Shown: positions 1 to 64,000 of the stretch, in pieces
Layout of the letters: each line of letters begins with the position of its first letter
Numbering within the stretch: position 1 is the stretch's first letter
Assembly (NCBI GenBank): GCA_964474435.1
Contig: CAYYSI010000001.1
Location: forward strand, 190,647-254,646
Direction: 5' to 3'
Length of the DNA stretch: 64,000 nt
From: an uncultured Candidatus Saccharibacteria bacterium
GTDB taxonomy: Bacteria; Patescibacteriota; Minisyncoccia; Phycocordibacterales; UBA9973
The notes under the pieces: generated by a model
What the model was told of the DNA's origin: nothing
Seen by the model: only the letters and a program-made list of their open reading frames with translations
Databases searched by the model: none
Program-made: the position numbers and the translations under genes

Positions 1-235
1 ATTCAGAGGAGCGATACCAGCAAAATATACTCTTAAATATTAAAACTGCCCTTGAAATGATAGGGGAGACAGATTTGCCACAAACATTTGCTGAGTGTGC
101 AGAAGCAGTCAAGCGACTGGAGGGCAAAATCATTATGCGTGAAGTTGCAGAAGAATTTCATACACTCTATTTAAAAAATAAGAACAAATAAAAAAGCGGA
201 ACAATTGTTCCGCTTTAACCGTACTAAAGAACTAT

Positions 236-1552
236 TTATACCTTACACTCCATTTCATAACTTAGATCATAACCAGCTGCCTTTTTATATCTTGCGATGG
301 CACCAGAGTCCCCAGTTGCTTTCAAAACATTATCAGAAAGCTTCACACAGGGAAGATCGTTTACAGTATACGGCTTACATACAATTGAGAGCTGTTTGAG
401 CCCCATATCATTAGTAAGGTTTGTTCCGAGACCATGACTGATAATGCCTTGTCCTAAGAATTTTGAACTTATTTCGATCATTGGGTCAACATCCATCCCG
501 TCGCTTGGAATAAATAACCGATCTCTGAAATCAACATTAGCCTTTACATACCGTTCCTGTTGAAGCAAAATTGCTTTTATAGGATCCATAGAATCAATAC
601 GGAAACCTTTTAGGTCTCGAACTGTTTCATCAGAATATGCTTTTAGACAAAACTCAGTACCAAATGTATCAGGCAATGAGATATTCAATCCATACCCATA
701 TTGAGCAAGCCATTCTTTTTGAATAAATTCCTGGATTGCCGCAAGGTTCATATCGCTGTTTTGCAACAATAGCGCAGATGCAGCCATGCTGATTTCGTGC
801 GCACAGGTGCCGATTGGCATCAGAGCGTATTTCATCGCAAGGCTAGTTGAAGAAGTACCCTTAAATTGATTTGGAAGTTCTTCAGCAACCCTGGCAACTA
901 CATATTCGTGCCATGCCGGACTGAAACTTCTTCTGTTTCCAAAGTCAGAAAACTGAACATAGGGATGCGCTTTGAGTTTAGTAACTCGTGCAAGAAGACG
1001 TTTTATACCTTCAGCATATACTGCTTCGCGTTCCAACCTGCTCATCTTTGATAAGATCGAACGGTAATAAAGCACATTAATAATCTTGAGCATAGAAATT
1101 TCTCCATGAGTTGAATTATTCCAACCTCCTTCTTTACCCCACCTAATGTCCAGTTGATGATCATCGGTTTTAGAGAAATGTACAGCCGGTAATTTAAAAT
1201 TACGAAGATGTTGCAAATAGGGGTCACTAAACATTCGGCGCTCTCCATACTCAAACGTTCCTGCTAAGTAGTGATGTTCACTACCATCAAGTTGTATTTG
1301 CTGCAATAAATCGATTTGGTCACCAAATGCTTTTTCTGTGATATGGTCACCAAGTGGTACGCTGAGCGTACGGTTCTTGAAATGCCATTCTACATTGGCA
1401 GATTTATACAAGTTATGGTCAAAAATAAATTGTCCCATTGAAAACTTATAAAAATCATCATCTAGTAAAGAAGAAACAATTGGTCCCTCCATAGTTTCTT
1501 CATCGATGCGACGAAGATCCATATTACTACCATTTCTTTTATTGTTTTTCAT
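236..1552 (-). CDS. pncB: Nicotinate phosphoribosyltransferase (NAPRTase family)
   Basis: N-terminal LLDDDFYKFSMGQ signature and overall NAPRTase-like sequence. AGGAGG Shine-Dalgarno 8 nt upstream of the ATG at 1552. Overlaps and is co-oriented with the upstream nicotinamidase gene. The full ORF extends to 1585. Confidence 0.8.
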   Translation of the reverse strand: MKNNKRNGSNMDLRRIDEETMEGPIVSSLLDDDFYKFSMGQFIFDHNLYKSANVEWHFKNRTLSVPLGDHITEKAFGDQIDLLQQIQLDGSEHHYLAGTFEYGERRMFSDPYLQHLRNFKLPAVHFSKTDDHQLDIRWGKEGGWNNSTHGEISMLKIINVLYYRSILSKMSRLEREAVYAEGIKRLLARVTKLKAHPYVQFSDFGNRRSFSPAWHEYVVARVAEELPNQFKGTSSTSLAMKYALMPIGTCAHEISMAASALLLQNSDMNLAAIQEFIQKEWLAQYGYGLNISLPDTFGTEFCLKAYSDETVRDLKGFRIDSMDPIKAILLQQERYVKANVDFRDRLFIPSDGMDVDPMIEISSKFLGQGIISHGLGTNLTNDMGLKQLSIVCKPYTVNDLPCVKLSDNVLKATGDSGAIARYKKAAGYDLSYEMECKV

Positions 1553-2129
1553 TGCATACCTCCTGTGTTTTTGTGACATGGGCATGGGCAGCTCTCATCA
1601 AGAGCTCTGCTTCAAAGCCATCTGTCGGGTGAATGTTTACAGCTCGCACAGCATCATTCAAAAGAACGGTGTCGTAGCCAAATTTCTGTGAATCAAGGAC
1701 ACACGCCTTTACGCAGTAGTCTTTTGCAAGACCAGCTACATAGAGGGTGGTGATACCATGTTCTTTGAGAACAGCATCGAGCGGTCTTCCTTTAATATCA
1801 ACCCCTTCGAAAGGGGAGTAACCGTCGTCTACAGTACTCATACCTTTCGATATGAGTACATAGTGCTCCGGCATCTTGATATCAGGATGGAACTTAGCTC
1901 CATTAGTATTTTTAACACAATGTGTTTCCCATGTACCACCATCCTTTTTAAAGTGTTTGGTTTTCCTAGGATGCCAATCACGAGTGAAAATGATCAGCCA
2001 GTCTAGCTTGACCGCATGTGCGATCAGCAGGTTAATGTAGGGAATGATCTCATCTCCAAATGGAACACCAAGTGCTCCGCCAGGAAAGAAATCGTTCTGT
2101 CCATCGACGATTATCAAAGCTTTTTTCAT
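1539..2129 (-). CDS. pncA: Nicotinamidase/pyrazinamidase (isochorismatase family)
   Basis: IVDGQNDF motif at the N-terminus and a conserved Cys in the YVAGLAKDYCV segment. 196 aa. NrtR-like operator in its promoter. Confidence 0.8.
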   Translation of the reverse strand: MKKALIIVDGQNDFFPGGALGVPFGDEIIPYINLLIAHAVKLDWLIIFTRDWHPRKTKHFKKDGGTWETHCVKNTNGAKFHPDIKMPEHYVLISKGMSTVDDGYSPFEGVDIKGRPLDAVLKEHGITTLYVAGLAKDYCVKACVLDSQKFGYDTVLLNDAVRAVNIHPTDGFEAELLMRAAHAHVTKTQEVCNEKQ

Positions 2130-2162
2130 GCGTTATGATTTTATGTAAGTTGTGAATGTAAA

Positions 2163-2183
2163 TTAGTGTATTTATTACACTAT
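2163..2183. promoter_or_regulatory. Putative NrtR operator (TTAGTGT-N7-ACACTAT palindrome) upstream of pncA-pncB
   Basis: Palindrome with a GT-N7-AC core, 34-54 nt upstream of the pncA start. Near-identical copies occur at 6600-6620 and 9364-9384. Confidence 0.6.
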
Positions 2184-2288
2184 ATACCTATTTTTACTAT
2201 ATAGGTACTTTGTCTTCACTATAACATATTATTTAGTATAAGTCAATAAATAAAAGGAGTACTTGTGTACTCCTTTTCATAAGAATAA

Positions 2289-4037
2289 TTATGGCTTCAT
2301 GGTCATAGACCATACCTTGTTTTGATAGGTCACTATGACTTTATTTTGCCAATTTGAAAGAACAAAAGCGCTTTTTACTTGAGGATCAAGAACCTCGCGA
2401 ACTTGGCCATTCGTTGGTACAGCAATCATTAGTTTGCCATCATCTATAATGCTTGCACGGACACCTTTCGGTAGAAGTGCGACATTTAATTCAGGTGTAT
2501 CAACTTCTCTTATATCTACTTGATAATCAGTATAGGAACTATTGAAAGTGTATTGATATGCACTATACCTTCCTGACTTTGGATCAAGTGCGGTAACAAT
2601 GATATGTCTGAAACCGGCTACTGCATCAACTACTTTTTGGTCCTTTAGTGAAGGAGCGCTGATATAGGTACATGCATTTGTACCAAATGGTACTACCAGA
2701 TGAACGGCACCGAGCGACTGCTGGATACCAAGTCCTCGATACCACGTCGTTGCATTTCCGAGTACTTGCCAGGTATTCACCGTAACGAGTATTGGTTTCC
2801 CAAAATCTTTTACTGTTATTTCCGTTAATCCTGCATCAGTAACTACAAAGAGTCTGTCCTGAAATCTGAGCAATGATTTTCCTTTAAGATGCGACTGCAG
2901 CTCTGTGATTCCTCCATGCCCCACAAGAAGTGTGAATCGAATATTTTCTCCAGGCACTAATTCAGCAAGTAGATACCCCGATTCAACAGGAATTACTTCA
3001 GCTGTATACTCAATGCATGTTTTCCATATCATCCCAGTTGCGACATGTCGAAGTGTTCCTGATGCAAGCCTCATGACACCGCTCGGGTATATAGTAATGG
3101 CTTCATCAGTGATTCCGTCATAGAGTAGTGAGAACACAATACTACCAGCACCAGAGGTAAATAGTACAGGTGCGTGCTTAATAGCCTGCATTTTCTTTTG
3201 CTGAAGCGGAGATGGCGGCATAGAGCGTTCTCCGTTCTGAAACACCGCCTCATACCATTCCAAAAGATTTGGAGGAATGCATGAGAAATCTCTCACCGCA
3301 CTGTTGAGACGTACACCTGTGGTAAAAACAGATTTATTGTCCTTCATTCGTTTTTCCATATCATTCCCGGTATATCCGCTAAGCATACCTTTATATGGAT
3401 GAATGCCGGTAAATACTTGAAATGAGACGATACCGAATGAAAACCAATCCGTCTCTCGGGTAAACCCATGTGTGTGCCAATCCCGAATGGAAGGCATAAT
3501 AACTGACGCCTTCCATTTCCCGATAGCCCATGAGTCAACATCAATGATACGAGGCTCAGGAATCTTGTTTGATCGATTGACGAGCCAGTTGAATTCATTT
3601 GCATCAACAACAATCGCGTTATGCTGATGGGCTGCCTCAATTGTAGTTCGCATACCATCGACAAGTGCAATTGCGTCTTTGTCTTTAAAGTTCTCTCTCT
3701 GACGATACGTACTCGTAAATACTCTTGCCAACGGTTCTGCGTCAACAAAATCCATATAATACCCAATAGGTTTTTTCCCTTGAAGTACTACTCCTTTAGG
3801 CGAAACAATAAACGGATGCTTGATACGAGAGAGGAGTTGTATCTTATCTTGCATATCGAGCGTACTCATTTTATAAGGATCGCTATAGAGTTTCACAATG
3901 GTCTTGCTTGAAGGTTTATAGATAGAGCCTTCACCACCAGTTGCGATATGATGCGATGGGTGAAGTGCGATATCTCCTCGACCAACAAGTGTAACGATTG
4001 TTTCTTTTTTGAGTATTCCTTGTTGTGTTGTTATCAT
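2289..4037 (-). CDS. Ser/Thr protein kinase with a ~300-aa C-terminal extension (kinase component of a TerY-P-like triad)
   Basis: Gly-rich loop GGEGSIY, catalytic loop HNAIVVDANEFNWLV, a DVDSW (DFG-like) segment, and an activation segment ending FSFGIVSFQVFTGIHPY. The start overlaps the PP2C stop (ATGA). Confidence 0.75.
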   Translation of the reverse strand: MITTQQGILKKETIVTLVGRGDIALHPSHHIATGGEGSIYKPSSKTIVKLYSDPYKMSTLDMQDKIQLLSRIKHPFIVSPKGVVLQGKKPIGYYMDFVDAEPLARVFTSTYRQRENFKDKDAIALVDGMRTTIEAAHQHNAIVVDANEFNWLVNRSNKIPEPRIIDVDSWAIGKWKASVIMPSIRDWHTHGFTRETDWFSFGIVSFQVFTGIHPYKGMLSGYTGNDMEKRMKDNKSVFTTGVRLNSAVRDFSCIPPNLLEWYEAVFQNGERSMPPSPLQQKKMQAIKHAPVLFTSGAGSIVFSLLYDGITDEAITIYPSGVMRLASGTLRHVATGMIWKTCIEYTAEVIPVESGYLLAELVPGENIRFTLLVGHGGITELQSHLKGKSLLRFQDRLFVVTDAGLTEITVKDFGKPILVTVNTWQVLGNATTWYRGLGIQQSLGAVHLVVPFGTNACTYISAPSLKDQKVVDAVAGFRHIIVTALDPKSGRYSAYQYTFNSSYTDYQVDIREVDTPELNVALLPKGVRASIIDDGKLMIAVPTNGQVREVLDPQVKSAFVLSNWQNKVIVTYQNKVWSMTMKP

Positions 4038-4903
4038 GATACTTCATGTTGTGCATCTATATGTATTGCTGCTACAGAAAAATCATCAGAAGGAAATATT
4101 TCTTCCTTTGAAAATACGTGTAGCATTCTACTGAGACGCCTTTTTACAAATTCTCCCTGCCACTGTTTGATCGAGGTAAGTTCTTGTATGATCGTACCTG
4201 GTTCAATAAGTGCAGCGTGAGCTTTAAAATTTTCAACCCCATCAGAGCAAAGAATAATACTTTTCAATCCCAGTAATTCTTCTTGAGAGAATGTAATACT
4301 GTATCCCTGTACCATTTCTTTGGCTGGATATGTAGATTCTTCAATCTGTAGATCTTGTCCAGCATGAGTCGTGGTTTTGATGACCACAAAGCTTTCAGGA
4401 TCATCACTTGCGTGTCGAGATAGGAATCCATCCAATACCTTTCCGCTATAGGAAATATACAAGGGCATATTTTGCTTCCATATGAAGCGATACGTTACTA
4501 TCTTTCCATCTGTATAGATCAATGTGACGCACCCATCTCCAAATACATGAACGAAACCACGATCTGGTGTCGTAACTGCATACAGCAGTGTTGCTTGTAA
4601 ATCATGAAGCATGAGTCCCATACTGCTCATAATGGCAGTACTGGTAGATCTAATTTTTTTCGATATGATCTCTGGTGAATTATCACTCTCTGGGTTTGAT
4701 AAACACTCCTTAAGCACCATAATTGCTGCATAATTGAGTATTCTCGCACCAGTATCTGTTTCTCCTCCAGTAGAGCATCCATCTGAAAGTGATATGTATG
4801 CAGATGTCCCAGACATGCCCGATAAGGCATGATCCTGACATGGCATATTTTGACGAATGTGCAGTCCGCCAATGACGAAATGCGAATCTCCATTGAATTT
4901 CAT
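4034..4903 (-). CDS. PP2C-family protein Ser/Thr phosphatase (TerY-P triad phosphatase)
   Basis: PP2C motifs (MPCQDHA, FGDGCVTL, LCSDGV). The start is trimmed to the ATG at 4903 because the full ORF (to 5104) would run through the hairpin and the upstream vWA gene. Confidence 0.7.
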   Translation of the reverse strand: MKFNGDSHFVIGGLHIRQNMPCQDHALSGMSGTSAYISLSDGCSTGGETDTGARILNYAAIMVLKECLSNPESDNSPEIISKKIRSTSTAIMSSMGLMLHDLQATLLYAVTTPDRGFVHVFGDGCVTLIYTDGKIVTYRFIWKQNMPLYISYSGKVLDGFLSRHASDDPESFVVIKTTTHAGQDLQIEESTYPAKEMVQGYSITFSQEELLGLKSIILCSDGVENFKAHAALIEPGTIIQELTSIKQWQGEFVKRRLSRMLHVFSKEEIFPSDDFSVAAIHIDAQHEVS

Positions 4904-4930
4904 TGTAATGAATTTAGTGGTGAAATAATA

Positions 4931-4956
4931 AAAGGTGGAGTAATTGCTCCACCTTT
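4931..4956 (-). terminator. Hairpin (10-bp stem AAAGGTGGAG/CTCCACCTTT) between the vWA and PP2C genes; possible terminator or attenuator
   Basis: Perfect inverted repeat followed on the minus strand by a U-rich stretch, immediately after the vWA stop. Confidence 0.5.
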
Positions 4957-4964
4957 GATACTGA

Positions 4965-5711
4965 TCAGATTGTTGTGCTGATGTTTTGTGACGCACCGCC
5001 AGTACCAACCGCTTGCGATTGGGAACTAACTGATTGACTGACGAAATCTGCAAGCTTTGCAAGTTTTCGTTCAGATACATCTCCTGCATCAATAAATTGA
5101 TCAAGGCCCGCCTCTATTTGAAAGCTTTGTAATTCAGTAAGGTACTGAGCGGCATTAATACCGATTAGTATACTTACCATAGATTCAAGGAATTCTCCCT
5201 TGATACCTTTTTCAATCTCTTTCTTGATGGCTGATGATTTCATTACTGAAGCATTATCATCTCCATCGGTAATGATAAAGACGATAGCGTTGTTACGAAA
5301 ATCATCATCATAAAGCGTCTTTGAATAGGCATTTGTTGCTCCTATCGCAGAATATGTTGCGTCTACCAGAGGTGTACCTCCACCAGGATTGAAGTTCTCG
5401 TAATCATCAGGATTGATTTCAGCTAATGGCTTGAAGCCATGCAATTCTTTAATACCTCCTTGTAGGGAGCTAGAAAAGAGAATGACGCGGATCAGAAGAT
5501 TGTCTGAGCGAGGTGATTTTTTGCAAGAATTTACTGCAGTAATCAGACACTGGCGCAGTTGATCTTCGAATCCATCAACAGATCCAGTGATATCAACGGC
5601 AATTGTAACGAGTGTATACTCTGAAGCACCAAGATGCTCAGTGCGTATAGCGGAGAAGGTGAAGTTTCCACCAGGAATCTTACCATCTTCCATTTGATCT
5701 AAACGTGGCAT
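4965..5711 (-). CDS. von Willebrand factor A domain protein, TerY-like
   Basis: MIDAS motif DITGS, plus GGGTP and ITDGDDN segments. ~248 aa. First gene of the vWA-PP2C-kinase order typical of TerY-P triads. Confidence 0.75.
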   Translation of the reverse strand: MPRLDQMEDGKIPGGNFTFSAIRTEHLGASEYTLVTIAVDITGSVDGFEDQLRQCLITAVNSCKKSPRSDNLLIRVILFSSSLQGGIKELHGFKPLAEINPDDYENFNPGGGTPLVDATYSAIGATNAYSKTLYDDDFRNNAIVFIITDGDDNASVMKSSAIKKEIEKGIKGEFLESMVSILIGINAAQYLTELQSFQIEAGLDQFIDAGDVSERKLAKLADFVSQSVSSQSQAVGTGGASQNISTTI

Positions 5712-5724
5712 AAGTGTAAGTTTT

Positions 5725-6570
5725 TTAGTTGAAGAATGTTGTTGATGTTGTTAGCTGAACTCCTTTTTTCTGGATATCTTTTATCCAGGCTGCAGTAAGA
5801 GCAGGGAAGTCAATGACATTTGGAATAGCAGCGATAGAGCTTGAGCAATCAGTCATGATGTGAATCTTGCTCAAATGTTGTGTGCCGATGTTATCAATAA
5901 TTTGATTTACTGTTTCCATCACGCAGTGGCTCAATGCCTCTCCAGCAACCAATACCACATCGGCTTTTTCCAATGTTTCAAGGAGCTTAGTATTTAGTAG
6001 AGTGGTTGGATCAGTTGGATCTTCTACTTCTGCCATAAGGCCACCATAGTGCTCTGTGTAAGGATTAGTACCCTTGGTCACAACATCGAGCATTGCATAT
6101 TCGTTCCGCTGCCAATCAAGAAGGGCCTTCATAAGGTCTGCCTGTATTGCATGTCCAGGTGTTCCAATAATACAATGTTCAGTCCAAACTGTGTGACGTT
6201 TCTTTTTATTCTGTTCCAACGTGCGCAAGTACTGAAGAGAACGTGTACGAACCCCTGGGTCTCTCGTAGTCCAGATACCCGCTTCAACATCGTCAGCAAT
6301 GATTTGTGTGAAGGGTGGGGGAGGATTACCTTTTGCATCCTTCCACCACATCGGGTGCGAAATATCGATGACCTGATGTGAGTCCATGGTCACATGGATG
6401 TCTTCCAATTTTTCACCATTACCGGCAATAAATGCTGCGAGTCGCTGCATATCGGCCGTGGCGCCAGGGACGGGAAGTGCCGGAATAAACCCTACAATAC
6501 CGTCTACGCGATCCATGAAATCATTCTGAGGATCGATGATAACTAAGTGGATTTTTTGTGTTGTTTTCAT
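5725..6570 (-). CDS. Isochorismatase-family cysteine hydrolase (second nicotinamidase-like enzyme, 281 aa)
   Basis: IIDPQNDF motif and a conserved Cys in VLVAGEALSHCV. Directly downstream of an NrtR-like operator, with only a 13-nt gap before the vWA gene. Confidence 0.7.
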   Translation of the reverse strand: MKTTQKIHLVIIDPQNDFMDRVDGIVGFIPALPVPGATADMQRLAAFIAGNGEKLEDIHVTMDSHQVIDISHPMWWKDAKGNPPPPFTQIIADDVEAGIWTTRDPGVRTRSLQYLRTLEQNKKKRHTVWTEHCIIGTPGHAIQADLMKALLDWQRNEYAMLDVVTKGTNPYTEHYGGLMAEVEDPTDPTTLLNTKLLETLEKADVVLVAGEALSHCVMETVNQIIDNIGTQHLSKIHIMTDCSSSIAAIPNVIDFPALTAAWIKDIQKKGVQLTTSTTFFN

Positions 6571-6599
6571 CTTTTTGTTTTTTATTGTTAAGGAATTAA

Positions 6600-6620
6600 T
6601 TAGTGTTCTTTTTACACTAT
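6600..6620. promoter_or_regulatory. Putative NrtR operator (TTAGTGT-N7-ACACTAT) upstream of the isochorismatase-vWA operon
   Basis: Same palindrome as at 2163 and 9364. A second half-site-like TTAGTGT follows at 6625-6631. Confidence 0.6.
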
Positions 6621-6697
6621 ATACTTAGTGTAAAAAATACGCAAAGTAGTTATGCGTTAGAATACACAATTAGTATGTTGTCAAATAATCCTTATTT

Positions 6698-7411
6698 TTA
6701 GAGAAACTGCCTTGTATCAACAAGAGCTGTTTTCTTGAACTCGTAGAGAATAGCGGGACGCTGCTTTTTGCCTGTAAGTTTTTTCTTGGTTGCCTTTATG
6801 ATATCGAGCTGATCAATCAATTTTCGAAAGTTCCGTTTATCCATAGATTGCTGGAGAATAATCTCATAGGTTTGTTGAAGCATACTAAAGGTAAAATATT
6901 TCGGCATTGCCGCAAATGCAACATTGGTATATTTTAATTTTGACTGCACACGCTTGTACGCATACTTGATAATATCCTTGTGATCAAATGCAACCTTTGC
7001 AGGTAATTCATGTACATCAAAGAGTGTTGGCTGTTGTCCGTGAATAAGGTCAATATGCTTGTACACCTCTTCAGAGATAAGTGCAAAATAGGTAACAGAG
7101 AACACAACATCACGTGGATCTCGGCCTGGTGTATCAAATGTATACAATTGCTCAATATACAGCGGATCACTTAATCCGACTTTTTCTTTGAGTACTCGAA
7201 CAGCGGTGTCTTTAGTTGATTCTTCCTTTCGAGGAAATGCTCCCGGAAGCGCCCATAGACCCCTAAACGGTTCTCCATCACGGTTAATGAGAAGTACCTT
7301 AAGCTTGTCCTCATGAACCATAAAAAGGACTACGTCTACTGAAACGTATGGGTTGAGGAAGTTTGTATTTGAACGGTCGATATTATTTGTTTTCATAGGT
7401 ATCAAGAGCAT
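6698..7411 (-). CDS. nrtR: NrtR, Nudix-related transcriptional regulator of NAD metabolism
   Basis: N-terminal Nudix-like fold and a C-terminal winged-helix signature FTFSMLQQTYEIIL...DKRNFRK. Overlaps the end of nadE, so both are likely in one operon. Confidence 0.75.
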   Translation of the reverse strand: MLLIPMKTNNIDRSNTNFLNPYVSVDVVLFMVHEDKLKVLLINRDGEPFRGLWALPGAFPRKEESTKDTAVRVLKEKVGLSDPLYIEQLYTFDTPGRDPRDVVFSVTYFALISEEVYKHIDLIHGQQPTLFDVHELPAKVAFDHKDIIKYAYKRVQSKLKYTNVAFAAMPKYFTFSMLQQTYEIILQQSMDKRNFRKLIDQLDIIKATKKKLTGKKQRPAILYEFKKTALVDTRQFL

Positions 7412-9353
7412 TCATCCATAATGTCATTTCTGCGTCTGATGGCATTCTCCAGTCTGCACGAGGGGAGAGCGATACAGATCCAACCTTTGGCCCATCCGGC
7501 ATAATAGAACGCTTCCATTGCATCATAAAGAATCGCTTCATGAATACCTTGAGCCATTTCATTATCTCAGAGCCATCGTATTTACCTTCAAAGGCAAGTA
7601 CTGCTAGTTCATAGATTTTGACCGGATGACTTGCCCAGCGAATAAAATGATAGAGAAAGAAATCATGCAGTTCATATGGTCCTACCAATTCTTCTGTTTT
7701 TTGAGCAATCTGCCCGTCTTTTGTTGCAGTGAGCTCAGGTGAGATTGGTGTATCTAAAATAGACTGAATAACATCTTGAACAGTGGTGTCATAGTGTTTC
7801 TTTGCCATCCACGCAACAACATGCTGCACAAGCGTTTTTGGAACACCTGCATTTACATTATAGGGAGCAGTATGATCTCCGGTAAACGTATTCCATCCAA
7901 GCGCAATCTCAGAGAGATCTCCGGTACCCATAACAAATCCTTTTAATTCATTTGCCTTATCCATAAGAATCATCGTTCGGTAGCGCGCTTGTGCATTCTC
8001 ATACGTGTTATTTTCTGTAACACCATCATGCCCAATATCAGCAAGGTGCTGCGTCACTGCGGGCACAATACTGATCTCCTCAACTGGTAATTTGAATGCC
8101 CCAGCAAGTGTATATGTATTTGATTTTGTGTGATCTGTTGTACCAAACCCAGGCATCGTAATGATATGCATATTGGTAGCAGGAAGAGAAAGCTTTTCCA
8201 ATGCTTTGATACCGACCAATAGCGCAAGTGTTGAATCAAGTCCTCCCGACAGACCAAGTACGAGATGCTGAATTCCTGACTGCTTCATTCGTTTTGTCAG
8301 TCCTGCAACTTGAATATTAAATACCTCCTCAGCAACTTCCTGCTTTAGTGCATCACTTTCTGGAATAAAATTACTCTGTGGAACCTTTCGTTCAAGACCA
8401 GAAACACTCGTAGCTGAAGACCCTGGTAGAGAAATGGTGCGCCATGACTGAGTATTGATTTCTCGAGTTGCATCTCCAAAACTCGTTGTTCGGATACGAT
8501 CAATCATACAGTGGGCAATATCAATATCTGCATACATGATGTATGGATCTTGCTGATATCGTACTGATTCAGCAATCATGCTTCCATTTTCTGCGACTAT
8601 GCAATGCCCTGAAAAAACAGTGTCAGTCGTTGATTCACCTATACCAGAAGAAACGTATACATACGCACTGATAGTTCGAGCACTTTGCTGAAGTACAAGA
8701 TTGCGACGGTAGTGTGCTTTTCCAACAAGTTCGTTTGAGGCAGACAGGTTTACAAGTACAGTCGCACCAGCAACAGCGAGCTTTGAGCTTGGCGGAAGCG
8801 GTGTCCACACGTCTTCACAAATTTCTACACCAAGTACTACTTGTGTATTATCAGAGGATGCAAAAAGGAGGTCAGTTCCAACAGGAATATCATACCCGAA
8901 AAACTTAATTGAGTTGCTGATTAAATCTCGTCCTGACGCAAACCAGCGCTTCTCATAAAATTCTTTGTATTCAGGAAGATTTGTTTTTGGAATAATCCCA
9001 ACAACTTTTCCTTCGGCACATACTGCCGCAACATTAAAAAGCTTTGATTCAATCCGAAGGGGAAGTCCCACAATGCATACACCACCATCGATAGTCGCCT
9101 TAGCAATCAGAGAAAGACCCTTGGAAGCAGCTTCTAATAAAATATCCTGCTGCAATAGATCTCCAAGGGTATACCCGGTAATGCAAAGCTCTGGGAAAGC
9201 AACAATAGACGCACCGTTTTTTCGAGCGTCCCTAAAAAGTGTAATAATCGCATCAGTATTAGCGACACAGTCACCGAGGAGTACTGATGGCACCGCTGTT
9301 GCAATACGAATCATTCCTAGAGAACCGAGATCAATGGTCTTGTGTTTTGTCAT
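7383..9353 (-). CDS. nadE: Glutamine-dependent NAD+ synthetase (CN-hydrolase + NAD synthetase domains)
   Basis: N-terminal nitrilase-like domain, and the PP-loop GLSGGLDS in the synthetase domain. 656 aa. Confidence 0.9.
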   Translation of the reverse strand: MTKHKTIDLGSLGMIRIATAVPSVLLGDCVANTDAIITLFRDARKNGASIVAFPELCITGYTLGDLLQQDILLEAASKGLSLIAKATIDGGVCIVGLPLRIESKLFNVAAVCAEGKVVGIIPKTNLPEYKEFYEKRWFASGRDLISNSIKFFGYDIPVGTDLLFASSDNTQVVLGVEICEDVWTPLPPSSKLAVAGATVLVNLSASNELVGKAHYRRNLVLQQSARTISAYVYVSSGIGESTTDTVFSGHCIVAENGSMIAESVRYQQDPYIMYADIDIAHCMIDRIRTTSFGDATREINTQSWRTISLPGSSATSVSGLERKVPQSNFIPESDALKQEVAEEVFNIQVAGLTKRMKQSGIQHLVLGLSGGLDSTLALLVGIKALEKLSLPATNMHIITMPGFGTTDHTKSNTYTLAGAFKLPVEEISIVPAVTQHLADIGHDGVTENNTYENAQARYRTMILMDKANELKGFVMGTGDLSEIALGWNTFTGDHTAPYNVNAGVPKTLVQHVVAWMAKKHYDTTVQDVIQSILDTPISPELTATKDGQIAQKTEELVGPYELHDFFLYHFIRWASHPVKIYELAVLAFEGKYDGSEIMKWLKVFMKRFFMMQWKRSIMPDGPKVGSVSLSPRADWRMPSDAEMTLWMNALDTYENK

Positions 9354-9363
9354 AGTATTGTTT

Positions 9364-9384
9364 ATAGTGTTAGTCGTACACTAT
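9364..9384. promoter_or_regulatory. Putative NrtR operator (ATAGTGT-N7-ACACTAT) in the divergent nadE / Nudix intergenic region
   Basis: Third copy of the palindrome, 11-31 nt upstream of the nadE start. Implies autoregulation of the nadE-nrtR operon and control of the divergent Nudix gene. Confidence 0.6.
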
Positions 9385-9419
9385 GTAAATTACTACAATC
9401 CCAATTTATTGTCAATACC

Positions 9420-10157
9420 ATGTTTAAATCTCACACTCCAAATCTCCATATTAATCTTGAAAAGCCGGCCGGTTATCCGGATCGATTCGTCACTCCCGAA
9501 CCCAACCGCTCATGGGAAGTACGCTATCCAGAATATATTCCACCATACTATATTGACCCAAAAGTCCTTATACAAGGCATAGAGAAAGGATGGGCTGATC
9601 CAGAAGATATCTCAGCAATTGAAAAAAGGGGCTGGAGCAGAAATTATGAAGTAAACATAGATGAAGAAGGGTTTCCGCTTAACCCAAAAGGAAGAACAGG
9701 TATTAAGGGTCGAGGCCTTTTGGGAAAATGGGGAGCAAATTATGCAGTAGATATTCTTGTCTCAAGAACTACAGATAAGGGGAGGGAATACCTACTTATT
9801 AAGCGAACAGACAATCATCAATATGCATTTGTTGGAGGAATGGTTGATGGTGATGAATCAGATATCAGAGCAGCAGAGCGAGAGCTCGGAGAAGAAGTAC
9901 ATTTAGATATTCCACTTGAAAAAGCTGAGGTTATTGAGAAGGGATATGCAAATGATTTTAGGAATACTGACAATGCATGGATAGAAACAACAGTCTTTCA
10001 TATGGACGTAACTAATACTAACTATGTAACCCCTCGAGCAGATGATGATGCAGAATCTCTCGAATGGGTACCCGAAGAAAGCATACCTACCCTCAAAATG
10101 CATAGTAATCATCATCAAGTACTTGAGTCATTTATAAAAAATCATGCAAGAAATTAA
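9420..10157 (+). CDS. Nudix hydrolase, NUDT9-like ADP-ribose pyrophosphatase
   Basis: Nudix box ...GGMVDGDESDIRAAERELGEEV, and a NUDT9-type N-terminal segment GRTGIKGRGLLGKWGAN. The start is trimmed to the ATG at 9420 to avoid overlapping the nadE start. Confidence 0.75.
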   Translation: MFKSHTPNLHINLEKPAGYPDRFVTPEPNRSWEVRYPEYIPPYYIDPKVLIQGIEKGWADPEDISAIEKRGWSRNYEVNIDEEGFPLNPKGRTGIKGRGLLGKWGANYAVDILVSRTTDKGREYLLIKRTDNHQYAFVGGMVDGDESDIRAAERELGEEVHLDIPLEKAEVIEKGYANDFRNTDNAWIETTVFHMDVTNTNYVTPRADDDAESLEWVPEESIPTLKMHSNHHQVLESFIKNHARN

Positions 10158-10614
10158 AGCCCCAAACAACATTCCAGAGTCACCTAATATGAAAATATTT
10201 CTCGCAGGAAGTATTGAGATGGGTACAGCAGATAATTGGCAAAACATTGTAAGTGAAAAACTTAAAGATGAGGCAGTACTACTTCTAAATCCTCGAAGAG
10301 ATATATGGGATACCACATGGGAACAATCGAAACAGAATCCTGCATTCCGTGAACAAGTTGAGTGGGAACTTGATGCGCTGACAAGAAGTGATTACATCAT
10401 TTTATACTTCGATAAAAATACAAAGTCCCCGATCTCGCTCCTTGAGATGGGACTATTCGCACAAAGCGGAAAACTGCTCATTATCTGTCCAGAGGGGTTT
10501 TGGCGGAAAGGGAATGTTGATATTGTCTCTGAAAAATACGGGGCTCTGCAGTTTCGGACACTTGATGATGCACTCGAATATCTTACTCCTTTCATTCGGA
10601 CCTTCCAGATATAG
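10144..10614 (+). CDS. Nucleoside 2-deoxyribosyltransferase-like (NDT/Rcl fold) protein
   Basis: KIFLAGSI...NPRRD...DALTRSDYII...E.G.A..GK pattern typical of the NDT/Rcl family. The true start may instead be the ATG at 10189 (MKIFLAG). Overlaps the Nudix stop. Confidence 0.55.
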   Translation: MQEIKAPNNIPESPNMKIFLAGSIEMGTADNWQNIVSEKLKDEAVLLLNPRRDIWDTTWEQSKQNPAFREQVEWELDALTRSDYIILYFDKNTKSPISLLEMGLFAQSGKLLIICPEGFWRKGNVDIVSEKYGALQFRTLDDALEYLTPFIRTFQI

Positions 10615-10680
10615 AGATATATTTGACTTTTAGATAAAATTATGGTACTATTACCATAATGCCTTTGCTCTTTTACAGAG

Positions 10681-10731
10681 TATAGATTGGTTTCCACAGC
10701 ATCTTTACGGGATTGTGGTAACCAATCTATA
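10681..10731. repeat. 18-bp inverted repeat (TATAGATTGGTTTCCACA / TGTGGTAACCAATCTATA, 1 mismatch) with a 15-nt loop, ending 7 nt before the mqo start
   Basis: Seen directly in the sequence. Not followed by a T-run, so it is more likely an operator or RNA structure than a terminator. Confidence 0.6.
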
Positions 10732-10737
10732 CACACA

Positions 10738-12129
10738 ATGCAAAACAACACATATGACGTACTCATTATCGGAGTCGGCGCCAGTGGAAGCGCACTTGCT
10801 TATACACTATGCCGATATACCAATATCAAGCGCATAGTTGTTGTAGAAAAATACGATAAACCAGGACAGGTTAATACCAAAGCATCAAATAATAGTCAAA
10901 CACTGCACGTTGGAGATATCGAAACAAACTACACTATCGACAAGGTACGCACGGTCAAACCGGCGTCCATGATGACAGTAGCGTATGCAAACATGCTTCC
11001 ATCTGCAGAACGAAACAAGATTCTTAAGGTATTACCTAAGATGGTTCTTGGGATCGGCACTGAAGTACCCTTACTCGAACAACGCTTTAATGAATTGCGA
11101 CCACTGTTTCCTGAATTACAAAAATTGTATGGGCCTGATATTGCCAAGATTGAACCAAACATAATGAATGGTCGCAATCCTGATGAAAAAATCATCGCGC
11201 TCTACAATCCAATTGGGTACGCAGTTGATTTTGAGTACCTATCTCAATCATTTATAACTGAAGCACAAAAGTGCAATTCGGAGATTGATATACGGTACCA
11301 AAGCGAAGTACAGCAAATTGAGAAATGTGATGATGGTCTCTATATGGTGCATATTAAAGGAGATATATCTCTTCGTGCAAAAGTTGTAATAGTTGATGCA
11401 GATTCATATAGCCTCCTTTTTGCAAAACAATTAGGATACGGCATGGAGTATTCACTCATTCCTATTGGAGGAACATTCTATTTCACAGAGCAGTTACTTC
11501 AAAGCAAAGTCTATACAGTGCAAAAACCAGGATTACCTTTTGCAGCAGCACACGGCGATCCTGATTTACATCATCCAAATCTGACACGATGGGGACCAAC
11601 TGCACGGTTTTATCCTGCGCTTGAGAGTCACAAGTTCGGCACGAGCGGAGATTATTTCCGTTCTTCTGGACTAAATCGAATGCGTACCTGGAAAAGTTTT
11701 TTCTCTATCTTACTTAAAAAGGTTATGCGAAAGTATCTCTTTGCAAATATGCTCTACGAATTGCCTGTATTGGGGAAGTGGATGTTTGTTTCAAAAAACA
11801 TTCGTAAGATTATTCCTACCATACGCAACAAAGACGTACGCATTGCAAAAGGATACGGTGGCATGCGATTGCAACGAGTAGATACTCGAACCCATGAATT
11901 ACAGCTTGGGGAAGGGAAGATTGTTGGAAATAATATTATCTTCAACATGACTCCGTCACCTGGTGCAAGTGTCGCACTCTACAATGCGTATCGTGATGCT
12001 GAACAAATTACCACTTTCCTCGGAGAACAGTTTCTGTTTTCTAAAGAGGATATGGAGCATGACCTGATTACAAGCCAGACTATCGATCATTCAATCTCAG
12101 TTTCGCTTCCTGTAGGGTATGCGTCATAA
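10738..12129 (+). CDS. mqo: FAD-dependent malate:quinone oxidoreductase-like protein
   Basis: Dinucleotide-binding YDVLIIGVGASGSALAY motif near the N-terminus. ~464 aa, resembling the Mqo family. Start trimmed to M18 (ATG at 10738). Confidence 0.65.
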   Translation: MQNNTYDVLIIGVGASGSALAYTLCRYTNIKRIVVVEKYDKPGQVNTKASNNSQTLHVGDIETNYTIDKVRTVKPASMMTVAYANMLPSAERNKILKVLPKMVLGIGTEVPLLEQRFNELRPLFPELQKLYGPDIAKIEPNIMNGRNPDEKIIALYNPIGYAVDFEYLSQSFITEAQKCNSEIDIRYQSEVQQIEKCDDGLYMVHIKGDISLRAKVVIVDADSYSLLFAKQLGYGMEYSLIPIGGTFYFTEQLLQSKVYTVQKPGLPFAAAHGDPDLHHPNLTRWGPTARFYPALESHKFGTSGDYFRSSGLNRMRTWKSFFSILLKKVMRKYLFANMLYELPVLGKWMFVSKNIRKIIPTIRNKDVRIAKGYGGMRLQRVDTRTHELQLGEGKIVGNNIIFNMTPSPGASVALYNAYRDAEQITTFLGEQFLFSKEDMEHDLITSQTIDHSISVSLPVGYAS

Positions 12130-12138
12130 AAAAACTAC

Positions 12139-12168
12139 AATACCAACCTTCTGGGTTGGTATTTTTTA
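12139..12168 (+). terminator. Rho-independent terminator for mqo
   Basis: AATACCAACC / GGTTGGTATT stem followed by TTTTT. Confidence 0.7.
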
Positions 12169-12171
12169 TAC

Positions 12172-12204
12172 ATAAATAAAAAAGCTCATCATAAAGATGA
12201 GCTT
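12172..12204 (-). terminator. Rho-independent terminator for the ADP-ribosylglycohydrolase gene
   Basis: AAGCTCATC / GATGAGCTT stem with a U-run on the minus strand. Confidence 0.7.
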
Positions 12205-12226
12205 CAGTATTAATTAGTTACTACTT

Positions 12227-13216
12227 TCAATGAGCATACTCTGCTGAAAACTTTTCATACAGTTTTGCTCCAAGTATTTCCATCCGCGCCAATCCCTCTG
12301 TTTTTTCCAATAAAAACTGTGGAAGAGAATCGAGTCCGTATTTTCCTGCCGCAATACCAGTTGATACAGCTGCGAGTGAGTCCACGTCACCACCCATATT
12401 GATACTGTTTTGAAGAGCTTCAAATGCTGATGAACTATGCTTTAACACATAGACGATATTGAGCGCCGTCTTCATTGCTGCACAAGGCAAACCATAGACA
12501 TTTGGGTCCCATTTAACATACGGAATCGGCTGTGTTCCATGAAGAACTAGGTAGTCCTCTTCGGTGAGTTTTTTAGGCGCAGGCAGTGCATCGATTTTTT
12601 CGAGGCTTTCTCTAGTATTAGAATCCTCAAGATAACACTTCAAAAAAGGGATGAGTTCATTAGCAGCACTATTATCTCTTAGGAAATGCCAGGCTACTAA
12701 TACTGTCAGCAGACTTGCTCTTCTTCCCATATCATTTGGATGAGTAGCATTTGCATTGATCTCAGCGTACCTATGAACGTCATGACGTCGTATGAATGCA
12801 AAAGGAAGCGCTCTCATTACAGGAGCATTACCTGGATCATCGCGTTCAGCTTGAGCTTTCCGGATCTCATCAATTTTTTTCTTGCCCGTATACCAATCCT
12901 CAATTGAACCATGTCCTTCACGTGGATAACCCTTTGCTTGCTTGTCAGTTTCGTACTCCTGCTTAAACTTTCTCAATAAAAGTTCAGCAGAAAATTTTTC
13001 TTCGGCAAGCAATGCTTCTACCACTGCTATAGTGTGCTCAGTGTCGTCTGAGTAAGTTCCCGGAAGTATCTTATTTTTTCCTCCCTTCCATTCATTTACA
13101 TATGTATCGAAATGAACGTTTTCTTTAATCCATGGACGACTTTTGAATTCAATACCAACACCAAATGCATCGCCAATGGCCACACCTTTTAAACTATTGA
13201 TAATACTTTGTTTCAT
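12227..13216 (-). CDS. ADP-ribosylglycohydrolase (ARH/DraG family)
   Basis: GVAIGDAFG, YSDDTEH and GGDVDSLAAVSTGIAAG motifs. Confidence 0.8.
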   Translation of the reverse strand: MKQSIINSLKGVAIGDAFGVGIEFKSRPWIKENVHFDTYVNEWKGGKNKILPGTYSDDTEHTIAVVEALLAEEKFSAELLLRKFKQEYETDKQAKGYPREGHGSIEDWYTGKKKIDEIRKAQAERDDPGNAPVMRALPFAFIRRHDVHRYAEINANATHPNDMGRRASLLTVLVAWHFLRDNSAANELIPFLKCYLEDSNTRESLEKIDALPAPKKLTEEDYLVLHGTQPIPYVKWDPNVYGLPCAAMKTALNIVYVLKHSSSAFEALQNSINMGGDVDSLAAVSTGIAAGKYGLDSLPQFLLEKTEGLARMEILGAKLYEKFSAEYAH

Positions 13217-13230
13217 TTTATTAAAGTTTT

Positions 13231-13259
13231 ATTTGTGTAAATACTACAACTTATTCTTG
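13231..13259 (-). promoter_or_regulatory. Putative sigma-70-like promoter (TTGACA-17-TAGTAT) for the ARH gene, overlapping a TTGAC-N3-GTCAA palindrome
   Basis: Hexamers read on the minus strand with 17-nt spacing. The leader would be very short. Confidence 0.4.
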
Positions 13260-13300
13260 ACTTTGTCAAAGAAAAAAGGTAGGGTTAAGAAAAAAATAAT

Positions 13301-13759
13301 ATGGAAGCAAAACTTACGGTACATTCAAGAAAATCAGAAAAAAGGTATGACTTTTCATTCAGAATTTATAAATCTGAAAAGGTAGACGATTTACAAATTG
13401 AACCAGGGTTTTATGAGCAACATTCTTCACTTCCTGAGGGTATACACTACGAAATAGAGATTATTTCTCCTGACATTAAAAGTTTTCCGTATGCTAAAAA
13501 GATTCATTATCACACTTCAGCAAAGAGTTCAAAAGACTTTATTTGCTGGACTGGGAGTATATCTTCGACACAACAAGTGGTAGGACTAGTTAGCATGTGG
13601 GCCGCAGGTTCTGTACATACCATAGAAACAGGGGAGGATTTTGCGAAGCTTTATAAAAGGCATAATATAAACCTCACAGACCATAGAACTCTTGTGTATT
13701 TACTGAAGAGTGAGCAGTATGGGATCGACATCCCAAAGAGCTCATATAGATTTTTATAA
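13301..13759 (+). CDS. Hypothetical protein (152 aa)
   Basis: ORF followed by a strong terminator. No family recognised. AT-rich. Confidence 0.45.
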   Translation: MEAKLTVHSRKSEKRYDFSFRIYKSEKVDDLQIEPGFYEQHSSLPEGIHYEIEIISPDIKSFPYAKKIHYHTSAKSSKDFICWTGSISSTQQVVGLVSMWAAGSVHTIETGEDFAKLYKRHNINLTDHRTLVYLLKSEQYGIDIPKSSYRFL

Positions 13760-13770
13760 GTAAATATAAA

Positions 13771-13806
13771 AAAGGCTATCGATATTACGATAGCCTTTGT
13801 TTTTTA
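13771..13806 (+). terminator. Rho-independent terminator
   Basis: AAGGCTATCG / CGATAGCCTT stem followed by TGTTTTTTATT. Confidence 0.7.
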
Positions 13807-13855
13807 TTCAACTTCTTTTTCAATAGCTTCAGAAAACTTTTGGGGTGCGTATTTT

Positions 13856-14302
13856 GTGAGTATACCTACTAGTGCTGACTTCACAAATCATTATCGTGAA
13901 CTAGATACGATGAATCGTTTTAGCGCATTTCATGGGTATTTTTCAATTTATGAATCAACAATAAGAGTGTTGGTAAATATTATAGATCCACTAGCTTGTA
14001 ATAACGGTAAGGCAAATTTTAATAGTGTTCTAAACTGGCTTGTTGCCAGAACCAGATTTAATCAAAGATATAATGACTTTCTTGAGTTATTACGTTTAAC
14101 GAGAAACACTGTTCATCATAATGGAGTTTATAGGCCAGAAAGGGGAGGTGACAAAGTCATTCCTTATAAAGGAGGAGTATATGAATTCAATATAGGACAA
14201 CCTATCATTTTTGCTGGCTGGGAATTTATGATAATGCTACAAAATGATCTCATTGAATTCTTTTTAGAACTAGTGGAAGAACCTGTAATCACTAATATTT
14301 AG
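13856..14302 (+). CDS. Hypothetical small protein with a possible HEPN-like Rx4H motif (RNTVHH)
   Basis: ORF only. The motif LRLTRNTVHHNG resembles a HEPN Rx4-6H signature. The start may be the ATG at 13910 (MNRFSAF). Confidence 0.4.
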   Translation: MSIPTSADFTNHYRELDTMNRFSAFHGYFSIYESTIRVLVNIIDPLACNNGKANFNSVLNWLVARTRFNQRYNDFLELLRLTRNTVHHNGVYRPERGGDKVIPYKGGVYEFNIGQPIIFAGWEFMIMLQNDLIEFFLELVEEPVITNI

Positions 14303-14448
14303 AAGATTTAGCTAAGAGAAACCTCCGGCTTTTGTTGTCTTCGTTATTCTCCCTATACAGTGTCGTAAAAGATATATTGTGCGACGTTACTATATTTTAG
14401 AGGATAGACCGACAAGGCCCTTCTCCCTCTCGATATTGGGGTTGAAAT

Positions 14449-15381
14449 CTACTTGGCTTGATACCACACCAAACATGCATTGAACGCTGCAACTTGTGCG
14501 TTATACTGTTTAATTTTTTCTTGAGAAATAACGAGTGCCGTGTTGTACTCGGCAACCATGGCATTGAACGCTGTGACACGAGCCTTGTACTCGTTCCCTC
14601 GTGGTCGATCAGGACCTTCGAGAATAGCCTTTTCGGTAGCGATAGTTGCTTGGCGTTGTTTGAGGTCTTTGTTGATACTATCAATCGATACCTTGAGTGA
14701 TGTACTGATCACAGGGCATGCGCTGCGCGTCGTGCCGAAATGCTGTACCGCAAACCACACGTCGCGACCTTGGTATGTACCTTTGGCAGCGTAGACACCG
14801 ATCTCTTGGTAGTTAGGGTTCAAAATATTTGCACGATGGCCGGCACTGTTCATCCATGCTTCAACAACATCATCGCCGTCCACGAAGTTGCCCAGCGCAA
14901 GATTCTCACCCATGACGACATAACTGTATCCAACCTTTGCCCCAAGATCTGACACCCCTTCACCGGTTGGTGAAATGTGTTCAAAGTATTGGCGCGTGAT
15001 CATGTCATTGGTTTTGATTGTCGCAGAGCTTACGAGTTTGGGATTGAGTGTCAGTGGTGGTAGGCCTGCCGCGATACGTTCGCGATTTGTTGCATCCACG
15101 ATGTTGTTGGTCGAGAGTGCAGTACTCATTTCTGTGGACTGACTTCCCTTGTCTGCTGGCGGTTTGACCCCGCTGAAATACTCTATGATGCTCGATGGTG
15201 TCAGTGGATCTGCTTTGTTGGTGTCTTGTACCAACGCAGGGGTTGGTGCTGTTTCTATGAACATGCCGAGCACGCGATCAGTAACCCTATTTGCAAGGTC
15301 GGGTTTTGCAATCGTGATGACCAAGAGGCCGATGGCGACGCTAATGAAAATGTTACTGAAAAATGATCGCATAGTTAGCAC
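14449..15381 (-). CDS. Membrane-anchored CAP/SCP/PR-1 domain protein with a C-terminal coiled coil
   Basis: N-terminal TM helix. CAP-domain segment NRERIAAGLPPLTLN...HFGTTRSAC...AWMNSAGHRANILNPNYQEIG. Confidence 0.65.
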   Translation of the reverse strand: MLTMRSFFSNIFISVAIGLLVITIAKPDLANRVTDRVLGMFIETAPTPALVQDTNKADPLTPSSIIEYFSGVKPPADKGSQSTEMSTALSTNNIVDATNRERIAAGLPPLTLNPKLVSSATIKTNDMITRQYFEHISPTGEGVSDLGAKVGYSYVVMGENLALGNFVDGDDVVEAWMNSAGHRANILNPNYQEIGVYAAKGTYQGRDVWFAVQHFGTTRSACPVISTSLKVSIDSINKDLKQRQATIATEKAILEGPDRPRGNEYKARVTAFNAMVAEYNTALVISQEKIKQYNAQVAAFNACLVWYQAK

Positions 15382-15785
15382 TGAGCTGGCGTGTACCCCT
15401 GCAGCGTAGCATCTTCGGCTGTTTGAAACCAGATGAGATTTTCGGGTTTGATGCGATCGAGCCCGGCACAGCCTGGCGTGTAGTATTTGGTGCCATTTTT
15501 TGAGCCTGCAAATGCGCCTTGTGTACCTGGAGAGGTATCGGGAGTAGTAGTATCTGCACTTGTAGAAACTCCTGCTACAGCTGGTACTGATGCCTCCTTT
15601 CCAGCAGCAAGCGTCTGGGTAGGAATGGCAAGTCGAGAAAGGACTCTCTCATTACAAGCCAGTGTCACACCTCCCCCACCCTCTTGTTTGCCGTATAACA
15701 TTCCAACATAAAAAGACAATCCGGCAATAGCTACAATACAGATCACAAAAAATGTCCTATAGTATTTGGTCAGAAATTGAGCCAT
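15375..15785 (-). CDS. Membrane-anchored hypothetical protein with a C-terminal Cys-containing domain
   Basis: N-terminal TM helix. C-terminal YYTPGC...WFQTAEDATLQGYTPAQC motif. Confidence 0.45.
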   Translation of the reverse strand: MAQFLTKYYRTFFVICIVAIAGLSFYVGMLYGKQEGGGGVTLACNERVLSRLAIPTQTLAAGKEASVPAVAGVSTSADTTTPDTSPGTQGAFAGSKNGTKYYTPGCAGLDRIKPENLIWFQTAEDATLQGYTPAQC

Positions 15786-15865
15786 ATACCTACAGTATAT
15801 CCTAGCTCTTCCCCTACCCCCAAACGCGTTGACAGAGAGCCTGCTCTAGGCTATGATATGCGTCT

Positions 15866-16141
15866 ATGGCACATAAGAAAGCCCAAGGAGCGGCTAAAAA
15901 CCTCACGGATTCAAATCCACAATATCTCGGTACCAAGCTCTATGATGGTCAATTTGCGACCTCAGGATCTATTATCGTGCGCCAGCGCGGCACCAAGATC
16001 CTCGCAGGCACCTCAGTCGGTATCGGCAAGGACCACACTCTCTACGCACTCAAGGACGGCACGGTGAAGTTCACGAGTAAGCGCAAGCAAAACTTCGATG
16101 GAACAACATCTGTTCGCAAGCAAGCAAACATTCTCGGATAA
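15866..16141 (+). CDS. rpmA: 50S ribosomal protein L27
   Basis: MAHKKAQG...[19 protein letters not shown]...[14 protein letters not shown] matches L27. Confidence 0.9.
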
Positions 16142-16146
16142 TACAT

Positions 16147-16177
16147 AAAAAACTTCTCGATCTGAGAAGTTTTTTAT
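16147..16177. terminator. Bidirectional rho-independent terminator between rpmA and rplI
   Basis: AACTTCTC / GAGAAGTT stem with A-run and T-run flanks. Confidence 0.7.
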
Positions 16178-16620
16178 TGTTTAACCAATTCGATGGTGAA
16201 GTCTGCGGTGTATCCATCATCGGCAACATGGATCGTATGCATCCCGAGCGTTTTGATCGGACCATCAGTTAGTTTAAGGATTGCTGGATCAATACTGATG
16301 CGATGTTTCTCTGACAAGTATGCTGCAATGTCGGCTTCATGAATTTTGGAAAAGAGACTTCCCTGCTCATTTGCACGGACGAGCATGGTGAGCTGCACAC
16401 CATTGAGATCCTTGATCGCAGCATCGAGCAAGTGATGTCGTACCTGCTTTTCGGCAACGACGTTTTGTTTGCGACGTGCGACTGACTCGAGTGCGGCAGG
16501 AGTAGCAAGTATGGCGAGCTTTTTAGGAAAGAGTGAGTGTTGTGCAAAGCCAGCGGCAACTTCAACCACTTGATCTTTGGTACCAACTTTTGGGACTGAC
16601 TTGAGGAGAATAACTTTCAT
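16174..16620 (-). CDS. rplI: 50S ribosomal protein L9
   Basis: MKVILLKSVPKVGTKDQVVEVAAGFA...LFPKKLA matches L9. Confidence 0.85.
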   Translation of the reverse strand: MKVILLKSVPKVGTKDQVVEVAAGFAQHSLFPKKLAILATPAALESVARRKQNVVAEKQVRHHLLDAAIKDLNGVQLTMLVRANEQGSLFSKIHEADIAAYLSEKHRISIDPAILKLTDGPIKTLGMHTIHVADDGYTADFTIELVKQ

Positions 16621-16622
16621 AA

Positions 16623-17876
16623 TTACTTATTGAACAATCCGATTGCAGTTTCGAGCTGGGCATCTTTGCCGTCTTTGAGTTCGGTAAACGGGATTTTCAC
16701 GGTCGGTGTGAGTCCACTATCTGAGATAGACGTTCCTTTTGGCGTGTACCATTTTGCAATCGTTACCTTCAATGATGTGTCCCTTGTGAGCTTGATGACT
16801 TCTTGGACGGAGCCCTTGCCATATGTTTGCTCGCCAACAAGCACGCCGATCCCCTGCTCTGACAATGCACCAGCAAGAATTTCTGATGCTGAAGCAGAGC
16901 CTTTGTCTGCAAGAATGATGAGTTTTGATTTCTTGGGGAATAAGAGTGGACCACTACTCGTGTGCACACTAACGTCCTTGGGATCTTTGCCTATTTCTTT
17001 GACGATCGTTTCGCCTTCCGGAATGAACCACCCGCCAATCGTCACTGCCGCATCGAGATATCCGCCAGGATTGCCACGCAGGTCAAGAAGGAGGTTTGGG
17101 TACCCAGAAGCAACGTATTCTTGGAGTGCCTGATGGAAGAGTTGTGGTGATTGTGCCGAAAAATTATAGAGATGAATGATGAAAGTCTTTTGATCAGGAC
17201 GACTTTCGGTGTCGACTGTTGGGAGGTCGATTTGTTCACGGACGACGTCATACTTTTTGGGTGCTGCAAGTCCTTCTCGAACAACAGTGATTGCAACACT
17301 GGTACCTGCCTTGCCGCGAATAAGCGTGATCGCCTTGTCGATCGTAAGGTCGTTGGTTGTAGTGTCATCGATTTTTACGATCTTGTCGCCACTTTTGATA
17401 CCAGCTCGATCCGCAGGAGTATTCTTGAGTGGTGCGATGACGGTCAGCACACCATCCTTTTGGCCGATCTCGATTCCGATACCGTTAAATGTACCAGAAA
17501 TTTCACTTTCAAAAATAGAATTTTCTGATGGTGGGAAGAAGGTCGTATACGGATCATTGAATGAGCCAAGCATGCCCTTGATCGCGCCGTACATGCGGTC
17601 TTGGCTACTTATTTTATCTGCACCAGCAAATTTCTCATCAACGATTGCCCATGCCTTCCAAAACGGATCAAAGTCAGTCGTCGCAGTGACCGCTGATTCT
17701 TTGTGAATGACTCCCGTGATCTTGTCAGTAGCAGGACGGTTTTGATAGCCGATGTACACTCCACCAAAAAAGATCCCAACGACGACAATGATGCCGACAA
17801 ATAGTTTGACCCCCGTTGTCACATGTCCGCCGCGTTGTGTTGTTTCAATGTTATCCATGGAGTGTTGTTGGTTCAT
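16623..17876 (-). CDS. ctpA: Carboxyl-terminal processing protease (S41 family, PDZ domain)
   Basis: PDZ segment GIGIEIG...GDKIVKIDD and S41 core LLLDLRGNPGGYL. N-terminal TM helix. Confidence 0.85.
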   Translation of the reverse strand: MNQQHSMDNIETTQRGGHVTTGVKLFVGIIVVVGIFFGGVYIGYQNRPATDKITGVIHKESAVTATTDFDPFWKAWAIVDEKFAGADKISSQDRMYGAIKGMLGSFNDPYTTFFPPSENSIFESEISGTFNGIGIEIGQKDGVLTVIAPLKNTPADRAGIKSGDKIVKIDDTTTNDLTIDKAITLIRGKAGTSVAITVVREGLAAPKKYDVVREQIDLPTVDTESRPDQKTFIIHLYNFSAQSPQLFHQALQEYVASGYPNLLLDLRGNPGGYLDAAVTIGGWFIPEGETIVKEIGKDPKDVSVHTSSGPLLFPKKSKLIILADKGSASASEILAGALSEQGIGVLVGEQTYGKGSVQEVIKLTRDTSLKVTIAKWYTPKGTSISDSGLTPTVKIPFTELKDGKDAQLETAIGLFNK

Positions 17877-18069
17877 CTACCGGTGCCGTTGTATTGCGAG
17901 ATTCAAATTTCATTTTCTTGTACGCATAGCGCAATCGAAATACGATATAGACAATACCGCACCCGATCAGGACTGTGAGGACGGTCTTCCAACTGCGTGG
18001 AATCCCCAAAAGCGGCATACAAATGAGCACAATGCCCGTCCAAAATAATAGTCGTAGTTTGCCTACCAT
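17851..18069 (-). CDS. Small hypothetical membrane protein (72 aa)
   Basis: Two predicted TM helices. Overlaps the ctp start, between rsmI and ctp. Confidence 0.35.
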   Translation of the reverse strand: MVGKLRLLFWTGIVLICMPLLGIPRSWKTVLTVLIGCGIVYIVFRLRYAYKKMKFESRNTTAPVDEPTTLHG

Positions 18070-18073
18070 GAGG

Positions 18074-18790
18074 CTATTGTACCAAAGATTCCCGGTGATG
18101 TCTTGGTGCTACAACGATCACAAATTCACCTCGAACCTTGTCAGCGTGCTCGGTATAATATGCAAGATGTGCTGCAGCCGTTGCCACAGGATATTCCTCA
18201 AATGCCTTGGTCATTTCGCGTCCGATCATGATAGGTCGCTCTCCGAGATACTCTGCAAGTGACTCTAGTGCCTTGAGAATACGATGCGGGGATTCGTACA
18301 TCACAACTGTGTGCTCTGTATCTCGTATCTTTTCAAAAAGTGTTTGACGACCCTTTTTGTGTGGCAAAAATCCAAGGAATTCAAAATGATTGCCAGGGAA
18401 TCCTGATACCGACAACGCTGCCACAACTGCTGCTGGCCCTGGGATCGGTACGACACTTGCCTCTGGGTACATAGCCCGGAATTCGTGTATAAAAAGTGAT
18501 CCTGGGTCTGAAATAGCCGGAGTCCCTGCATCGGTCACGAGGACAATATGCTCGTGCTCTCTACAGCGCTCCAGAGCCTTGGTGAGGGCTGTGTCGCTGC
18601 TCTGGGCATGACTTGATACGAACTCCTTCTTCGCTGCCTGATTCTCTTGAATAGCGAGCAATTTGAGCAACTGCCCCGTCGTGCGAGTATCCTCTGCCAC
18701 AACCAATGTCGCCTCTGTGAGCACTTCCCTCGCCCGTTCGGAGATGTCCTTGAGATTGCCTATAGGAGTTGCGAGGACTGATAACATCAT
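18074..18790 (-). CDS. rsmI: 16S rRNA (cytidine1402-2'-O)-methyltransferase
   Basis: N-terminal LSVLATPIGNLKDIS, typical of RsmI tetrapyrrole-methylase-like proteins. Confidence 0.8.
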   Translation of the reverse strand: MMLSVLATPIGNLKDISERAREVLTEATLVVAEDTRTTGQLLKLLAIQENQAAKKEFVSSHAQSSDTALTKALERCREHEHIVLVTDAGTPAISDPGSLFIHEFRAMYPEASVVPIPGPAAVVAALSVSGFPGNHFEFLGFLPHKKGRQTLFEKIRDTEHTVVMYESPHRILKALESLAEYLGERPIMIGREMTKAFEEYPVATAAAHLAYYTEHADKVRGEFVIVVAPRHHRESLVQ

Positions 18791-18792
18791 AT

Positions 18793-19134
18793 TTACGCGG
18801 CTAAGCTTATATCTTCATTTCTCTCTCCCATTTTGACAACCCTGGATTGCCCTACTGTCTGCAACTTTTCGATATATGCATCAACTCGTTCAAATACGTG
18901 ATCTTTTTCTTGGGCCAAGAGCGGAACGAGTTTCCCTTCCTTTAATATTTCAAGCTTACGAATATATTCTTGTGCTTCCTCAGTTGTTGCAGGTATTTCA
19001 ATAGTATCGACATCATCAAGCCCTCGTAGCTCTGTAAATAACCGCAACACTTTTTCGGCCTCCAATTTCGCAGCTTCCGCCTTTTGTGCGACTTCTAGAT
19101 CTGGCTGCAATTCCCCTCTTTCCCTCGGATTCAT
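18793..19134 (-). CDS. Hypothetical acidic coiled-coil protein (113 aa)
   Basis: ORF trimmed to the first ATG downstream of the tRNA-Ile. No family recognised. Confidence 0.3.
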   Translation of the reverse strand: MNPRERGELQPDLEVAQKAEAAKLEAEKVLRLFTELRGLDDVDTIEIPATTEEAQEYIRKLEILKEGKLVPLLAQEKDHVFERVDAYIEKLQTVGQSRVVKMGERNEDISLAA

Positions 19135-19136
19135 AG

Positions 19137-19208
19137 TGCGTGTACATGGAATCGAACCATGGACCTCTGTCTTATCAGGACAGCGTTCTACCACTGAACT
19201 ATACACGC
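19137..19208 (-). tRNA. tRNA-Ile (anticodon GAT)
   Basis: Cloverleaf with a 7-bp acceptor stem (GCGTGTA/TACACGC), anticodon loop CTGATAA and TTCGATT T-loop. No encoded CCA. Confidence 0.8.
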
Positions 19209-19340
19209 GTGGTGGGATTATTATACTTATTTAGCCCAATTTTTCAAGTTGAATTAAGCCGAGAAGTACATATTGTTTTTGGAGCACTTGTCTGAGGCAA
19301 AGCCGAGTCTGCGGAAAAAATAATATGTACTTTGAGGCGA

Positions 19341-20291
19341 TTATTCAGAATCTTCAGCCTCGCCTACTTCCCCAATCTGCATCGCATCAATAATCTTATC
19401 AATCTTGCCAAGCATGATACCTTCGATATTCGAGAAGTTTTGGCGGATCCGATGATCGGTGACACGGTCTTGTGGGAAGTTGTAGGTGCGGATCTTTTCA
19501 CTACGATCTGCAGTCCCAATCTGGTTTTTGCGGTCACCTGAGTATTTTGCAGCCTCTTCTTCTTCTTTGAGTTGTTGAAGTTTGGCTGTGAGGATCATGA
19601 GTGCCTTTTCGCGGTTGGCGAGCTGGCTGCGTTCACTTGTACTGCGCACATCGATACCTGTCGGCTTGTGGATGAGTCGAACTGCCGTTTCAACTTTGTT
19701 GACGTTTTGGCCGCCCGCTCCACCCGAGCGTGAGTATTCCATATCGAGATCGACTGGGTTGATCTCAAATTTCACTTTCTTGCGGATCGGAAGGATGGCA
19801 ACTGATGCAGTGGATGTGTGGATACGTCCATTCTTTTCAGTAACAGGTACACGCTGGACACGGTGCACTCCTGTCTCAAACCGCAGAAGTCTATAGACAT
19901 CCTTGCCACGGATTTCAAGTGTATATTCATCAAGCTTTTTCACTGCCCATTTGCGAGTCTCGGCAAAGCGCTCGTACATTTCAACTAGCTGCAATGCAAA
20001 GAGTGCAGCTTCATCCCCTCCTGCCCCTGCGCGAGCTTCAAGAATGATTTCGTTTGGGAATTCTTCTTCCTCTTTTTCGCTTTCTTCGATCGCTTTGACC
20101 TGCTCTTCGATTGCACGCTGTTGTGTTTCGATTGCAGCGACTTCGTCGTGTGCCATGTCAGCCATACTTGGATCAGATTCGATCATTGCCTGGACTTCGA
20201 CGAGCTCACGCGAAAGACGCTCGTATTCACTCGCGAGGTATTGGGTCTTGGGATTCTTTTTGAGGGTTTCTATATCCATATACCTAAGCAT
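19341..20291 (-). CDS. prfA: Peptide chain release factor 1 (short form)
   Basis: GGQ motif ([17 protein letters not shown]) and a PVT tripeptide (RF1-type PxT). 316 aa. Confidence 0.85.
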
Positions 20292-20327
20292 ACAAAAATC
20301 GCTCCAAAAGAGCGACTGTTGTGTGAG

Positions 20328-20579
20328 TTATTTCTTTGCTGCCGCAGCGCGCTTCTTGAAGCGGTCCACTCGTCCTGCAGTGTCGATAACCTTTTCATTA
20401 CCAGTAAAGAATGGGTGTGAAGCACTTGAGATTTCAACGCGGTAGAGGTCGTATTCTTTGCCCTTGTAAGTCCCCTTTTCGGTCGTCTTGACGGTAGAAC
20501 CAATCAAAAACTGCGCATCAGAAGAGTTGTCAACAAAGATGACGTCGCGGAAGTTCTTTGGGTGGGTGTCCTTTTTCAT
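20328..20579 (-). CDS. rpmE: 50S ribosomal protein L31
   Basis: MKKDTHPK...HPFFTG matches L31. Start trimmed to M13. Confidence 0.8.
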
Positions 20580-20584
20580 AGGCT

Positions 20585-20720
20585 GAGAGTATAGCACAGT
20601 CTCCAAAATGCTCAAGCTGGTGGCCAGGACGAGCCGGATACCGATTTGTGAGCGTCTGGTGAACTAGGCCTAGGACCGAACAAATCGGTGTACGGCGAGA
20701 ACCGGACGCCCACGTACCTT
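20585..20720 (-). ncRNA. Candidate structured RNA or 5' leader (GC-rich, multiple internal stems) upstream of rpmE
   Basis: ~57% GC segment in a ~42% GC context. Nested inverted repeats (ACCGATTTGT/ACAAATCGGT, CTAGGCCTAGG). No ORF. Confidence 0.3.
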
Positions 20721-20722
20721 AT

Positions 20723-22093
20723 TTACCTTCTCGAAACACCATACTGGTTGAGGTAGTCAATATCTGCCTGAACAGTACGAGCCAGTGCCATTACAGAGTT
20801 ACCATAGAAACTATTGAGTGGCTTCTTGCCATCACATGAGCGGCCTGAATAGTAGCGGCATGCAGCGTTTCGCTCAGCTGCTTCGCCTCCTGTGGCCCCA
20901 TTTGCCTTCATGAGCATACCTGTCGCCATGATCGCATCACGCGCAATCCATGGATTTGCACTACTCTTGCCGAGCGCTGCAGCAACCTTGCCTTGGTACA
21001 TTTCCCAAGTTGACGGAATGAACTGTGAAGGACCCATCGCTCCACCATAACCACCTCCATACGGACATGAGACTGGGGTGGTATCAATATTGAGCCCAAG
21101 CGCTGTCGTAATGCGTTTGAACGCTGGTTGATCACGTGTTGGGTGCATAACATTTACCCAGCTCTTTGATGGCGGATCCCCTGCACGGTTACAAGTACCG
21201 ACGTTTGCTCCGAGATTTGATTCTTGGGTCAAGATAGCGAGGATGAGTGCTGGGCGCACACCAGTTGCAGCAGAAGCATCCTTTGCATACATATACGCGT
21301 CCTTGAACTGGATCGCCTTGGTGTTACCTCCCGCGAAGCTAAAGAGTTTGCTTTCGATTGCAGAGACCTTTTTCTGCTGCTCGGCTACTGTTGATGCAAC
21401 ACGCTGTTCTTCAGTTTTACTTGTATCGAGGAGTACTTTTGCTTCCTTTTGGGTTGCGGCGAGTTTACTCTTTTCGCTCTCAAGTGCATTTTTTGCATCC
21501 TTTGCCTGCTCTTGTTTGTCTTCGAGTGTTTCCTTTTGATCTTCGGTCAAACCTTTGATCTCTTTGATATGGTTGACTGATGCATAGAGCGACTGCTTCA
21601 CGGCAAGGAAGTCATCGAGGTCTTGATAAAAGTCCGTGACTGATTGCGCAGACAACACGACATAGGCCGCACCTTTTTGGTCGAGCTCGTTGGTGCGCTT
21701 CACGAGTTGTGCCAGTGAGTCATGTTCACGATCGAGCTCTCCTGAAAGGCTCATGATGGCTTTTTGCTTTTCACCGATTTCTTTGGAGAGTTTGCCAATA
21801 GAAGCGATCTTGTCCTTGAGTTTAGTCTGGGTCGTATTTATTTGAGAGATGATCTTGTTGACGTTGGATTGGAGTGTGCCACTCTTTGATTTCTGGGCGG
21901 CAAGCTGGCCTTGGAGTACTTTGAGCTTGGCAGTTTCTTCGGCATAGTCACGACATGCTTGTGCAATGTCTTCGGAGCTCGGATTTGCACAGACTGCAGG
22001 CTGAGTATCGGCAGCAGTTGCCGTAAGGTATCGCACTCCTGATACGAGTACTACGACAGCAACAAGGACTGGAACTATGTATTTGATACGCAT
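20723..22093 (-). CDS. Secreted coiled-coil protein with a C-terminal lysozyme-like/transglycosylase-like domain (peptidoglycan hydrolase candidate)
   Basis: Signal/TM N-terminus, a long coiled coil, and a C-terminal segment ILTQESNLG...GPSQFIPSTWEMY. Confidence 0.5.
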   Translation of the reverse strand: MRIKYIVPVLVAVVVLVSGVRYLTATAADTQPAVCANPSSEDIAQACRDYAEETAKLKVLQGQLAAQKSKSGTLQSNVNKIISQINTTQTKLKDKIASIGKLSKEIGEKQKAIMSLSGELDREHDSLAQLVKRTNELDQKGAAYVVLSAQSVTDFYQDLDDFLAVKQSLYASVNHIKEIKGLTEDQKETLEDKQEQAKDAKNALESEKSKLAATQKEAKVLLDTSKTEEQRVASTVAEQQKKVSAIESKLFSFAGGNTKAIQFKDAYMYAKDASAATGVRPALILAILTQESNLGANVGTCNRAGDPPSKSWVNVMHPTRDQPAFKRITTALGLNIDTTPVSCPYGGGYGGAMGPSQFIPSTWEMYQGKVAAALGKSSANPWIARDAIMATGMLMKANGATGGEAAERNAACRYYSGRSCDGKKPLNSFYGNSVMALARTVQADIDYLNQYGVSRR

Positions 22094-22174
22094 AACAATA
22101 AGACTCCTAGTATACCAGGAGTCTTACATGCAAATCTATTGATTTCTAAAAGTTTTGTTGTGTGTTTCTGTAGA

Positions 22175-22831
22175 TTACTCTGCAGCAGCGTCACCATCCT
22201 CTTCTTTCTTACCTTTTTCTTCTACTTGGATTGCGTCAAAGTCGATTGCAGCTGGCGCTTCTTCTACTTCTTCTTTGAATGCTGCGATGAGTGCAACTAC
22301 TTCTTCGCCGTCAGTGATCATTGTCACACCCTTTGGAAGCTTGATGTCTTTGACGTGGATTTGTGCATCAACTTCTCCAAGTGGGGTAACGTCAACTTCA
22401 AAGTTGTGTGGCAGTTCTGCAGGAAGCGCACGAACCTGTACTTCGTGAAGCACCTTCACCAGTGTTCCAAGGTTGCCCTTTTCTGCTTCTGCAAGACCAA
22501 TGAATTCGATCGGTACTGCGACTTCGATCTCCTTTTTCATGTCGATGACGAGGAAGTCCACATGTGTTGGGATGTTGCGGATCGGGTCATGCTGCATATC
22601 GTGGATAAGGGTTGTGACCTTTTCACCTCCGAAATCAAGTGCAACAGTTCCTGTTTCCCCTGCTTCCTTCCATACCTTTACGAAATCCTTCATTGGGACC
22701 GCGATAGACACGGCGTCCTTGCCCATACCGTAGTAGACGGCTGGGATTTTGTCCTCTGCACGCAATATTGCAGGGGTTTCTGTTGTTCTCTTGGTTGCAG
22801 CTAATGTAATCATAGTGGCAGTACTATACAC
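22175..22831 (-). CDS. rplY: 50S ribosomal protein L25 / general stress protein Ctc
   Basis: L25/Ctc-like N-terminal domain and an acidic C-terminal tail. Confidence 0.75.
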   Translation of the reverse strand: MYSTATMITLAATKRTTETPAILRAEDKIPAVYYGMGKDAVSIAVPMKDFVKVWKEAGETGTVALDFGGEKVTTLIHDMQHDPIRNIPTHVDFLVIDMKKEIEVAVPIEFIGLAEAEKGNLGTLVKVLHEVQVRALPAELPHNFEVDVTPLGEVDAQIHVKDIKLPKGVTMITDGEEVVALIAAFKEEVEEAPAAIDFDAIQVEEKGKKEEDGDAAAE

Positions 22832-22907
22832 AAAAAGACCTTACTTGTAAAATACTAGATACTTGACATATATTAATATCAGTGTTATTTTTGATAAAAA
22901 TAACTTT

Positions 22908-23114
22908 ATGAAGAAAATAACAGTTTTCTACATGTATCGCACAACCCCGAGTACAGTAGGTGAATTTAAGAGCGGGCATAAAGTCTTGGACTATGAAGGT
23001 CTGCTCGATGAGAAAAAAGTTACTGAACTTAAAAGTGAAGTTACAAAATTCCTTCGCAGTGACAAGCATGAAAGTAAATTCAATATTCATGTAACAGGAA
23101 TGTTACCTTTGTAA
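22908..23114 (+). CDS. Small hypothetical protein (68 aa)
   Basis: ORF followed by a strong terminator. Start chosen at MKKITVF. Confidence 0.3.
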   Translation: MKKITVFYMYRTTPSTVGEFKSGHKVLDYEGLLDEKKVTELKSEVTKFLRSDKHESKFNIHVTGMLPL

Positions 23115-23128
23115 AACACAAAAATAAT

Positions 23129-23160
23129 AAATCATGAGAGCTGCATTAAAAAATGCAGCT
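23129..23160. terminator. Bidirectional rho-independent terminator
   Basis: AGCTGCATT / AATGCAGCT stem with A-run and T-run flanks. Confidence 0.7.
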
Positions 23161-23164
23161 TTTC

Positions 23165-24838
23165 TTATTTCTTACTCGCCTCCCCATAATCCCCCTTACT
23201 CAAATATTTCGCAATATCATCTTTCGTAACTCCCACTTTCTTATGTGGGTTGAATATATAGAGCGGATCAAAGAGTTCTTTGGTTTGCTCAAAGAGTCCG
23301 ATGACAATTGAGCCGTATTGCTTTTCGAGGTATGGCGAGCGGATTATGCCATCATTGTGCTCGGCAGTGATCGAGCCTTTGTATTCCAAAACCAAGTCAT
23401 ACACTTCATCAGAGAGTGTGAGAATGATATCGCGAGTGCGTGGATCGGTAAGCTTCATGAGTGGAATGATATGGAAGTTGCCATCGCCCGGATGTCCTGC
23501 AACTGTGTACGTGAGATCATATTTTTTCAAAATCGTATCAAGCTTGGGCAAGAACTCTGGCAAATACTCGGGCTTCACCACGAAGTCATCGATGAATGGC
23601 GCAGTGTGTTTGCCTTGCACATGTTTGCGGAGCAGATTGAAGCTCTCGTGACGTACATCCCAATACTTTGATTCTTCTGCTTCGGAGTGTGTCACATGGG
23701 TCAGCACATGGAACTGATCTTTGAGTGCACGAGAAAGTGATGTTGCCTTTTGCTGGATCACTTCATGATCATCCCCTGCAAATTCAATAAGCAAAATCAT
23801 TTTTGGAATGCCGCCTGCGAGCGTCATGAAAAATTCGGGGATGAACGAAAACATAAATTTCATCATGCCGATGATTTTTTTCTTTTTCAAAAAGTCTCCA
23901 AAGAATTTCACTGCCACCTTGAGTGTGTTGTCATCATAGCTTTCGATACTCTCTGGGTGTTGTGCAAGTGCGACGTTCACAATACGCCCGATGTCTTGCA
24001 TGTCCTTGAGGAATACAACACAGAGTGTTGAGAATTTCTTTACTGGTACGAGACCAAACGTGATCTCAGTCACAATACCAAGTGTCCCCTGACTTCCCAC
24101 GATGAGTTTGCACAGGTCAAATGTTTCAGTTGTCGCATCCCATACATTCCACAAATAATATCCGGCACTATTTTTAGATACGTCGGGTTTTGCAAGCGTG
24201 ATCGTCTTTTGGTTGTCAGTGATGAGCTTATAGAGCTCGCGATACATGTCTGCCTCAAATCCGACTTCGGCGATCTTACCCATGAGTTCTTTGCGTGTCA
24301 GCGGTCGCACGACGTATTCGTATCCATCTCTGAACACTACTTTGAGCTCCTTTATATAGTTCTCAGTTTTTCCATACTGAATAGATTTCTCTCCGCCTGA
24401 GTTGTTGGCAACCATGCCGCCCACTGTGCAGATCTCACGTGATGCAGTGTATGCAGGCATGATGAGTCCGACTTTTTTTGTTTTAGTATCAAAATCTCGA
24501 TAGTACGTACCTGGCAGCACTCGGGCCCATGCACCTTCAGCATTAACCTCGAGTGTGCCCGCCATGTAGCGCGTCGTATCCATAATGATGCTCTCTCCAA
24601 GCGCACCTCCTGACATGTCCGTCCCTGCAGCACGCATTGTTATAGATAATGATGGATCATTTTTCTTTTGTTCTGCCACATACTTCACCACTGCTTGGAT
24701 ATCGGCACTATCTTTCGGGAATACTACAACCTGCGGCCGCATCTCAAAGAGTGATGCATCGCGCGAAGCCTTATCAAGTGCCGCACTACTCGTATCGACA
24801 TCTCCTTTGATTATTTTTTTGAGGTCTTCTGCAAGCAT
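23165..24838 (-). CDS. FAD-linked oxidase (D-lactate dehydrogenase / GlcD-like)
   Basis: N-terminal FAD_binding_4-like segment (MRAAGTDMSGGALG) and a C-terminal oxidase domain. 557 aa. Confidence 0.75.
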   Translation of the reverse strand: MLAEDLKKIIKGDVDTSSAALDKASRDASLFEMRPQVVVFPKDSADIQAVVKYVAEQKKNDPSLSITMRAAGTDMSGGALGESIIMDTTRYMAGTLEVNAEGAWARVLPGTYYRDFDTKTKKVGLIMPAYTASREICTVGGMVANNSGGEKSIQYGKTENYIKELKVVFRDGYEYVVRPLTRKELMGKIAEVGFEADMYRELYKLITDNQKTITLAKPDVSKNSAGYYLWNVWDATTETFDLCKLIVGSQGTLGIVTEITFGLVPVKKFSTLCVVFLKDMQDIGRIVNVALAQHPESIESYDDNTLKVAVKFFGDFLKKKKIIGMMKFMFSFIPEFFMTLAGGIPKMILLIEFAGDDHEVIQQKATSLSRALKDQFHVLTHVTHSEAEESKYWDVRHESFNLLRKHVQGKHTAPFIDDFVVKPEYLPEFLPKLDTILKKYDLTYTVAGHPGDGNFHIIPLMKLTDPRTRDIILTLSDEVYDLVLEYKGSITAEHNDGIIRSPYLEKQYGSIVIGLFEQTKELFDPLYIFNPHKKVGVTKDDIAKYLSKGDYGEASKK

Positions 24839-24846
24839 GCTAAATA

Positions 24847-25716
24847 TTATTTCATTCTATTAAAAATCTTGAGCTTCTCGGTAACGACTGCCTCCATCGC
24901 AAGCGATGCATTGGTGCCGTATTTGTATGGTGCGATGTCATCAGGGTTTTTCTGCATATAATCCTTGAGTGCTTGTGTGTATGCACGACGGAGTTCAGTG
25001 TTCACATGAATGATCGAAATGCCAGCTTCTATAGCTGCATCAAAGTCTGCGTCTTCGCCACTGCCACCATGGAGTACGAGTGGAGTATTGGGAAGTGTTG
25101 CCGCAATATTTCGGATGCATTCGATATCAAGTCGTGGCTTTGCGGCATTGCGGAGCATGCCATGGAAGTTGCCAACTGCAGGAGCGAGCATGTCTGCGCC
25201 AGTTGCTTCAATAAAGCTTTTTGCTTCATCAGTACTCGTCGTCACTGCCACACCTTCGGGGATCTCGTCGCGCATCTTTGAACCTTCACCGATGTATCCG
25301 AGCTCGATCTCGACAGTAATATCGCGACCGGTCATTGTCGACATAGATCGCGCGTATTCGACACATTGTTTGCACACATCAATATTTTCTTGGATCGGGT
25401 GTGCTGCGCCATCGTAGATCACACTATCAAAACCTGCATCAATCGCGTCTTTGACGGTTGCGAAACTGTAGTGATGATCGGCGTTCAGATATATCTCGAT
25501 CCCCCAGTGTTCGCGAATCGTCTTGACCAATGCAACTGCTTGATGTGTTCCGACTGCTTCCTGTTCACCTTCGGACAGTCCGACGATGACTGGGACGTTC
25601 AGGGTCTTGGCAGCGCGAGCGATAGCATAGAGACCTTCGATGTTGGAGAAGTTGAAGTGGCCGACAGCTTTTTTGTCGCGACGTGCCTCAGTCACTACTT
25701 CCCGAAGGGTTTTCAT
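24847..25716 (-). CDS. fba: Class II fructose-bisphosphate aldolase family protein
   Basis: VLHGGSG and other class II aldolase segments. 289 aa. Confidence 0.75.
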   Translation of the reverse strand: MKTLREVVTEARRDKKAVGHFNFSNIEGLYAIARAAKTLNVPVIVGLSEGEQEAVGTHQAVALVKTIREHWGIEIYLNADHHYSFATVKDAIDAGFDSVIYDGAAHPIQENIDVCKQCVEYARSMSTMTGRDITVEIELGYIGEGSKMRDEIPEGVAVTTSTDEAKSFIEATGADMLAPAVGNFHGMLRNAAKPRLDIECIRNIAATLPNTPLVLHGGSGEDADFDAAIEAGISIIHVNTELRRAYTQALKDYMQKNPDDIAPYKYGTNASLAMEAVVTEKLKIFNRMK

Positions 25717-25784
25717 GGGTAAATTGTAGCATAAAAAAATGGACCAGTTTTTAACTGATCCATCGATTGTGTAATTTCTTTTAC

Positions 25785-26150
25785 TTAGAATGACATTAAT
25801 TTTGCTCTTTTGTACGTGCTGGTTTTGCTACTATAATTTGGAATAACCTCCTCAATTACAATAGTATCTTTACCATACCTATTGGTTTCTGTAACTCTCC
25901 AGTCAGACGCCTTGCCCATCGTACCATCATAGTATTGATAGACCCAAACATCTTGTCCTTCTCTAAGTTTACTTAGCGTTCCTTTTCTAACCTTAACTTC
26001 CATCATTTTACGAACGATTTCACTCTTATCATTTATCCGCATAACCTGATATGTGTCGTACATTTGTACCATACAGGTAGTATCACCAGAAGATGAGCTA
26101 CATGAAGAAATTGCTACTGCGAAAAACAAAATAATAATTACATTTTTCAT
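25785..26150 (-). CDS. Hypothetical lipoprotein
   Basis: Signal peptide with a lipobox-like AISSC. Confidence 0.45.
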   Translation of the reverse strand: MKNVIIILFFAVAISSCSSSSGDTTCMVQMYDTYQVMRINDKSEIVRKMMEVKVRKGTLSKLREGQDVWVYQYYDGTMGKASDWRVTETNRYGKDTIVIEEVIPNYSSKTSTYKRAKLMSF

Positions 26151-26257
26151 TATCGTTTGATTTAGTTGTTTACAAAGAATTTATACTATAATAATAGCAC
26201 ATATTATATGAAAAGTCAATATGCGATAAACCCTTCATTTTCCTATATAATTATCGA

Positions 26258-27250
26258 ATGGAAAACCAGATAGACTTCCTCGCCATCGGGGACATTGTGA
26301 CTGACGCCTTTATTAAACTCAAAGACGCAGAAGCCACCTGCGACCTCGATCATGCCAACTGTAAACTTTGCGTGCGCTTTGGTGACAAGGTTCCATATGA
26401 ATCAATGACTGAGCTTCGCGCTGTGGGCAACTCTGCAAACGCAGCAGTCGCAGCGGCACGACTTGGAGTAAAAAGTTCACTTCTCTCTCACCTGGGCAAA
26501 GACCTCAATGGAGAAAATTGCATTGCCGAGCTCAAGAAAAATAATGTCGACACCCACTACGTCTACGCGCACGAAGGCATGAAGACCAACTATCACTACG
26601 TCCTCTGGTATGACGTCGAACGCACGATCCTGATCAAACACGAGGCGTACCCAGTGCTCATGCCCAACATTCCAACTCCTCCCAAAATGCTCTATCTCTC
26701 CTCTCTCGGCGACCACACCGAGAAATACCATGGAGAAATCGCCGACTACATCAAGGCGCATCCTGATATGAAGGTTGTATTCCAGCCAGGGACATTTCAG
26801 ATGAAGCTCGGCACAGAGGTATTGAAAGATATTTATGCGAACACCTATGCATTCTTTTGCAACCTCGAAGAAGCGAAACGCATATTAACTACTGATGAAC
26901 ATGAGATCCCGATGCTCATCAAGGCGCTCCACAAGCTTGGACCAAAGATCGTCGTCATCACAGACGGTATGAATGGTGCGTATGCCTCTGACGGCGTGGA
27001 AGCATGGTTTATGCCGGTGTATCCACATGACGCGTATGAACGCACGGGTGCAGGAGATGCATTTGCGTCGACTGTGTCTGTGGCACTACTTATGGGCAAG
27101 ACGCTCCAAGAAGCGCTCATGTGGGGACCGATCAACTCAATGTCAGTTGTGCAGTACGTCGGTGCTCAAGAAGGACTGCTCTCTCCCGACAAGATCGAAA
27201 AGTATATATCAGAAGCTCCGAGCAATTACGCTCCGCAGCCGTTGTTTTAA
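26258..27250 (+). CDS. PfkB-family carbohydrate kinase
   Basis: N-terminal GD/GG-like motif (AIGDIVTDAF) and C-terminal GAGDAFAS. Confidence 0.8.
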   Translation: MENQIDFLAIGDIVTDAFIKLKDAEATCDLDHANCKLCVRFGDKVPYESMTELRAVGNSANAAVAAARLGVKSSLLSHLGKDLNGENCIAELKKNNVDTHYVYAHEGMKTNYHYVLWYDVERTILIKHEAYPVLMPNIPTPPKMLYLSSLGDHTEKYHGEIADYIKAHPDMKVVFQPGTFQMKLGTEVLKDIYANTYAFFCNLEEAKRILTTDEHEIPMLIKALHKLGPKIVVITDGMNGAYASDGVEAWFMPVYPHDAYERTGAGDAFASTVSVALLMGKTLQEALMWGPINSMSVVQYVGAQEGLLSPDKIEKYISEAPSNYAPQPLF

Positions 27251-27252
27251 AT

Positions 27253-27789
27253 ATGGAAAACGAAAAAATTTGGTTTAATAAGGACTTAAGAGATGCCGAA
27301 AACGCCCCTGACCAAAACGAAAAGATAGAAAAGAAAAAAGGTGCATTAAAAGAACTTATTACTGACAGTATTGGAGAATACGAGGGTATGCATGGAAATG
27401 CAGAGGAAGTTCTTATAAAAACACAACTATTGAAAGATCAGATAGAAAATCTTGATAACGATTTTCATGTATCAGTAGATTCAAAACCACCACAAAGACA
27501 ACGATTTGAGGAAAAGAAAACTCAATTTATCACCTCAATGTCTGATCTTAATCAAAAGATTAAAAATCTTTCAGAATTTAATCCTTCTATACAATCTCAG
27601 ATGATTAAATTTGATAGAGTTTCTAATGTAGTAATAAAATTTTTGGGCTCAATTCTCAAAGAAGGAGACATCAACCAAACTATGGGCCTACTCTGGGATG
27701 AAAATAAAAAAGTGCTTTTCAATACTATATCTGAAATTGAGACAATGCTAATGGCCGATAAACCATTAGCAGAAAATAATCTTAACTAA
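27253..27789 (+). CDS. Hypothetical coiled-coil protein (178 aa)
   Basis: ORF trimmed to the ATG at 27253, directly after the pfkB stop. Lys/Glu-rich. Confidence 0.4.
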   Translation: MENEKIWFNKDLRDAENAPDQNEKIEKKKGALKELITDSIGEYEGMHGNAEEVLIKTQLLKDQIENLDNDFHVSVDSKPPQRQRFEEKKTQFITSMSDLNQKIKNLSEFNPSIQSQMIKFDRVSNVVIKFLGSILKEGDINQTMGLLWDENKKVLFNTISEIETMLMADKPLAENNLN

Positions 27790-28781
27790 CCCTTCTTCTC
27801 TATCACCTTCATCACAGCAGTAGCAATCGCATCGCGACCCATGCCGTAATGTTCGATGAGCTGGTTTGGTGTACCTGACTGACCATAGACATCTCGTACT
27901 CCGATGAACTCTATTGGTACTGGAAATATTTGTGCGAGTGTTTCTGCTACAGCACTTCCAAGTCCTCCTGCGATCTGGTGCTCCTCGACAGTGACAATCG
28001 CTTTGGTTTCGCGCGCGCATGTGACCAACAAATCTTTATCAATTGGCTTGATCGTGTGGATGTTTACAACGATCGCCTTGATATGTTTCTCTGCCAAATC
28101 TTTGGCGACCTTGAGCGCGTTTGCCACAAGTCCACCTGTTGCAACGATCGTCACATGAGCGATGCCTTCTGGTCGAAAAAGTACTTGACCCTTTCCTATT
28201 TCAAACGGAGTGTCCTCGGTCGTGATGATCGGAGTCTTTTCTCGTGCGAGACGCAGATATGCAATGCGAGGATTTGCAGAGAGTGCAAGTGTCGCCTTTT
28301 TGGCCTGGATTGCGTCACAGGGCGAGATCACTGTCATACGTGGGAGTACTCGCATGAGTGCGATGTCCTCGATCGCCTGGTGGGTGCCACCGTCTGGTCC
28401 GACAGAGATGCCTGCGTGACTGCCTACCACAACAGCTGGGCGATCATTGTACGTGATAGTAGTGCGGATCTGCTCCCAATTGCGTCCAGGGCTAAACATT
28501 GCGTATGACGAAAAGAATGGATACTTCCCCATTGCTGCCATACCACTTGCTACTGTTGCAAGGTTTTGTTCGGCAACACCGATCTCAACAAAGCGTTCTG
28601 GGTATTTCGCTTTGAACAAATGCATTTGTGTAGACTCTGTGAGGTCTGCGCACAGCGCGACAATTTGTTTGTTGGTCTCCCCCGCCTGTGCCAAGCCTTC
28701 ACCAAATCCTTTACGAATAGGAATTTGCTCGACATCATCGGCAAATACTTTGGGGTTTAGTTTTAGGTCGGGATTGAGCAC
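27786..28781 (-). CDS. Transketolase, C-terminal subunit (pyrimidine-binding + C-terminal domains)
   Basis: Matches the C-terminal half of transketolase (split-gene form). Confidence 0.85.
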   Translation of the reverse strand: MLNPDLKLNPKVFADDVEQIPIRKGFGEGLAQAGETNKQIVALCADLTESTQMHLFKAKYPERFVEIGVAEQNLATVASGMAAMGKYPFFSSYAMFSPGRNWEQIRTTITYNDRPAVVVGSHAGISVGPDGGTHQAIEDIALMRVLPRMTVISPCDAIQAKKATLALSANPRIAYLRLAREKTPIITTEDTPFEIGKGQVLFRPEGIAHVTIVATGGLVANALKVAKDLAEKHIKAIVVNIHTIKPIDKDLLVTCARETKAIVTVEEHQIAGGLGSAVAETLAQIFPVPIEFIGVRDVYGQSGTPNQLIEHYGMGRDAIATAVMKVIEKKG

Positions 28782-28783
28782 GA

Positions 28784-29047
28784 TTATCGTCTCGCTTTTT
28801 CTTCTAATTTGGAGACACGAAGTGAGAGCTGGTCGAATTCTCGACGATGAATAAATTTGTCGTGGAGTTCTAGAATATCCGCTTTTGTCGCTATTGTTTT
28901 TTCAATATGGTCGATTCGTTTCGTAAATCTATCCTCAAGAGAAGAGAAGCCGTTTGCCATAGCAATAGCCAAAGTATCTACAACTGTTGCCAAGTCATCA
29001 ATTTTGTCTTCCAGTGTCTTTGGTTGTTTTTTGACCACTTTTTTCAT
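28784..29047 (-). CDS. Hypothetical protein (87 aa)
   Basis: ORF in the operon between the transketolase halves. Confidence 0.35.
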   Translation of the reverse strand: MKKVVKKQPKTLEDKIDDLATVVDTLAIAMANGFSSLEDRFTKRIDHIEKTIATKADILELHDKFIHRREFDQLSLRVSKLEEKARR

Positions 29048-29062
29048 ACCCTTAGTATACTC

Positions 29063-29275
29063 CTATTCCGATACGAGCGTAAAGCGAGGGACTATTTCGC
29101 CTTCCCATTCTACTTCATCAAAAAATAAATTCATTGGTCGAATATAAATTCGACCGCTATGAACTTGTTCGTACACAACCATATCTTCTGCTGTTTCAGA
29201 ATGTTTACCTAAAATAATGATTTTGTAATCATGTCCTTTGTAGTGTTTCCAAATTTGTCCGGGTTTTAGTTCCAT
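29063..29275 (-). CDS. DUF1653-like small protein
   Basis: GQIWKHYKGHDYKII...HSETAEDMVVYEQ...IYIRPMNLFF pattern. Confidence 0.55.
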   Translation of the reverse strand: MELKPGQIWKHYKGHDYKIIILGKHSETAEDMVVYEQVHSGRIYIRPMNLFFDEVEWEGEIVPRFTLVSE

Positions 29276-29276
29276 A

Positions 29277-29480
29277 CTACTGTTTTTTGCTTTTAGTAAA
29301 ATATTTTATTGCTAAGACAAGAAATATAATAGAAATCAATAGCAAAAATCCTCCTATAGATAATACTCCTATCAAAAAACAATTATATGAATCAGTTAAT
29401 TTGCAATATATATCTGGCATAAACCAAATTGATGTAAAAGATAAAATAGCTAGCAGTAAATAAATCAAACTTTTTTTCAT
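29277..29480 (-). CDS. Small membrane protein (67 aa)
   Basis: Trimmed from a long ORF that would overlap transketolase-N. Two TM helices. Confidence 0.35.
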   Translation of the reverse strand: MKKSLIYLLLAILSFTSIWFMPDIYCKLTDSYNCFLIGVLSIGGFLLLISIIFLVLAIKYFTKSKKQ

Positions 29481-29481
29481 A

Positions 29482-30348
29482 TTAGTTATGCTCACTCTTA
29501 ATCTTCCCGCCCAACGTTCGCAACTCATCAAGCGCCATATTCGCCTCTTCTTTATTTGGCGCCTTGCCATGCCATTCAAATTTGCGTTCGAATTCTCGGA
29601 CGCCACGGCCTGGGATCGTGCGCGCAATGATGACTGATGGCTTTTCGAATACTGCCTTTGATTTGTGTACGGCGTTGATGATGTCGTCGATGTTGTTGCC
29701 ATCGATTTCTTGAACATGCCAGTTGAATGCTTCCCATTTTTTCGTAAGGCTGTCGAGCGGCATGATGTCCTCGGTATAGCCATCGATCTGGATGTTGTTG
29801 CGATCAACGATGGCGATGAGGTTGTGGAGCTTTTCTTTGCCGGCAAGCATCATTGCCTCCCAGTTGTTGCCTTCGTTGAGCTCGCCGTCTCCGAGTAAAC
29901 AATAGATGTATTTCTGACTCGTGATGCCATGATCCATGCGGTCTGCGATCGCCATTCCTACTGCTTGTGACAGCCCTGACCCCAGAGGACCAGACGACGT
30001 CTCGAGCATTGGGAGCCATTCACGATGTGGGTGACCCTGGAGACGTGAGCCGAATTTGCGAAGGGTTTGGAGTTCTTCTATAGGGAAATACCCGGCATGC
30101 GCCATCGTTGCATAGAGGACGGGGTTGATGTGGCCGTTTGAGAGCACGAGTCGATCACGGTCTGCCCATGAAGGATCCTCGGGCTTGTGACGCAGGAGTT
30201 CAAAGTAGAGTGCAGTGAACACATCTGCCATACCAAGTGGTCCTGCAGTATGTCCACTCCCCGCTTCGAGCAACATCGAAATAATCGATTCGCGAATATC
30301 GTTTGCTTTGATTTCTAATTCTCTTGTGTTGAACTCGCCTGCTGACAT
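29482..30348 (-). CDS. Transketolase, N-terminal subunit (TPP-binding)
   Basis: TPP-binding segments of the transketolase N-terminal half (GHPH...GPLGSG...LLGDGELNEG). Confidence 0.85.
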   Translation of the reverse strand: MSAGEFNTRELEIKANDIRESIISMLLEAGSGHTAGPLGMADVFTALYFELLRHKPEDPSWADRDRLVLSNGHINPVLYATMAHAGYFPIEELQTLRKFGSRLQGHPHREWLPMLETSSGPLGSGLSQAVGMAIADRMDHGITSQKYIYCLLGDGELNEGNNWEAMMLAGKEKLHNLIAIVDRNNIQIDGYTEDIMPLDSLTKKWEAFNWHVQEIDGNNIDDIINAVHKSKAVFEKPSVIIARTIPGRGVREFERKFEWHGKAPNKEEANMALDELRTLGGKIKSEHN

Positions 30349-31028
30349 ATGTGTTTGAGTTCTTTTATTGTACCGTGTATGTCGTTTGATTGAAATACTG
30401 CAGAACCCACAACGAGTGCGGTTGCCCCAGCTTTCGCAAGATCTGCTGCAGTATTGAGATTTACTCCACCATCAACAGAGATAGTTTTGTCTGGAAACAA
30501 TGCCTTTACTTTTTTTACTTGTTCAATAGCGCGCAGATCAAATGTCTGTCCTTGAAATCCAACATTTGCAATGCCCATGCATTGGATGGTGTCGATGTAC
30601 TCGAGATATGGACGCACAAGCTCCGCATCAGTATCAACCCCGATCGCAATACCAAACGTCATGACGTCTTTGTATATAAGTGGCATGTTTTCAAAATATG
30701 GAAGCATCACATCCTCACGCATACTTTCAATATGAAAAATAATTTTTGACGGTCCAAGTGTCATGAATGTATCCATATGCTCAAGCGGATCTTTGACCAT
30801 GAGATCGAATTCGTAGTTTATATTTTCCCATTCGGGTAGACCTTCGTCTTGATTTAAAATAGATGCGAGTTTGTCTTCGTTTTTATTATTGAATGGCCAG
30901 GTGCGATTGGTTGCAAAACTCCCATCCACGAAATCAATCTGCACAGTATCTGCCGCACCACCAAGTTTCTCGATCCCGTTTGGGATATCGTAGTAGCGAA
31001 GTGGAAGGATGGCAGGAATTATTTTCAT
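30315..31028 (-). CDS. rpe: Ribulose-phosphate 3-epimerase-like protein
   Basis: TIM-barrel Rpe-like motifs (QIDFVDGSF, DLMV, SVDGG). Confidence 0.65.
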   Translation of the reverse strand: MKIIPAILPLRYYDIPNGIEKLGGAADTVQIDFVDGSFATNRTWPFNNKNEDKLASILNQDEGLPEWENINYEFDLMVKDPLEHMDTFMTLGPSKIIFHIESMREDVMLPYFENMPLIYKDVMTFGIAIGVDTDAELVRPYLEYIDTIQCMGIANVGFQGQTFDLRAIEQVKKVKALFPDKTISVDGGVNLNTAADLAKAGATALVVGSAVFQSNDIHGTIKELKHICQQASSTQEN

Positions 31029-31029
31029 A

Positions 31030-31467
31030 CTAAAACTTACTCAATCTCCGCACATGCCGCTCATCATTACTAAATGGTGTTGCGAGCCAGATGCGGACTG
31101 CTTCTATTACTTCCTCTGGTGAAAGGTATCGCGCTGCGAGCGAGAGCACATTGGATGCATTGTGTTCACGCGACAGTGTAAGTATGTCAGTTGTACCACC
31201 ATAAAATACTGCAGCTCTGATGCCTGGCACGCGGTTCGCACACATTGCCTCCCCTTGGCCACTTCCACCAAAGATCACACCCATAGAGTTGTCTGGGTCT
31301 TCTGCAACCGCTTGTGCACATGACAGGATGTAATCTGGGTAATCATCGCCATCCATGAGCTCCATTGCACCATGATCAACAACATCTATCCCTTGCTCCA
31401 ACAAATACGCCTTCAAGGCTTCCTTGTGTGAGACTCCAGTATGGTCTGTGGCGAGGTGAATTTTCAT
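31030..31467 (-). CDS. rpiB: Ribose-5-phosphate isomerase B
   Basis: MKIHLATDHTG...RpiB/LacAB family. Confidence 0.8.
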   Translation of the reverse strand: MKIHLATDHTGVSHKEALKAYLLEQGIDVVDHGAMELMDGDDYPDYILSCAQAVAEDPDNSMGVIFGGSGQGEAMCANRVPGIRAAVFYGGTTDILTLSREHNASNVLSLAARYLSPEEVIEAVRIWLATPFSNDERHVRRLSKF

Positions 31468-32493
31468 TTATTTAATCGTCTTCCCTGTCTTGATCACGTG
31501 GTCAACAAGTGTATACGTATACCCCATTTCGTTGTCGTACCAGCCCATGACTTTCACAAGGTTGCCTCCGACGACGCGAGTCATTTCGAGGTCTGCTATA
31601 GATGCATGACGATTGCCGAGGATGTCACTAGAAACCAGCGGTTCATTGGTCACTGCAAATACTCCAGCCCAACGTGGATCACTAGCTGCTTTGGTGAGGA
31701 TTGCGTTTACTTCCTCAGCAGTTGTATTTTTCTTGGAGATGAATGTCACATCAACGATTGATCCTGCAGGAACTGGTACACGGATAGAGATCCCATCAAA
31801 GAGTCCTTCGAGTTGCGGATACGCCTTGGTCACCGCGATTGCAGCACCGGTAGATGAAGGCACAATGTTTTGCGCAGCAGCGCGGCCTTCACGGAGGTCC
31901 TTTTTACTTGGACCATCGACGAGGGATTGTGATGCAGTGTAGCCATGCACAGTGTTGAGGATTGCCTTTTCGATACCAAGTGCTTCGTCCATGATACCGA
32001 TGAGTGGAGATGAAGCGTTGGTTGTACATGATGCATTAGACGTTATGTCACATGTACCAAACTTTTCTTCGTTTACTCCAAGCAATATTGTCTCGCCTGG
32101 GAATGATCCATCGCCCTTGGATGGTGCAGAGATCACTACCTTCTTTGCGCCTTGGTCGAGGTGGGACTTCGCCTTCTCGTACGCCGTGAAGAGTCCAGTT
32201 GATTCAACAACAACATCAACTCCGAGATCCTTCCATGGAAGCTTCGTTGTGTCTTTTTCAGAAATAAACTTCACAACCTTGCCATCAATGGTGAGATCAG
32301 TGCCAGAGACTTGAACATCATGTCCCCAATCGCGATACACCGTGTCATGACGGAGGAGATATGCGAGTGAATCAATACTGCCGAGGTCGTTGACTGCCAC
32401 TATCTCGATCTCAGGTCGCGCCCATGCAACCTTGAGAAATGCTCGACCAATACGTCCAAATCCATTAATAGCTACTTTGATTGTTTTATCCAT
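31468..32493 (-). CDS. gap: Glyceraldehyde-3-phosphate dehydrogenase
   Basis: KVAINGFGRIGR NAD-binding motif and a catalytic Cys region (SNASCTTN). Confidence 0.9.
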   Translation of the reverse strand: MDKTIKVAINGFGRIGRAFLKVAWARPEIEIVAVNDLGSIDSLAYLLRHDTVYRDWGHDVQVSGTDLTIDGKVVKFISEKDTTKLPWKDLGVDVVVESTGLFTAYEKAKSHLDQGAKKVVISAPSKGDGSFPGETILLGVNEEKFGTCDITSNASCTTNASSPLIGIMDEALGIEKAILNTVHGYTASQSLVDGPSKKDLREGRAAAQNIVPSSTGAAIAVTKAYPQLEGLFDGISIRVPVPAGSIVDVTFISKKNTTAEEVNAILTKAASDPRWAGVFAVTNEPLVSSDILGNRHASIADLEMTRVVGGNLVKVMGWYDNEMGYTYTLVDHVIKTGKTIK

Positions 32494-32599
32494 ATGGGGA
32501 AAGTATAGCAGAAAATAAATAAATTCCTCCCCAAGACTAGGGAGGAATTCTCTTTAACCCTTAAAACAACCAACATGAAAATCAGTTGAGATAATATTG

Positions 32600-34021
32600 C
32601 TACGATACCATATCCTTGATCAATTGCAAGGCAAGGGCCGGATTTGCACTTCCCTTCGTCTCTTTCATCACTTGTCCTACCAGTCCTTGCAATGCAGCTT
32701 CCTTGCCTGACTTGTAGTCAGCCACAATCTTTTCATTTGCAGCTATGATTTGCGCAACGACTGCCTTTAGTGCTTCGGGGTCGTTTTGTTGGAGAAGGCC
32801 TTTTTCTTGCGCCATAGCACGAGGAGCATAGGATTCAGTAACTGAAATAGCAGTAAGAAGATCTTTTGCTGTTCGAGAAGTTATTTCATTTCCAACAACC
32901 ATTTCTATAAGTTCAACAAAATGTTTTACTTCTGGAATTTTACCTCCGATTTTTATACGACTCATTAAATCAGACACAATATAGTTTGCAGCAGTTTGTG
33001 CAAATGTAGCGTCTTTATCTGCAATGACAGCTTCAAAGAAATCAGCAAGTGCTTTGTCATATACAAATATTTCTGCATCAGCAGCTTTTACTCCCAGTGC
33101 TTCAAATCGCGCGCGTTTCTCCCATGGAAGTTCCGGCAACTCCTTTTTCATTGTTTCGAGATCAAATGCACTATGGAGCTGCATTTTTGGGAGGTCGGGG
33201 TCTGGGAAATAGCGATAGTCGTTGGCATTCTCCTTGGATCGCTGACTAAAGGTGCTCTGTTTGTTTTCATCCCACCCACGAGTTTCTTGCACAATCTCGT
33301 CTTGACGGCCGGCTTCGTAGAGTGCTTGCATGCGTGCAAGCTCGTATTGGATCGCCTTTTCTACAGACTTGAATGAGTTTAGGTTTTTGACTTCTACCTT
33401 GGTCCCAAACTTCCCTTCCTCATCAGAGATAGAAATGTTTGGCTCGACACGCATCTCTCCTTTTTCGAGGTTTGCTTCTGATACTCCAAGTGTACGGAGC
33501 AAGAGCTGAAGCTCTCTCGCAAAGTTTGCAGCATCTGTTGCGGTGTGGATCACCGGTTCAGTCACCAGCTCCATGAGTGGCACTCCGGCACGGTTGTAGT
33601 CGACGAGTGTGAAGTCACCACGATCATGTTTGGATAGCCCTGTGTCTTCTTCGAGGTGAATGCGGGTAATCGCAAAACCATTCAGTGTGCCACCTGAAAC
33701 AATCGGATATTTGTACTGCGAGATCTGATATCCCTTTGGGATGTCTGGATAAAAGTAGTTTTTGCGATCGAACTCTGAAAAGTCTGCGATGTTTGAGCCA
33801 AGCGCGAGGCCAACCTCTATCACTTTGCGGATCGCGTCCTTGTTTGGCACTGGCAATGTCCCCGGATGAGCCATGCAAATCGGGCAAATATTGGTGTTCG
33901 GACGCGTTTCGTCGGGGTCATTTTTGCATGCGCAAAACATTTTGCTCTTGGTCGACAGTTCGGCGTGGATTTCGAGCCCGATCACTGGGTAGTACGTCTT
34001 CATAAAGACCCAGTATAGCAT
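32600..34021 (-). CDS. gatB: Asp-tRNA(Asn)/Glu-tRNA(Gln) amidotransferase subunit B
   Basis: YYPVIGLEIHAEL N-terminus and a GatB/YqeY C-terminal domain. The start may be the internal ATG at 34003. Confidence 0.85.
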   Translation of the reverse strand: MLYWVFMKTYYPVIGLEIHAELSTKSKMFCACKNDPDETRPNTNICPICMAHPGTLPVPNKDAIRKVIEVGLALGSNIADFSEFDRKNYFYPDIPKGYQISQYKYPIVSGGTLNGFAITRIHLEEDTGLSKHDRGDFTLVDYNRAGVPLMELVTEPVIHTATDAANFARELQLLLRTLGVSEANLEKGEMRVEPNISISDEEGKFGTKVEVKNLNSFKSVEKAIQYELARMQALYEAGRQDEIVQETRGWDENKQSTFSQRSKENANDYRYFPDPDLPKMQLHSAFDLETMKKELPELPWEKRARFEALGVKAADAEIFVYDKALADFFEAVIADKDATFAQTAANYIVSDLMSRIKIGGKIPEVKHFVELIEMVVGNEITSRTAKDLLTAISVTESYAPRAMAQEKGLLQQNDPEALKAVVAQIIAANEKIVADYKSGKEAALQGLVGQVMKETKGSANPALALQLIKDMVS

Positions 34022-34100
34022 ACCTGTAAACCACTTGACATTTAAAGGAATGGATGTAGTATGAAAGAAAAATTCTTAAACAATTTAAATTAATACAACT

Positions 34101-34922
34101 ATGACAGTCGCACCCACATCAACCGACATGCGCCCCACCGACGACACCTTTATGAACACCCGCCTTGTTAATATCCATCATAAAAGGGCGTTTACAAATC
34201 TCTTAAATCAAAAGCAGCGAGATATTGTAATGAAACTTGAAGCAATTGAAATTACGAACCTTCTGGGACTTTCTGAAAAGGAGCTGGGTAAGCGTATGGT
34301 GGAGCTTGAGTTAGAAGATTCCAAAAATGTTATTACACCTGTAGCAAGTCCACCCGCAAAAGCAGTAGCCTCCACTGAGACAGCAAAACCGGTAAAAGAC
34401 ATTGCTATTACAGATCCAAACGAACGCAGGTTGCTGATCAATATAATCAGTATGATCTATAACGTTCAACAAGGAACAGGTGGTTTACCTGGAATGCTCA
34501 GCAAAGCCAAGGAAAGACATGATGCGTTGGTAGAAAAATCATCGAGCTTTCTAAAAGAAATTGCACCGGGCAGTACAACAGTACGTGGTGCTGTGGAAGG
34601 ACATGGTACCATACGAGCACTTTCATCCCTTTTTGGCCTTCACCAATCATCAGGGGAAGTTAACGGATCGAGTGAAATAGATGCATTGGTAACAGTTTGG
34701 GCCCACCAGTACAAAAAAGAATACCTGGGTACCCATCCTGAGATGACTGACATTGATCGCCAGGAAAAGTTTGAATCAAAGAAAAAAGATTTGATTAAGC
34801 GTACGGCCTCCCAGATTGCTGAATTTGGTGCATATACCGAAACTGATTCTTTGGAAGATAGACTGTTTTCCGTGTTTGAAGAAGTAGTTATTGTATTAAA
34901 AGGAGGTATGATGGCACCCTAA
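34101..34922 (+). CDS. Hypothetical protein (273 aa)
   Basis: ORF with a downstream imperfect hairpin and T-run. No family recognised. Confidence 0.4.
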   Translation: MTVAPTSTDMRPTDDTFMNTRLVNIHHKRAFTNLLNQKQRDIVMKLEAIEITNLLGLSEKELGKRMVELELEDSKNVITPVASPPAKAVASTETAKPVKDIAITDPNERRLLINIISMIYNVQQGTGGLPGMLSKAKERHDALVEKSSSFLKEIAPGSTTVRGAVEGHGTIRALSSLFGLHQSSGEVNGSSEIDALVTVWAHQYKKEYLGTHPEMTDIDRQEKFESKKKDLIKRTASQIAEFGAYTETDSLEDRLFSVFEEVVIVLKGGMMAP

Positions 34923-35261
34923 AAGCCATTTAAAATGTTACAAGCCGATCCATATATTTGGGTCGGTTTTTTTATTTGACATATTTTTTGGAAGTAGTAG
35001 AGTGGTAGAGAACCAACTAGTTGTTTAATTTTTAAAAACCCCATTATTTTTATGGCTAAGAAATCCCCAATCTTTACCTGGGACAACCTAGGACCCCTTT
35101 GTCGTCAATTAATTTTAACTGCAGCAGGCGCAAAACATCGTCGGCAGTCAAATGAGAGAACGCATGAAATACCTCATCGACTCCTCGAAATTCGCCCACA
35201 CCCCCTTCCTGGTAGATTAAAATTACTTGCTACGCATTAACAGATTAGCCCACTAAAAAAG

Positions 35262-35292
35262 ATTTAGCCCCGATGTTGTCGGGGCTTTATTG
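35262..35292 (-). terminator. Rho-independent terminator immediately after the obg stop
   Basis: AGCCCCGA / TCGGGGCT stem, U-rich on the minus strand. Confidence 0.65.
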
Positions 35293-36255
35293 TTTCAAAA
35301 TCTTGACCAACTCATCCTTAAACTCCTTCACTCCCCCTTCATCAAACAGTGTCATTGTGAAAATTTGTTTGCCGAGTTTTTCGAATTTCTTTTTTGTAAC
35401 AGCAATGGTTGCCTCATCTACGACGTCAGTTTTGGTAAGCAAAATAATCTCATCTTTTTGGGCGAGGTTGGTGTCGTATTTTTCAAGCTCTTCGCGGATC
35501 GTTTCGTAGCTTTTCATCATATTGGGCTGTTCAAATGACACGAGGTGGACGAGGACCTTGGTCTTTGCAATGTGTTTGAGGAATTTGTGCCCGAGGCCCT
35601 TGCCGTCACTTGCACCTTCGATGAGTCCCGGGATATCTGCAAGGATAAATCCATAGAGATCGCCGAGATTGGGATCAAGGGTCGTGAATGGATAGTCGCC
35701 GACTTTTGCAGTGGCATTGGTCATGGCGTTCAGCAGGCTTGATTTACCCGCATTTGGGAATCCGATGAGTCCAACATCCGCGATGAGCGTCACTTCAATA
35801 TGGAGCTCTGCTTCCTCGCCTGGTTTGCCCAGTGTTGCCTTGTCGGGTGCTTGGTTGGTCGATGACTTGAAGTGTTCGTTACCCTTGCCACCAAAGCCCC
35901 CCTCGAGAATCTTGATCTCCTGCCCTTCTTTGGTCAGCTCGTACGACATACCAGTCGTGGTATTGGTGATCGTTGAACCTATCGGGAACTCGAGATAGAG
36001 GTCTTCGCCATTTGCACCCTTGAAACTGCGGCTGCCTCCAGCTTCGCCATCCGGAGCTGCGTATTCCTTCTTGCCTTTGTAGATGTCGAGCACGCGCAAG
36101 CTGCGGATCGCTCTGATGTACACATCGCCGCCCTGTCCGCCATCACCACCGTTTGGTCCACCTTTGGCAATGAACTTCTCGCGTCTCCAACGCACGACGC
36201 CATCGCCGCCCTTACCTGCCTTTGCACTAATTGTAATCTCATCGAGAAATGCCAT
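35287..36255 (-). CDS. obg: GTPase Obg (short form lacking a C-terminal extension)
   Basis: Obg fold with a Gly-rich N-terminus (GGDGGQGGDV) and G-domain motifs (GFPNAGKS, DIPG). Confidence 0.9.
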   Translation of the reverse strand: MAFLDEITISAKAGKGGDGVVRWRREKFIAKGGPNGGDGGQGGDVYIRAIRSLRVLDIYKGKKEYAAPDGEAGGSRSFKGANGEDLYLEFPIGSTITNTTTGMSYELTKEGQEIKILEGGFGGKGNEHFKSSTNQAPDKATLGKPGEEAELHIEVTLIADVGLIGFPNAGKSSLLNAMTNATAKVGDYPFTTLDPNLGDLYGFILADIPGLIEGASDGKGLGHKFLKHIAKTKVLVHLVSFEQPNMMKSYETIREELEKYDTNLAQKDEIILLTKTDVVDEATIAVTKKKFEKLGKQIFTMTLFDEGGVKEFKDELVKILKQ

Positions 36256-36275
36256 AGACTATGGTTATACCACAC

Positions 36276-37313
36276 TTAACCGATAAGTGGCGTATTTGAC
36301 TTCATCCACTCCAACACATTTTTAATACACACAGATGGATCCGATTCTGAGAAATATCCACCAGAAGCTCGATCATGTCCCCCGCCCACTCCAAGTCGCT
36401 CATGCAAATCACGCACGTTCACACTACCCGGAAGAGATCGTCCTGACATACGACAGGTCTTATCTGTACGTGGAGTGATCACAAATCCCCATCCGTATCC
36501 TTCGACACGCGGCAGGTACTGCCCCATATAGATATGACTTGCTGCAGACACATCTTCATCAGAAAAATTTTCAGCTTCTAGTATTGGCCGAGGTATAAAA
36601 CTGTACTGAACATCAGGCCATCCTGATACGCTTTCATAGCTTGTATTTTTTACCAATTCTTGGAGCAATGGAATAATGCGCTTTGGGATACCGGCGTATC
36701 GGGAGCGAAATGCGTCGATAGAAATACCAACCGTTTCTACAAGATGCTTTGCGATAATAAAAATCTGACTTTGAGCTGGTTTTACATGAGAGAAATTATT
36801 GGTGTCCCCCAAAATACCAAGAAGTATCGTTTCTGCAATATCTTTATCAATATTTTTTTCTACATCGAATGCATAATAGATAAGCTCACACGTAGAGGTC
36901 ATTGTTGGTTCAACAAGCAACAATGTGAACTCGTCGGGGGTAGATGCATGATGGTCAATACAAATAGTTTTTGATACTACTTTCAAATTTTCTGGAGATC
37001 GTGAGAACCTCCCGTATTGGCTTGCATCAAGCATGATGAGGAGATCTATACCTGTGAGATGATTGGCAACATCATCAACCCACTCGATTTTTTCAAATGC
37101 TTCAAACGATTTGTGTCTTTCAGATGGAATCCCTGTGTAGATAATCCGACTACTTTTAGTAGGATATTTATTTGCGAGAATCTGATACACAGATAGTACT
37201 GACCCTATTGAATCATCGTCCGGAGAATAGTGCGATGTGATAGCGATACTATTTGCTCCTTCTACGAGCTGATAAAAGCTTTCTCTAAATGACGTAAAAG
37301 TATTGCTATCCAT
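36276..37313 (-). CDS. DHH-family phosphoesterase (NrnA-like oligoribonuclease / pAp phosphatase)
   Basis: DHH motif ICIDHH and DHHA1 motif GGGHDRASG. Confidence 0.75.
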   Translation of the reverse strand: MDSNTFTSFRESFYQLVEGANSIAITSHYSPDDDSIGSVLSVYQILANKYPTKSSRIIYTGIPSERHKSFEAFEKIEWVDDVANHLTGIDLLIMLDASQYGRFSRSPENLKVVSKTICIDHHASTPDEFTLLLVEPTMTSTCELIYYAFDVEKNIDKDIAETILLGILGDTNNFSHVKPAQSQIFIIAKHLVETVGISIDAFRSRYAGIPKRIIPLLQELVKNTSYESVSGWPDVQYSFIPRPILEAENFSDEDVSAASHIYMGQYLPRVEGYGWGFVITPRTDKTCRMSGRSLPGSVNVRDLHERLGVGGGHDRASGGYFSESDPSVCIKNVLEWMKSNTPLIG

Positions 37314-37315
37314 GA

Positions 37316-37651
37316 TTATTCAGAAACGAAATGACTAACGATCCAGTTGATTATGGAGATGACGAGTGCGCCGATGATTGCTGCGGTAAATGATGCAACC
37401 GTGAACCCTGTGATGATCTGTGCCACAAACCAGAAAAAGATGCCGTTGAGGATCAGTGAAAAAAGTCCGAGTGTGAGTATGTTGATCGGCAATGTGAGGA
37501 TCGTCACGATCGGTTTGATCACCATGTTGATGAACACAAGACATGCTGCAACGATGAGCGCAGTGAGTACGCTATTGACGGTCACACCTGCCACAAAGTA
37601 TGGGAGTGCAAAGACTGCGAGTGTTGTAATAAACCAGCGAAGTAAAATCAT
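37316..37651 (-). CDS. Phage-holin-like small membrane protein
   Basis: 111 aa with four TM helices, resembling the holin-family proteins common in small genomes. Confidence 0.45.
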   Translation of the reverse strand: MILLRWFITTLAVFALPYFVAGVTVNSVLTALIVAACLVFINMVIKPIVTILTLPINILTLGLFSLILNGIFFWFVAQIITGFTVASFTAAIIGALVISIINWIVSHFVSE

Positions 37652-37663
37652 AGCTATAGTATA

Positions 37664-38116
37664 TTACACAAACAACTCTTCGACTATCTTTTTCACTACT
37701 TGCCCGTCCGCATTGCCCGCAGTTTCTTTCATCACAGCACCGACGAGAATGCCGAGCTTGGATTTGTCTTCGATCTTGAGATCTGCTTTCTTGGTTTTCG
37801 CAATAGCGCGAATGTCGTCCTCAGACATTTGTGCCGGTTGGAAATACTCAAGGAGTGCGAGCTGTGCCTTGTCATCATCAGCGAGGTCTTGTCTGCCTCC
37901 TGCTTCAAATTGTGAGATCGCATCTTTGCGCTGCTTGATAGTCTTCTTGATCACTGCGACTGCAATGTCGTCAGTGACTTCGTCCTGAGGAGTCTTGCCT
38001 GCTGCGACAAGTTCATTGGTGAACGCAGAAAGAATTCCTCGATAGGTATCGAGCGCCACCTGGTCCTTGGCACGCATTGCGTCCTTTAGCTTTTCGCGAA
38101 TATCTGTTGAGATCAT
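37664..38116 (-). CDS. GatB/YqeY domain protein
   Basis: 150 aa, YqeY-like pattern. Confidence 0.65.
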   Translation of the reverse strand: MISTDIREKLKDAMRAKDQVALDTYRGILSAFTNELVAAGKTPQDEVTDDIAVAVIKKTIKQRKDAISQFEAGGRQDLADDDKAQLALLEYFQPAQMSEDDIRAIAKTKKADLKIEDKSKLGILVGAVMKETAGNADGQVVKKIVEELFV

Positions 38117-38138
38117 GAGTCGAGTATACCATGCTACA

Positions 38139-38864
38139 ATGATCGGTATGAAAATCTACTTTTTCGATACTGAAACGACTGGAAATACTCCAGATAGTCG
38201 GATTGTGCAACTCGCCATCAAAGAACGTAGCAACGCTACACCTCTTATTAACGAACTCTTCAAGGCGCCAATGCCGATCCCCTTTGAGGCAAGTGCCGTG
38301 CATCACATCTCAAACAAGATGGTTGCCGACAAGCCTCTTTTCAAAGAATCCCCTCGCTATGCCGAGATCAAAGAGCTTTTTGAAAGTCCGGATACGATCG
38401 TGGTTGCACACAACAGTGCCTTTGATGTGGCAATGCTCTCCGCGGAGGATATTCATCCGACCAATATCATTTGTACCTACAAGACCGTCCGACACATCGA
38501 CACCGATACGACATTTACAAACTACAAACTCCAATACTTGCGCTATGCACTCGACATGGAGCTCGACGTTGGGGCGCATGATGCATTTGCCGATGTACTC
38601 GTCCTGGAAAACGTATTTGAGTATTTGCTCAAAAAAATTATGGATGGCGGCATGAGTGAAGCTGATGCCTTGGCAGAAATGCAACGCATCACCAAGGAAC
38701 CTGCATTTATGCGTGAGTTCACCTTTGGCAAACACAAAGGTATGCGTATCGAAGAAGTCGCCAAAATCGACCTCGGCTACCTCTCCTGGCTCCTCTCCGA
38801 AAAGCTCAAGAATCCTATTGGCGAAGAAGATTGGATTTATACTCTGAAACAGTATTTGAAATAA
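38139..38864 (+). CDS. DEDDh 3'-5' exonuclease (DnaQ-like) with a C-terminal ExoX-type domain
   Basis: Exo motifs YFFDTETTG, AHNSAFD and HDAFADV. C-terminal FGKHKGMRIEEVAKIDLGYLSWLL. Confidence 0.75.
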   Translation: MIGMKIYFFDTETTGNTPDSRIVQLAIKERSNATPLINELFKAPMPIPFEASAVHHISNKMVADKPLFKESPRYAEIKELFESPDTIVVAHNSAFDVAMLSAEDIHPTNIICTYKTVRHIDTDTTFTNYKLQYLRYALDMELDVGAHDAFADVLVLENVFEYLLKKIMDGGMSEADALAEMQRITKEPAFMREFTFGKHKGMRIEEVAKIDLGYLSWLLSEKLKNPIGEEDWIYTLKQYLK

Positions 38865-38912
38865 GTTGACGAAATAGAAAAATAGTGTAGAATAGAGAAA
38901 AACTATTTTACA

Positions 38913-39380
38913 ATGATATGCACAATAACGTATGACAAAGATCGAGTAGTTGAGTGGACTCAGGAAGAAACAGATCATAGTGTTGATATATGGAGGAAAT
39001 CGCCAAGTATCGACAAGATCGTAGTCGAATCAGTTGGGAGGAATATACATGCATCAAATTACAATAAATTTAAGTATGATGTTATTCACAGACTGTTTGA
39101 TTACAGAGGTGACAAAAAACCAAGGGCTCCTTTGGAGATCGTCATAGCATGTGACCACCATGTTCCGATGGGAGAAGCGCTTGATGTTGTTATTTCCCCA
39201 TTAAAAGCTTGGCAGTATCGACGTCGTCACGAATTACAAGAAACCTATGACGCAATCTGGTTTGCCGATCGTATCTATGCAATGTTTACAGGAGGTATTT
39301 TATATTCTGAAGCCCCTCTGTATCAAAACTTAGACCTCTTAAAAAAACTGATCGATCAACTTATCGAGATTAAATGTTAA
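38913..39380 (+). CDS. Hypothetical protein (155 aa)
   Basis: ORF followed by a terminator hairpin at 39396-39427. Confidence 0.4.
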   Translation: MICTITYDKDRVVEWTQEETDHSVDIWRKSPSIDKIVVESVGRNIHASNYNKFKYDVIHRLFDYRGDKKPRAPLEIVIACDHHVPMGEALDVVISPLKAWQYRRRHELQETYDAIWFADRIYAMFTGGILYSEAPLYQNLDLLKKLIDQLIEIKC

Positions 39381-39448
39381 AAATTGTTTGACCTTAAGAG
39401 CCGCCCCGTAGCGGCTCTTTTCATTTCCCCTCGTGTTACAATTGCCCT

Positions 39449-40504
39449 ATGCAAAGCATTTTCATTATTATCGGCCTCGTTATCGGGGGCGCAGTCGTCT
39501 ATTTCATCACCAAAGGCAAGAAGTCACCGGTTGATGCCGAATCAACAACGGGCTTTTCGCTCCTCATGCAACAAGTCTCCGACCTCCAAAAGACTGTCGA
39601 TGCCAAACTTTCCGAAAGTGAACGGAGTATGCGCGAGAGCATGCAGCATCAGAGCTCACAATCTGCGAGAATCATTGGCGACATCACGGAACGCCTTGTC
39701 AGACTTGATGAGGGCAACAAACAAGTCATTGGCTTTGCCGAAGGACTCCAGCAACTCCAAGATATTTTGAAAAACCCAAAACAACGCGGCGTGCTTGGTG
39801 AATACTACCTCGAGACACTTTTGAAAAACATCATGCCGCCAAGCAGCTACGAAATGCAGTACAGCTTCCCTGACGGCACGATCGTCGACGCCGCAGTGTT
39901 TGTGAAAGACAAAGTGATCCCCGTCGACTCCAAGTTCTCCCTTGAAAACTACAATCGCATGATCGAAGAAAAAGAGCCGATGCGCAAAAAGGATCTCGCA
40001 AAGATATTTGAAAATGACCTCAAGAACCGCATTGCTGAGACAAGTAAATATATTCAACCCGAAAACAATACGATGGACTTCGCCTTTATGTTCATCCCCC
40101 ACGAAGCAATCTACTATGATCTCTTGGTGGGTACCGTCGGCACAGGAGATGAAGCCGAGAACTTGATCCAGCGGGCAGCAAGCAAGTATCGCGTTATCAT
40201 TGTGTCCCCTACCTCATTCCTTGCCTATCTGCAGACAGTGCTCCAAGGACTCAAGGCAATGCAGATCGAAGAGTCAGCCAAAGAGATCCGCAAGCGCGTC
40301 GATGAGCTGGGGCGACACCTCATGGCGTATGAGGAATACCACAACAAACTCGGCACCACCCTCAAGACCGTCGTGAACCATTACAACAGTGCTTCCAAAG
40401 AGCTCAAGAAGGTAGACAAAGATGTCATGCGCATCGCACAAACCGAAAGCGCGCTTGAACCTTTGGTCCTTGGGGATAGTGAGATCGAACGCACTACAGA
40501 ATAA
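39449..40504 (+). CDS. rmuC: DNA recombination protein RmuC
   Basis: N-terminal TM helix and coiled coil, RmuC family pattern. 351 aa. Confidence 0.75.
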   Translation: MQSIFIIIGLVIGGAVVYFITKGKKSPVDAESTTGFSLLMQQVSDLQKTVDAKLSESERSMRESMQHQSSQSARIIGDITERLVRLDEGNKQVIGFAEGLQQLQDILKNPKQRGVLGEYYLETLLKNIMPPSSYEMQYSFPDGTIVDAAVFVKDKVIPVDSKFSLENYNRMIEEKEPMRKKDLAKIFENDLKNRIAETSKYIQPENNTMDFAFMFIPHEAIYYDLLVGTVGTGDEAENLIQRAASKYRVIIVSPTSFLAYLQTVLQGLKAMQIEESAKEIRKRVDELGRHLMAYEEYHNKLGTTLKTVVNHYNSASKELKKVDKDVMRIAQTESALEPLVLGDSEIERTTE

Positions 40505-40509
40505 TCCAT

Positions 40510-40618
40510 CATAAATAAAAAATACCTTTTTGGAGTCGCGTATTTTTCTGCTGAAAAATCGCTGCTGCTCGGACCAGTCGTCCTGCGCAACACTCCAAAA
40601 AGGTATTTTTTATTTATT
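40510..40618. repeat. 26-bp perfect inverted repeat (ATAAATAAAAAATACCTTTTTGGAGT ... ACTCCAAAAAGGTATTTTTTATTTAT) with a ~57-nt structured loop; likely a bidirectional terminator
   Basis: Seen directly in the sequence, between the convergent rmuC and DUF3298 genes. Confidence 0.7.
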
Positions 40619-40628
40619 CAGCCAACAT

Positions 40629-41393
40629 TTACTTAAAGATTGCAGGATTTGCGATACCCTTGAACACTGATGTCGGTACCAAGATACTTTGCGTACCTGC
40701 TGCGTATGGCGCAACCTGGTATGCGTCAAAGATAAAGGTTACACCTGTATCGCTAATTACAAAGTTTTGATAATTTTCTGTCGTGCCTGCTGCGCCATCC
40801 TTAATCCATTCTGCATCACTGATATTTTTCTTGGTGATTTCTTTTTGGACAAATGTTGCGATTGTCTTGAGACCTGCTTCGCCGTTGGTAAACAGATCCT
40901 TGATACCTATCGCCTTGCCATTTTGGTCAAAGGCAAATGTGCGAGTTACTTGCAGGCCATGGGCGCCTCCAGTGTACGTCACAATGCTAAAGATGTACGT
41001 GTCGGCGTTGGTTGAACGGTCTTCGCGATAATCGACGTCGAGCGAGAGCGAGCCTTCAGATGCAGAATCAATACTAGGATCCATTGCCCATGAAGTGTCG
41101 TCTTTGAATGTTGCGATTTGGTCTTGGGCAAATGTTTTGAACTGGGCGTTGATGCGCTCATCGTTGGTCACCGGATACGCCACACTGATACTGTAGTATT
41201 GGTTTTCTTCTGCAATTGTTTCCTTTTTTACTTCAACTGACTGCCATGTGTCTCCAGTAGGGGTTGTCGTATCTGGTTGCTGTACAGTATCGACTGGTGG
41301 ATGCTGTTTGCTGTACCAGAAAAACCACGCAAGTGCTGCGACAATGACGATAGTGATGACGATGTATGCTTTTGAAGGTTTGTTGTTTTCCAT
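40629..41393 (-). CDS. DUF3298/DUF4163 (RsiV/PdaC-like) domain membrane-anchored protein
   Basis: N-terminal TM helix and a DUF4163-like pattern (YYSISVAYPV...YTGGAHG). Confidence 0.6.
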   Translation of the reverse strand: MENNKPSKAYIVITIVIVAALAWFFWYSKQHPPVDTVQQPDTTTPTGDTWQSVEVKKETIAEENQYYSISVAYPVTNDERINAQFKTFAQDQIATFKDDTSWAMDPSIDSASEGSLSLDVDYREDRSTNADTYIFSIVTYTGGAHGLQVTRTFAFDQNGKAIGIKDLFTNGEAGLKTIATFVQKEITKKNISDAEWIKDGAAGTTENYQNFVISDTGVTFIFDAYQVAPYAAGTQSILVPTSVFKGIANPAIFK

Positions 41394-41399
41394 ATGAAT

Positions 41400-41864
41400 T
41401 TAAAAGGTTATTGGTATCGAAAGTGAGTTATCAAACTGCGGCTCTCCACTGGCATTATCTTTTTGGAGGATGAGGTAGCCAGTACTACCTGCTGGCTGCG
41501 GAGCGTAGTTGAGCGTCACGGCAAATGGGACATAGTTTGCTGTCATCCAGTCCCCTTGTGCAGTCGCCGGAGCTTCTACGAGCACATTGCCCACACTATC
41601 GACAAGTCGCACTGGAAACGATGCCTCAAAGTACCATCCACCACGAGCCTTGCCTTTGACCACCAATGGTGACCCGATCTTGCTCTGCGGCAGTGGCGTG
41701 TCGACAATGATGAGGTCATCCTTTTGTGCAGGTGCACTTTCGGGGGCAAGCGTGGCAGGACTTGCTGGACCCGTAACCATCGGTGCAGTCGCATACTTGA
41801 ACAAGAGCCAGAACAAAAGCCCAAAAATGATAACAAAAAAGACTACGGCATATCGTTTCTTCAT
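41400..41864 (-). CDS. Gmad2 immunoglobulin-like domain protein
   Basis: N-terminal TM helix and the Gmad2 pattern (GKARGGWYFEASFPVRL...YVPF...GYLIL). Confidence 0.65.
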   Translation of the reverse strand: MKKRYAVVFFVIIFGLLFWLLFKYATAPMVTGPASPATLAPESAPAQKDDLIIVDTPLPQSKIGSPLVVKGKARGGWYFEASFPVRLVDSVGNVLVEAPATAQGDWMTANYVPFAVTLNYAPQPAGSTGYLILQKDNASGEPQFDNSLSIPITF

Positions 41865-41985
41865 ATGCTTGAATTATACACCCTCACAAGCTATAGTATG
41901 CAAGCACGACACACACTGGCCCTATCGTCCCCGCCTGCTCCCGACCATCGGGAGGGCGGGCAGGTATCGGTTAGGACAAATCCGC

Positions 41986-42249
41986 ATGTATTATATATAC
42001 GTTTTGAAAAGTAAGAAGGATCTGAAATATTATTATGGTCTTACTGTTGACTTAGGTAAAAGAGTAAGAGAACATAATAATGGTTCTGTAAAGTCGACCA
42101 AACCAAGAGCACCTTTTGAGTTGATATATTTTGAAACAACAGAAACGTTGCCAGATGCACGTAAGCGTGAAAAATATTTCAAAAGTGGTTTTGGAAGAAA
42201 ATACGTGCAGGGTAAAATTAAAGACATGGCCCCATCGTCTAACGGTTAG
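41986..42249 (+). CDS. GIY-YIG nuclease superfamily small protein
   Basis: MYYIYVLKS...YYYGLT...R...EHN motif. The 3' end overlaps tRNA-Glu by 22 nt. Confidence 0.65.
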   Translation: MYYIYVLKSKKDLKYYYGLTVDLGKRVREHNNGSVKSTKPRAPFELIYFETTETLPDARKREKYFKSGFGRKYVQGKIKDMAPSSNG

Positions 42250-42299
42250 GACGAATCCTTCTCAAGGATTAAATCGGAGTTCGATTCTCCGTGGGGTCA
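42228..42299 (+). tRNA. tRNA-Glu (anticodon CTC)
   Basis: Cloverleaf with acceptor stem GGCCCCA/TGGGGTC, D-arm TCGTCTAACGGTTAGGAC, anticodon loop TTCTCAA and T-loop TTCGATT. Confidence 0.8.
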
Positions 42300-42308
42300 C
42301 AGCAACAA

Positions 42309-42349
42309 GAAAACACGCCATCATGCGTGTTTTCTCTAAGTTGTTTTCA
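42309..42349 (+). terminator. Rho-independent terminator after tRNA-Glu
   Basis: GAAAACACGC / GCGTGTTTTC stem with a T-rich tail. Confidence 0.65.
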
Positions 42350-42358
42350 TATTGAATA

Positions 42359-42520
42359 ATTAGAGTACAGTAATCCCCATTGCCCCAAGGACTGAACGTA
42401 CCTTGGTGAGACCTTTGGTCATTGAACCCTTTTTGTAGCCGAGTCGCCGGGCTACTGCGATCAGATTGAGCTTCCCCGTCATCCATCGACGCTGGAGAAG
42501 CTTTTGTTGTTTGGTAAGCA
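42359..42520 (-). pseudogene. Possible remnant of an HTH-containing protein (53 aa ORF: MLTKQQKLLQRRWMTGKLNLIAVARRLGYKKGS...)
   Basis: Short ORF below the 60-aa cutoff with an HTH-like segment, next to a tRNA. Possible transposase or regulator fragment. Confidence 0.2.
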
Positions 42521-42706
42521 TTGTGTAGATAGATAGTTACTAATAATGTAAGTACTAGTACCGTTCATACCTAGCCAAATAGCTATGTGTACCAACTGAT
42601 GTTGATAATTTCTCCTCTTATTTTCATTAATGTACCGATGTTATCTCTAGTATTTCATACTGATTTTCCCGCGCAACCACACGCTGGGGAAAAATGAAAA
42701 TAATGC

Positions 42707-43450
42707 TTGTATATCAAGGGACTTTCTATTTTTTATTTTCGTGGTATGCTGCAGAAAAATGATCTTTATATGAAACAAACACAACTCTTTTTCCCTCAGT
42801 ATGCAATACCGACCTCTACACAACTACATGGCAATGTACTGTATTACCTCACCGGACTCTTGGATGCTGACTGGTATATCGATGGTATAGATATGATCAA
42901 TACCTACGATCCAGGCTGCTCTATTGCTTCTTTCAAGGATTATCCCGAAGACCATGCCCGACTACAAAGGTATGTCGTCCGAAAAAACACTTTTATTCCT
43001 TATGCCAATAAAAACGAATGGGATACGATCACGACCAGTTTAGCTGCGCAACATGGCGTAGTGCTCGTATGGATTCATAAGGATACTGATCAGTACAAAG
43101 CTGTTGCCGAACTTACGACATTGATCAGCTCACTCGTTGAGCAAAAGCGTACTCAGAAAAAAGATTTGGAGATTTCGTCACTACCAGTATTTCAAATAAA
43201 TATTGTTATTGGTATCGAAGACTCTCGTCAGGCCAAGGCGTTGGAACAACAGTTAAGTTTCAAGTATGGCAAAAGGTTCCCAGTACACACAACCCTGACA
43301 GCTACCGTATCTCACACTATCAATCTCCAAAAACTACAGCGCTTAAAAGCTATTGAGCGATCTATCTCTTTGGAGAAATTTGAACGATTTAATGCATTTG
43401 TCACTCGGTACAAACTTAAAAGAAAAATTGCTGGCACTACCATACGGTAG
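42707..43450 (+). CDS. Hypothetical protein (247 aa)
   Basis: ORF in an AT-rich stretch. A 14-bp direct repeat (GGTAGTGCTTTTTA) occurs twice at 43445-43492, just downstream. Confidence 0.4.
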   Translation: MYIKGLSIFYFRGMLQKNDLYMKQTQLFFPQYAIPTSTQLHGNVLYYLTGLLDADWYIDGIDMINTYDPGCSIASFKDYPEDHARLQRYVVRKNTFIPYANKNEWDTITTSLAAQHGVVLVWIHKDTDQYKAVAELTTLISSLVEQKRTQKKDLEISSLPVFQINIVIGIEDSRQAKALEQQLSFKYGKRFPVHTTLTATVSHTINLQKLQRLKAIERSISLEKFERFNAFVTRYKLKRKIAGTTIR

Positions 43451-43489
43451 TGCTTTTTAATTAAAAAAACACTACGTGGGTAGTGCTTT

Positions 43490-43738
43490 TTATACTAGTA
43501 CTATGCAAGCATGTTTGGGAAATCCAAGTAACCCTCCTTTTATTTTTTCTTCATAGTACTCTACGGCTTTTATTTTTCCTGCATATTTTAATGCAAGCAT
43601 TCCTGATGAAAATGCTATCTGACGATTATATGTTTCAACACAAGGAATAGTGTATTGAATATCTACATTAATCCATGCAGTTTTTATATATTCTGGAAAT
43701 GGACCGTACAGTGCTTGAGTAATTCGAAGCTTTGCCAT
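43490..43738 (-). CDS. Hypothetical protein (82 aa)
   Basis: ORF only. Confidence 0.3.
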   Translation of the reverse strand: MAKLRITQALYGPFPEYIKTAWINVDIQYTIPCVETYNRQIAFSSGMLALKYAGKIKAVEYYEEKIKGGLLGFPKHACIVLV

Positions 43739-43788
43739 GTTGTATCAATTTTGATTCGATACTACCTATTTAAGAGGGATAAGTCAAT

Positions 43789-44454
43789 TTAGAGCTCTGC
43801 AGGAATCTCAACTGGTTGTTCAACGATTGCTTGGGGTGCAGCAGTTTGGTACTGGGCAAGAAGTATGACATAGAGCTTGGCGACGAGAATACTTGCAAGC
43901 GGGTATGCAATGAGAATACCGATACCGAGCGCAATAAATCCGAGAATGTAGAGTCCCACAGCAATCAGCATCACCCAAAATATTTTCCAGAAATGACCTT
44001 TTGTCATATTCCATGAAAACCGAAGTGATGCGCGAACACCTTCTTTGCGATCAAGGTAGGAAAAGTTGCTAAATGATAACCGAACTGCGACATAGATTCC
44101 TGGAAGAATAAGGAGAATAAATCCGCACAATGTAAGAAGGCCACCAAGAATAGCGATGCCGATAATCGTCAAAAACTCTCGCACACTTGGAAGCATGTCT
44201 TGGATTGAACCAATGAGGAGTTTGCCTTCATCATTGCGTGCGGCCGCGAGCGACACCTTCATCCATACGATCGCCCACACCATTGATGCAATACCAATAA
44301 CACACGAAAGGAGCCATGGGATATGTGTGCTGTTGCCTGTAATACCCAAAGCGATAGATATAGTAGAAACCGTCAGGAAGAATTTGAGATGTTTCTTAAA
44401 GAGTGCCCAAGCCTCTCTGAGTGTGCTGCCAATAGAAAAAGTGAATGTGTTCAT
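43789..44454 (-). CDS. Polytopic membrane protein (DUF975-like)
   Basis: Six predicted TM helices. Sits downstream of ftsI. Confidence 0.45.
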   Translation of the reverse strand: MNTFTFSIGSTLREAWALFKKHLKFFLTVSTISIALGITGNSTHIPWLLSCVIGIASMVWAIVWMKVSLAAARNDEGKLLIGSIQDMLPSVREFLTIIGIAILGGLLTLCGFILLILPGIYVAVRLSFSNFSYLDRKEGVRASLRFSWNMTKGHFWKIFWVMLIAVGLYILGFIALGIGILIAYPLASILVAKLYVILLAQYQTAAPQAIVEQPVEIPAEL

Positions 44455-44459
44455 AAGAT

Positions 44460-46202
44460 TTAGCGATCTGGCGCAATGCCGTAATAATTGTTCATGAACT
44501 GTACCATATTGAAGAATGGGTCAGCAAGCGTCTGGATCGCAAAGAGTGCGCCCTTGGGGTAGACGTTAAAGAGGTAGAGCACGTAGCGTGGCTTGCTTGC
44601 TGGGAAGAATCCGATGAGCGAGTGCAGGTTGCGATCAGTGTAGTACCCACTGCCATCAGTACGCGCGATCTGGGCCGTACCAGTCTTGGCGGCGACAGTG
44701 TAGTGCGGCAGGCCTTTGTGGTAGCCATCGTCGACGACGTGCACGAGCATGTTGGTGATCGTCGAGACGGTTTCTGGTTTGAGTACGCGCACACCTTCGG
44801 GGTACTCGATGTCAGTAATCGTGCCATTTGCTTCAATGATCTTTGAGGCAATGTGAGGGGTCACGAGTGTCCCCCCGTTTGCGATCGACGCAAAGCCGCG
44901 CACGATGTTGATCGGACTCGTCGCAATACCTTGTCCAAAGGATGCGGCTGCATAGTTGATGTCGTTGCTGTCCTTGAGACTGCCGACTGCCCCATTGACC
45001 TCGCCCGGCAGATCGATGCCAGTCTTTTCACCAAGTTTGTATTTGTTCACGAGATACTCCTTAAACGTTGCCTTGCCCATTTTCTGCTCCACAAAGATCA
45101 TGCCCGTGTTGAGGGATTCATTGAGCACGCGCTGCATGGTCACGTTGTTGCCGCGGCCGACCTTGTCGAAGTTGTTGAGGGTCTTGCCATCTATCGTGAT
45201 CGATCCTTTGTCGTTGTAGGTCGTCGCTGGAGTCACGGCGCCCACATCGATCGCACCTGCCATCACGAGAGGCTTCACAATAGATCCCATTTCGTATCGA
45301 CTTTGTGCAAAGGGGTTGTTGTAGGTGCTTGGATCTTTGACGGAGCCATAGGCATTGAGGTCAAAGTTGGGCGCTGCTGCCATCGCAATGATGTCACCAG
45401 TGTATGGATCCATGATCACTCCACCCACTGAGTCACTGCCCCATTTCTGCTGTACCTCAGATACTGCTTGCTCGAGCTGGGATTGTACCGTGGGCTCGAT
45501 GGTGGTCACGATGTCGCCGGTGGACGCAGTATTTTTGAAAATAGTCGACTGCATATTGGCAAAGATTTCTGCAAAGAAGTTTACATAAAAGTTGCCTGCA
45601 TCACGCGAGAGGACGTCGTTGTAGTATTCTTCGAGTCCATAACTTCCCGAAAGTGAGCTGCCTTTAAATGAGACGAACCCGATCGTGCGTGCCGCAAGAG
45701 TCCCGCCTGGATAAAATCTCCATTTTTCTCGCACGAGACTCACCCCTGCAAGTTTCTTGGCGGTGATGGCCGCTGCTGCTTTTTCGGATACATGGACTGC
45801 GACTTCTTCGTATGGGTCTTTTTTCTTTGCGGCCTTTTCAAAAAACGTCTCGCGCTCTATCGGTGTTATGGCATTGATCGCATCAAATGTTGCTTGTTCG
45901 TCCTTGATGAGGTTTGGGACAATGGCGATCTTGAACCCATTGGCAACGGTGGCTGCAGCAACCGTCGTACCGTCCTTGCTGGTGAAATACACATTGCCGC
46001 GATCAAAGCTGTCAGCGGATGGCGTCACGTACTGATGCTCTGCTCGATCTTTATAAAAACTTGCGTTGATGATCTGTAATGAAAAAAGCCGTCCGATCAC
46101 CAAAAGGCCAATCGCGATAACAATCCCGATGATGATGCGAATCCGGCGTCGATGTATCTTAGCGTCCAACATTCCACGCAAAGGCTTTTTGCGGTGCAGC
46201 AA
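44460..46202 (-). CDS. ftsI: Penicillin-binding protein (FtsI-type transpeptidase)
   Basis: TM anchor, SxxK (GSIVKP) and KTGT motifs. Lies in the mraZ-rsmH-ftsL-ftsI order. Confidence 0.85.
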   Translation of the reverse strand: MLHRKKPLRGMLDAKIHRRRIRIIIGIVIAIGLLVIGRLFSLQIINASFYKDRAEHQYVTPSADSFDRGNVYFTSKDGTTVAAATVANGFKIAIVPNLIKDEQATFDAINAITPIERETFFEKAAKKKDPYEEVAVHVSEKAAAAITAKKLAGVSLVREKWRFYPGGTLAARTIGFVSFKGSSLSGSYGLEEYYNDVLSRDAGNFYVNFFAEIFANMQSTIFKNTASTGDIVTTIEPTVQSQLEQAVSEVQQKWGSDSVGGVIMDPYTGDIIAMAAAPNFDLNAYGSVKDPSTYNNPFAQSRYEMGSIVKPLVMAGAIDVGAVTPATTYNDKGSITIDGKTLNNFDKVGRGNNVTMQRVLNESLNTGMIFVEQKMGKATFKEYLVNKYKLGEKTGIDLPGEVNGAVGSLKDSNDINYAAASFGQGIATSPINIVRGFASIANGGTLVTPHIASKIIEANGTITDIEYPEGVRVLKPETVSTITNMLVHVVDDGYHKGLPHYTVAAKTGTAQIARTDGSGYYTDRNLHSLIGFFPASKPRYVLYLFNVYPKGALFAIQTLADPFFNMVQFMNNYYGIAPDR

Positions 46203-46500
46203 ATGACACCGAGTCAGTAGTAATGAAGCCCGTGCTGTGTGCGTATTCTTTGGTCAGACTTTTTTGTGAAGAAAGGAACTCAAGCTCCTGCTGTCCCATC
46301 GTCGAGATCAATGATTTGGTGTCTTGTTCAAGTCCTCGTTCCTTGATGACAGAGAATGTAATTGCACCGACGAAATACAAATAGCATGCAAAGAATACTC
46401 CTGCACTCATCCAACTATATACGGCGATTGATTTCAATGTCTTGTTTATATCAAGGGTACTTGCGGCGTCGATGGTCTTTTTGGTAATAGTGTTGATCAT
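46159..46500 (-). CDS. ftsL: Cell division protein FtsL-like
   Basis: Small bitopic protein between rsmH and ftsI. Confidence 0.55.
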   Translation of the reverse strand: MINTITKKTIDAASTLDINKTLKSIAVYSWMSAGVFFACYLYFVGAITFSVIKERGLEQDTKSLISTMGQQELEFLSSQKSLTKEYAHSTGFITTDSVSFAAPQKAFAWNVGR

Positions 46501-47390
46501 TTCTCTATTGTTTTTTCGAGTATCCGGAGCTTGGCGCTACGACTTCGAGGGTTAGCTTGTAATTCGACAGTACTTGCGACGATAGGTTTCTTGGTGATAA
46601 CGCGTTCATGCGTTTGGGTTTTCATCCATTGCTTCACAATGCGATCTTCGAGAGAGTGAAAGGTAATGACGGCGATGCGACCTCCGGGGAGTATTCGACT
46701 CCACCATGCGTCCAGGGCCTCTTTGAGGACTCCGAGCTCATCGTTTACGGCGATGCGGAATGCTTGGAAGGTCTTGGTTGCTGGGTGAATGCGCCCTCGA
46801 CTTTTGAATGCTGCCTTGATGATGTCGGCAAGCTGAAGCGAGGTTTTGATCTCGCCCAACTCTCGTGCTTCGACAATTGCACGAGCAATCTTGCGACTGC
46901 TTCGGTCTTCGCCATAGGCGTAGATGATGTCGGCGATTGATTCTTCTTCCCAACTGTTTACGATATCTGAGGCAGTAAACCCCGTATGTGAACCGTTTTC
47001 TGAGAACGCCATGGATAATGGTGCATCAGATTGGAATGAAAATCCGCGAGTGTCAGCGAGCAGCTGAAATGTGCTCGTCCCGAGATCAAGCAATACTTTG
47101 TTGACTGCTTTTTTGCCGGTAACAGCCAGTATCGTATCTGCATCTTTGAAGTTGGCATGGACAAACATCGCGTGCTTATTAAATCCGATGACTTCTTTGT
47201 AGCGCTCTTGTGCCGCTTCATCGAGGTCAACACAGATGAGCGCAATGTCGTCATGCTCGTCGAGCATCGTGCGTGAATGTCCGCCTCCACCAAATGTCCC
47301 GTCGACAATGATGTCGCCTGGTGCAATGGCGAGGCCGTCAATACTTTCGTGTAAAAGGACAGGTATATGCAGTGACGTATGTGTGCTCAT
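46497..47390 (-). CDS. rsmH: 16S rRNA (cytosine1402-N4)-methyltransferase RsmH/MraW
   Basis: HIPVLLHESIDGL...DGTFGGGGHS N-terminal signature. Confidence 0.9.
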   Translation of the reverse strand: MSTHTSLHIPVLLHESIDGLAIAPGDIIVDGTFGGGGHSRTMLDEHDDIALICVDLDEAAQERYKEVIGFNKHAMFVHANFKDADTILAVTGKKAVNKVLLDLGTSTFQLLADTRGFSFQSDAPLSMAFSENGSHTGFTASDIVNSWEEESIADIIYAYGEDRSSRKIARAIVEARELGEIKTSLQLADIIKAAFKSRGRIHPATKTFQAFRIAVNDELGVLKEALDAWWSRILPGGRIAVITFHSLEDRIVKQWMKTQTHERVITKKPIVASTVELQANPRSRSAKLRILEKTIEK

Positions 47391-47392
47391 AG

Positions 47393-47836
47393 CTAGAGAA
47401 CTCCGATTGTGCCGAGATGGTTGGCGAGCTTGTCAGCCTTGGTCTCCACATCGCGCTTGTACGCCTTCCATGTTGTCTCTTCCCACAGTTCAACACGGGT
47501 GTACAAGCCGACGATCGCGACCTTGTCTTTGATGCCGAGCTTCTCCTTGAGTACTTCGGGGATCAAGATGCGGCCATTGGCGTCCACTGCGACTTCGGAC
47601 GCCCCTCCAATGAGGTAGCGACTGAAGCTTCGGTTTTCTTCTTGCAATGAGCCTTCGGCGAGCCGATCCACGGTCTTTTTCCATTGAGCAGGTGTAAACA
47701 CAAAGAGAGATTTCTCAATCCCAGGTGCTATCACAACCGACTTGCCCATTTCCTTGCGGAACTTGATGGGAAAGGATAGTCGGTTTTTGTCGTCGATGGA
47801 ATGGATATATTCGCCAATTAACATTTCGTAACTCAC
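47393..47836 (-). CDS. mraZ: Transcriptional regulator MraZ
   Basis: Duplicated MraZ motif (DDKNRLSFP and DANGRILIP). Confidence 0.85.
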   Translation of the reverse strand: MSYEMLIGEYIHSIDDKNRLSFPIKFRKEMGKSVVIAPGIEKSLFVFTPAQWKKTVDRLAEGSLQEENRSFSRYLIGGASEVAVDANGRILIPEVLKEKLGIKDKVAIVGLYTRVELWEETTWKAYKRDVETKADKLANHLGTIGVL

Positions 47837-48034
47837 TTTCTCTATTTACCACTTCTTCCCACTTGTACCCATTATACCCCACCTTGCTCCCCTGCTGCAA
47901 AGGAATGGGTGTGGATAAAGGAGGTGTCAAAGTGATTATTGACAAATATATAAAATATGCTAAAATAATATCAGTTAGAGAGATTCTAACTTTGGTAGTG
48001 GGTTTTCCCTATCAATATTCAAAAACTGAATAAA

Positions 48035-48457
48035 ATGTTCTCTAAAAAGAAAAAAGTGAGAGAAGTTTTCCTCACAAAGTCATCAATCGCTGTTTTGGAT
48101 ATTGCAAAACAGATCCTTACATTTATATTGAAACGTAAAAAATTTGAATTAATTCATATTCATGTGAATTTTTTTGAAAAAGAATCTCAAAATCAAAAAG
48201 TTGAAGCTGCCGTATATTTTAAGTACGCTTCATGTAGTATAGAATTCACACTTACTTTCTGGATCAAAGAAAGCTATAACATGTGGAAATCTTTACCGAA
48301 TGGTTCAGTGCTCGTTGAGCATTACAACAAGACCGACAGCTTCTATTTAGCTTTCATGGATGAAGATGGGTCTGTTACCTTTAGTGATCTTGAGGATGAG
48401 AAAAAACTTAAAGATTTACAGCGTAGATTAGCTGAAATCTATCCTCAATCTCCTTAA
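48035..48457 (+). CDS. Hypothetical protein (140 aa)
   Basis: ORF followed by a terminator. Confidence 0.4.
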   Translation: MFSKKKKVREVFLTKSSIAVLDIAKQILTFILKRKKFELIHIHVNFFEKESQNQKVEAAVYFKYASCSIEFTLTFWIKESYNMWKSLPNGSVLVEHYNKTDSFYLAFMDEDGSVTFSDLEDEKKLKDLQRRLAEIYPQSP

Positions 48458-48483
48458 GATTAGGGAGTAAAAATTAGAATTGA

Positions 48484-48516
48484 AAAACCCCGACCATAAA
48501 TCGGGGTTTTATTTAT
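48484..48516. terminator. Bidirectional rho-independent terminator
   Basis: AAAACCCCGA / TCGGGGTTTT stem with flanking T/A runs. Serves the hypothetical gene (+) and greA (-). Confidence 0.75.
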
Positions 48517-48521
48517 TCAAT

Positions 48522-48980
48522 CTAACTCACACTCACAATCTCATACGTCACCTCTCCTTTTGGGGTTGCAACGTTGACGCGATCGCCTTGTTTCTTTTGG
48601 TAGAGCGATTGGCCCAGTGGTGACTTGTACGAGATCTTGCCTGACAACATATCCGTCTCTTCACTCCCTACCATCGTCAGTGTGCGCGTATTTGATTCCC
48701 CTTCTTTTTGAATGACGACTATTGATCCTACATTGATCGTGCCGTCAGTTGAGTGCTTTACGACTTCGGCATTTTTGAGGACATTTTCGATGATAGAAAT
48801 ACGCTCTTGGAGTTTGCCCTGTTCTTCGCGGGCGATATGATACTCGGCATTTTCAGAAAGGTCGCCAAGTGACTTGGCGTATTCGATCGCAGAGACGATT
48901 TCTTTGCGCTTCACAGTCGTGAGGTATTTGTACTCAGCTTCGAGCGCTTCCTTGTTTTCTTTGGTGATAAATTCCTTCAT
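48522..48980 (-). CDS. greA: Transcription elongation factor GreA
   Basis: N-terminal coiled coil and a C-terminal FKBP-like domain. 152 aa. Confidence 0.85.
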   Translation of the reverse strand: MKEFITKENKEALEAEYKYLTTVKRKEIVSAIEYAKSLGDLSENAEYHIAREEQGKLQERISIIENVLKNAEVVKHSTDGTINVGSIVVIQKEGESNTRTLTMVGSEETDMLSGKISYKSPLGQSLYQKKQGDRVNVATPKGEVTYEIVSVS

Positions 48981-49006
48981 AAAGCAGATACTATACAGTA
49001 TATGTA

Positions 49007-50677
49007 CTACTCGGTCAAAAGCCCAGGTGTATCAGCGAATAGTTGTACGACCGGCTTGAATGCGTTGCTTGCGCCACTCGATACTTTGGGGCCATTTTCC
49101 ATGAGCACGGTGAATGCATAGCGAGGGTTTTCGTACGGGAAGAATCCGATCGCCCATGAGTTGACGCGAGTGTTGTTTTTGATCTGCGCAGTACCGGTCT
49201 TTGCGGCGACATGGATAGTCGGGTTGTTGAGCGATTGCGCCGTACCCTCAGTCACCACCATGCGCATGCCGGCATAGACCGTGTCGTATTGCGATGTACT
49301 AAACGGAAGCTTTGCGGTGGGCAATGTACTGTCAGTGACAATCGTGGGGGTGACGAGCGTGCCGCGTGACGCAATGCTTGCTACTGCACGCAACATTTGG
49401 ATGGGAGTAACCTGAAATCCATATTGTCCAATGGACGTGTTGTACGTGTCTCCGATGCGCCAAGGGTCACCAGGGAAATGTTTTTGCTTCCATGCAATAC
49501 TTGGGATAGTACCTTCGAGCTCGCTTGCGACATTGGTGCCTGTTTTCTTGCCGATGCCAAACATGCCGATGTATTTTTCGATGTTTGCAATGCCGAGACC
49601 TTTTTGGTCACCAAACCCGCCTCCTATTTCATAAAAGTAGACGTTGGACGATACTGCGATCGCCTTTTTCATATCGACTGCACCGTGGTCTGCATTGTCT
49701 CTAAATATAGTGAAGTTGTTTGGGTTGTATGGATTGGGAATGCGCAGTGAGCCAGTCGTGTAGAGCACTTTTTCTGGAGTGATGACACCTTCTTGGAGTG
49801 CTGCGAGTGCAAGGAATGGTTTGACGATAGATCCGGGTGTGTAGAGACCATCGGTCATGCGATTGAGAAACGGCCTGCTCTCGCTATGGAGATAGCCGTT
49901 GATCGTCGCATGGTCACTTCCGTCCGAGAGAATGTGCTGGTTGTATTCGGGATATGTCGTCACTGCGAGGAGCTCGCCCGTGTGCACATCCATGACTGCG
50001 CCTGCGCCACCGATGTAGCCCGACTGTTCTGCAAGTCCTTTGATCCCCTGCGCAAGCGCTTCTTGGACACGTGCATCGATCGTGAGAGTGAGGTTGTCAC
50101 CTTGGAGTGGTGCTTCGATCGTATTTTCTGCAGTGACATTGCCTGCGACATCGGTCTCGATCAGATTGGTGCCGTTGGTGCCGGCAAGCGAATCATTGAA
50201 TACTTGCTCCACGCCGTCCTTGCCCACGGTTTGCGGCTGCCAAAATCTCCCACTCTTGTCCTTGGTTGGGTATGAGACATAGCCGAGGATGTTGGCAAAG
50301 CCGGGCTGCTCTATATAGGTGCGGATTGTGGGGCCGTTGTCAGGAGCGATGGTGTTCCATGCGAGCTCGACGCCATTCTTGTCATAGACAACTCCACGAT
50401 CGGCAATGATGGGTGTATGGTCAAGTCTGTTTTGCTCAGCCTTTACGACATAATAGTCATTGCGTCCGATTTGCAAATACGCGAGCCGTCCACCGAAACA
50501 CACTGCAACGACGACCATCACGACAAACAATGTTGCAAGTGATGTCTTTTTGATAGGACGCTCAAGTCGCCCTTCAAACTGCTGCCGATCAAATGCGGGC
50601 AGATTGTGCACGTCCAGCAGTATTTCATCCGGATGCAGCTCGACGATTCGTTTTTTCTTATTTCGAAATCCAATCAT
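49007..50677 (-). CDS. mrdA: Penicillin-binding protein 2 (elongasome transpeptidase)
   Basis: SxxK (GSIVKPF) and KTGTAQ motifs. Located downstream of mreD. Confidence 0.85.
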   Translation of the reverse strand: MIGFRNKKKRIVELHPDEILLDVHNLPAFDRQQFEGRLERPIKKTSLATLFVVMVVVAVCFGGRLAYLQIGRNDYYVVKAEQNRLDHTPIIADRGVVYDKNGVELAWNTIAPDNGPTIRTYIEQPGFANILGYVSYPTKDKSGRFWQPQTVGKDGVEQVFNDSLAGTNGTNLIETDVAGNVTAENTIEAPLQGDNLTLTIDARVQEALAQGIKGLAEQSGYIGGAGAVMDVHTGELLAVTTYPEYNQHILSDGSDHATINGYLHSESRPFLNRMTDGLYTPGSIVKPFLALAALQEGVITPEKVLYTTGSLRIPNPYNPNNFTIFRDNADHGAVDMKKAIAVSSNVYFYEIGGGFGDQKGLGIANIEKYIGMFGIGKKTGTNVASELEGTIPSIAWKQKHFPGDPWRIGDTYNTSIGQYGFQVTPIQMLRAVASIASRGTLVTPTIVTDSTLPTAKLPFSTSQYDTVYAGMRMVVTEGTAQSLNNPTIHVAAKTGTAQIKNNTRVNSWAIGFFPYENPRYAFTVLMENGPKVSSGASNAFKPVVQLFADTPGLLTE

Positions 50678-50939
50678 ACTGTGTCCCTAGTCGGGTCTGT
50701 GTCGCCACAATATACCAAATAACCAATAGTGCTGCTACGACCATCGTCACCTTGAAATGCCCTACAGAGAGCGTGCTCGTCGGAGCATACAGCGCATCAG
50801 CAAATACTGCCGGCACGATGAGGAGCGTCCGATATCTCACAACCAAAACCGCGACTACAAACAACCCAATCTGTACCCATAGAGGTAACCAGAGTATAGA
50901 AATGATGAGTAGTATGAGTGCGATAATGGTCCGGATCAT
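50658..50939 (-). CDS. mreD: Rod shape-determining protein MreD-like (short)
   Basis: 93-aa polytopic membrane protein immediately upstream of mrdA. Confidence 0.45.
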   Translation of the reverse strand: MIRTIIALILLIISILWLPLWVQIGLFVVAVLVVRYRTLLIVPAVFADALYAPTSTLSVGHFKVTMVVAALLVIWYIVATQTRLGTQYDWISK

Positions 50940-51002
50940 GAGGTGATTTTAGCATATAAAAAACCCGCTTAGATAAGCGGGTTTAAAAGAACATATTTAA
51001 TA

Positions 51003-51812
51003 CTATCCTACTTCATTTGCTTCGTCGTACTCAGTATAGGCACTCTCTTTATAAGAGTACGTCCATGCAAAACAACTGATTAATAGCCCCAAAGCTGGTA
51101 CAAGGAGAAGAGATCCTAATTCGATAACATTTTGTGAAAACACTGGAGTGTTACAGGTATCAATATTAAGAGTTGCAATCAAAACTACAGCTAATAATAT
51201 CCCCATAAGAAAACCAACATCCCAATCAAACACCTTATCGATTATATTGGAAATAACAATAGATATCCCGATCACTTCAAGTAACGCTATACCAACTCGA
51301 ATCCATTGATCTGTAAATAAGGATGGTCGTATTATCAATCCAACAATTATAGCTGCGCTTAAAAAAAGTAGCCATTTATATTTCTTCCTTTTGAAGGCAG
51401 CAATATAAAAACAAATAAATGCTGCATTGAATATCAGAAACAAAATATTCATTTTCCAGGAAAATCTCTCATTTTCAGAAATAAAAATAGTTGGTTCAGG
51501 TTTTTGTTTCTGCTCCCGGTTAATCAGATATATTTCGCTCTTTTCTCTATAATATACAAAAGGTCCATGGAAAGCGTATTCATCAGAGTACGCTTTTTCA
51601 GTTCCCTTAATACTTTTTCCTTCTACTAGGATCTCTTTAATTTGATCATTAGTAAGACCCATGTCTCTGTACCAAAGAGGGATCGAGATAGTTTTTCCAG
51701 AACATAGGGTTTGTTTTAGCTGAGAGTTCTGTATGTCAACCGTCCAACAATCTTGCGTGTACCCATATGCAATACTAAAGATTGCTACTAAGGCAATTAT
51801 AATTTTTTTCAT
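51003..51812 (-). CDS. Hypothetical membrane protein with a signal peptide (269 aa)
   Basis: AT-rich ORF with an N-terminal signal and C-terminal TM helices. Confidence 0.4.
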   Translation of the reverse strand: MKKIIIALVAIFSIAYGYTQDCWTVDIQNSQLKQTLCSGKTISIPLWYRDMGLTNDQIKEILVEGKSIKGTEKAYSDEYAFHGPFVYYREKSEIYLINREQKQKPEPTIFISENERFSWKMNILFLIFNAAFICFYIAAFKRKKYKWLLFLSAAIIVGLIIRPSLFTDQWIRVGIALLEVIGISIVISNIIDKVFDWDVGFLMGILLAVVLIATLNIDTCNTPVFSQNVIELGSLLLVPALGLLISCFAWTYSYKESAYTEYDEANEVG

Positions 51813-51876
51813 TGTAAATGTTTTTAGTTTTTCAAAACATTACCAGAAAATATTTTATTGTCAATACTATGCTTTC

Positions 51877-52632
51877 TTATGCAAACCGTCTGATGATGAA
51901 CCGAATGACGAAAAATGCGAGGAGTATTGAGACGATATAGAAGAGTGCCTTGTGGGCAAAGAATGACTCGCCTGCAGTTGCGTAGATAAAGACGACGTAT
52001 CGTGTCGTGTTTCGGTCTTCGACTTGGGTTGCAGGTGCGGTCTGACCTGGAGCTACGGTCGTTTCGGTGCGGATGAGTGAGCTGACTTGGTCGATCGTCA
52101 CACCTCCGAGTTCTTGGCGTACCTTTGTCTTGAGTGCAGTGAAATACGCAAGGTTTTTAAGGCGGAAGTTTTCGATATAATTGAGGCCCTTGCCGATGAA
52201 TCCTTTGACGGCGACCTTGGGCATTTCGAGTGCTGGCGCAACAGTGACTGTACCGATAGTTGCCTTCAGCGATACAATTTCTTTTTTATTTTTATCAACT
52301 GCTTTGGTGATTGCGACACTCACAGGCGTGCTTGCTTTTGGCATGGTCCACTGGATCGATACGGCTTGCTGCGTATATCCTGCAACAGTTGTAGTTTTGG
52401 TATCGATCACTTTTTCATTTGCAACAAATGAGAGCGTGTACGTGATCGGATCTTTTGTCGTATTTTTCAAGTTCGCATAAATGAGGATCGGATCCCCAAT
52501 TTTTGCAGCAAGCTCTTCCCCGCTCGCAGTCGGCACTGACGTGAACCAGACTGATTGATTTGCTTCAAGTGCGTGTGCACTAGTTGGAATAAAGAGTGCA
52601 AGTGCGAGAAATAGTGCAAGAATTTTTTTCAT
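51877..52632 (-). CDS. Secreted hypothetical protein with a C-terminal TM anchor
   Basis: Signal peptide, a Thr/Val-rich beta-like region, and a C-terminal hydrophobic helix. Confidence 0.4.
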   Translation of the reverse strand: MKKILALFLALALFIPTSAHALEANQSVWFTSVPTASGEELAAKIGDPILIYANLKNTTKDPITYTLSFVANEKVIDTKTTTVAGYTQQAVSIQWTMPKASTPVSVAITKAVDKNKKEIVSLKATIGTVTVAPALEMPKVAVKGFIGKGLNYIENFRLKNLAYFTALKTKVRQELGGVTIDQVSSLIRTETTVAPGQTAPATQVEDRNTTRYVVFIYATAGESFFAHKALFYIVSILLAFFVIRFIIRRFA

Positions 52633-52633
52633 A

Positions 52634-53362
52634 TTATTTGAGACTAAATGAGGCCTTAACAGTCACTGTGATTTGTTTTTCAATCTGGGACGTATCATAG
52701 CTACCATAGTCAGAGACATCGGTAGAATTGCGAGATTGTACCTGGACAACACCGCTGGTCGCACTTTTGAGTGATCCTACGCCGCGACCAGTATTTTTGG
52801 CGAGCTCGGTGGCGCGAGCCTTGGCATCGTCGATCGCCTGTGAGAGAAGCTGGATGCGTGCTTCGGGAAGTTTGGAATAGTAGTACTCGAGCGAGAGACT
52901 TGAGAAAATAACGCCTTGGTTAATGATGGATGAGAGGTTGTTTGACGCTTTAGTCATTTTTTCAACATCGCTTGATTGGACAGTGAATGTCTGGGTAAGG
53001 TTGTAAAGCTTTTCTGCAACTTGGTTCTGTTGATAGATTTCGTTCATTGATACAGGGGTGACTGAGAGCTCAGTTTCAGTAATACCTTGTGCAAGGAGAA
53101 ATGCCTTTGCTTTTGCGGTATCACTTGCGATTTGGCTGTACCCAGACTGCAGCCCGCTCTCACGCACTGTACGAGAGACTTGTGTTGTCCACTTTGCTTC
53201 GTCCGCGGTGACTTCCATCTTTGCTGATCCTGTGACTGCAACGACGTCACTAAATGATCGCAAATGAAAGATCGTCATCATACTAATACCAACCGCAACG
53301 ATAAAACTTGCGCCAAGAATGATACCAAGTGTGACGAGTGGATGTAGTTTTTTATTTTCCAT
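52634..53362 (-). CDS. SIMPL (DUF541) domain protein
   Basis: N-terminal TM helix and the SIMPL pattern. Confidence 0.6.
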   Translation of the reverse strand: MENKKLHPLVTLGIILGASFIVAVGISMMTIFHLRSFSDVVAVTGSAKMEVTADEAKWTTQVSRTVRESGLQSGYSQIASDTAKAKAFLLAQGITETELSVTPVSMNEIYQQNQVAEKLYNLTQTFTVQSSDVEKMTKASNNLSSIINQGVIFSSLSLEYYYSKLPEARIQLLSQAIDDAKARATELAKNTGRGVGSLKSATSGVVQVQSRNSTDVSDYGSYDTSQIEKQITVTVKASFSLK

Positions 53363-53631
53363 TATTTCAGTATAGCACCTTCACTAATAAGGAGTTTGCG
53401 TTTTGCAGAGGGGCCTCCACGATTGTATTCCCCTATTTTTCCATCACTGCGGATCACGCGATGACATGGGACTGTGGGATCATAGTTCTCTTTCATAATC
53501 CCACCCACTGCCCGCGCAGCTCCTGCATGCCCAGCGGCCTTGGCCACAGCACCATAGGTCATCATTTGTCCTTTCGGGATCTTGCGTACGACCGCTCGTA
53601 CCTTGTCTGCGAATGAGATTTCTTTTTTCAT
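53362..53631 (-). CDS. MGMT-family (methylated-DNA-protein-cysteine methyltransferase DNA-binding domain) protein
   Basis: PCHRVI active-site motif. Start trimmed to MKKEISF. Confidence 0.7.
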   Translation of the reverse strand: MKKEISFADKVRAVVRKIPKGQMMTYGAVAKAAGHAGAARAVGGIMKENYDPTVPCHRVIRSDGKIGEYNRGGPSAKRKLLISEGAILK

Positions 53632-53694
53632 AGTTGTAGTATAGCAAATGAAAAAGCCTGTCACACACATGACAAGCTTTTTAACAACTTAGAA

Positions 53695-54015
53695 TTATTT
53701 CGTTTTTACAATCTTGAACACCATTGGAGGTTTCTGTGCAAATGTCACCTTCAAAAAATACAGCCCTGATGCAAACCCTTTCATGTTTATAGACCTTGTC
53801 CCGGAAACATATCCACTGTTTCCAATGGGATACCCTTTTGCATCGCAGAGTTGGACAGCAAATTCGTGAGGTGTGTTTGGATAAAGATTTAAAAGTTCCT
53901 GGGTCGGATTTGGCCCAACTTTCATACACACTGTATCAGCAGGGATAGTAGCCGCAAAAACGAATTCTGTGCACACAATGAGTATGCAGAGAAAAAAGAG
54001 CGTAAACTTTTTCAT
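53695..54015 (-). CDS. Small secreted protein with a C-terminal sorting-tail-like segment
   Basis: Signal peptide. C-terminus GLYFLKVTF...KIVKTK resembles Por/T9SS-type C-terminal target domains. Confidence 0.35.
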   Translation of the reverse strand: MKKFTLFFLCILIVCTEFVFAATIPADTVCMKVGPNPTQELLNLYPNTPHEFAVQLCDAKGYPIGNSGYVSGTRSINMKGFASGLYFLKVTFAQKPPMVFKIVKTK

Positions 54016-54093
54016 GACGATTTTGATTTAGAGTGAAGGAAAATAATTACTTTCTTTAACTATAGATCTGGTGATACGAGAAGTCAACGAAAC

Positions 54094-54414
54094 CTATTTG
54101 ATGACTGGGTGCGGGACGTTGATGACTTCCTTAAAGAATGTTACAAATACAGTATTTTTGCCTTCCGTCACAAAGTCACCGTTGAGTGAGCAGGTATATG
54201 CAACGGTCTCTCGGTAGCCAAACGGGATCTTTTCAAGACTGGTTGTTTCGATCGAGAGATTGCAGCCTTCTTGGAGCTTTTGCTGGTTTTCATACACACG
54301 TGCATAGATGAGTTGCTTCGCCTCAGTCATTTCAAACCATGGGCACCATGCGAGAACGACGAGCCCTACAAATATGAGAAATAAAAATCCTTTCATAGGG
54401 TAAGTATAGCGCAT
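54094..54414 (-). CDS. Hypothetical small membrane protein (106 aa)
   Basis: ORF with an N-terminal TM helix. Confidence 0.35.
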   Translation of the reverse strand: MRYTYPMKGFLFLIFVGLVVLAWCPWFEMTEAKQLIYARVYENQQKLQEGCNLSIETTSLEKIPFGYRETVAYTCSLNGDFVTEGKNTVFVTFFKEVINVPHPVIK

Positions 54415-54419
54415 CTACA

Positions 54420-54665
54420 AAATAGCAACAGCTTTTTATTGTGGTCAGGGATTACTAAATCTAGGACCCTAGGAATTCGCCCGCGAGTCAAAGTCTGCGG
54501 ACTTTGCTCTGATAAATAGGTTTTTTGTTGTGGTCAGGGATATTTTGCTCGTCAGTCACTCACAAAATTCCACGACCCTGCCTCGATCGTTTTGCCTGCT
54601 GGCAAAACATATCTCCGGCTTCCCCATGTAAGAAAAAACCACGAGCAGTCGTGGTTTTTTCTTCA
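54420..54665 (+). ncRNA. Candidate small structured RNA / repeat-containing non-coding element ending in a rho-independent terminator
   Basis: Two copies of TTGTGGTCAGGGA (54439, 54519). Hairpins CAAAGTC-TGCG-GACTTTG and GTTTTGCC-TGCT-GGCAAAAC. Terminator AACCACGAG-CAG-TCGTGGTT plus T-run at 54632-54663. No plausible ORF. Confidence 0.35.
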
Positions 54666-54814
54666 TGTGGACTTGGGAACTCATTTCTGGAACCGATTTG
54701 CTACAGAATGTGATTACTTAATGATGATTATGCGAGAATATAACGCTGATAAGATAAAATAAAAAGGACCCATCACGAATGACAGGTCCTTGAGATAATT
54801 TGTTGCTAAAAATA

Positions 54815-54850
54815 GAAAACCCACCGAAGTAGATTTTCTACTGGGTGGGT
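54815..54850 (-). terminator. Rho-independent terminator for the 163-aa gene
   Basis: CCCACC...GGTGGG extended hairpin followed by a U-run on the minus strand. Confidence 0.6.
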
Positions 54851-54857
54851 TAAATGA

Positions 54858-55349
54858 TTAAGCCCAAGAACCATTTCCTGTTGAAGTTAAAAGAGCAATT
54901 CTATCTGACTCAACTTGCATTGCTTCCTCATAAGAATTGTCCAAACAATCAGTGTTTTCCATATTTACTCTATAGATACACACATCATCGTTTTCAACAA
55001 CATAATTGTCATAAAAGTCTTGATACTTTCTTTTGTTTATTACAATGATGTGAGATGGTTTTGTAAGATAATCTTTATAAATTGCTTTGTATAAATTATC
55101 TTCATTTTCAATGTTCACATCACGAATACCCAATTCAATGCTCCAAACTTTATACTGAACAGAAAGTGTAATTTTCCCTGTCTCCGTATCCTCTGGTTCA
55201 TAATGAGGGATTTCTAAACTCCCATTATCTTGCATAAATCTTACAGTTCTTTCAAACTGATAATTTGCACCAGATTGAACGTCTCCTTTTTGTTCAGCCT
55301 TAAAAATGCGTGAAAGTGCTGACTTTCCAATTTGCGAAATAGTTTTCAT
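54858..55349 (-). CDS. Hypothetical protein (163 aa), first gene of the low-GC island
   Basis: ORF only. ~32% GC. Confidence 0.4.
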   Translation of the reverse strand: MKTISQIGKSALSRIFKAEQKGDVQSGANYQFERTVRFMQDNGSLEIPHYEPEDTETGKITLSVQYKVWSIELGIRDVNIENEDNLYKAIYKDYLTKPSHIIVINKRKYQDFYDNYVVENDDVCIYRVNMENTDCLDNSYEEAMQVESDRIALLTSTGNGSWA

Positions 55350-55485
55350 TTTTCAAAGAATTATACCGCAACGTGCGATGCCGAAATAATTTGTTTCCTT
55401 TGTGGCATTCAGGGAGTTTCTCCATTCACCCCATATCTACTAATCAAGGAAGTAGAATAACCTTATGGGTAGTATAGCACAATCG

Positions 55486-55520
55486 CTTGACAATGTCAAG
55501 TATTTGTGATACACTATTCC
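55486..55520 (+). promoter_or_regulatory. Putative promoter/operator: perfect palindrome CTTGACA-a-TGTCAAG overlapping a -35-like TTGACA, followed by TACACT
   Basis: Seen directly in the sequence, upstream of the 92-aa ORF. Confidence 0.35.
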
Positions 55521-55599
55521 TAATGGTGCGTTATGCCCGTTCGTATATGAGGGGTCGTAATCCTCAATAGTTCTTCAAAACAATTTAATACTAATCGTT

Positions 55600-55878
55600 A
55601 TGATTATTACTTATCGTATTACCGAAGGTCCGTCAAAGTTTGACTTAATGTCTAGTTTGTTTGATGGAAAAGTTGTTCAGTTTACTCAAGAAATTGAGTC
55701 AAATAAAAAGACAATCAAAGCTACCATTACCGCAATTGAAATGGAAGATGGAAGCCACGACTCTTGGAACATAAAAATGTTAGTAAGGGAAAGCAATACA
55801 ACTTCAATCCAAGTTGGAAGAAGTTTATCGGCTTATTACAGTAGCCGAAACAGACAAGGCAACATCAGGCTGAGTTAA
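55600..55878 (+). CDS. Hypothetical protein (92 aa)
   Basis: ORF only. Confidence 0.35.
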   Translation: MIITYRITEGPSKFDLMSSLFDGKVVQFTQEIESNKKTIKATITAIEMEDGSHDSWNIKMLVRESNTTSIQVGRSLSAYYSSRNRQGNIRLS

Positions 55879-56035
55879 TAATAATTTTTATAACTACTGG
55901 CATCTCTCCAGTAATTGTCATAGACAAGAGAAAATATAACTCAAGACCCTTATCTTTATAGATAAGGGCTTGTTTATTTTTACCCCACACTATGCATCAC
56001 TATTCTTTAGGAGTTTCCCGACATTATAGGAATAT

Positions 56036-56227
56036 CTATTTATCCAGTTTATCACTGTTATCCTTATTGATTTCGGTGATATTTTTGTTTTTTATTTCAT
56101 CTAACCACATATTGAAAAATATATCAGCCGTTTGTTCCATATTGTCTTTAAGTTTGATTATCTGTTCTTCCGTAAGCTCCTTTGCTTCATCTCCCAAACT
56201 ATTTTTGAACTCTTGAAGTGTCATCAT
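56036..56227 (-). CDS. Small hypothetical protein (63 aa) downstream of res
   Basis: ORF only. A second ~53-aa ORF (56197-56357, minus strand) starts with a TAATG overlap on the res stop codon. Confidence 0.3.
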   Translation of the reverse strand: MMTLQEFKNSLGDEAKELTEEQIIKLKDNMEQTADIFFNMWLDEIKNKNITEINKDNSDKLDK

Positions 56228-56356
56228 TTTCTTTTATAGGTTTATTATAATTCTCTGGGTTTTGTTTCCTGTCTTCTTTTAGGAGCCAAGAAAAAACATT
56301 GACGACATTTTGTCTTTCTTCTTCGGTCCAAACCTTAGGTTTTCTTAGGTTGTCCA

Positions 56357-58900
56357 TTAGAGAGTTTTAATCATCTCAAATAGTTCTCTCTGTCTTTCTT
56401 GCAGATGAGCATCAAATACAATCTTGTATTCAAAATCTTTATTTACTTTCTGAAAATCTAAGAAGCCAAGCTCTTTTGCAAACACTTCATTAAATAATGA
56501 TGTGTTAGTTCCATCGTAGCGTGTCTTATTTGCTTCATATTCTGTTTTCTCGGACCCAGATTTTACCTCTACTACTAAGAACCTCCCCTTATCTGTTTCT
56601 ATAAGAAAATCTGGGAAATACTTTGATATACGCTGTTCGGCAGGGTTCCAGTATTCAACATAGAAATCGTTATGTGCATCAGTCGTAATACCACCAGTAA
56701 AATAAACATCTTTAATTATTTCATTTTTATCCAAAAGCTGTCGCATATTCTTGAACAAATCTCGTTCATCACTACTATCAAAATTGTAAGGATTGATATG
56801 AAAACCAATACGGCTAGTAGCTCCGCTTGCTTCTTCTTTTTCTTTGAAGACAACAAGAGCTTTTTTGCCCTCCTCTCTGCTCATCTTGAATGGGTATTCC
56901 TTTGTGAGTTCAATTTCTTCTTCGGTGGTTGTCTCTGTCTCCGTATACTGATAAACAGTCTCAAGAACAGTTTGAATAATAAAAGGCAAGAACCCCACAC
57001 TTGTATTCACTTTATTTACCAGTTCACTCCTAGATAATCCTATATTTTCTGATAATTGTCCTACTGCCAAACAAGATAAATGAGTATAGCGATTTATAAG
57101 TTCTACGATTTCATAGTAGGTGTATGAGTTTGTCTCCTTGAGTTTCTTTGAACCGACTGTGTCTTGCTTGAGCACTGCTTTACCAGAAGCATCCATCACA
57201 AGCTCTGAACCCAAGATATAGTGCTCATATTTTTCTGCTTTGTATTTCTTAATATCAATCTTGATGTCGTTTATATTTCTTGCCTCTGTGGCGATAATAT
57301 CTCGGATAAGTTTTTTTACTTTAATGGTTTTTTTCTTTTCAACTTTGATTTCAAACTCAAAACTCTCTTGCTCTTGATTGTTGATGTCTTGAATACTTGA
57401 GGCAAAGTTATTCTTGAGTTCTTTATCTAGGACCTTATAATTTTCTCGTGATAGGAATATGTGAGCTCGTGTAGAATTGTCTCCAATAGAACGCATACAG
57501 CGGGTGGATGCTTGAAGCACGAAGATTGAACTAGATGGTTTACGATATAAAGCACACGCAACGAGAGAGCGACAGTTCCATCCCTCTGTCCCTTTACCAA
57601 CAAGAAGCACAAATTGCTTTTCACTTTCTATTGTATCCAACATCCGAAACTCATCTTTATTATTTTCAGCTTCGGTGTGATATTCAAGAACTTTATCAAT
57701 CGGTATACCCATCTCGGTAAGAACTCTCTCAATACGGGGCTTGAGTTCGTTTCGTAGATTTTCAATGTTTGGAGCATAAAAAGCCATTTTAGGTAGACGA
57801 CCCTCAAGACGATTTTCTTTATATTCGGACCAAAAAGTAGAGAGAACTTCTTCAATAAAAACATTTGAACGGACCTCTCCGAAATCTAGTATTTTCACTT
57901 GCTTCAAGATACCTTTCTCTATTCCTTGCTTGAGCCCGAAATGGTAAACAACATCATCTATCATTCTATTGTTTATATAAGGCGTTCCTGTAAGGTTTAC
58001 AACGCCCACGAGTGGAGTATTGCCGTGTAAATAATCAATCGTCTGGCGTGTTTTCTTCAATGCACCCTCAAGATTTACACCATAGGAATGGTGGGCTTCA
58101 TCAACAAATATGACAAGGTTATTGAGCTCTCGGATGGCACGGAGACGAGCATTTTCTACTTCACGCTTTGCGAGTTCATTTTTATCACCAAATAGTTTTT
58201 TTACCCCACCATCCGTATCACTATTTCTTGTCTTGAGTATTATCTTTTGTGAGTTTGAGACGATGACATTGTAATTACCAATCGGAGAGAGCCCAGTTTC
58301 AGTGCTCTCTAAATAATGATACTTAATGTTAAGTAAAATGTTTTGATATTCTTTTGGTAGGACCTTTGAGTAATCAAAAGTTTTTATTTCTTTCAAACTT
58401 TCTATAATAGTCGTATCGGGAGCAAACACGAGAGCGTTCTTAGCGAAGCGTTTATCATCAGAATGATAATAAGAAAGCACAAAATCGTATATTAAAAATG
58501 TCGCCATTAAAATGGTTTTACCAGAACCCATCGTCAGTGCATATACTTGGTTCGCATAATTTTGAGCACCAAACTTTTCTTTAATGATTTCGGATATTTG
58601 CTCATCACGATTATTGGCTTCCATAATGTCAGAAATTGTTCTCTCTGGCACACCTAAAGAGCGGAGTAAATCAGATTTCTTTGTGAAAGCATCTTGAAAA
58701 ATCTCGCTTGTTGGTTTATTTTTCAAAATCTCTTTTATGTAGATATAAGTTTCAAGAGCTTCAATTTGTGGTTCGTGTAAAAAGCCGACACGCTTTACAT
58801 AATTCAAAATGTTTACACTCTCTTTGAATGCTTCTTTATAGCCGTTTTCTTTCCACTCGGATACTTTACCTTTTATATTTTCAAGAAATGTATTCTCCAT
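56357..58900 (-). CDS. res: Type III restriction enzyme, Res subunit (SF2 helicase + PD-(D/E)xK nuclease)
   Basis: Walker A TMGSGKT and DEAH-like FVDEAHH. C-terminal PDFLIETD...EVK nuclease motif. 847 aa. Confidence 0.8.
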   Translation of the reverse strand: MENTFLENIKGKVSEWKENGYKEAFKESVNILNYVKRVGFLHEPQIEALETYIYIKEILKNKPTSEIFQDAFTKKSDLLRSLGVPERTISDIMEANNRDEQISEIIKEKFGAQNYANQVYALTMGSGKTILMATFLIYDFVLSYYHSDDKRFAKNALVFAPDTTIIESLKEIKTFDYSKVLPKEYQNILLNIKYHYLESTETGLSPIGNYNVIVSNSQKIILKTRNSDTDGGVKKLFGDKNELAKREVENARLRAIRELNNLVIFVDEAHHSYGVNLEGALKKTRQTIDYLHGNTPLVGVVNLTGTPYINNRMIDDVVYHFGLKQGIEKGILKQVKILDFGEVRSNVFIEEVLSTFWSEYKENRLEGRLPKMAFYAPNIENLRNELKPRIERVLTEMGIPIDKVLEYHTEAENNKDEFRMLDTIESEKQFVLLVGKGTEGWNCRSLVACALYRKPSSSIFVLQASTRCMRSIGDNSTRAHIFLSRENYKVLDKELKNNFASSIQDINNQEQESFEFEIKVEKKKTIKVKKLIRDIIATEARNINDIKIDIKKYKAEKYEHYILGSELVMDASGKAVLKQDTVGSKKLKETNSYTYYEIVELINRYTHLSCLAVGQLSENIGLSRSELVNKVNTSVGFLPFIIQTVLETVYQYTETETTTEEEIELTKEYPFKMSREEGKKALVVFKEKEEASGATSRIGFHINPYNFDSSDERDLFKNMRQLLDKNEIIKDVYFTGGITTDAHNDFYVEYWNPAEQRISKYFPDFLIETDKGRFLVVEVKSGSEKTEYEANKTRYDGTNTSLFNEVFAKELGFLDFQKVNKDFEYKIVFDAHLQERQRELFEMIKTL

Positions 58901-58904
58901 AGCG

Positions 58905-60668
58905 TTATGCGGTTATTTCAAAAGTTTCAAAACATTCTTCTCCGAGAACATCTACAATTTTGACTGCTACGGTATATTTGCCTTTCTTTGAATACTCCCA
59001 AGTGTAGTCAGCTTTGACGAGCTCACGCTTTGTTGGTAGGTCCATAATCTCCGCATTGAATAGGTCGCCAGTATAATCTACATCAATCGCCACACTATCA
59101 ATAATCTGACGGAAATCTTCTACTTTCGCTTGGTATTCTTTCTTGATGGCTTTACTATTTTCAATCTCTAATTTTCGCATCAGTATCGGTGAATAGAACT
59201 CTTTGAGTGATACAGAAAGTTTTTTATCTTTAGCTTTGACTGTAATCATCGCTTCTGGTGGCTTCTTGAATACAAGATTTTTCTTGTCTGTGGTAATATC
59301 TCGGACATCAATTTTTACTCCTGTTTTATTTTCCTTTTTAAGATAATCAGCGACTTCAAGGTCCATACCAGAACAGATAACAAGGACACCCTCGTCATAT
59401 ACTGGCTCGCCAGATTTTGATTTCTTTTTTACTGTAAAATCAGCGAGTTTATCACTAACATTTTTTAGTAAAGTTTTCATATCTAGCTTATTGAGAACTC
59501 TGTTCATAGGCATTACCTTTACATAGGAAGTATCAAGCACACCATCAAAATAGCTTCGCTTCATTGGTTCTACTCCATACATCTCCATTACTATTTCTTT
59601 CGCTTCAAGCTCGTTCTTAAACGCCGTATATTCATTCACATTAAGAACCTTGAAACCAGTGGCACCTTTTTGCTCATCAATAATCTGATTAAGTCGTTTT
59701 GTAGAAGTTTGTATTGCTCCGAGATTTATGTCGCATCCAATCCATCTGCGACCTAGCTTTTGAGATACAGCACAAGTGGTCCCAGAACCAACAAAACAAT
59801 CAAGAACTAAATCACCCTCATTTGATGCGATGTTTATAAGTAGTTCTAGTAGTCCCTCTGGTTTTTGTGTAGGATAATCTGTTCTTTCGCTTGATAGGTT
59901 TAATACAGGTCTAGTATTAAAAGTTATAATCTTACCATCTTTATTTACTGTATTTATCAATCCCTCAAAAACATCTCTCAAGATTGTGTCTACATAAAAA
60001 CGACCCTGTTCATCTTGTAAACTACCCATAAATGATTTCTCAAGATACTGTCTTTCACCTTGACTGTGAACTTCAAAGGTATTATTTTTTCTATAAAAAA
60101 GAATTGTGTCGTGCTTTTTAGGTAAGCTCTCTTTTCTTGAAGCACCACCAGAGCGATATGACCAAACTATCTCATTTACAAAATTATCTTCACCAAAAAC
60201 TTCGTCCATAGTTAAACGTAAATGTGAGTTTTTATGCCAATCGCAATGTAAATAAATTGCTCCTTTATCAGAGAGTAATTCTTTCAGAATTAAAAGGCGT
60301 TCATACATAAATTGAAGATACTCATCTTTTTCCCAAATATCTCCATATTGCTTTTCTTCAAGCAAACTATGATTTTCTCCCTCAACTTTTTCTCCCTTAA
60401 ATTGTATTTTGCGAATATAATCAGCTTTACTATCAAACGGAGGGTCTATATATATTAAATCTACTTTGCCACGATACTCTTTGAGTAAATGTGCAAGAAC
60501 TTGGAGATTATCTCCCCAAAATAATTTATTAAAATCTGGCGACTTTTTATTACCATATATTTCTTTTTCTTGAGCAGGATAATACTCAATACTCTCCAAA
60601 GGTTTCTTGCCAGCCCATACGAGCATAGCCCTGCCTTTGGCTTTTTCTATTGATTGTAATTTTTGCAT
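58905..60668 (-). CDS. mod: Type III R-M DNA methyltransferase, Mod subunit
   Basis: VDLIYIDPPF catalytic motif, AdoMet-binding region, and a central target-recognition region. Immediately upstream of res. Confidence 0.8.
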   Translation of the reverse strand: MQKLQSIEKAKGRAMLVWAGKKPLESIEYYPAQEKEIYGNKKSPDFNKLFWGDNLQVLAHLLKEYRGKVDLIYIDPPFDSKADYIRKIQFKGEKVEGENHSLLEEKQYGDIWEKDEYLQFMYERLLILKELLSDKGAIYLHCDWHKNSHLRLTMDEVFGEDNFVNEIVWSYRSGGASRKESLPKKHDTILFYRKNNTFEVHSQGERQYLEKSFMGSLQDEQGRFYVDTILRDVFEGLINTVNKDGKIITFNTRPVLNLSSERTDYPTQKPEGLLELLINIASNEGDLVLDCFVGSGTTCAVSQKLGRRWIGCDINLGAIQTSTKRLNQIIDEQKGATGFKVLNVNEYTAFKNELEAKEIVMEMYGVEPMKRSYFDGVLDTSYVKVMPMNRVLNKLDMKTLLKNVSDKLADFTVKKKSKSGEPVYDEGVLVICSGMDLEVADYLKKENKTGVKIDVRDITTDKKNLVFKKPPEAMITVKAKDKKLSVSLKEFYSPILMRKLEIENSKAIKKEYQAKVEDFRQIIDSVAIDVDYTGDLFNAEIMDLPTKRELVKADYTWEYSKKGKYTVAVKIVDVLGEECFETFEITA

Positions 60669-60729
60669 AGTGTGGGCAACCCTATGACTTGAAGTCCGTT
60701 ATTTATAATAAAAAAACCAAAATGGACAC

Positions 60730-60870
60730 CCCAAGACAGGTGCCCACAAGCTGACAACAAACGTCGCCAATCCTGTATTCCTGCTTAGAATGTCCATTCT
60801 AGACAGGATTAGCGACAAAGAGCTGTCAGCTCTAATTTATATATCAACTTGTGGGCATATAAACTATACC
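60730..60870. repeat. Large nested imperfect palindrome in the mod / 808-aa-gene divergent intergenic region
   Basis: Outer arms GCCCACAAG...CTTGTGGGC, middle arms TCGCCAATCCTGT / ACAGGATTAGCGA, inner CTTAGAATG-t-CCATTCTAG. Confidence 0.55.
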
Positions 60871-60943
60871 AAAAATTACTTAATTTTCATAGTAAAAAAT
60901 GGTAGAATGTTGATGTTTTTAAGATAAATTACAATTACACTAT

Positions 60944-63370
60944 ATGTCTAAAATAAAACCGATAGACGATGAAGACGATAAATCAATTTGGGATGGGATA
61001 GATTTTTCAAATAGCCAGAACAAACTCTGGTTCTCTATTGATTTCTTGGGAAGGATTGGGATTTTGGAAGAAAAGGAAATAACGAAACTCAAAAAAGATG
61101 ATATAGATTATTTGCTTGTTGGGGTTATTAAACAAGAGTATCAGAAAGGCGGAAAGAAAAAGTTTGAAATTATTCACACTACAACAACATTGGACCTTAT
61201 AAGTGGAGATTTCCAAATACAAAAAACAAAAACTATTTCTATTGAAGACATCAAAAAAGATTACGAGGAAACTCTATTTCATATTTATATTGAAAGCATT
61301 CAATCTCCACAATCAGAGATTTTGCGTTTCGTGAAAGGTTCTAATTTTCTCAAAGTTTCAACTCAAAAAATTGAAGGAAATCTTTTGTTTCTTTTAATGA
61401 AGAATAAACTTGATGACATAATCCCGAACTATGATGATGATTACTGGCATAAGTCATTTATTCTACGAAAAATCTTGGACCTTTATGATGAAAAGCCAGA
61501 GAAATTGATGCTTGCAAAACAAGAATATGTTGAGCTTTATTTTGAGAAAGAAACAAATCTGCTCAAGAGGTTTAATCTTGCAAAAAAAGTGTTGATGAAA
61601 AATCCTAAATACGAGCCAGCATTGAAAGCTACTTTTGATTACTACACAAAGTCAGACAATCAAGAGATTGAGGATTTCAAAAAGTTTTACAATGAGAACT
61701 ACGAAGAATTGAAAAGTGTCCTCCATTCAAACGATTTTATTCGCCTGTCTTTTGTTTTCTTTTTGAAAAGCAAACAGTTTGATATGTGTGAGGAGCTACT
61801 GAAAAGAGAACTTATTATTCATACCCCGTGGAACTATTTGAAAGATAATATCAACTCATACTTGCGAGGTGTTCTATATTACGAACAAGAAAACTATAAC
61901 GATAGTTTGCGTTATTTCAAGGAAACTGTTGAGAATGTTGGGGATACAGAATTGCTCTTAGGATGCCACATCTATATGTTTTCTATCTATTTGAAACTCA
62001 AGGATGGTATTGGTATTGAGAATACTCTATCCCATATGTGCAGACAGATTGAAAGCATAACTATGAACGATTATTTTGTATTTCAAATGGAACTACCAAC
62101 AAAACAATTCTTTCTTGATGAAATCCAATATGCAATCAAAAATAATGTCAGCGACAAAACTAGGTTGACGGCAATTTATCTTTTCAAGAAGTTTCTTTAC
62201 CAAGACGAGACTATATTGTCAGAAAATAATAGAAAAGAGATTGAAGAGCTACTCAATGAAATAAAGAAGAACACAAAAGAAAATCTCTTTGACCTATACC
62301 TACTTGCTCACGGATATTATCGTATAGACCAATATGACAATGCTGTTATCTATAAGCTCAAGTATGTTCTTACTGGTGGAAAAGAATGGATTTTTACTGA
62401 TATTGCAGAATGTAGCGAGGACTTTTTGTATGACTATGCAACAACTATCAGAAATGAAATCACAAAACCACCAAGTCGTGATGTGCGAGTAGAAAGATAT
62501 TTCAAGGAGATGTTCAGCAAAGACATTGAAGAACTTTTCAAGAAAAAACAATACGACACAATTTCTGATATTTACTCTTTGCTTGAGGGTCCAGCATTGG
62601 AACTATTTTTCTGTCCCGAAGAACTTGAGGACGGATATACTTTCTTTGATAGAAGGTTTGAGGTTGCCTATTCTCTCAATGAGGTGGAGAAGACGAATGA
62701 AGCTCAAAAGGTTTACGAGAGCATTGAGGACCCAAGTTCTTCAGTATTGAACAATCTTGCTTTGATATACGAAGGACAAGGAGATATAAAGAAGGCAAGG
62801 GAAACTATCACAAGAGCCATTGAACTAACTGATGGAAAACAAGAACTAATAAACAGAAATAAAGAAAGGATGTTCTCTGTGAAGAAAAGCAATACTCTAA
62901 AAAACAAAAGAGCCGAAGTAGCTCAAAAACCAAAACTGAACTGGTCCGATATTGAAATCAAGTTTACAGATGATAATAACATTGAAATCTATACCAAAGG
63001 AAAACTCTCAACCAAAGGTGATTATGAAACTTTTGGCTTCAAAAAACCGAACAATATATCTTGGGAGATACTACGGGCACTTTCAATCACTAAAACCAAA
63101 ATAAAAGGAAATATGGAGTTTTATTTGACCCCAGATAATATGTTCAGCAAAGATGCTTTCAAATATAAAACTAACAAGAAAAATCTATTCCAAAAATATA
63201 AATCAATTTTATCAAAAGCACTGTGTGAACATTTTGATATAACAGAAGAACCAATACCTTTTGATAAAGCCGTGCAGGGATACAATCCTCTATTAAAAAT
63301 CACTCCAGAGAAGGACTTGAGAAGTCTTGAAATACAAGACACCAGAGCATCAGAATACACTGAAATATAA
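60944..63370 (+). CDS. Large hypothetical protein (808 aa), alpha-helical with TPR-like repeats
   Basis: Long ORF, ~30% GC. TPR-like segment (VLNNLALIYEGQGDIKKARETITRAIEL). No catalytic motif recognised. Divergent from the Type III R-M operon. Confidence 0.5.
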   Translation: MSKIKPIDDEDDKSIWDGIDFSNSQNKLWFSIDFLGRIGILEEKEITKLKKDDIDYLLVGVIKQEYQKGGKKKFEIIHTTTTLDLISGDFQIQKTKTISIEDIKKDYEETLFHIYIESIQSPQSEILRFVKGSNFLKVSTQKIEGNLLFLLMKNKLDDIIPNYDDDYWHKSFILRKILDLYDEKPEKLMLAKQEYVELYFEKETNLLKRFNLAKKVLMKNPKYEPALKATFDYYTKSDNQEIEDFKKFYNENYEELKSVLHSNDFIRLSFVFFLKSKQFDMCEELLKRELIIHTPWNYLKDNINSYLRGVLYYEQENYNDSLRYFKETVENVGDTELLLGCHIYMFSIYLKLKDGIGIENTLSHMCRQIESITMNDYFVFQMELPTKQFFLDEIQYAIKNNVSDKTRLTAIYLFKKFLYQDETILSENNRKEIEELLNEIKKNTKENLFDLYLLAHGYYRIDQYDNAVIYKLKYVLTGGKEWIFTDIAECSEDFLYDYATTIRNEITKPPSRDVRVERYFKEMFSKDIEELFKKKQYDTISDIYSLLEGPALELFFCPEELEDGYTFFDRRFEVAYSLNEVEKTNEAQKVYESIEDPSSSVLNNLALIYEGQGDIKKARETITRAIELTDGKQELINRNKERMFSVKKSNTLKNKRAEVAQKPKLNWSDIEIKFTDDNNIEIYTKGKLSTKGDYETFGFKKPNNISWEILRALSITKTKIKGNMEFYLTPDNMFSKDAFKYKTNKKNLFQKYKSILSKALCEHFDITEEPIPFDKAVQGYNPLLKITPEKDLRSLEIQDTRASEYTEI

Positions 63371-63511
63371 TTGATTGACTGAAGTTTTCAGCGAGATGTA
63401 AAGACAAAAACTACTTGAAATATAGTGGTTTTTTCTTTTGGGCTGATTTTTCAGCATATAAGGTGAGAGCAGGAACACTCTCAACATTATAAATTATTAA
63501 GCAAAAATTAT

Positions 63512-63799
63512 ATGCAAAAAGCACATAAAACAAAAAATGACTTTGAGTATATCCAGTCAGAAAACTCAAAAGAGTTTTTTCAAAGTGCAGATTTAGGTCT
63601 CGCTACCGCACTATGTTGTAGAGGATACAGTCTCATAACATTAGACAAACAAGACCCTCGTAAGGTTTCTTTTATATTCAAACGAGAGGTCGGGATAGAA
63701 GAAGATGCCGATGCTTATTGGTCCAATGAATTGGAAACCAAAGCACGGAATTATTTTGATAATTTGCGAACATTAAAAAATCGCATCTACTCTGAATAA
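63512..63799 (+). CDS. DUF5659-like small protein
   Basis: 95 aa with the LATALCCRGYSL...VSFIFKRE...AYWSNE pattern, typical of small phage/plasmid-associated proteins. Confidence 0.4.
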   Translation: MQKAHKTKNDFEYIQSENSKEFFQSADLGLATALCCRGYSLITLDKQDPRKVSFIFKREVGIEEDADAYWSNELETKARNYFDNLRTLKNRIYSE

Positions 63800-63824
63800 A
63801 TTACTCACCAATAAATTACAATAT

Positions 63825-64000
63825 ATGACTACAAAAATAACTATACAAGAATATCTCTCACAGAAAAGCATTACCTATCGTGAGAGCGGACAGGAACTCA
63901 TTACGAAGTGTATATTCAATGACTGTGATAGAGATAGTGGCGAAAGCGAAGCACATCTTTATTTCAACAAAGATACCTCGCAATATGAGTGTAAAAAATG
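63825..64000 (+). CDS. Primase-like protein, N-terminal CHC2 zinc finger (partial, continues beyond the window)
   Basis: CIFNDCD...EAHLYF...YECKKC resembles the zf-CHC2 motif of DnaG/phage-type primases. Confidence 0.45.
   Translation, partial: MTTKITIQEYLSQKSITYRESGQELITKCIFNDCDRDSGESEAHLYFNKDTSQYECKK

Follow-up and report, generated by a model that had tools for sequence, protein, structure and literature searches.

Gene content of the locus

The window (the whole stretch of DNA analysed, 64,000 nt from a contig of an uncultured Candidatus Saccharibacteria bacterium) carries a mobile island with a GC content of 33–37%, against 40–50% in the rest of the window. The gene studied here, hereafter gene-1, is an open reading frame of 808 aa running from ATG to stop at 60944–63370 on the forward strand. 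Its start is backed by the N-terminus MSKI(K/E)P, which is kept in 15 homologues. Divergent from gene-1, on the reverse strand, lie a Type III mod gene (58905–60668, 587 aa; N6_N4_Mtase E 1.4e-46, PADLOC MTase_III E 3.2e-73) and a Type III res gene (56357–58900, 847 aa; ResIII E 1.8e-9). The C-terminus of the res product gives a weak Pfam match to a TnsA-like nuclease, and the protein also matches the NCBIfam restriction endonuclease BPTD_3080 weakly, far under the cutoff. The 275 nt between mod and gene-1 (60669–60943) form a divergent control region.

On the strand of gene-1, the next gene encodes a DUF5659 protein (63512–63799, 95 aa; Pfam E 1.7e-8) for which the PDB holds no match. It is followed by the start of a gene for a 723-aa DnaG-like primase (63825–64000, forward strand), identified by a phmmer match at the end of the window, which cuts the gene. 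The full primase gene, present in the related locus L001, has a Toprim_2 domain and distant matches to annotated phage primases. The preliminary description, which placed a TPR-like protein of 808 aa in a mobile island, divergent from mod-res and next to DUF5659, was thus accurate in its gene content.

A tetratricopeptide-repeat protein

The product of gene-1 is a tetratricopeptide-repeat (TPR) protein, by a repeat above the Pfam threshold and by an alpha-solenoid fold. At aa 601–629 it matches TPR_2 (E 2.4e-10, 40.2 bits for a cutoff of 27) and TPR_1 (E 9.6e-9, 35.1 bits for a cutoff of 27.8), and a second, weaker Pfam match covers aa 309–330. The solenoid extends over about aa 125–645 (61316–62878, forward strand), where the secondary structure is helix only; the AlphaFold model is nearly all helix from about aa 100 to 645. 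Foldseek aligned this model with OGT, Ctr9 and consensus TPR proteins at probabilities of 0.98–1.0, for a model of low overall confidence, and all its fold matches in the PDB were TPR superhelices. With a pLDDT of 57.5 the full-length model is poor, and it remained so because two later word-indexed homologue searches added almost nothing new.

The solenoid is preceded by an alpha/beta domain of three long strands plus helices (about aa 25–120; 61016–61303, forward strand), modelled at a pLDDT of 80–87 within the full-length protein. This domain has no PDB match by sequence and no polar residue that is invariant across the broad family. The most conserved part of the protein is a module at aa 511–645 (62474–62878, forward strand; FEVAYSL...SSSVLNNLALIYE...N..R): of the 18 columns that are invariant or nearly so in a 30-sequence family alignment, 15 fall within it.

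Judging by its homologues, gene-1 is clearly under selection: all 16 protein clusters, at 58–100% identity, are full-length. An exhaustive HMMER search gave 190 matches for the wider family. No relatives were found by tblastn in 50,697 phage records or 72,556 plasmid records (GenBank phages and PLSDB) nor in the viral contigs of IMG/VR, so a phage origin of the gene is unsupported.

The protein matches no enzymatic family in Pfam, NCBIfam or PADLOC, and its sole match by sequence in the PDB is a designed consensus TPR. It appears to be devoid of a P-loop NTPase, with no NACHT, NB-ARC or AAA-type family in Pfam or NCBIfam and no invariant Walker-type motif in the alignments, where no invariant polar motif occurs beyond the TPR module. 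A cryptic enzyme domain, sought as nuclease or ATPase by remote homology and structure prediction as the preliminary description had advised, was therefore rejected, since the sequence and fold searches returned TPRs only; its remark that no enzymatic motif is recognisable stands.

The C-terminal domain

The last domain of the protein (aa 666–797; 62939–63334, forward strand), hereafter type A, was modelled in isolation with confidence (pLDDT 81.8, pTM 0.73). Its order of elements (three strands, two helices, a long helix and a hairpin) would fit the OmpR/SARP winged-helix fold. The best PDB folds are the DNA-binding domain of EmbR, a SARP (probability 0.95–0.99, E 0.024, TM 0.41–0.44), and also BaeR, an OmpR-family regulator; the top three matches are the same DNA-binding domain, all at a probability of 0.95–0.99. 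Over the whole search the E-values are 0.02–0.07 with a TM of about 0.4, and none reaches E ≤ 0.001. As modelled, the domain thus most resembles OmpR/SARP-type winged-helix DNA-binding domains, an assignment made by fold only. By sequence, Pfam Trans_reg_C matched none of 28 type-A domains at E ≤ 1, and a PDB profile search with type A gave no response regulator.

Most of the broader family, of 700–770 aa, carries a different C-terminal domain (type B) at the equivalent position. One type-B relative passes the Pfam threshold for Trans_reg_C (26.9 bits for a cutoff of 26.2, E 5e-6), and the type-B profile matches OmpR-family DNA-binding domains in the PDB (2hqn at E 0.013 plus five more). A sequence link between the two types was tried and is not significant (hhalign probability 0.3%). 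Type-A domains form a sequence family of their own, which is uncurated and ends in an extended tail, DPIPF...GY.P.FKI.P...LR. The type-A domain also ends about 30 other proteins and one reverse transcriptase of the defence class UG19. At two loci, L045 and L046, proteins of about 290 aa with a type-A C-terminal domain and no TPR occupy the slot of gene-1 before DUF5659. L045 lacks a Type III restriction-modification system, having two DNA methylase genes and no res upstream; L046 is too short for the presence of restriction-modification (R-M) genes to be judged.

Association with Type III restriction-modification systems

We examined the sequence upstream of gene-1 in 14 related loci (13 non-redundant contigs, L007 being the same as L018). 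Both mod and res are found there in 10 of them and mod alone in three, where the contig stops before the position of res; L012, a distant relative, keeps gene-1, DUF5659 and recombinase without any R-M gene. With this single exception mod is divergent from gene-1 and adjoins it in every examined locus with upstream sequence, a count to be read knowing that the loci descend from one element family and are not independent. In all of them gene-1 has its own promoter region and lies on the strand of DUF5659; neither in the window nor in the related loci is it in the operon, or on the strand, of mod-res.

The adjacency spans three unrelated R-M lineages. In L006 the gene-1 protein is 80% identical to that of the window, with Mod and Res only 25% and 20% identical, and L025 carries a third lineage made of Mod, an AlbA_2 gene and Res. 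Conversely, in L022 and L024 Res, Mod, primase and DUF5659 are 52–62% identical to those of the window and gene-1 only 27–29%. By these comparisons the evolution of gene-1 is mosaic relative to its flanking genes. As to co-occurrence with mod/res, suggested in the preliminary description as a check, mod is present in all examined loci but one, across three R-M lineages, and absent from L012, all within one family of elements.

The R-M lineage of L006 recurs in L030 and L034 (Mod E 1e-137, Res E 6e-88) with a gene for a 431-aa protein between mod and res. The N-terminal part of this protein shares aa 511–644 of gene-1 (33% identity, E 8e-14), and its C-terminal domain gives repeated, sub-threshold matches to DUF4145, which we take to be a HEPN-type nuclease fold. 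Because most loci of its relatives have no methylase or res nearby, the shared module is not specific to R-M systems.

The preliminary description saw in gene-1 a candidate phage-defence component. In such a role the TPR module would dock on the Mod/Res complex, or watch it or a phage anti-restriction protein, and the protein would act as a sensor or as a back-up defence, with a transcriptional output in gene-1 and a nuclease output in the 431-aa relatives within mod-res operons. The adjacency outlasts both the swap of the R-M genes for unrelated lineages (L006, L025) and the swap of the TPR gene for a 27%-identical allele (L022, L024), the module recurs inside R-M operons next to a possible nuclease domain, the type-A domain is found on a UG19 reverse transcriptase, and the strong divergence of alleles would fit a sensor under diversifying selection. 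Against this, no PADLOC family matches the gene-1 protein (PADLOC-DB 2.0, E ≤ 1), its 27%-identical relative or the 431-aa protein, L012 and most loci of the 431-aa relatives do without R-M genes, the adjacency counts are not independent, and the only candidate effector domain is one that resembles DNA-binding domains. We consider a defence accessory unlikely, and the reading of gene-1 as a phage-defence component was not supported. The link with R-M could be functional, or gene-1 could lie beside a control region whose other side is a slot for cargo.

The integrative element

In related loci the rightward block starts with gene-1 and DUF5659, usually continues with the DnaG-like primase and leads on to a large serine recombinase, the end of whose gene overlaps a tRNA gene. 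Wherever a related locus includes the sequence downstream of gene-1, the next gene is DUF5659, and nearly all loci that reach far enough contain the recombinase. Gene-1 is tied more closely to DUF5659, to the recombinase and to a structured leader RNA (see below) than to the R-M genes. A direct repeat of the tRNA end was looked for on the left of the elements and not found; serine recombinases use very short cores, so such a repeat may not be expected. The literature search returned no work on these elements, on DUF5659 or on TPR proteins as partners of Type III R-M systems.

These partners raise the question of a DNA-binding accessory of recombination or replication other than a transcription factor, which would either help the recombinase as a directionality or architectural factor or act with DUF5659 and the primase as an origin-binding initiator. 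The constancy of DUF5659 and of the recombinase speaks for it, as does the position of gene-1 upstream of the primase in the window, L004, L011, L016, L022 and L024, and a winged-helix-like domain would also suit binding to an origin or att site. But winged helices of the OmpR type typically belong to transcription factors and are not characteristic of Rep proteins or of the known directionality factors, the search for repeats beside gene-1 gave nothing iteron-like, and the position of gene-1 at divergent promoters is that of a regulator. A dedicated replication role is further argued against because gene-1 is kept in the primase-less elements L006, L008 and L010. We regard an accessory of this kind as quite unlikely.

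The divergent control region

L008, L010 and L019 share the structured core of the control region (60715–60865) at 91–99% identity, and the remainder of the region also aligns closely, while the proteins flanking it are only about 76–86% identical between the window and these loci. A promoter-like site for mod reads from 60890 to 60863 (ATGAAA-16-TATAGT, TG-extended), and a possible extended -10 for gene-1, read by eye, lies at 60900–60908 (TGgTAGAAT). The mod transcript would begin with a structured leader RNA (60722–60857, reverse strand; RNA fold z-score -7.45) with a terminator-like hairpin plus U-run from 60747 to 60722. Within the leader the segment UGCCCACA at 60857–60850 has its complement at 60748–60741, and a second UGCCCACA is at 60678–60671, 3 nt ahead of the mod AUG.

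The leader matches no Rfam family even at E 10. In other elements (L004, L006, L011, L022 and L024) the corresponding place, on the mod strand 50–63 nt before the mod start and opposite gene-1, is held by LOOT (Rfam RF03000), one arm of whose main helix is repeated at the mod start codon. LOOT also stands opposite the TPR-less proteins of L045 and L046. We rejected the idea that the leader of the window is a diverged LOOT, as it gave no match at E 10; it is a non-LOOT analogue, which faces gene-1 in the window, L008, L010 and L019.

Two motifs were considered as sites for the gene-1 protein. The 8-mer TGTGGGCA has three copies in the control region and occurs only in the four loci with this region in common. 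It was rejected as an operator since L011, which encodes a protein with a type-A domain, lacks it, and its copies are better explained as RNA helices. The second motif is a doublet of AATTAC just upstream of the gene-1 start (60927–60938, forward strand), which occurs again at 63799–63819 before the primase and at 60653–60662 (reverse strand) in codons 2–5 of mod. The ATTAC motif recurs near the starts of gene-1 and mod in L004, L006, L011, L022 and L024 and was not found upstream of 13 host genes checked. Elements of either C-terminal type have ATTAC, so it is probably not the site of the type-A domain. No operator for gene-1 was identified from the sequence.

Proposed role of gene-1

We propose, with a probability of roughly 45%, that gene-1 encodes a one-component master regulator of a Patescibacteria integrative element carrying a Type III R-M system. 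It is most likely not a new restriction or defence enzyme, and a sensor joined to a DNA-binding regulator instead. The element would be roughly 13–15 kb long, inserted beside a tRNA gene by its serine recombinase. We infer that the C-terminal winged helix binds DNA, presumably in the 275-nt divergent region, where back-to-back promoters would drive mod-res leftward and gene-1, DUF5659 and primase rightward. The TPR solenoid would be the input, by binding a protein or peptide ligand or by oligomerisation, and would set the operons of the element on or off. That TPR-less proteins with the same C-terminal domain are found in the same slot supports a regulator of the locus. Several points nevertheless count against a regulator: 808 residues is large for one and the N-terminal domain is left unaccounted for; the near-constant adjacency of Type III R-M genes is not accounted for by the model alone; and the sequence tests of the C-terminal domain failed (Pfam, PDB profile and type-B profile-profile).

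A very doubtful, more speculative proposal would take up this adjacency. The module at aa 511–645 might dock on Type III-like R-M complexes or sense the phage proteins that attack them, be coupled to more than one output (in the 431-aa proteins a possible HEPN-type nuclease, in gene-1 a winged helix) and report the state of restriction to the promoters of the element. Inhibition of restriction could then trigger, for example, replication, excision or extra defence, gene-1 acting together with the LOOT-type leader RNA that would control mod. Finally, a TPR scaffold or chaperone that binds no nucleic acid, whose winged-helix likeness is coincidental and whose neighbourhood reflects common descent, would agree with the fold matches short of significance, the failed Trans_reg_C tests and the poor full-length model, but appears highly improbable given that the top three fold matches are one DNA-binding domain, that relatives have an independent domain at the same position that is a true Trans_reg_C, and that the type-A domain keeps its genomic slot with unrelated N-terminal parts, which points to a function tied to the locus.

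The mobile elements of Patescibacteria have hardly been studied, and no core gene of the one described here (gene-1, DUF5659 and small ORFs) has a known function. If gene-1 is a master regulator, it offers a handle on the decision of the element between integrated and replicating states, on the timing of R-M expression in a new host and on the signal received by the TPR array. If it reports on restriction, it would connect restriction systems to transcriptional control in a new way. LOOT, an orphan Rfam motif, is now placed in the leader of the leftward operon of these elements, opposite gene-1, and the repetition of one of its arms at the mod start codon gives a testable idea of its function.

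Comparison with known systems

TPR sensors of the STAND/Avs type carry an NTPase N-terminal to the repeats, which was not found in gene-1. In the PrrC/EcoprrI arrangement an effector is built into an R-M system, which keeps it under control; the likeness here concerns the 431-aa relatives of the module between mod and res (L030, L034), whereas gene-1 is encoded apart from the mod-res operon on the opposite strand and shows no domain resembling a nuclease. As to the leader RNA, what LOOT and the window have in common is only a layout: a segment, its complement and, at the mod start, the segment once more.

With the Stl repressors of phage-inducible chromosomal islands and TPR receptors of the RNPP/AimR type, gene-1 would share, by analogy only, the logic of a protein or peptide sensor fused to a DNA-binding domain. 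Stl, the master repressor of pathogenicity islands, is strongly divergent between similar elements because each Stl senses a different protein; gene-1 likewise sits at the divergent control region of a small primase-bearing integrative element and diverges extremely between similar elements. These proteins have an N-terminal Xre-type HTH and 250–400 aa, with no sequence or fold relationship to gene-1, and we know of no helper phage or signalling peptide for its element.

The predicted fold and order of secondary structures of the C-terminal domain resemble those of the OmpR/PhoB DNA-binding domain (Trans_reg_C), but gene-1 differs from this family by having no receiver domain and by carrying the DNA-binding-like domain C-terminal to the repeats. 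HilA joins an OmpR/ToxR-type domain to TPRs. SARP regulators (EmbR of M. tuberculosis, AfsR of Streptomyces) combine, as gene-1 does, an OmpR-type winged helix with a helical TPR-like (BTAD/TPR) region, and by analogy gene-1 may work like SARPs or HilA. It is not a SARP: searches gave no BTAD, FHA or NB-ARC match and no Trans_reg_C at the sequence level, and the likeness is limited to the kinds of domain combined. The order is reversed, with TPR first and winged helix last, and where SARPs are found in antibiotic gene clusters, gene-1 belongs to a mobile element of Patescibacteria.

A TPR protein gene in a low-GC island

Gene-1, which encodes an 808-aa TPR protein, occupies positions 60944-63370 (+), as first described, and its ATG start is backed by an N-terminus conserved in 15 homologues. 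It lies in an island that starts at about 54.5 kb and reaches the window end, with 33-37% GC vs 40-50% elsewhere in the window. The Type III R-M pair is on the opposite strand: mod (58905-60668, -; N6_N4_Mtase / MTase_III) and res (56357-58900, -; ResIII). Downstream of gene-1, the DUF5659 gene (63512-63799, +) is the neighbour already reported, and a primase gene begins 176 nt before the window end, where it is cut.

With Pfam, the gene-1 protein matches TPR repeats only (TPR_2 at aa 601-629, E 2.4e-10; a weak TPR at aa 309-330). NCBIfam returned only TPR-family matches, all sub-threshold, and PADLOC none. Of the 18 columns that are invariant or nearly so in a 30-sequence family alignment, 15 fall in aa 519-642, and no catalytic-looking motif is conserved. 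The initial view that the protein carries no recognisable enzymatic motif holds for the three databases and for the alignment.

The protein family

Among 5.8 billion proteins, a word-indexed search gave 16 clusters at 58-100% identity to the gene-1 protein, all full length and named nothing beyond "hypothetical" or "TPR repeat protein". Relatives at 81-86% identity are in Patescibacteria genome bins and one at 25% is in a Paceibacterota bin; IMG/VR, GenBank phages and PLSDB plasmids yielded none. HMMER, run exhaustively over 1.84 billion representatives, gave 190 matches at E <= 0.001, which form three groups. The first is a broader family of 700-770 aa proteins aligning to aa ~190-665, which when aligned prove to share the small N-terminal domain too. 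The second comprises about 30 proteins of 220-450 aa that share the C-terminal ~140 residues only, their N-terminal parts being unrelated and without Pfam matches. The third shares aa ~511-650 only, many of its members having ~410-430 aa.

A UG19-class reverse transcriptase appears among the members of the second group. This protein, P0137 (758 aa), is a defence-associated enzyme ending in the C-terminal domain of the gene-1 protein. Because the PADLOC UG19 model aligns through most of the shared domain, the latter may be a regular part of UG19 enzymes.

A C-terminal domain resembling OmpR/SARP winged helices

The full-length model of the gene-1 protein is poor (pLDDT 57.5) and helical to about aa 645; in the PDB its fold matches nothing but TPR superhelices. 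Prediction is good for two regions, a TPR stretch (aa ~230-370) and an N-terminal alpha/beta domain (aa ~25-120, pLDDT 80-87), the latter having no sequence relative in the PDB. The C-terminal domain (aa 656-808), modelled separately with a 28-sequence alignment, gave a confident model (pLDDT 81.8, pTM 0.73) in which three strands are followed by two short helices, a long one and a terminal hairpin. By sequence it matched nothing searched. Among PDB folds, three EmbR chains rank first (E 0.024-0.065, probability 0.95-0.99, TM 0.41-0.44), EmbR being a SARP regulator whose DNA-binding domain is of OmpR type; BaeR comes next, and the ArlR DNA-binding domain is at rank 47.

In most members of the broader family this position is taken by another C-terminal domain (type B). 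One type B domain is above the Pfam Trans_reg_C threshold, and with the type B profile six DNA-binding domains of the OmpR family come up in the PDB (best E 0.013). The EmbR and BaeR fold matches, together with Trans_reg_C at the same position in relatives, argue, short of proof, for a divergent OmpR/SARP-like winged helix, a reading based on fold and position.

Layout of the related elements

The DUF5659 gene follows gene-1 in every related locus with downstream sequence. The usual order is then a 60-75 aa ORF, a DnaG-like primase (720-740 aa) or, in its place, an unrelated protein of ~460 aa, two or three genes for small proteins, and then the gene of a large serine recombinase. In ten loci (L006, L008, L010, L011, L012, L016, L019, L022, L024 and L025) the 3' end of the recombinase gene falls within or next to a tRNA gene, as at 17716-17788 in L011, and this tRNA gene, overlapping or abutting, is on the opposite strand in all ten. 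This is a signature of integration at a tRNA gene, which marks the right end of the element; the left end showed no long direct repeat. In L019 a group I intron (13665-13894; Rfam RF00028, 80.5 bits) stands beside tRNA genes just outside the element.

Divergent upstream Type III mod-res genes were confirmed in 10 examined loci, and in three more mod is present and the contig ends before the res position. The only one without R-M, L012, has a peptidoglycan-binding protein in that place. Relative to the window's own proteins, L022 and L024 have Res at 59-62% identity, Mod 62%, gene-1 27-29%, DUF5659 52% and primase 59-61%, and L006 has Res at 20%, Mod 25%, gene-1 80% and DUF5659 45%, the primase being absent. 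In L025, which has a third R-M lineage, mod and res are separated by an AlbA_2 gene. A diversity-generating retroelement (reverse transcriptase and bAvd) adjoins the res 3' end in L004 (2118-3548), L008 (4020-5405) and L009 (525-1910); the window has small ORFs of no known function at this position (54858-56357).

In L045 and L046 the gene-1 slot is occupied by a ~290-aa protein with no TPR and the same C-terminal domain, immediately followed by DUF5659, then by a replication protein and a serine recombinase. Upstream, L045 has two DNA methylase genes and no res gene; L046 is too short to tell.

Control region and leader RNA

In the window 275 nt separate mod and gene-1. They hold a promoter-like site for mod with a TG-extended -10 (60890->60863) and, read by eye, a candidate extended -10 for gene-1 (TGgTAGAAT, 60900-60908). 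The mod leader (60722-60857, -) folds far better than shuffles (z -7.45) and includes a terminator-like hairpin with a U-run. The structured core of the intergenic region (60715-60865) shares 91-99% identity with L008, L010 and L019, vs about 76-86% for the flanking proteins. This RNA has no Rfam match; its assignment to LOOT (RF03000) was rejected, as it does not match that model.

LOOT, an orphan Rfam motif, is found at the same position, in the leader of the leftward operon opposite gene-1, in L004 (9534-9660), L006 (9758-9880), L011 (9777-9898), L022 (7276-7394) and L024 (5978-6109), all on the - strand. These score 53-75 bits (threshold 46.4) and end 50-63 nt before the mod start. Opposite the TPR-less gene-1 of L045 (7763-7879, -) and L046 (528-645, -) LOOT reaches 87-90 bits. 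A small excisionase-like HTH_17/MerR-type gene (58-82 aa, mod strand) is present in L004 (9684-9932), L024 (6127-6354) and L045 (5754-5930), directly upstream of LOOT and mod in the first two; the window is without it.

All mod-linked leaders show an 8-16 nt segment, an internal complement with which it pairs and a second exact copy of the segment 2-6 nt before the mod AUG. The segment differs in each lineage: UGCCCACA (8 nt) in the window, CCCAUCCCU in L011, ACCCGACCAA in L004, CCCACCACA in L006, CCCAACCAAGAUAU in L022 and AAAAUCCAUUGCGACA in L024. In the window (- strand) it lies at 60850-60857, its complement at 60741-60748 and the second copy at 60671-60678, 3 nt before the AUG. The complement is exact in the window/L010, L011, L004 and L006; for L022 and L024 our script found no exact complement, and pairing is seen only in predicted folds. 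In L004, L006 and L011 the segment supplies the main LOOT helix with its 5' arm. Since an exact copy sits so near the AUG, the complement could pair with it, and the arrangement looks like an alternative pairing able to cover or free the mod start site. Such a repeat could give LOOT a concrete role.

An AATTAC/ATTAC repeat (AAATTACAAT), in sense orientation, adjoins the starts of mod (60653-60662, -; codons 2-5), gene-1 (60927-60938, +; 6-17 nt before the start) and the primase gene (63799-63819, +; 6-26 nt before). It is near the gene-1 and mod starts in all related loci checked (L004, L006, L011, L022 and L024) and, in several, ahead of the primase gene or of the small ORF in front of it. 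The repeat did not turn up upstream of the 13 host genes checked, and a Shine-Dalgarno was found neither at these nor at the island genes. The repeat may act as a signal for translation or as a site bound by a protein.

A TPR module shared with R-M operons

Three-gene operons in L030 (3593-8603) and L034 (1346-7086) encode, on the same strand, a Type III-like Mod, a 431-aa protein and Res. The first 160 residues of the 431-aa protein match aa 511-644 of the gene-1 protein (33% identity, E 8e-14), and the R-M genes are of the lineage adjoining gene-1 in L006 (E 1e-137 for Mod, 6e-88 for Res). Its C-terminal part has repeated, sub-threshold matches to DUF4145, presumably a HEPN-type fold, and the motif RGFRNLIHPG. 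By eye, its middle region has a winged-helix look, and L034 also encodes a 168-aa protein with a weak HEPN-type match. These operons may be R-M-embedded abortive-infection modules.

This sharing keeps alive a role of the gene-1 protein as a sensor or guard linked to R-M, and the R-M adjacency is too regular to dismiss. Most loci with relatives of the 431-aa protein lack methylase and res genes in their vicinity; the tie of module to R-M is suggestive, not strict. We consider such a role unlikely, and its most specific form, a TPR module docking on R-M complexes or sensing phage attackers with a transcriptional output, more doubtful still.

A putative one-component regulator of the element

For six reasons, a defence enzyme or a third subunit of the R-M system would fit less well than a one-component element regulator. 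The protein joins sensor-type repeats to a DNA-binding-like domain and gives no sign of an enzyme; its gene is the first of the rightward block, opposite the leader RNA that precedes the leftward operon; DUF5659 and the recombinase are its constant partners; the same C-terminal domain is reused with other N-terminal parts in the same slot; and the gene diverges allele-like inside a conserved backbone.

The preliminary description had proposed a defence or anti-defence component in a mobile island, divergently paired with Type III R-M. In part this stands: the mobile island and the co-occurrence with Type III R-M hold, and no enzyme was found. As to the defence role, the evidence points instead to a regulator. 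Interest in the locus is raised by an unexplored element family and by the LOOT-type leader adjoining gene-1.

New here are the combination of TPR with a probable OmpR-like winged helix in reversed order, an uncurated C-terminal domain family and an N-terminal domain of no assigned fold. In its parts the gene-1 protein would resemble SARP / HilA-type proteins, and in its regulatory logic it would be comparable to Stl-like master repressors of islands.
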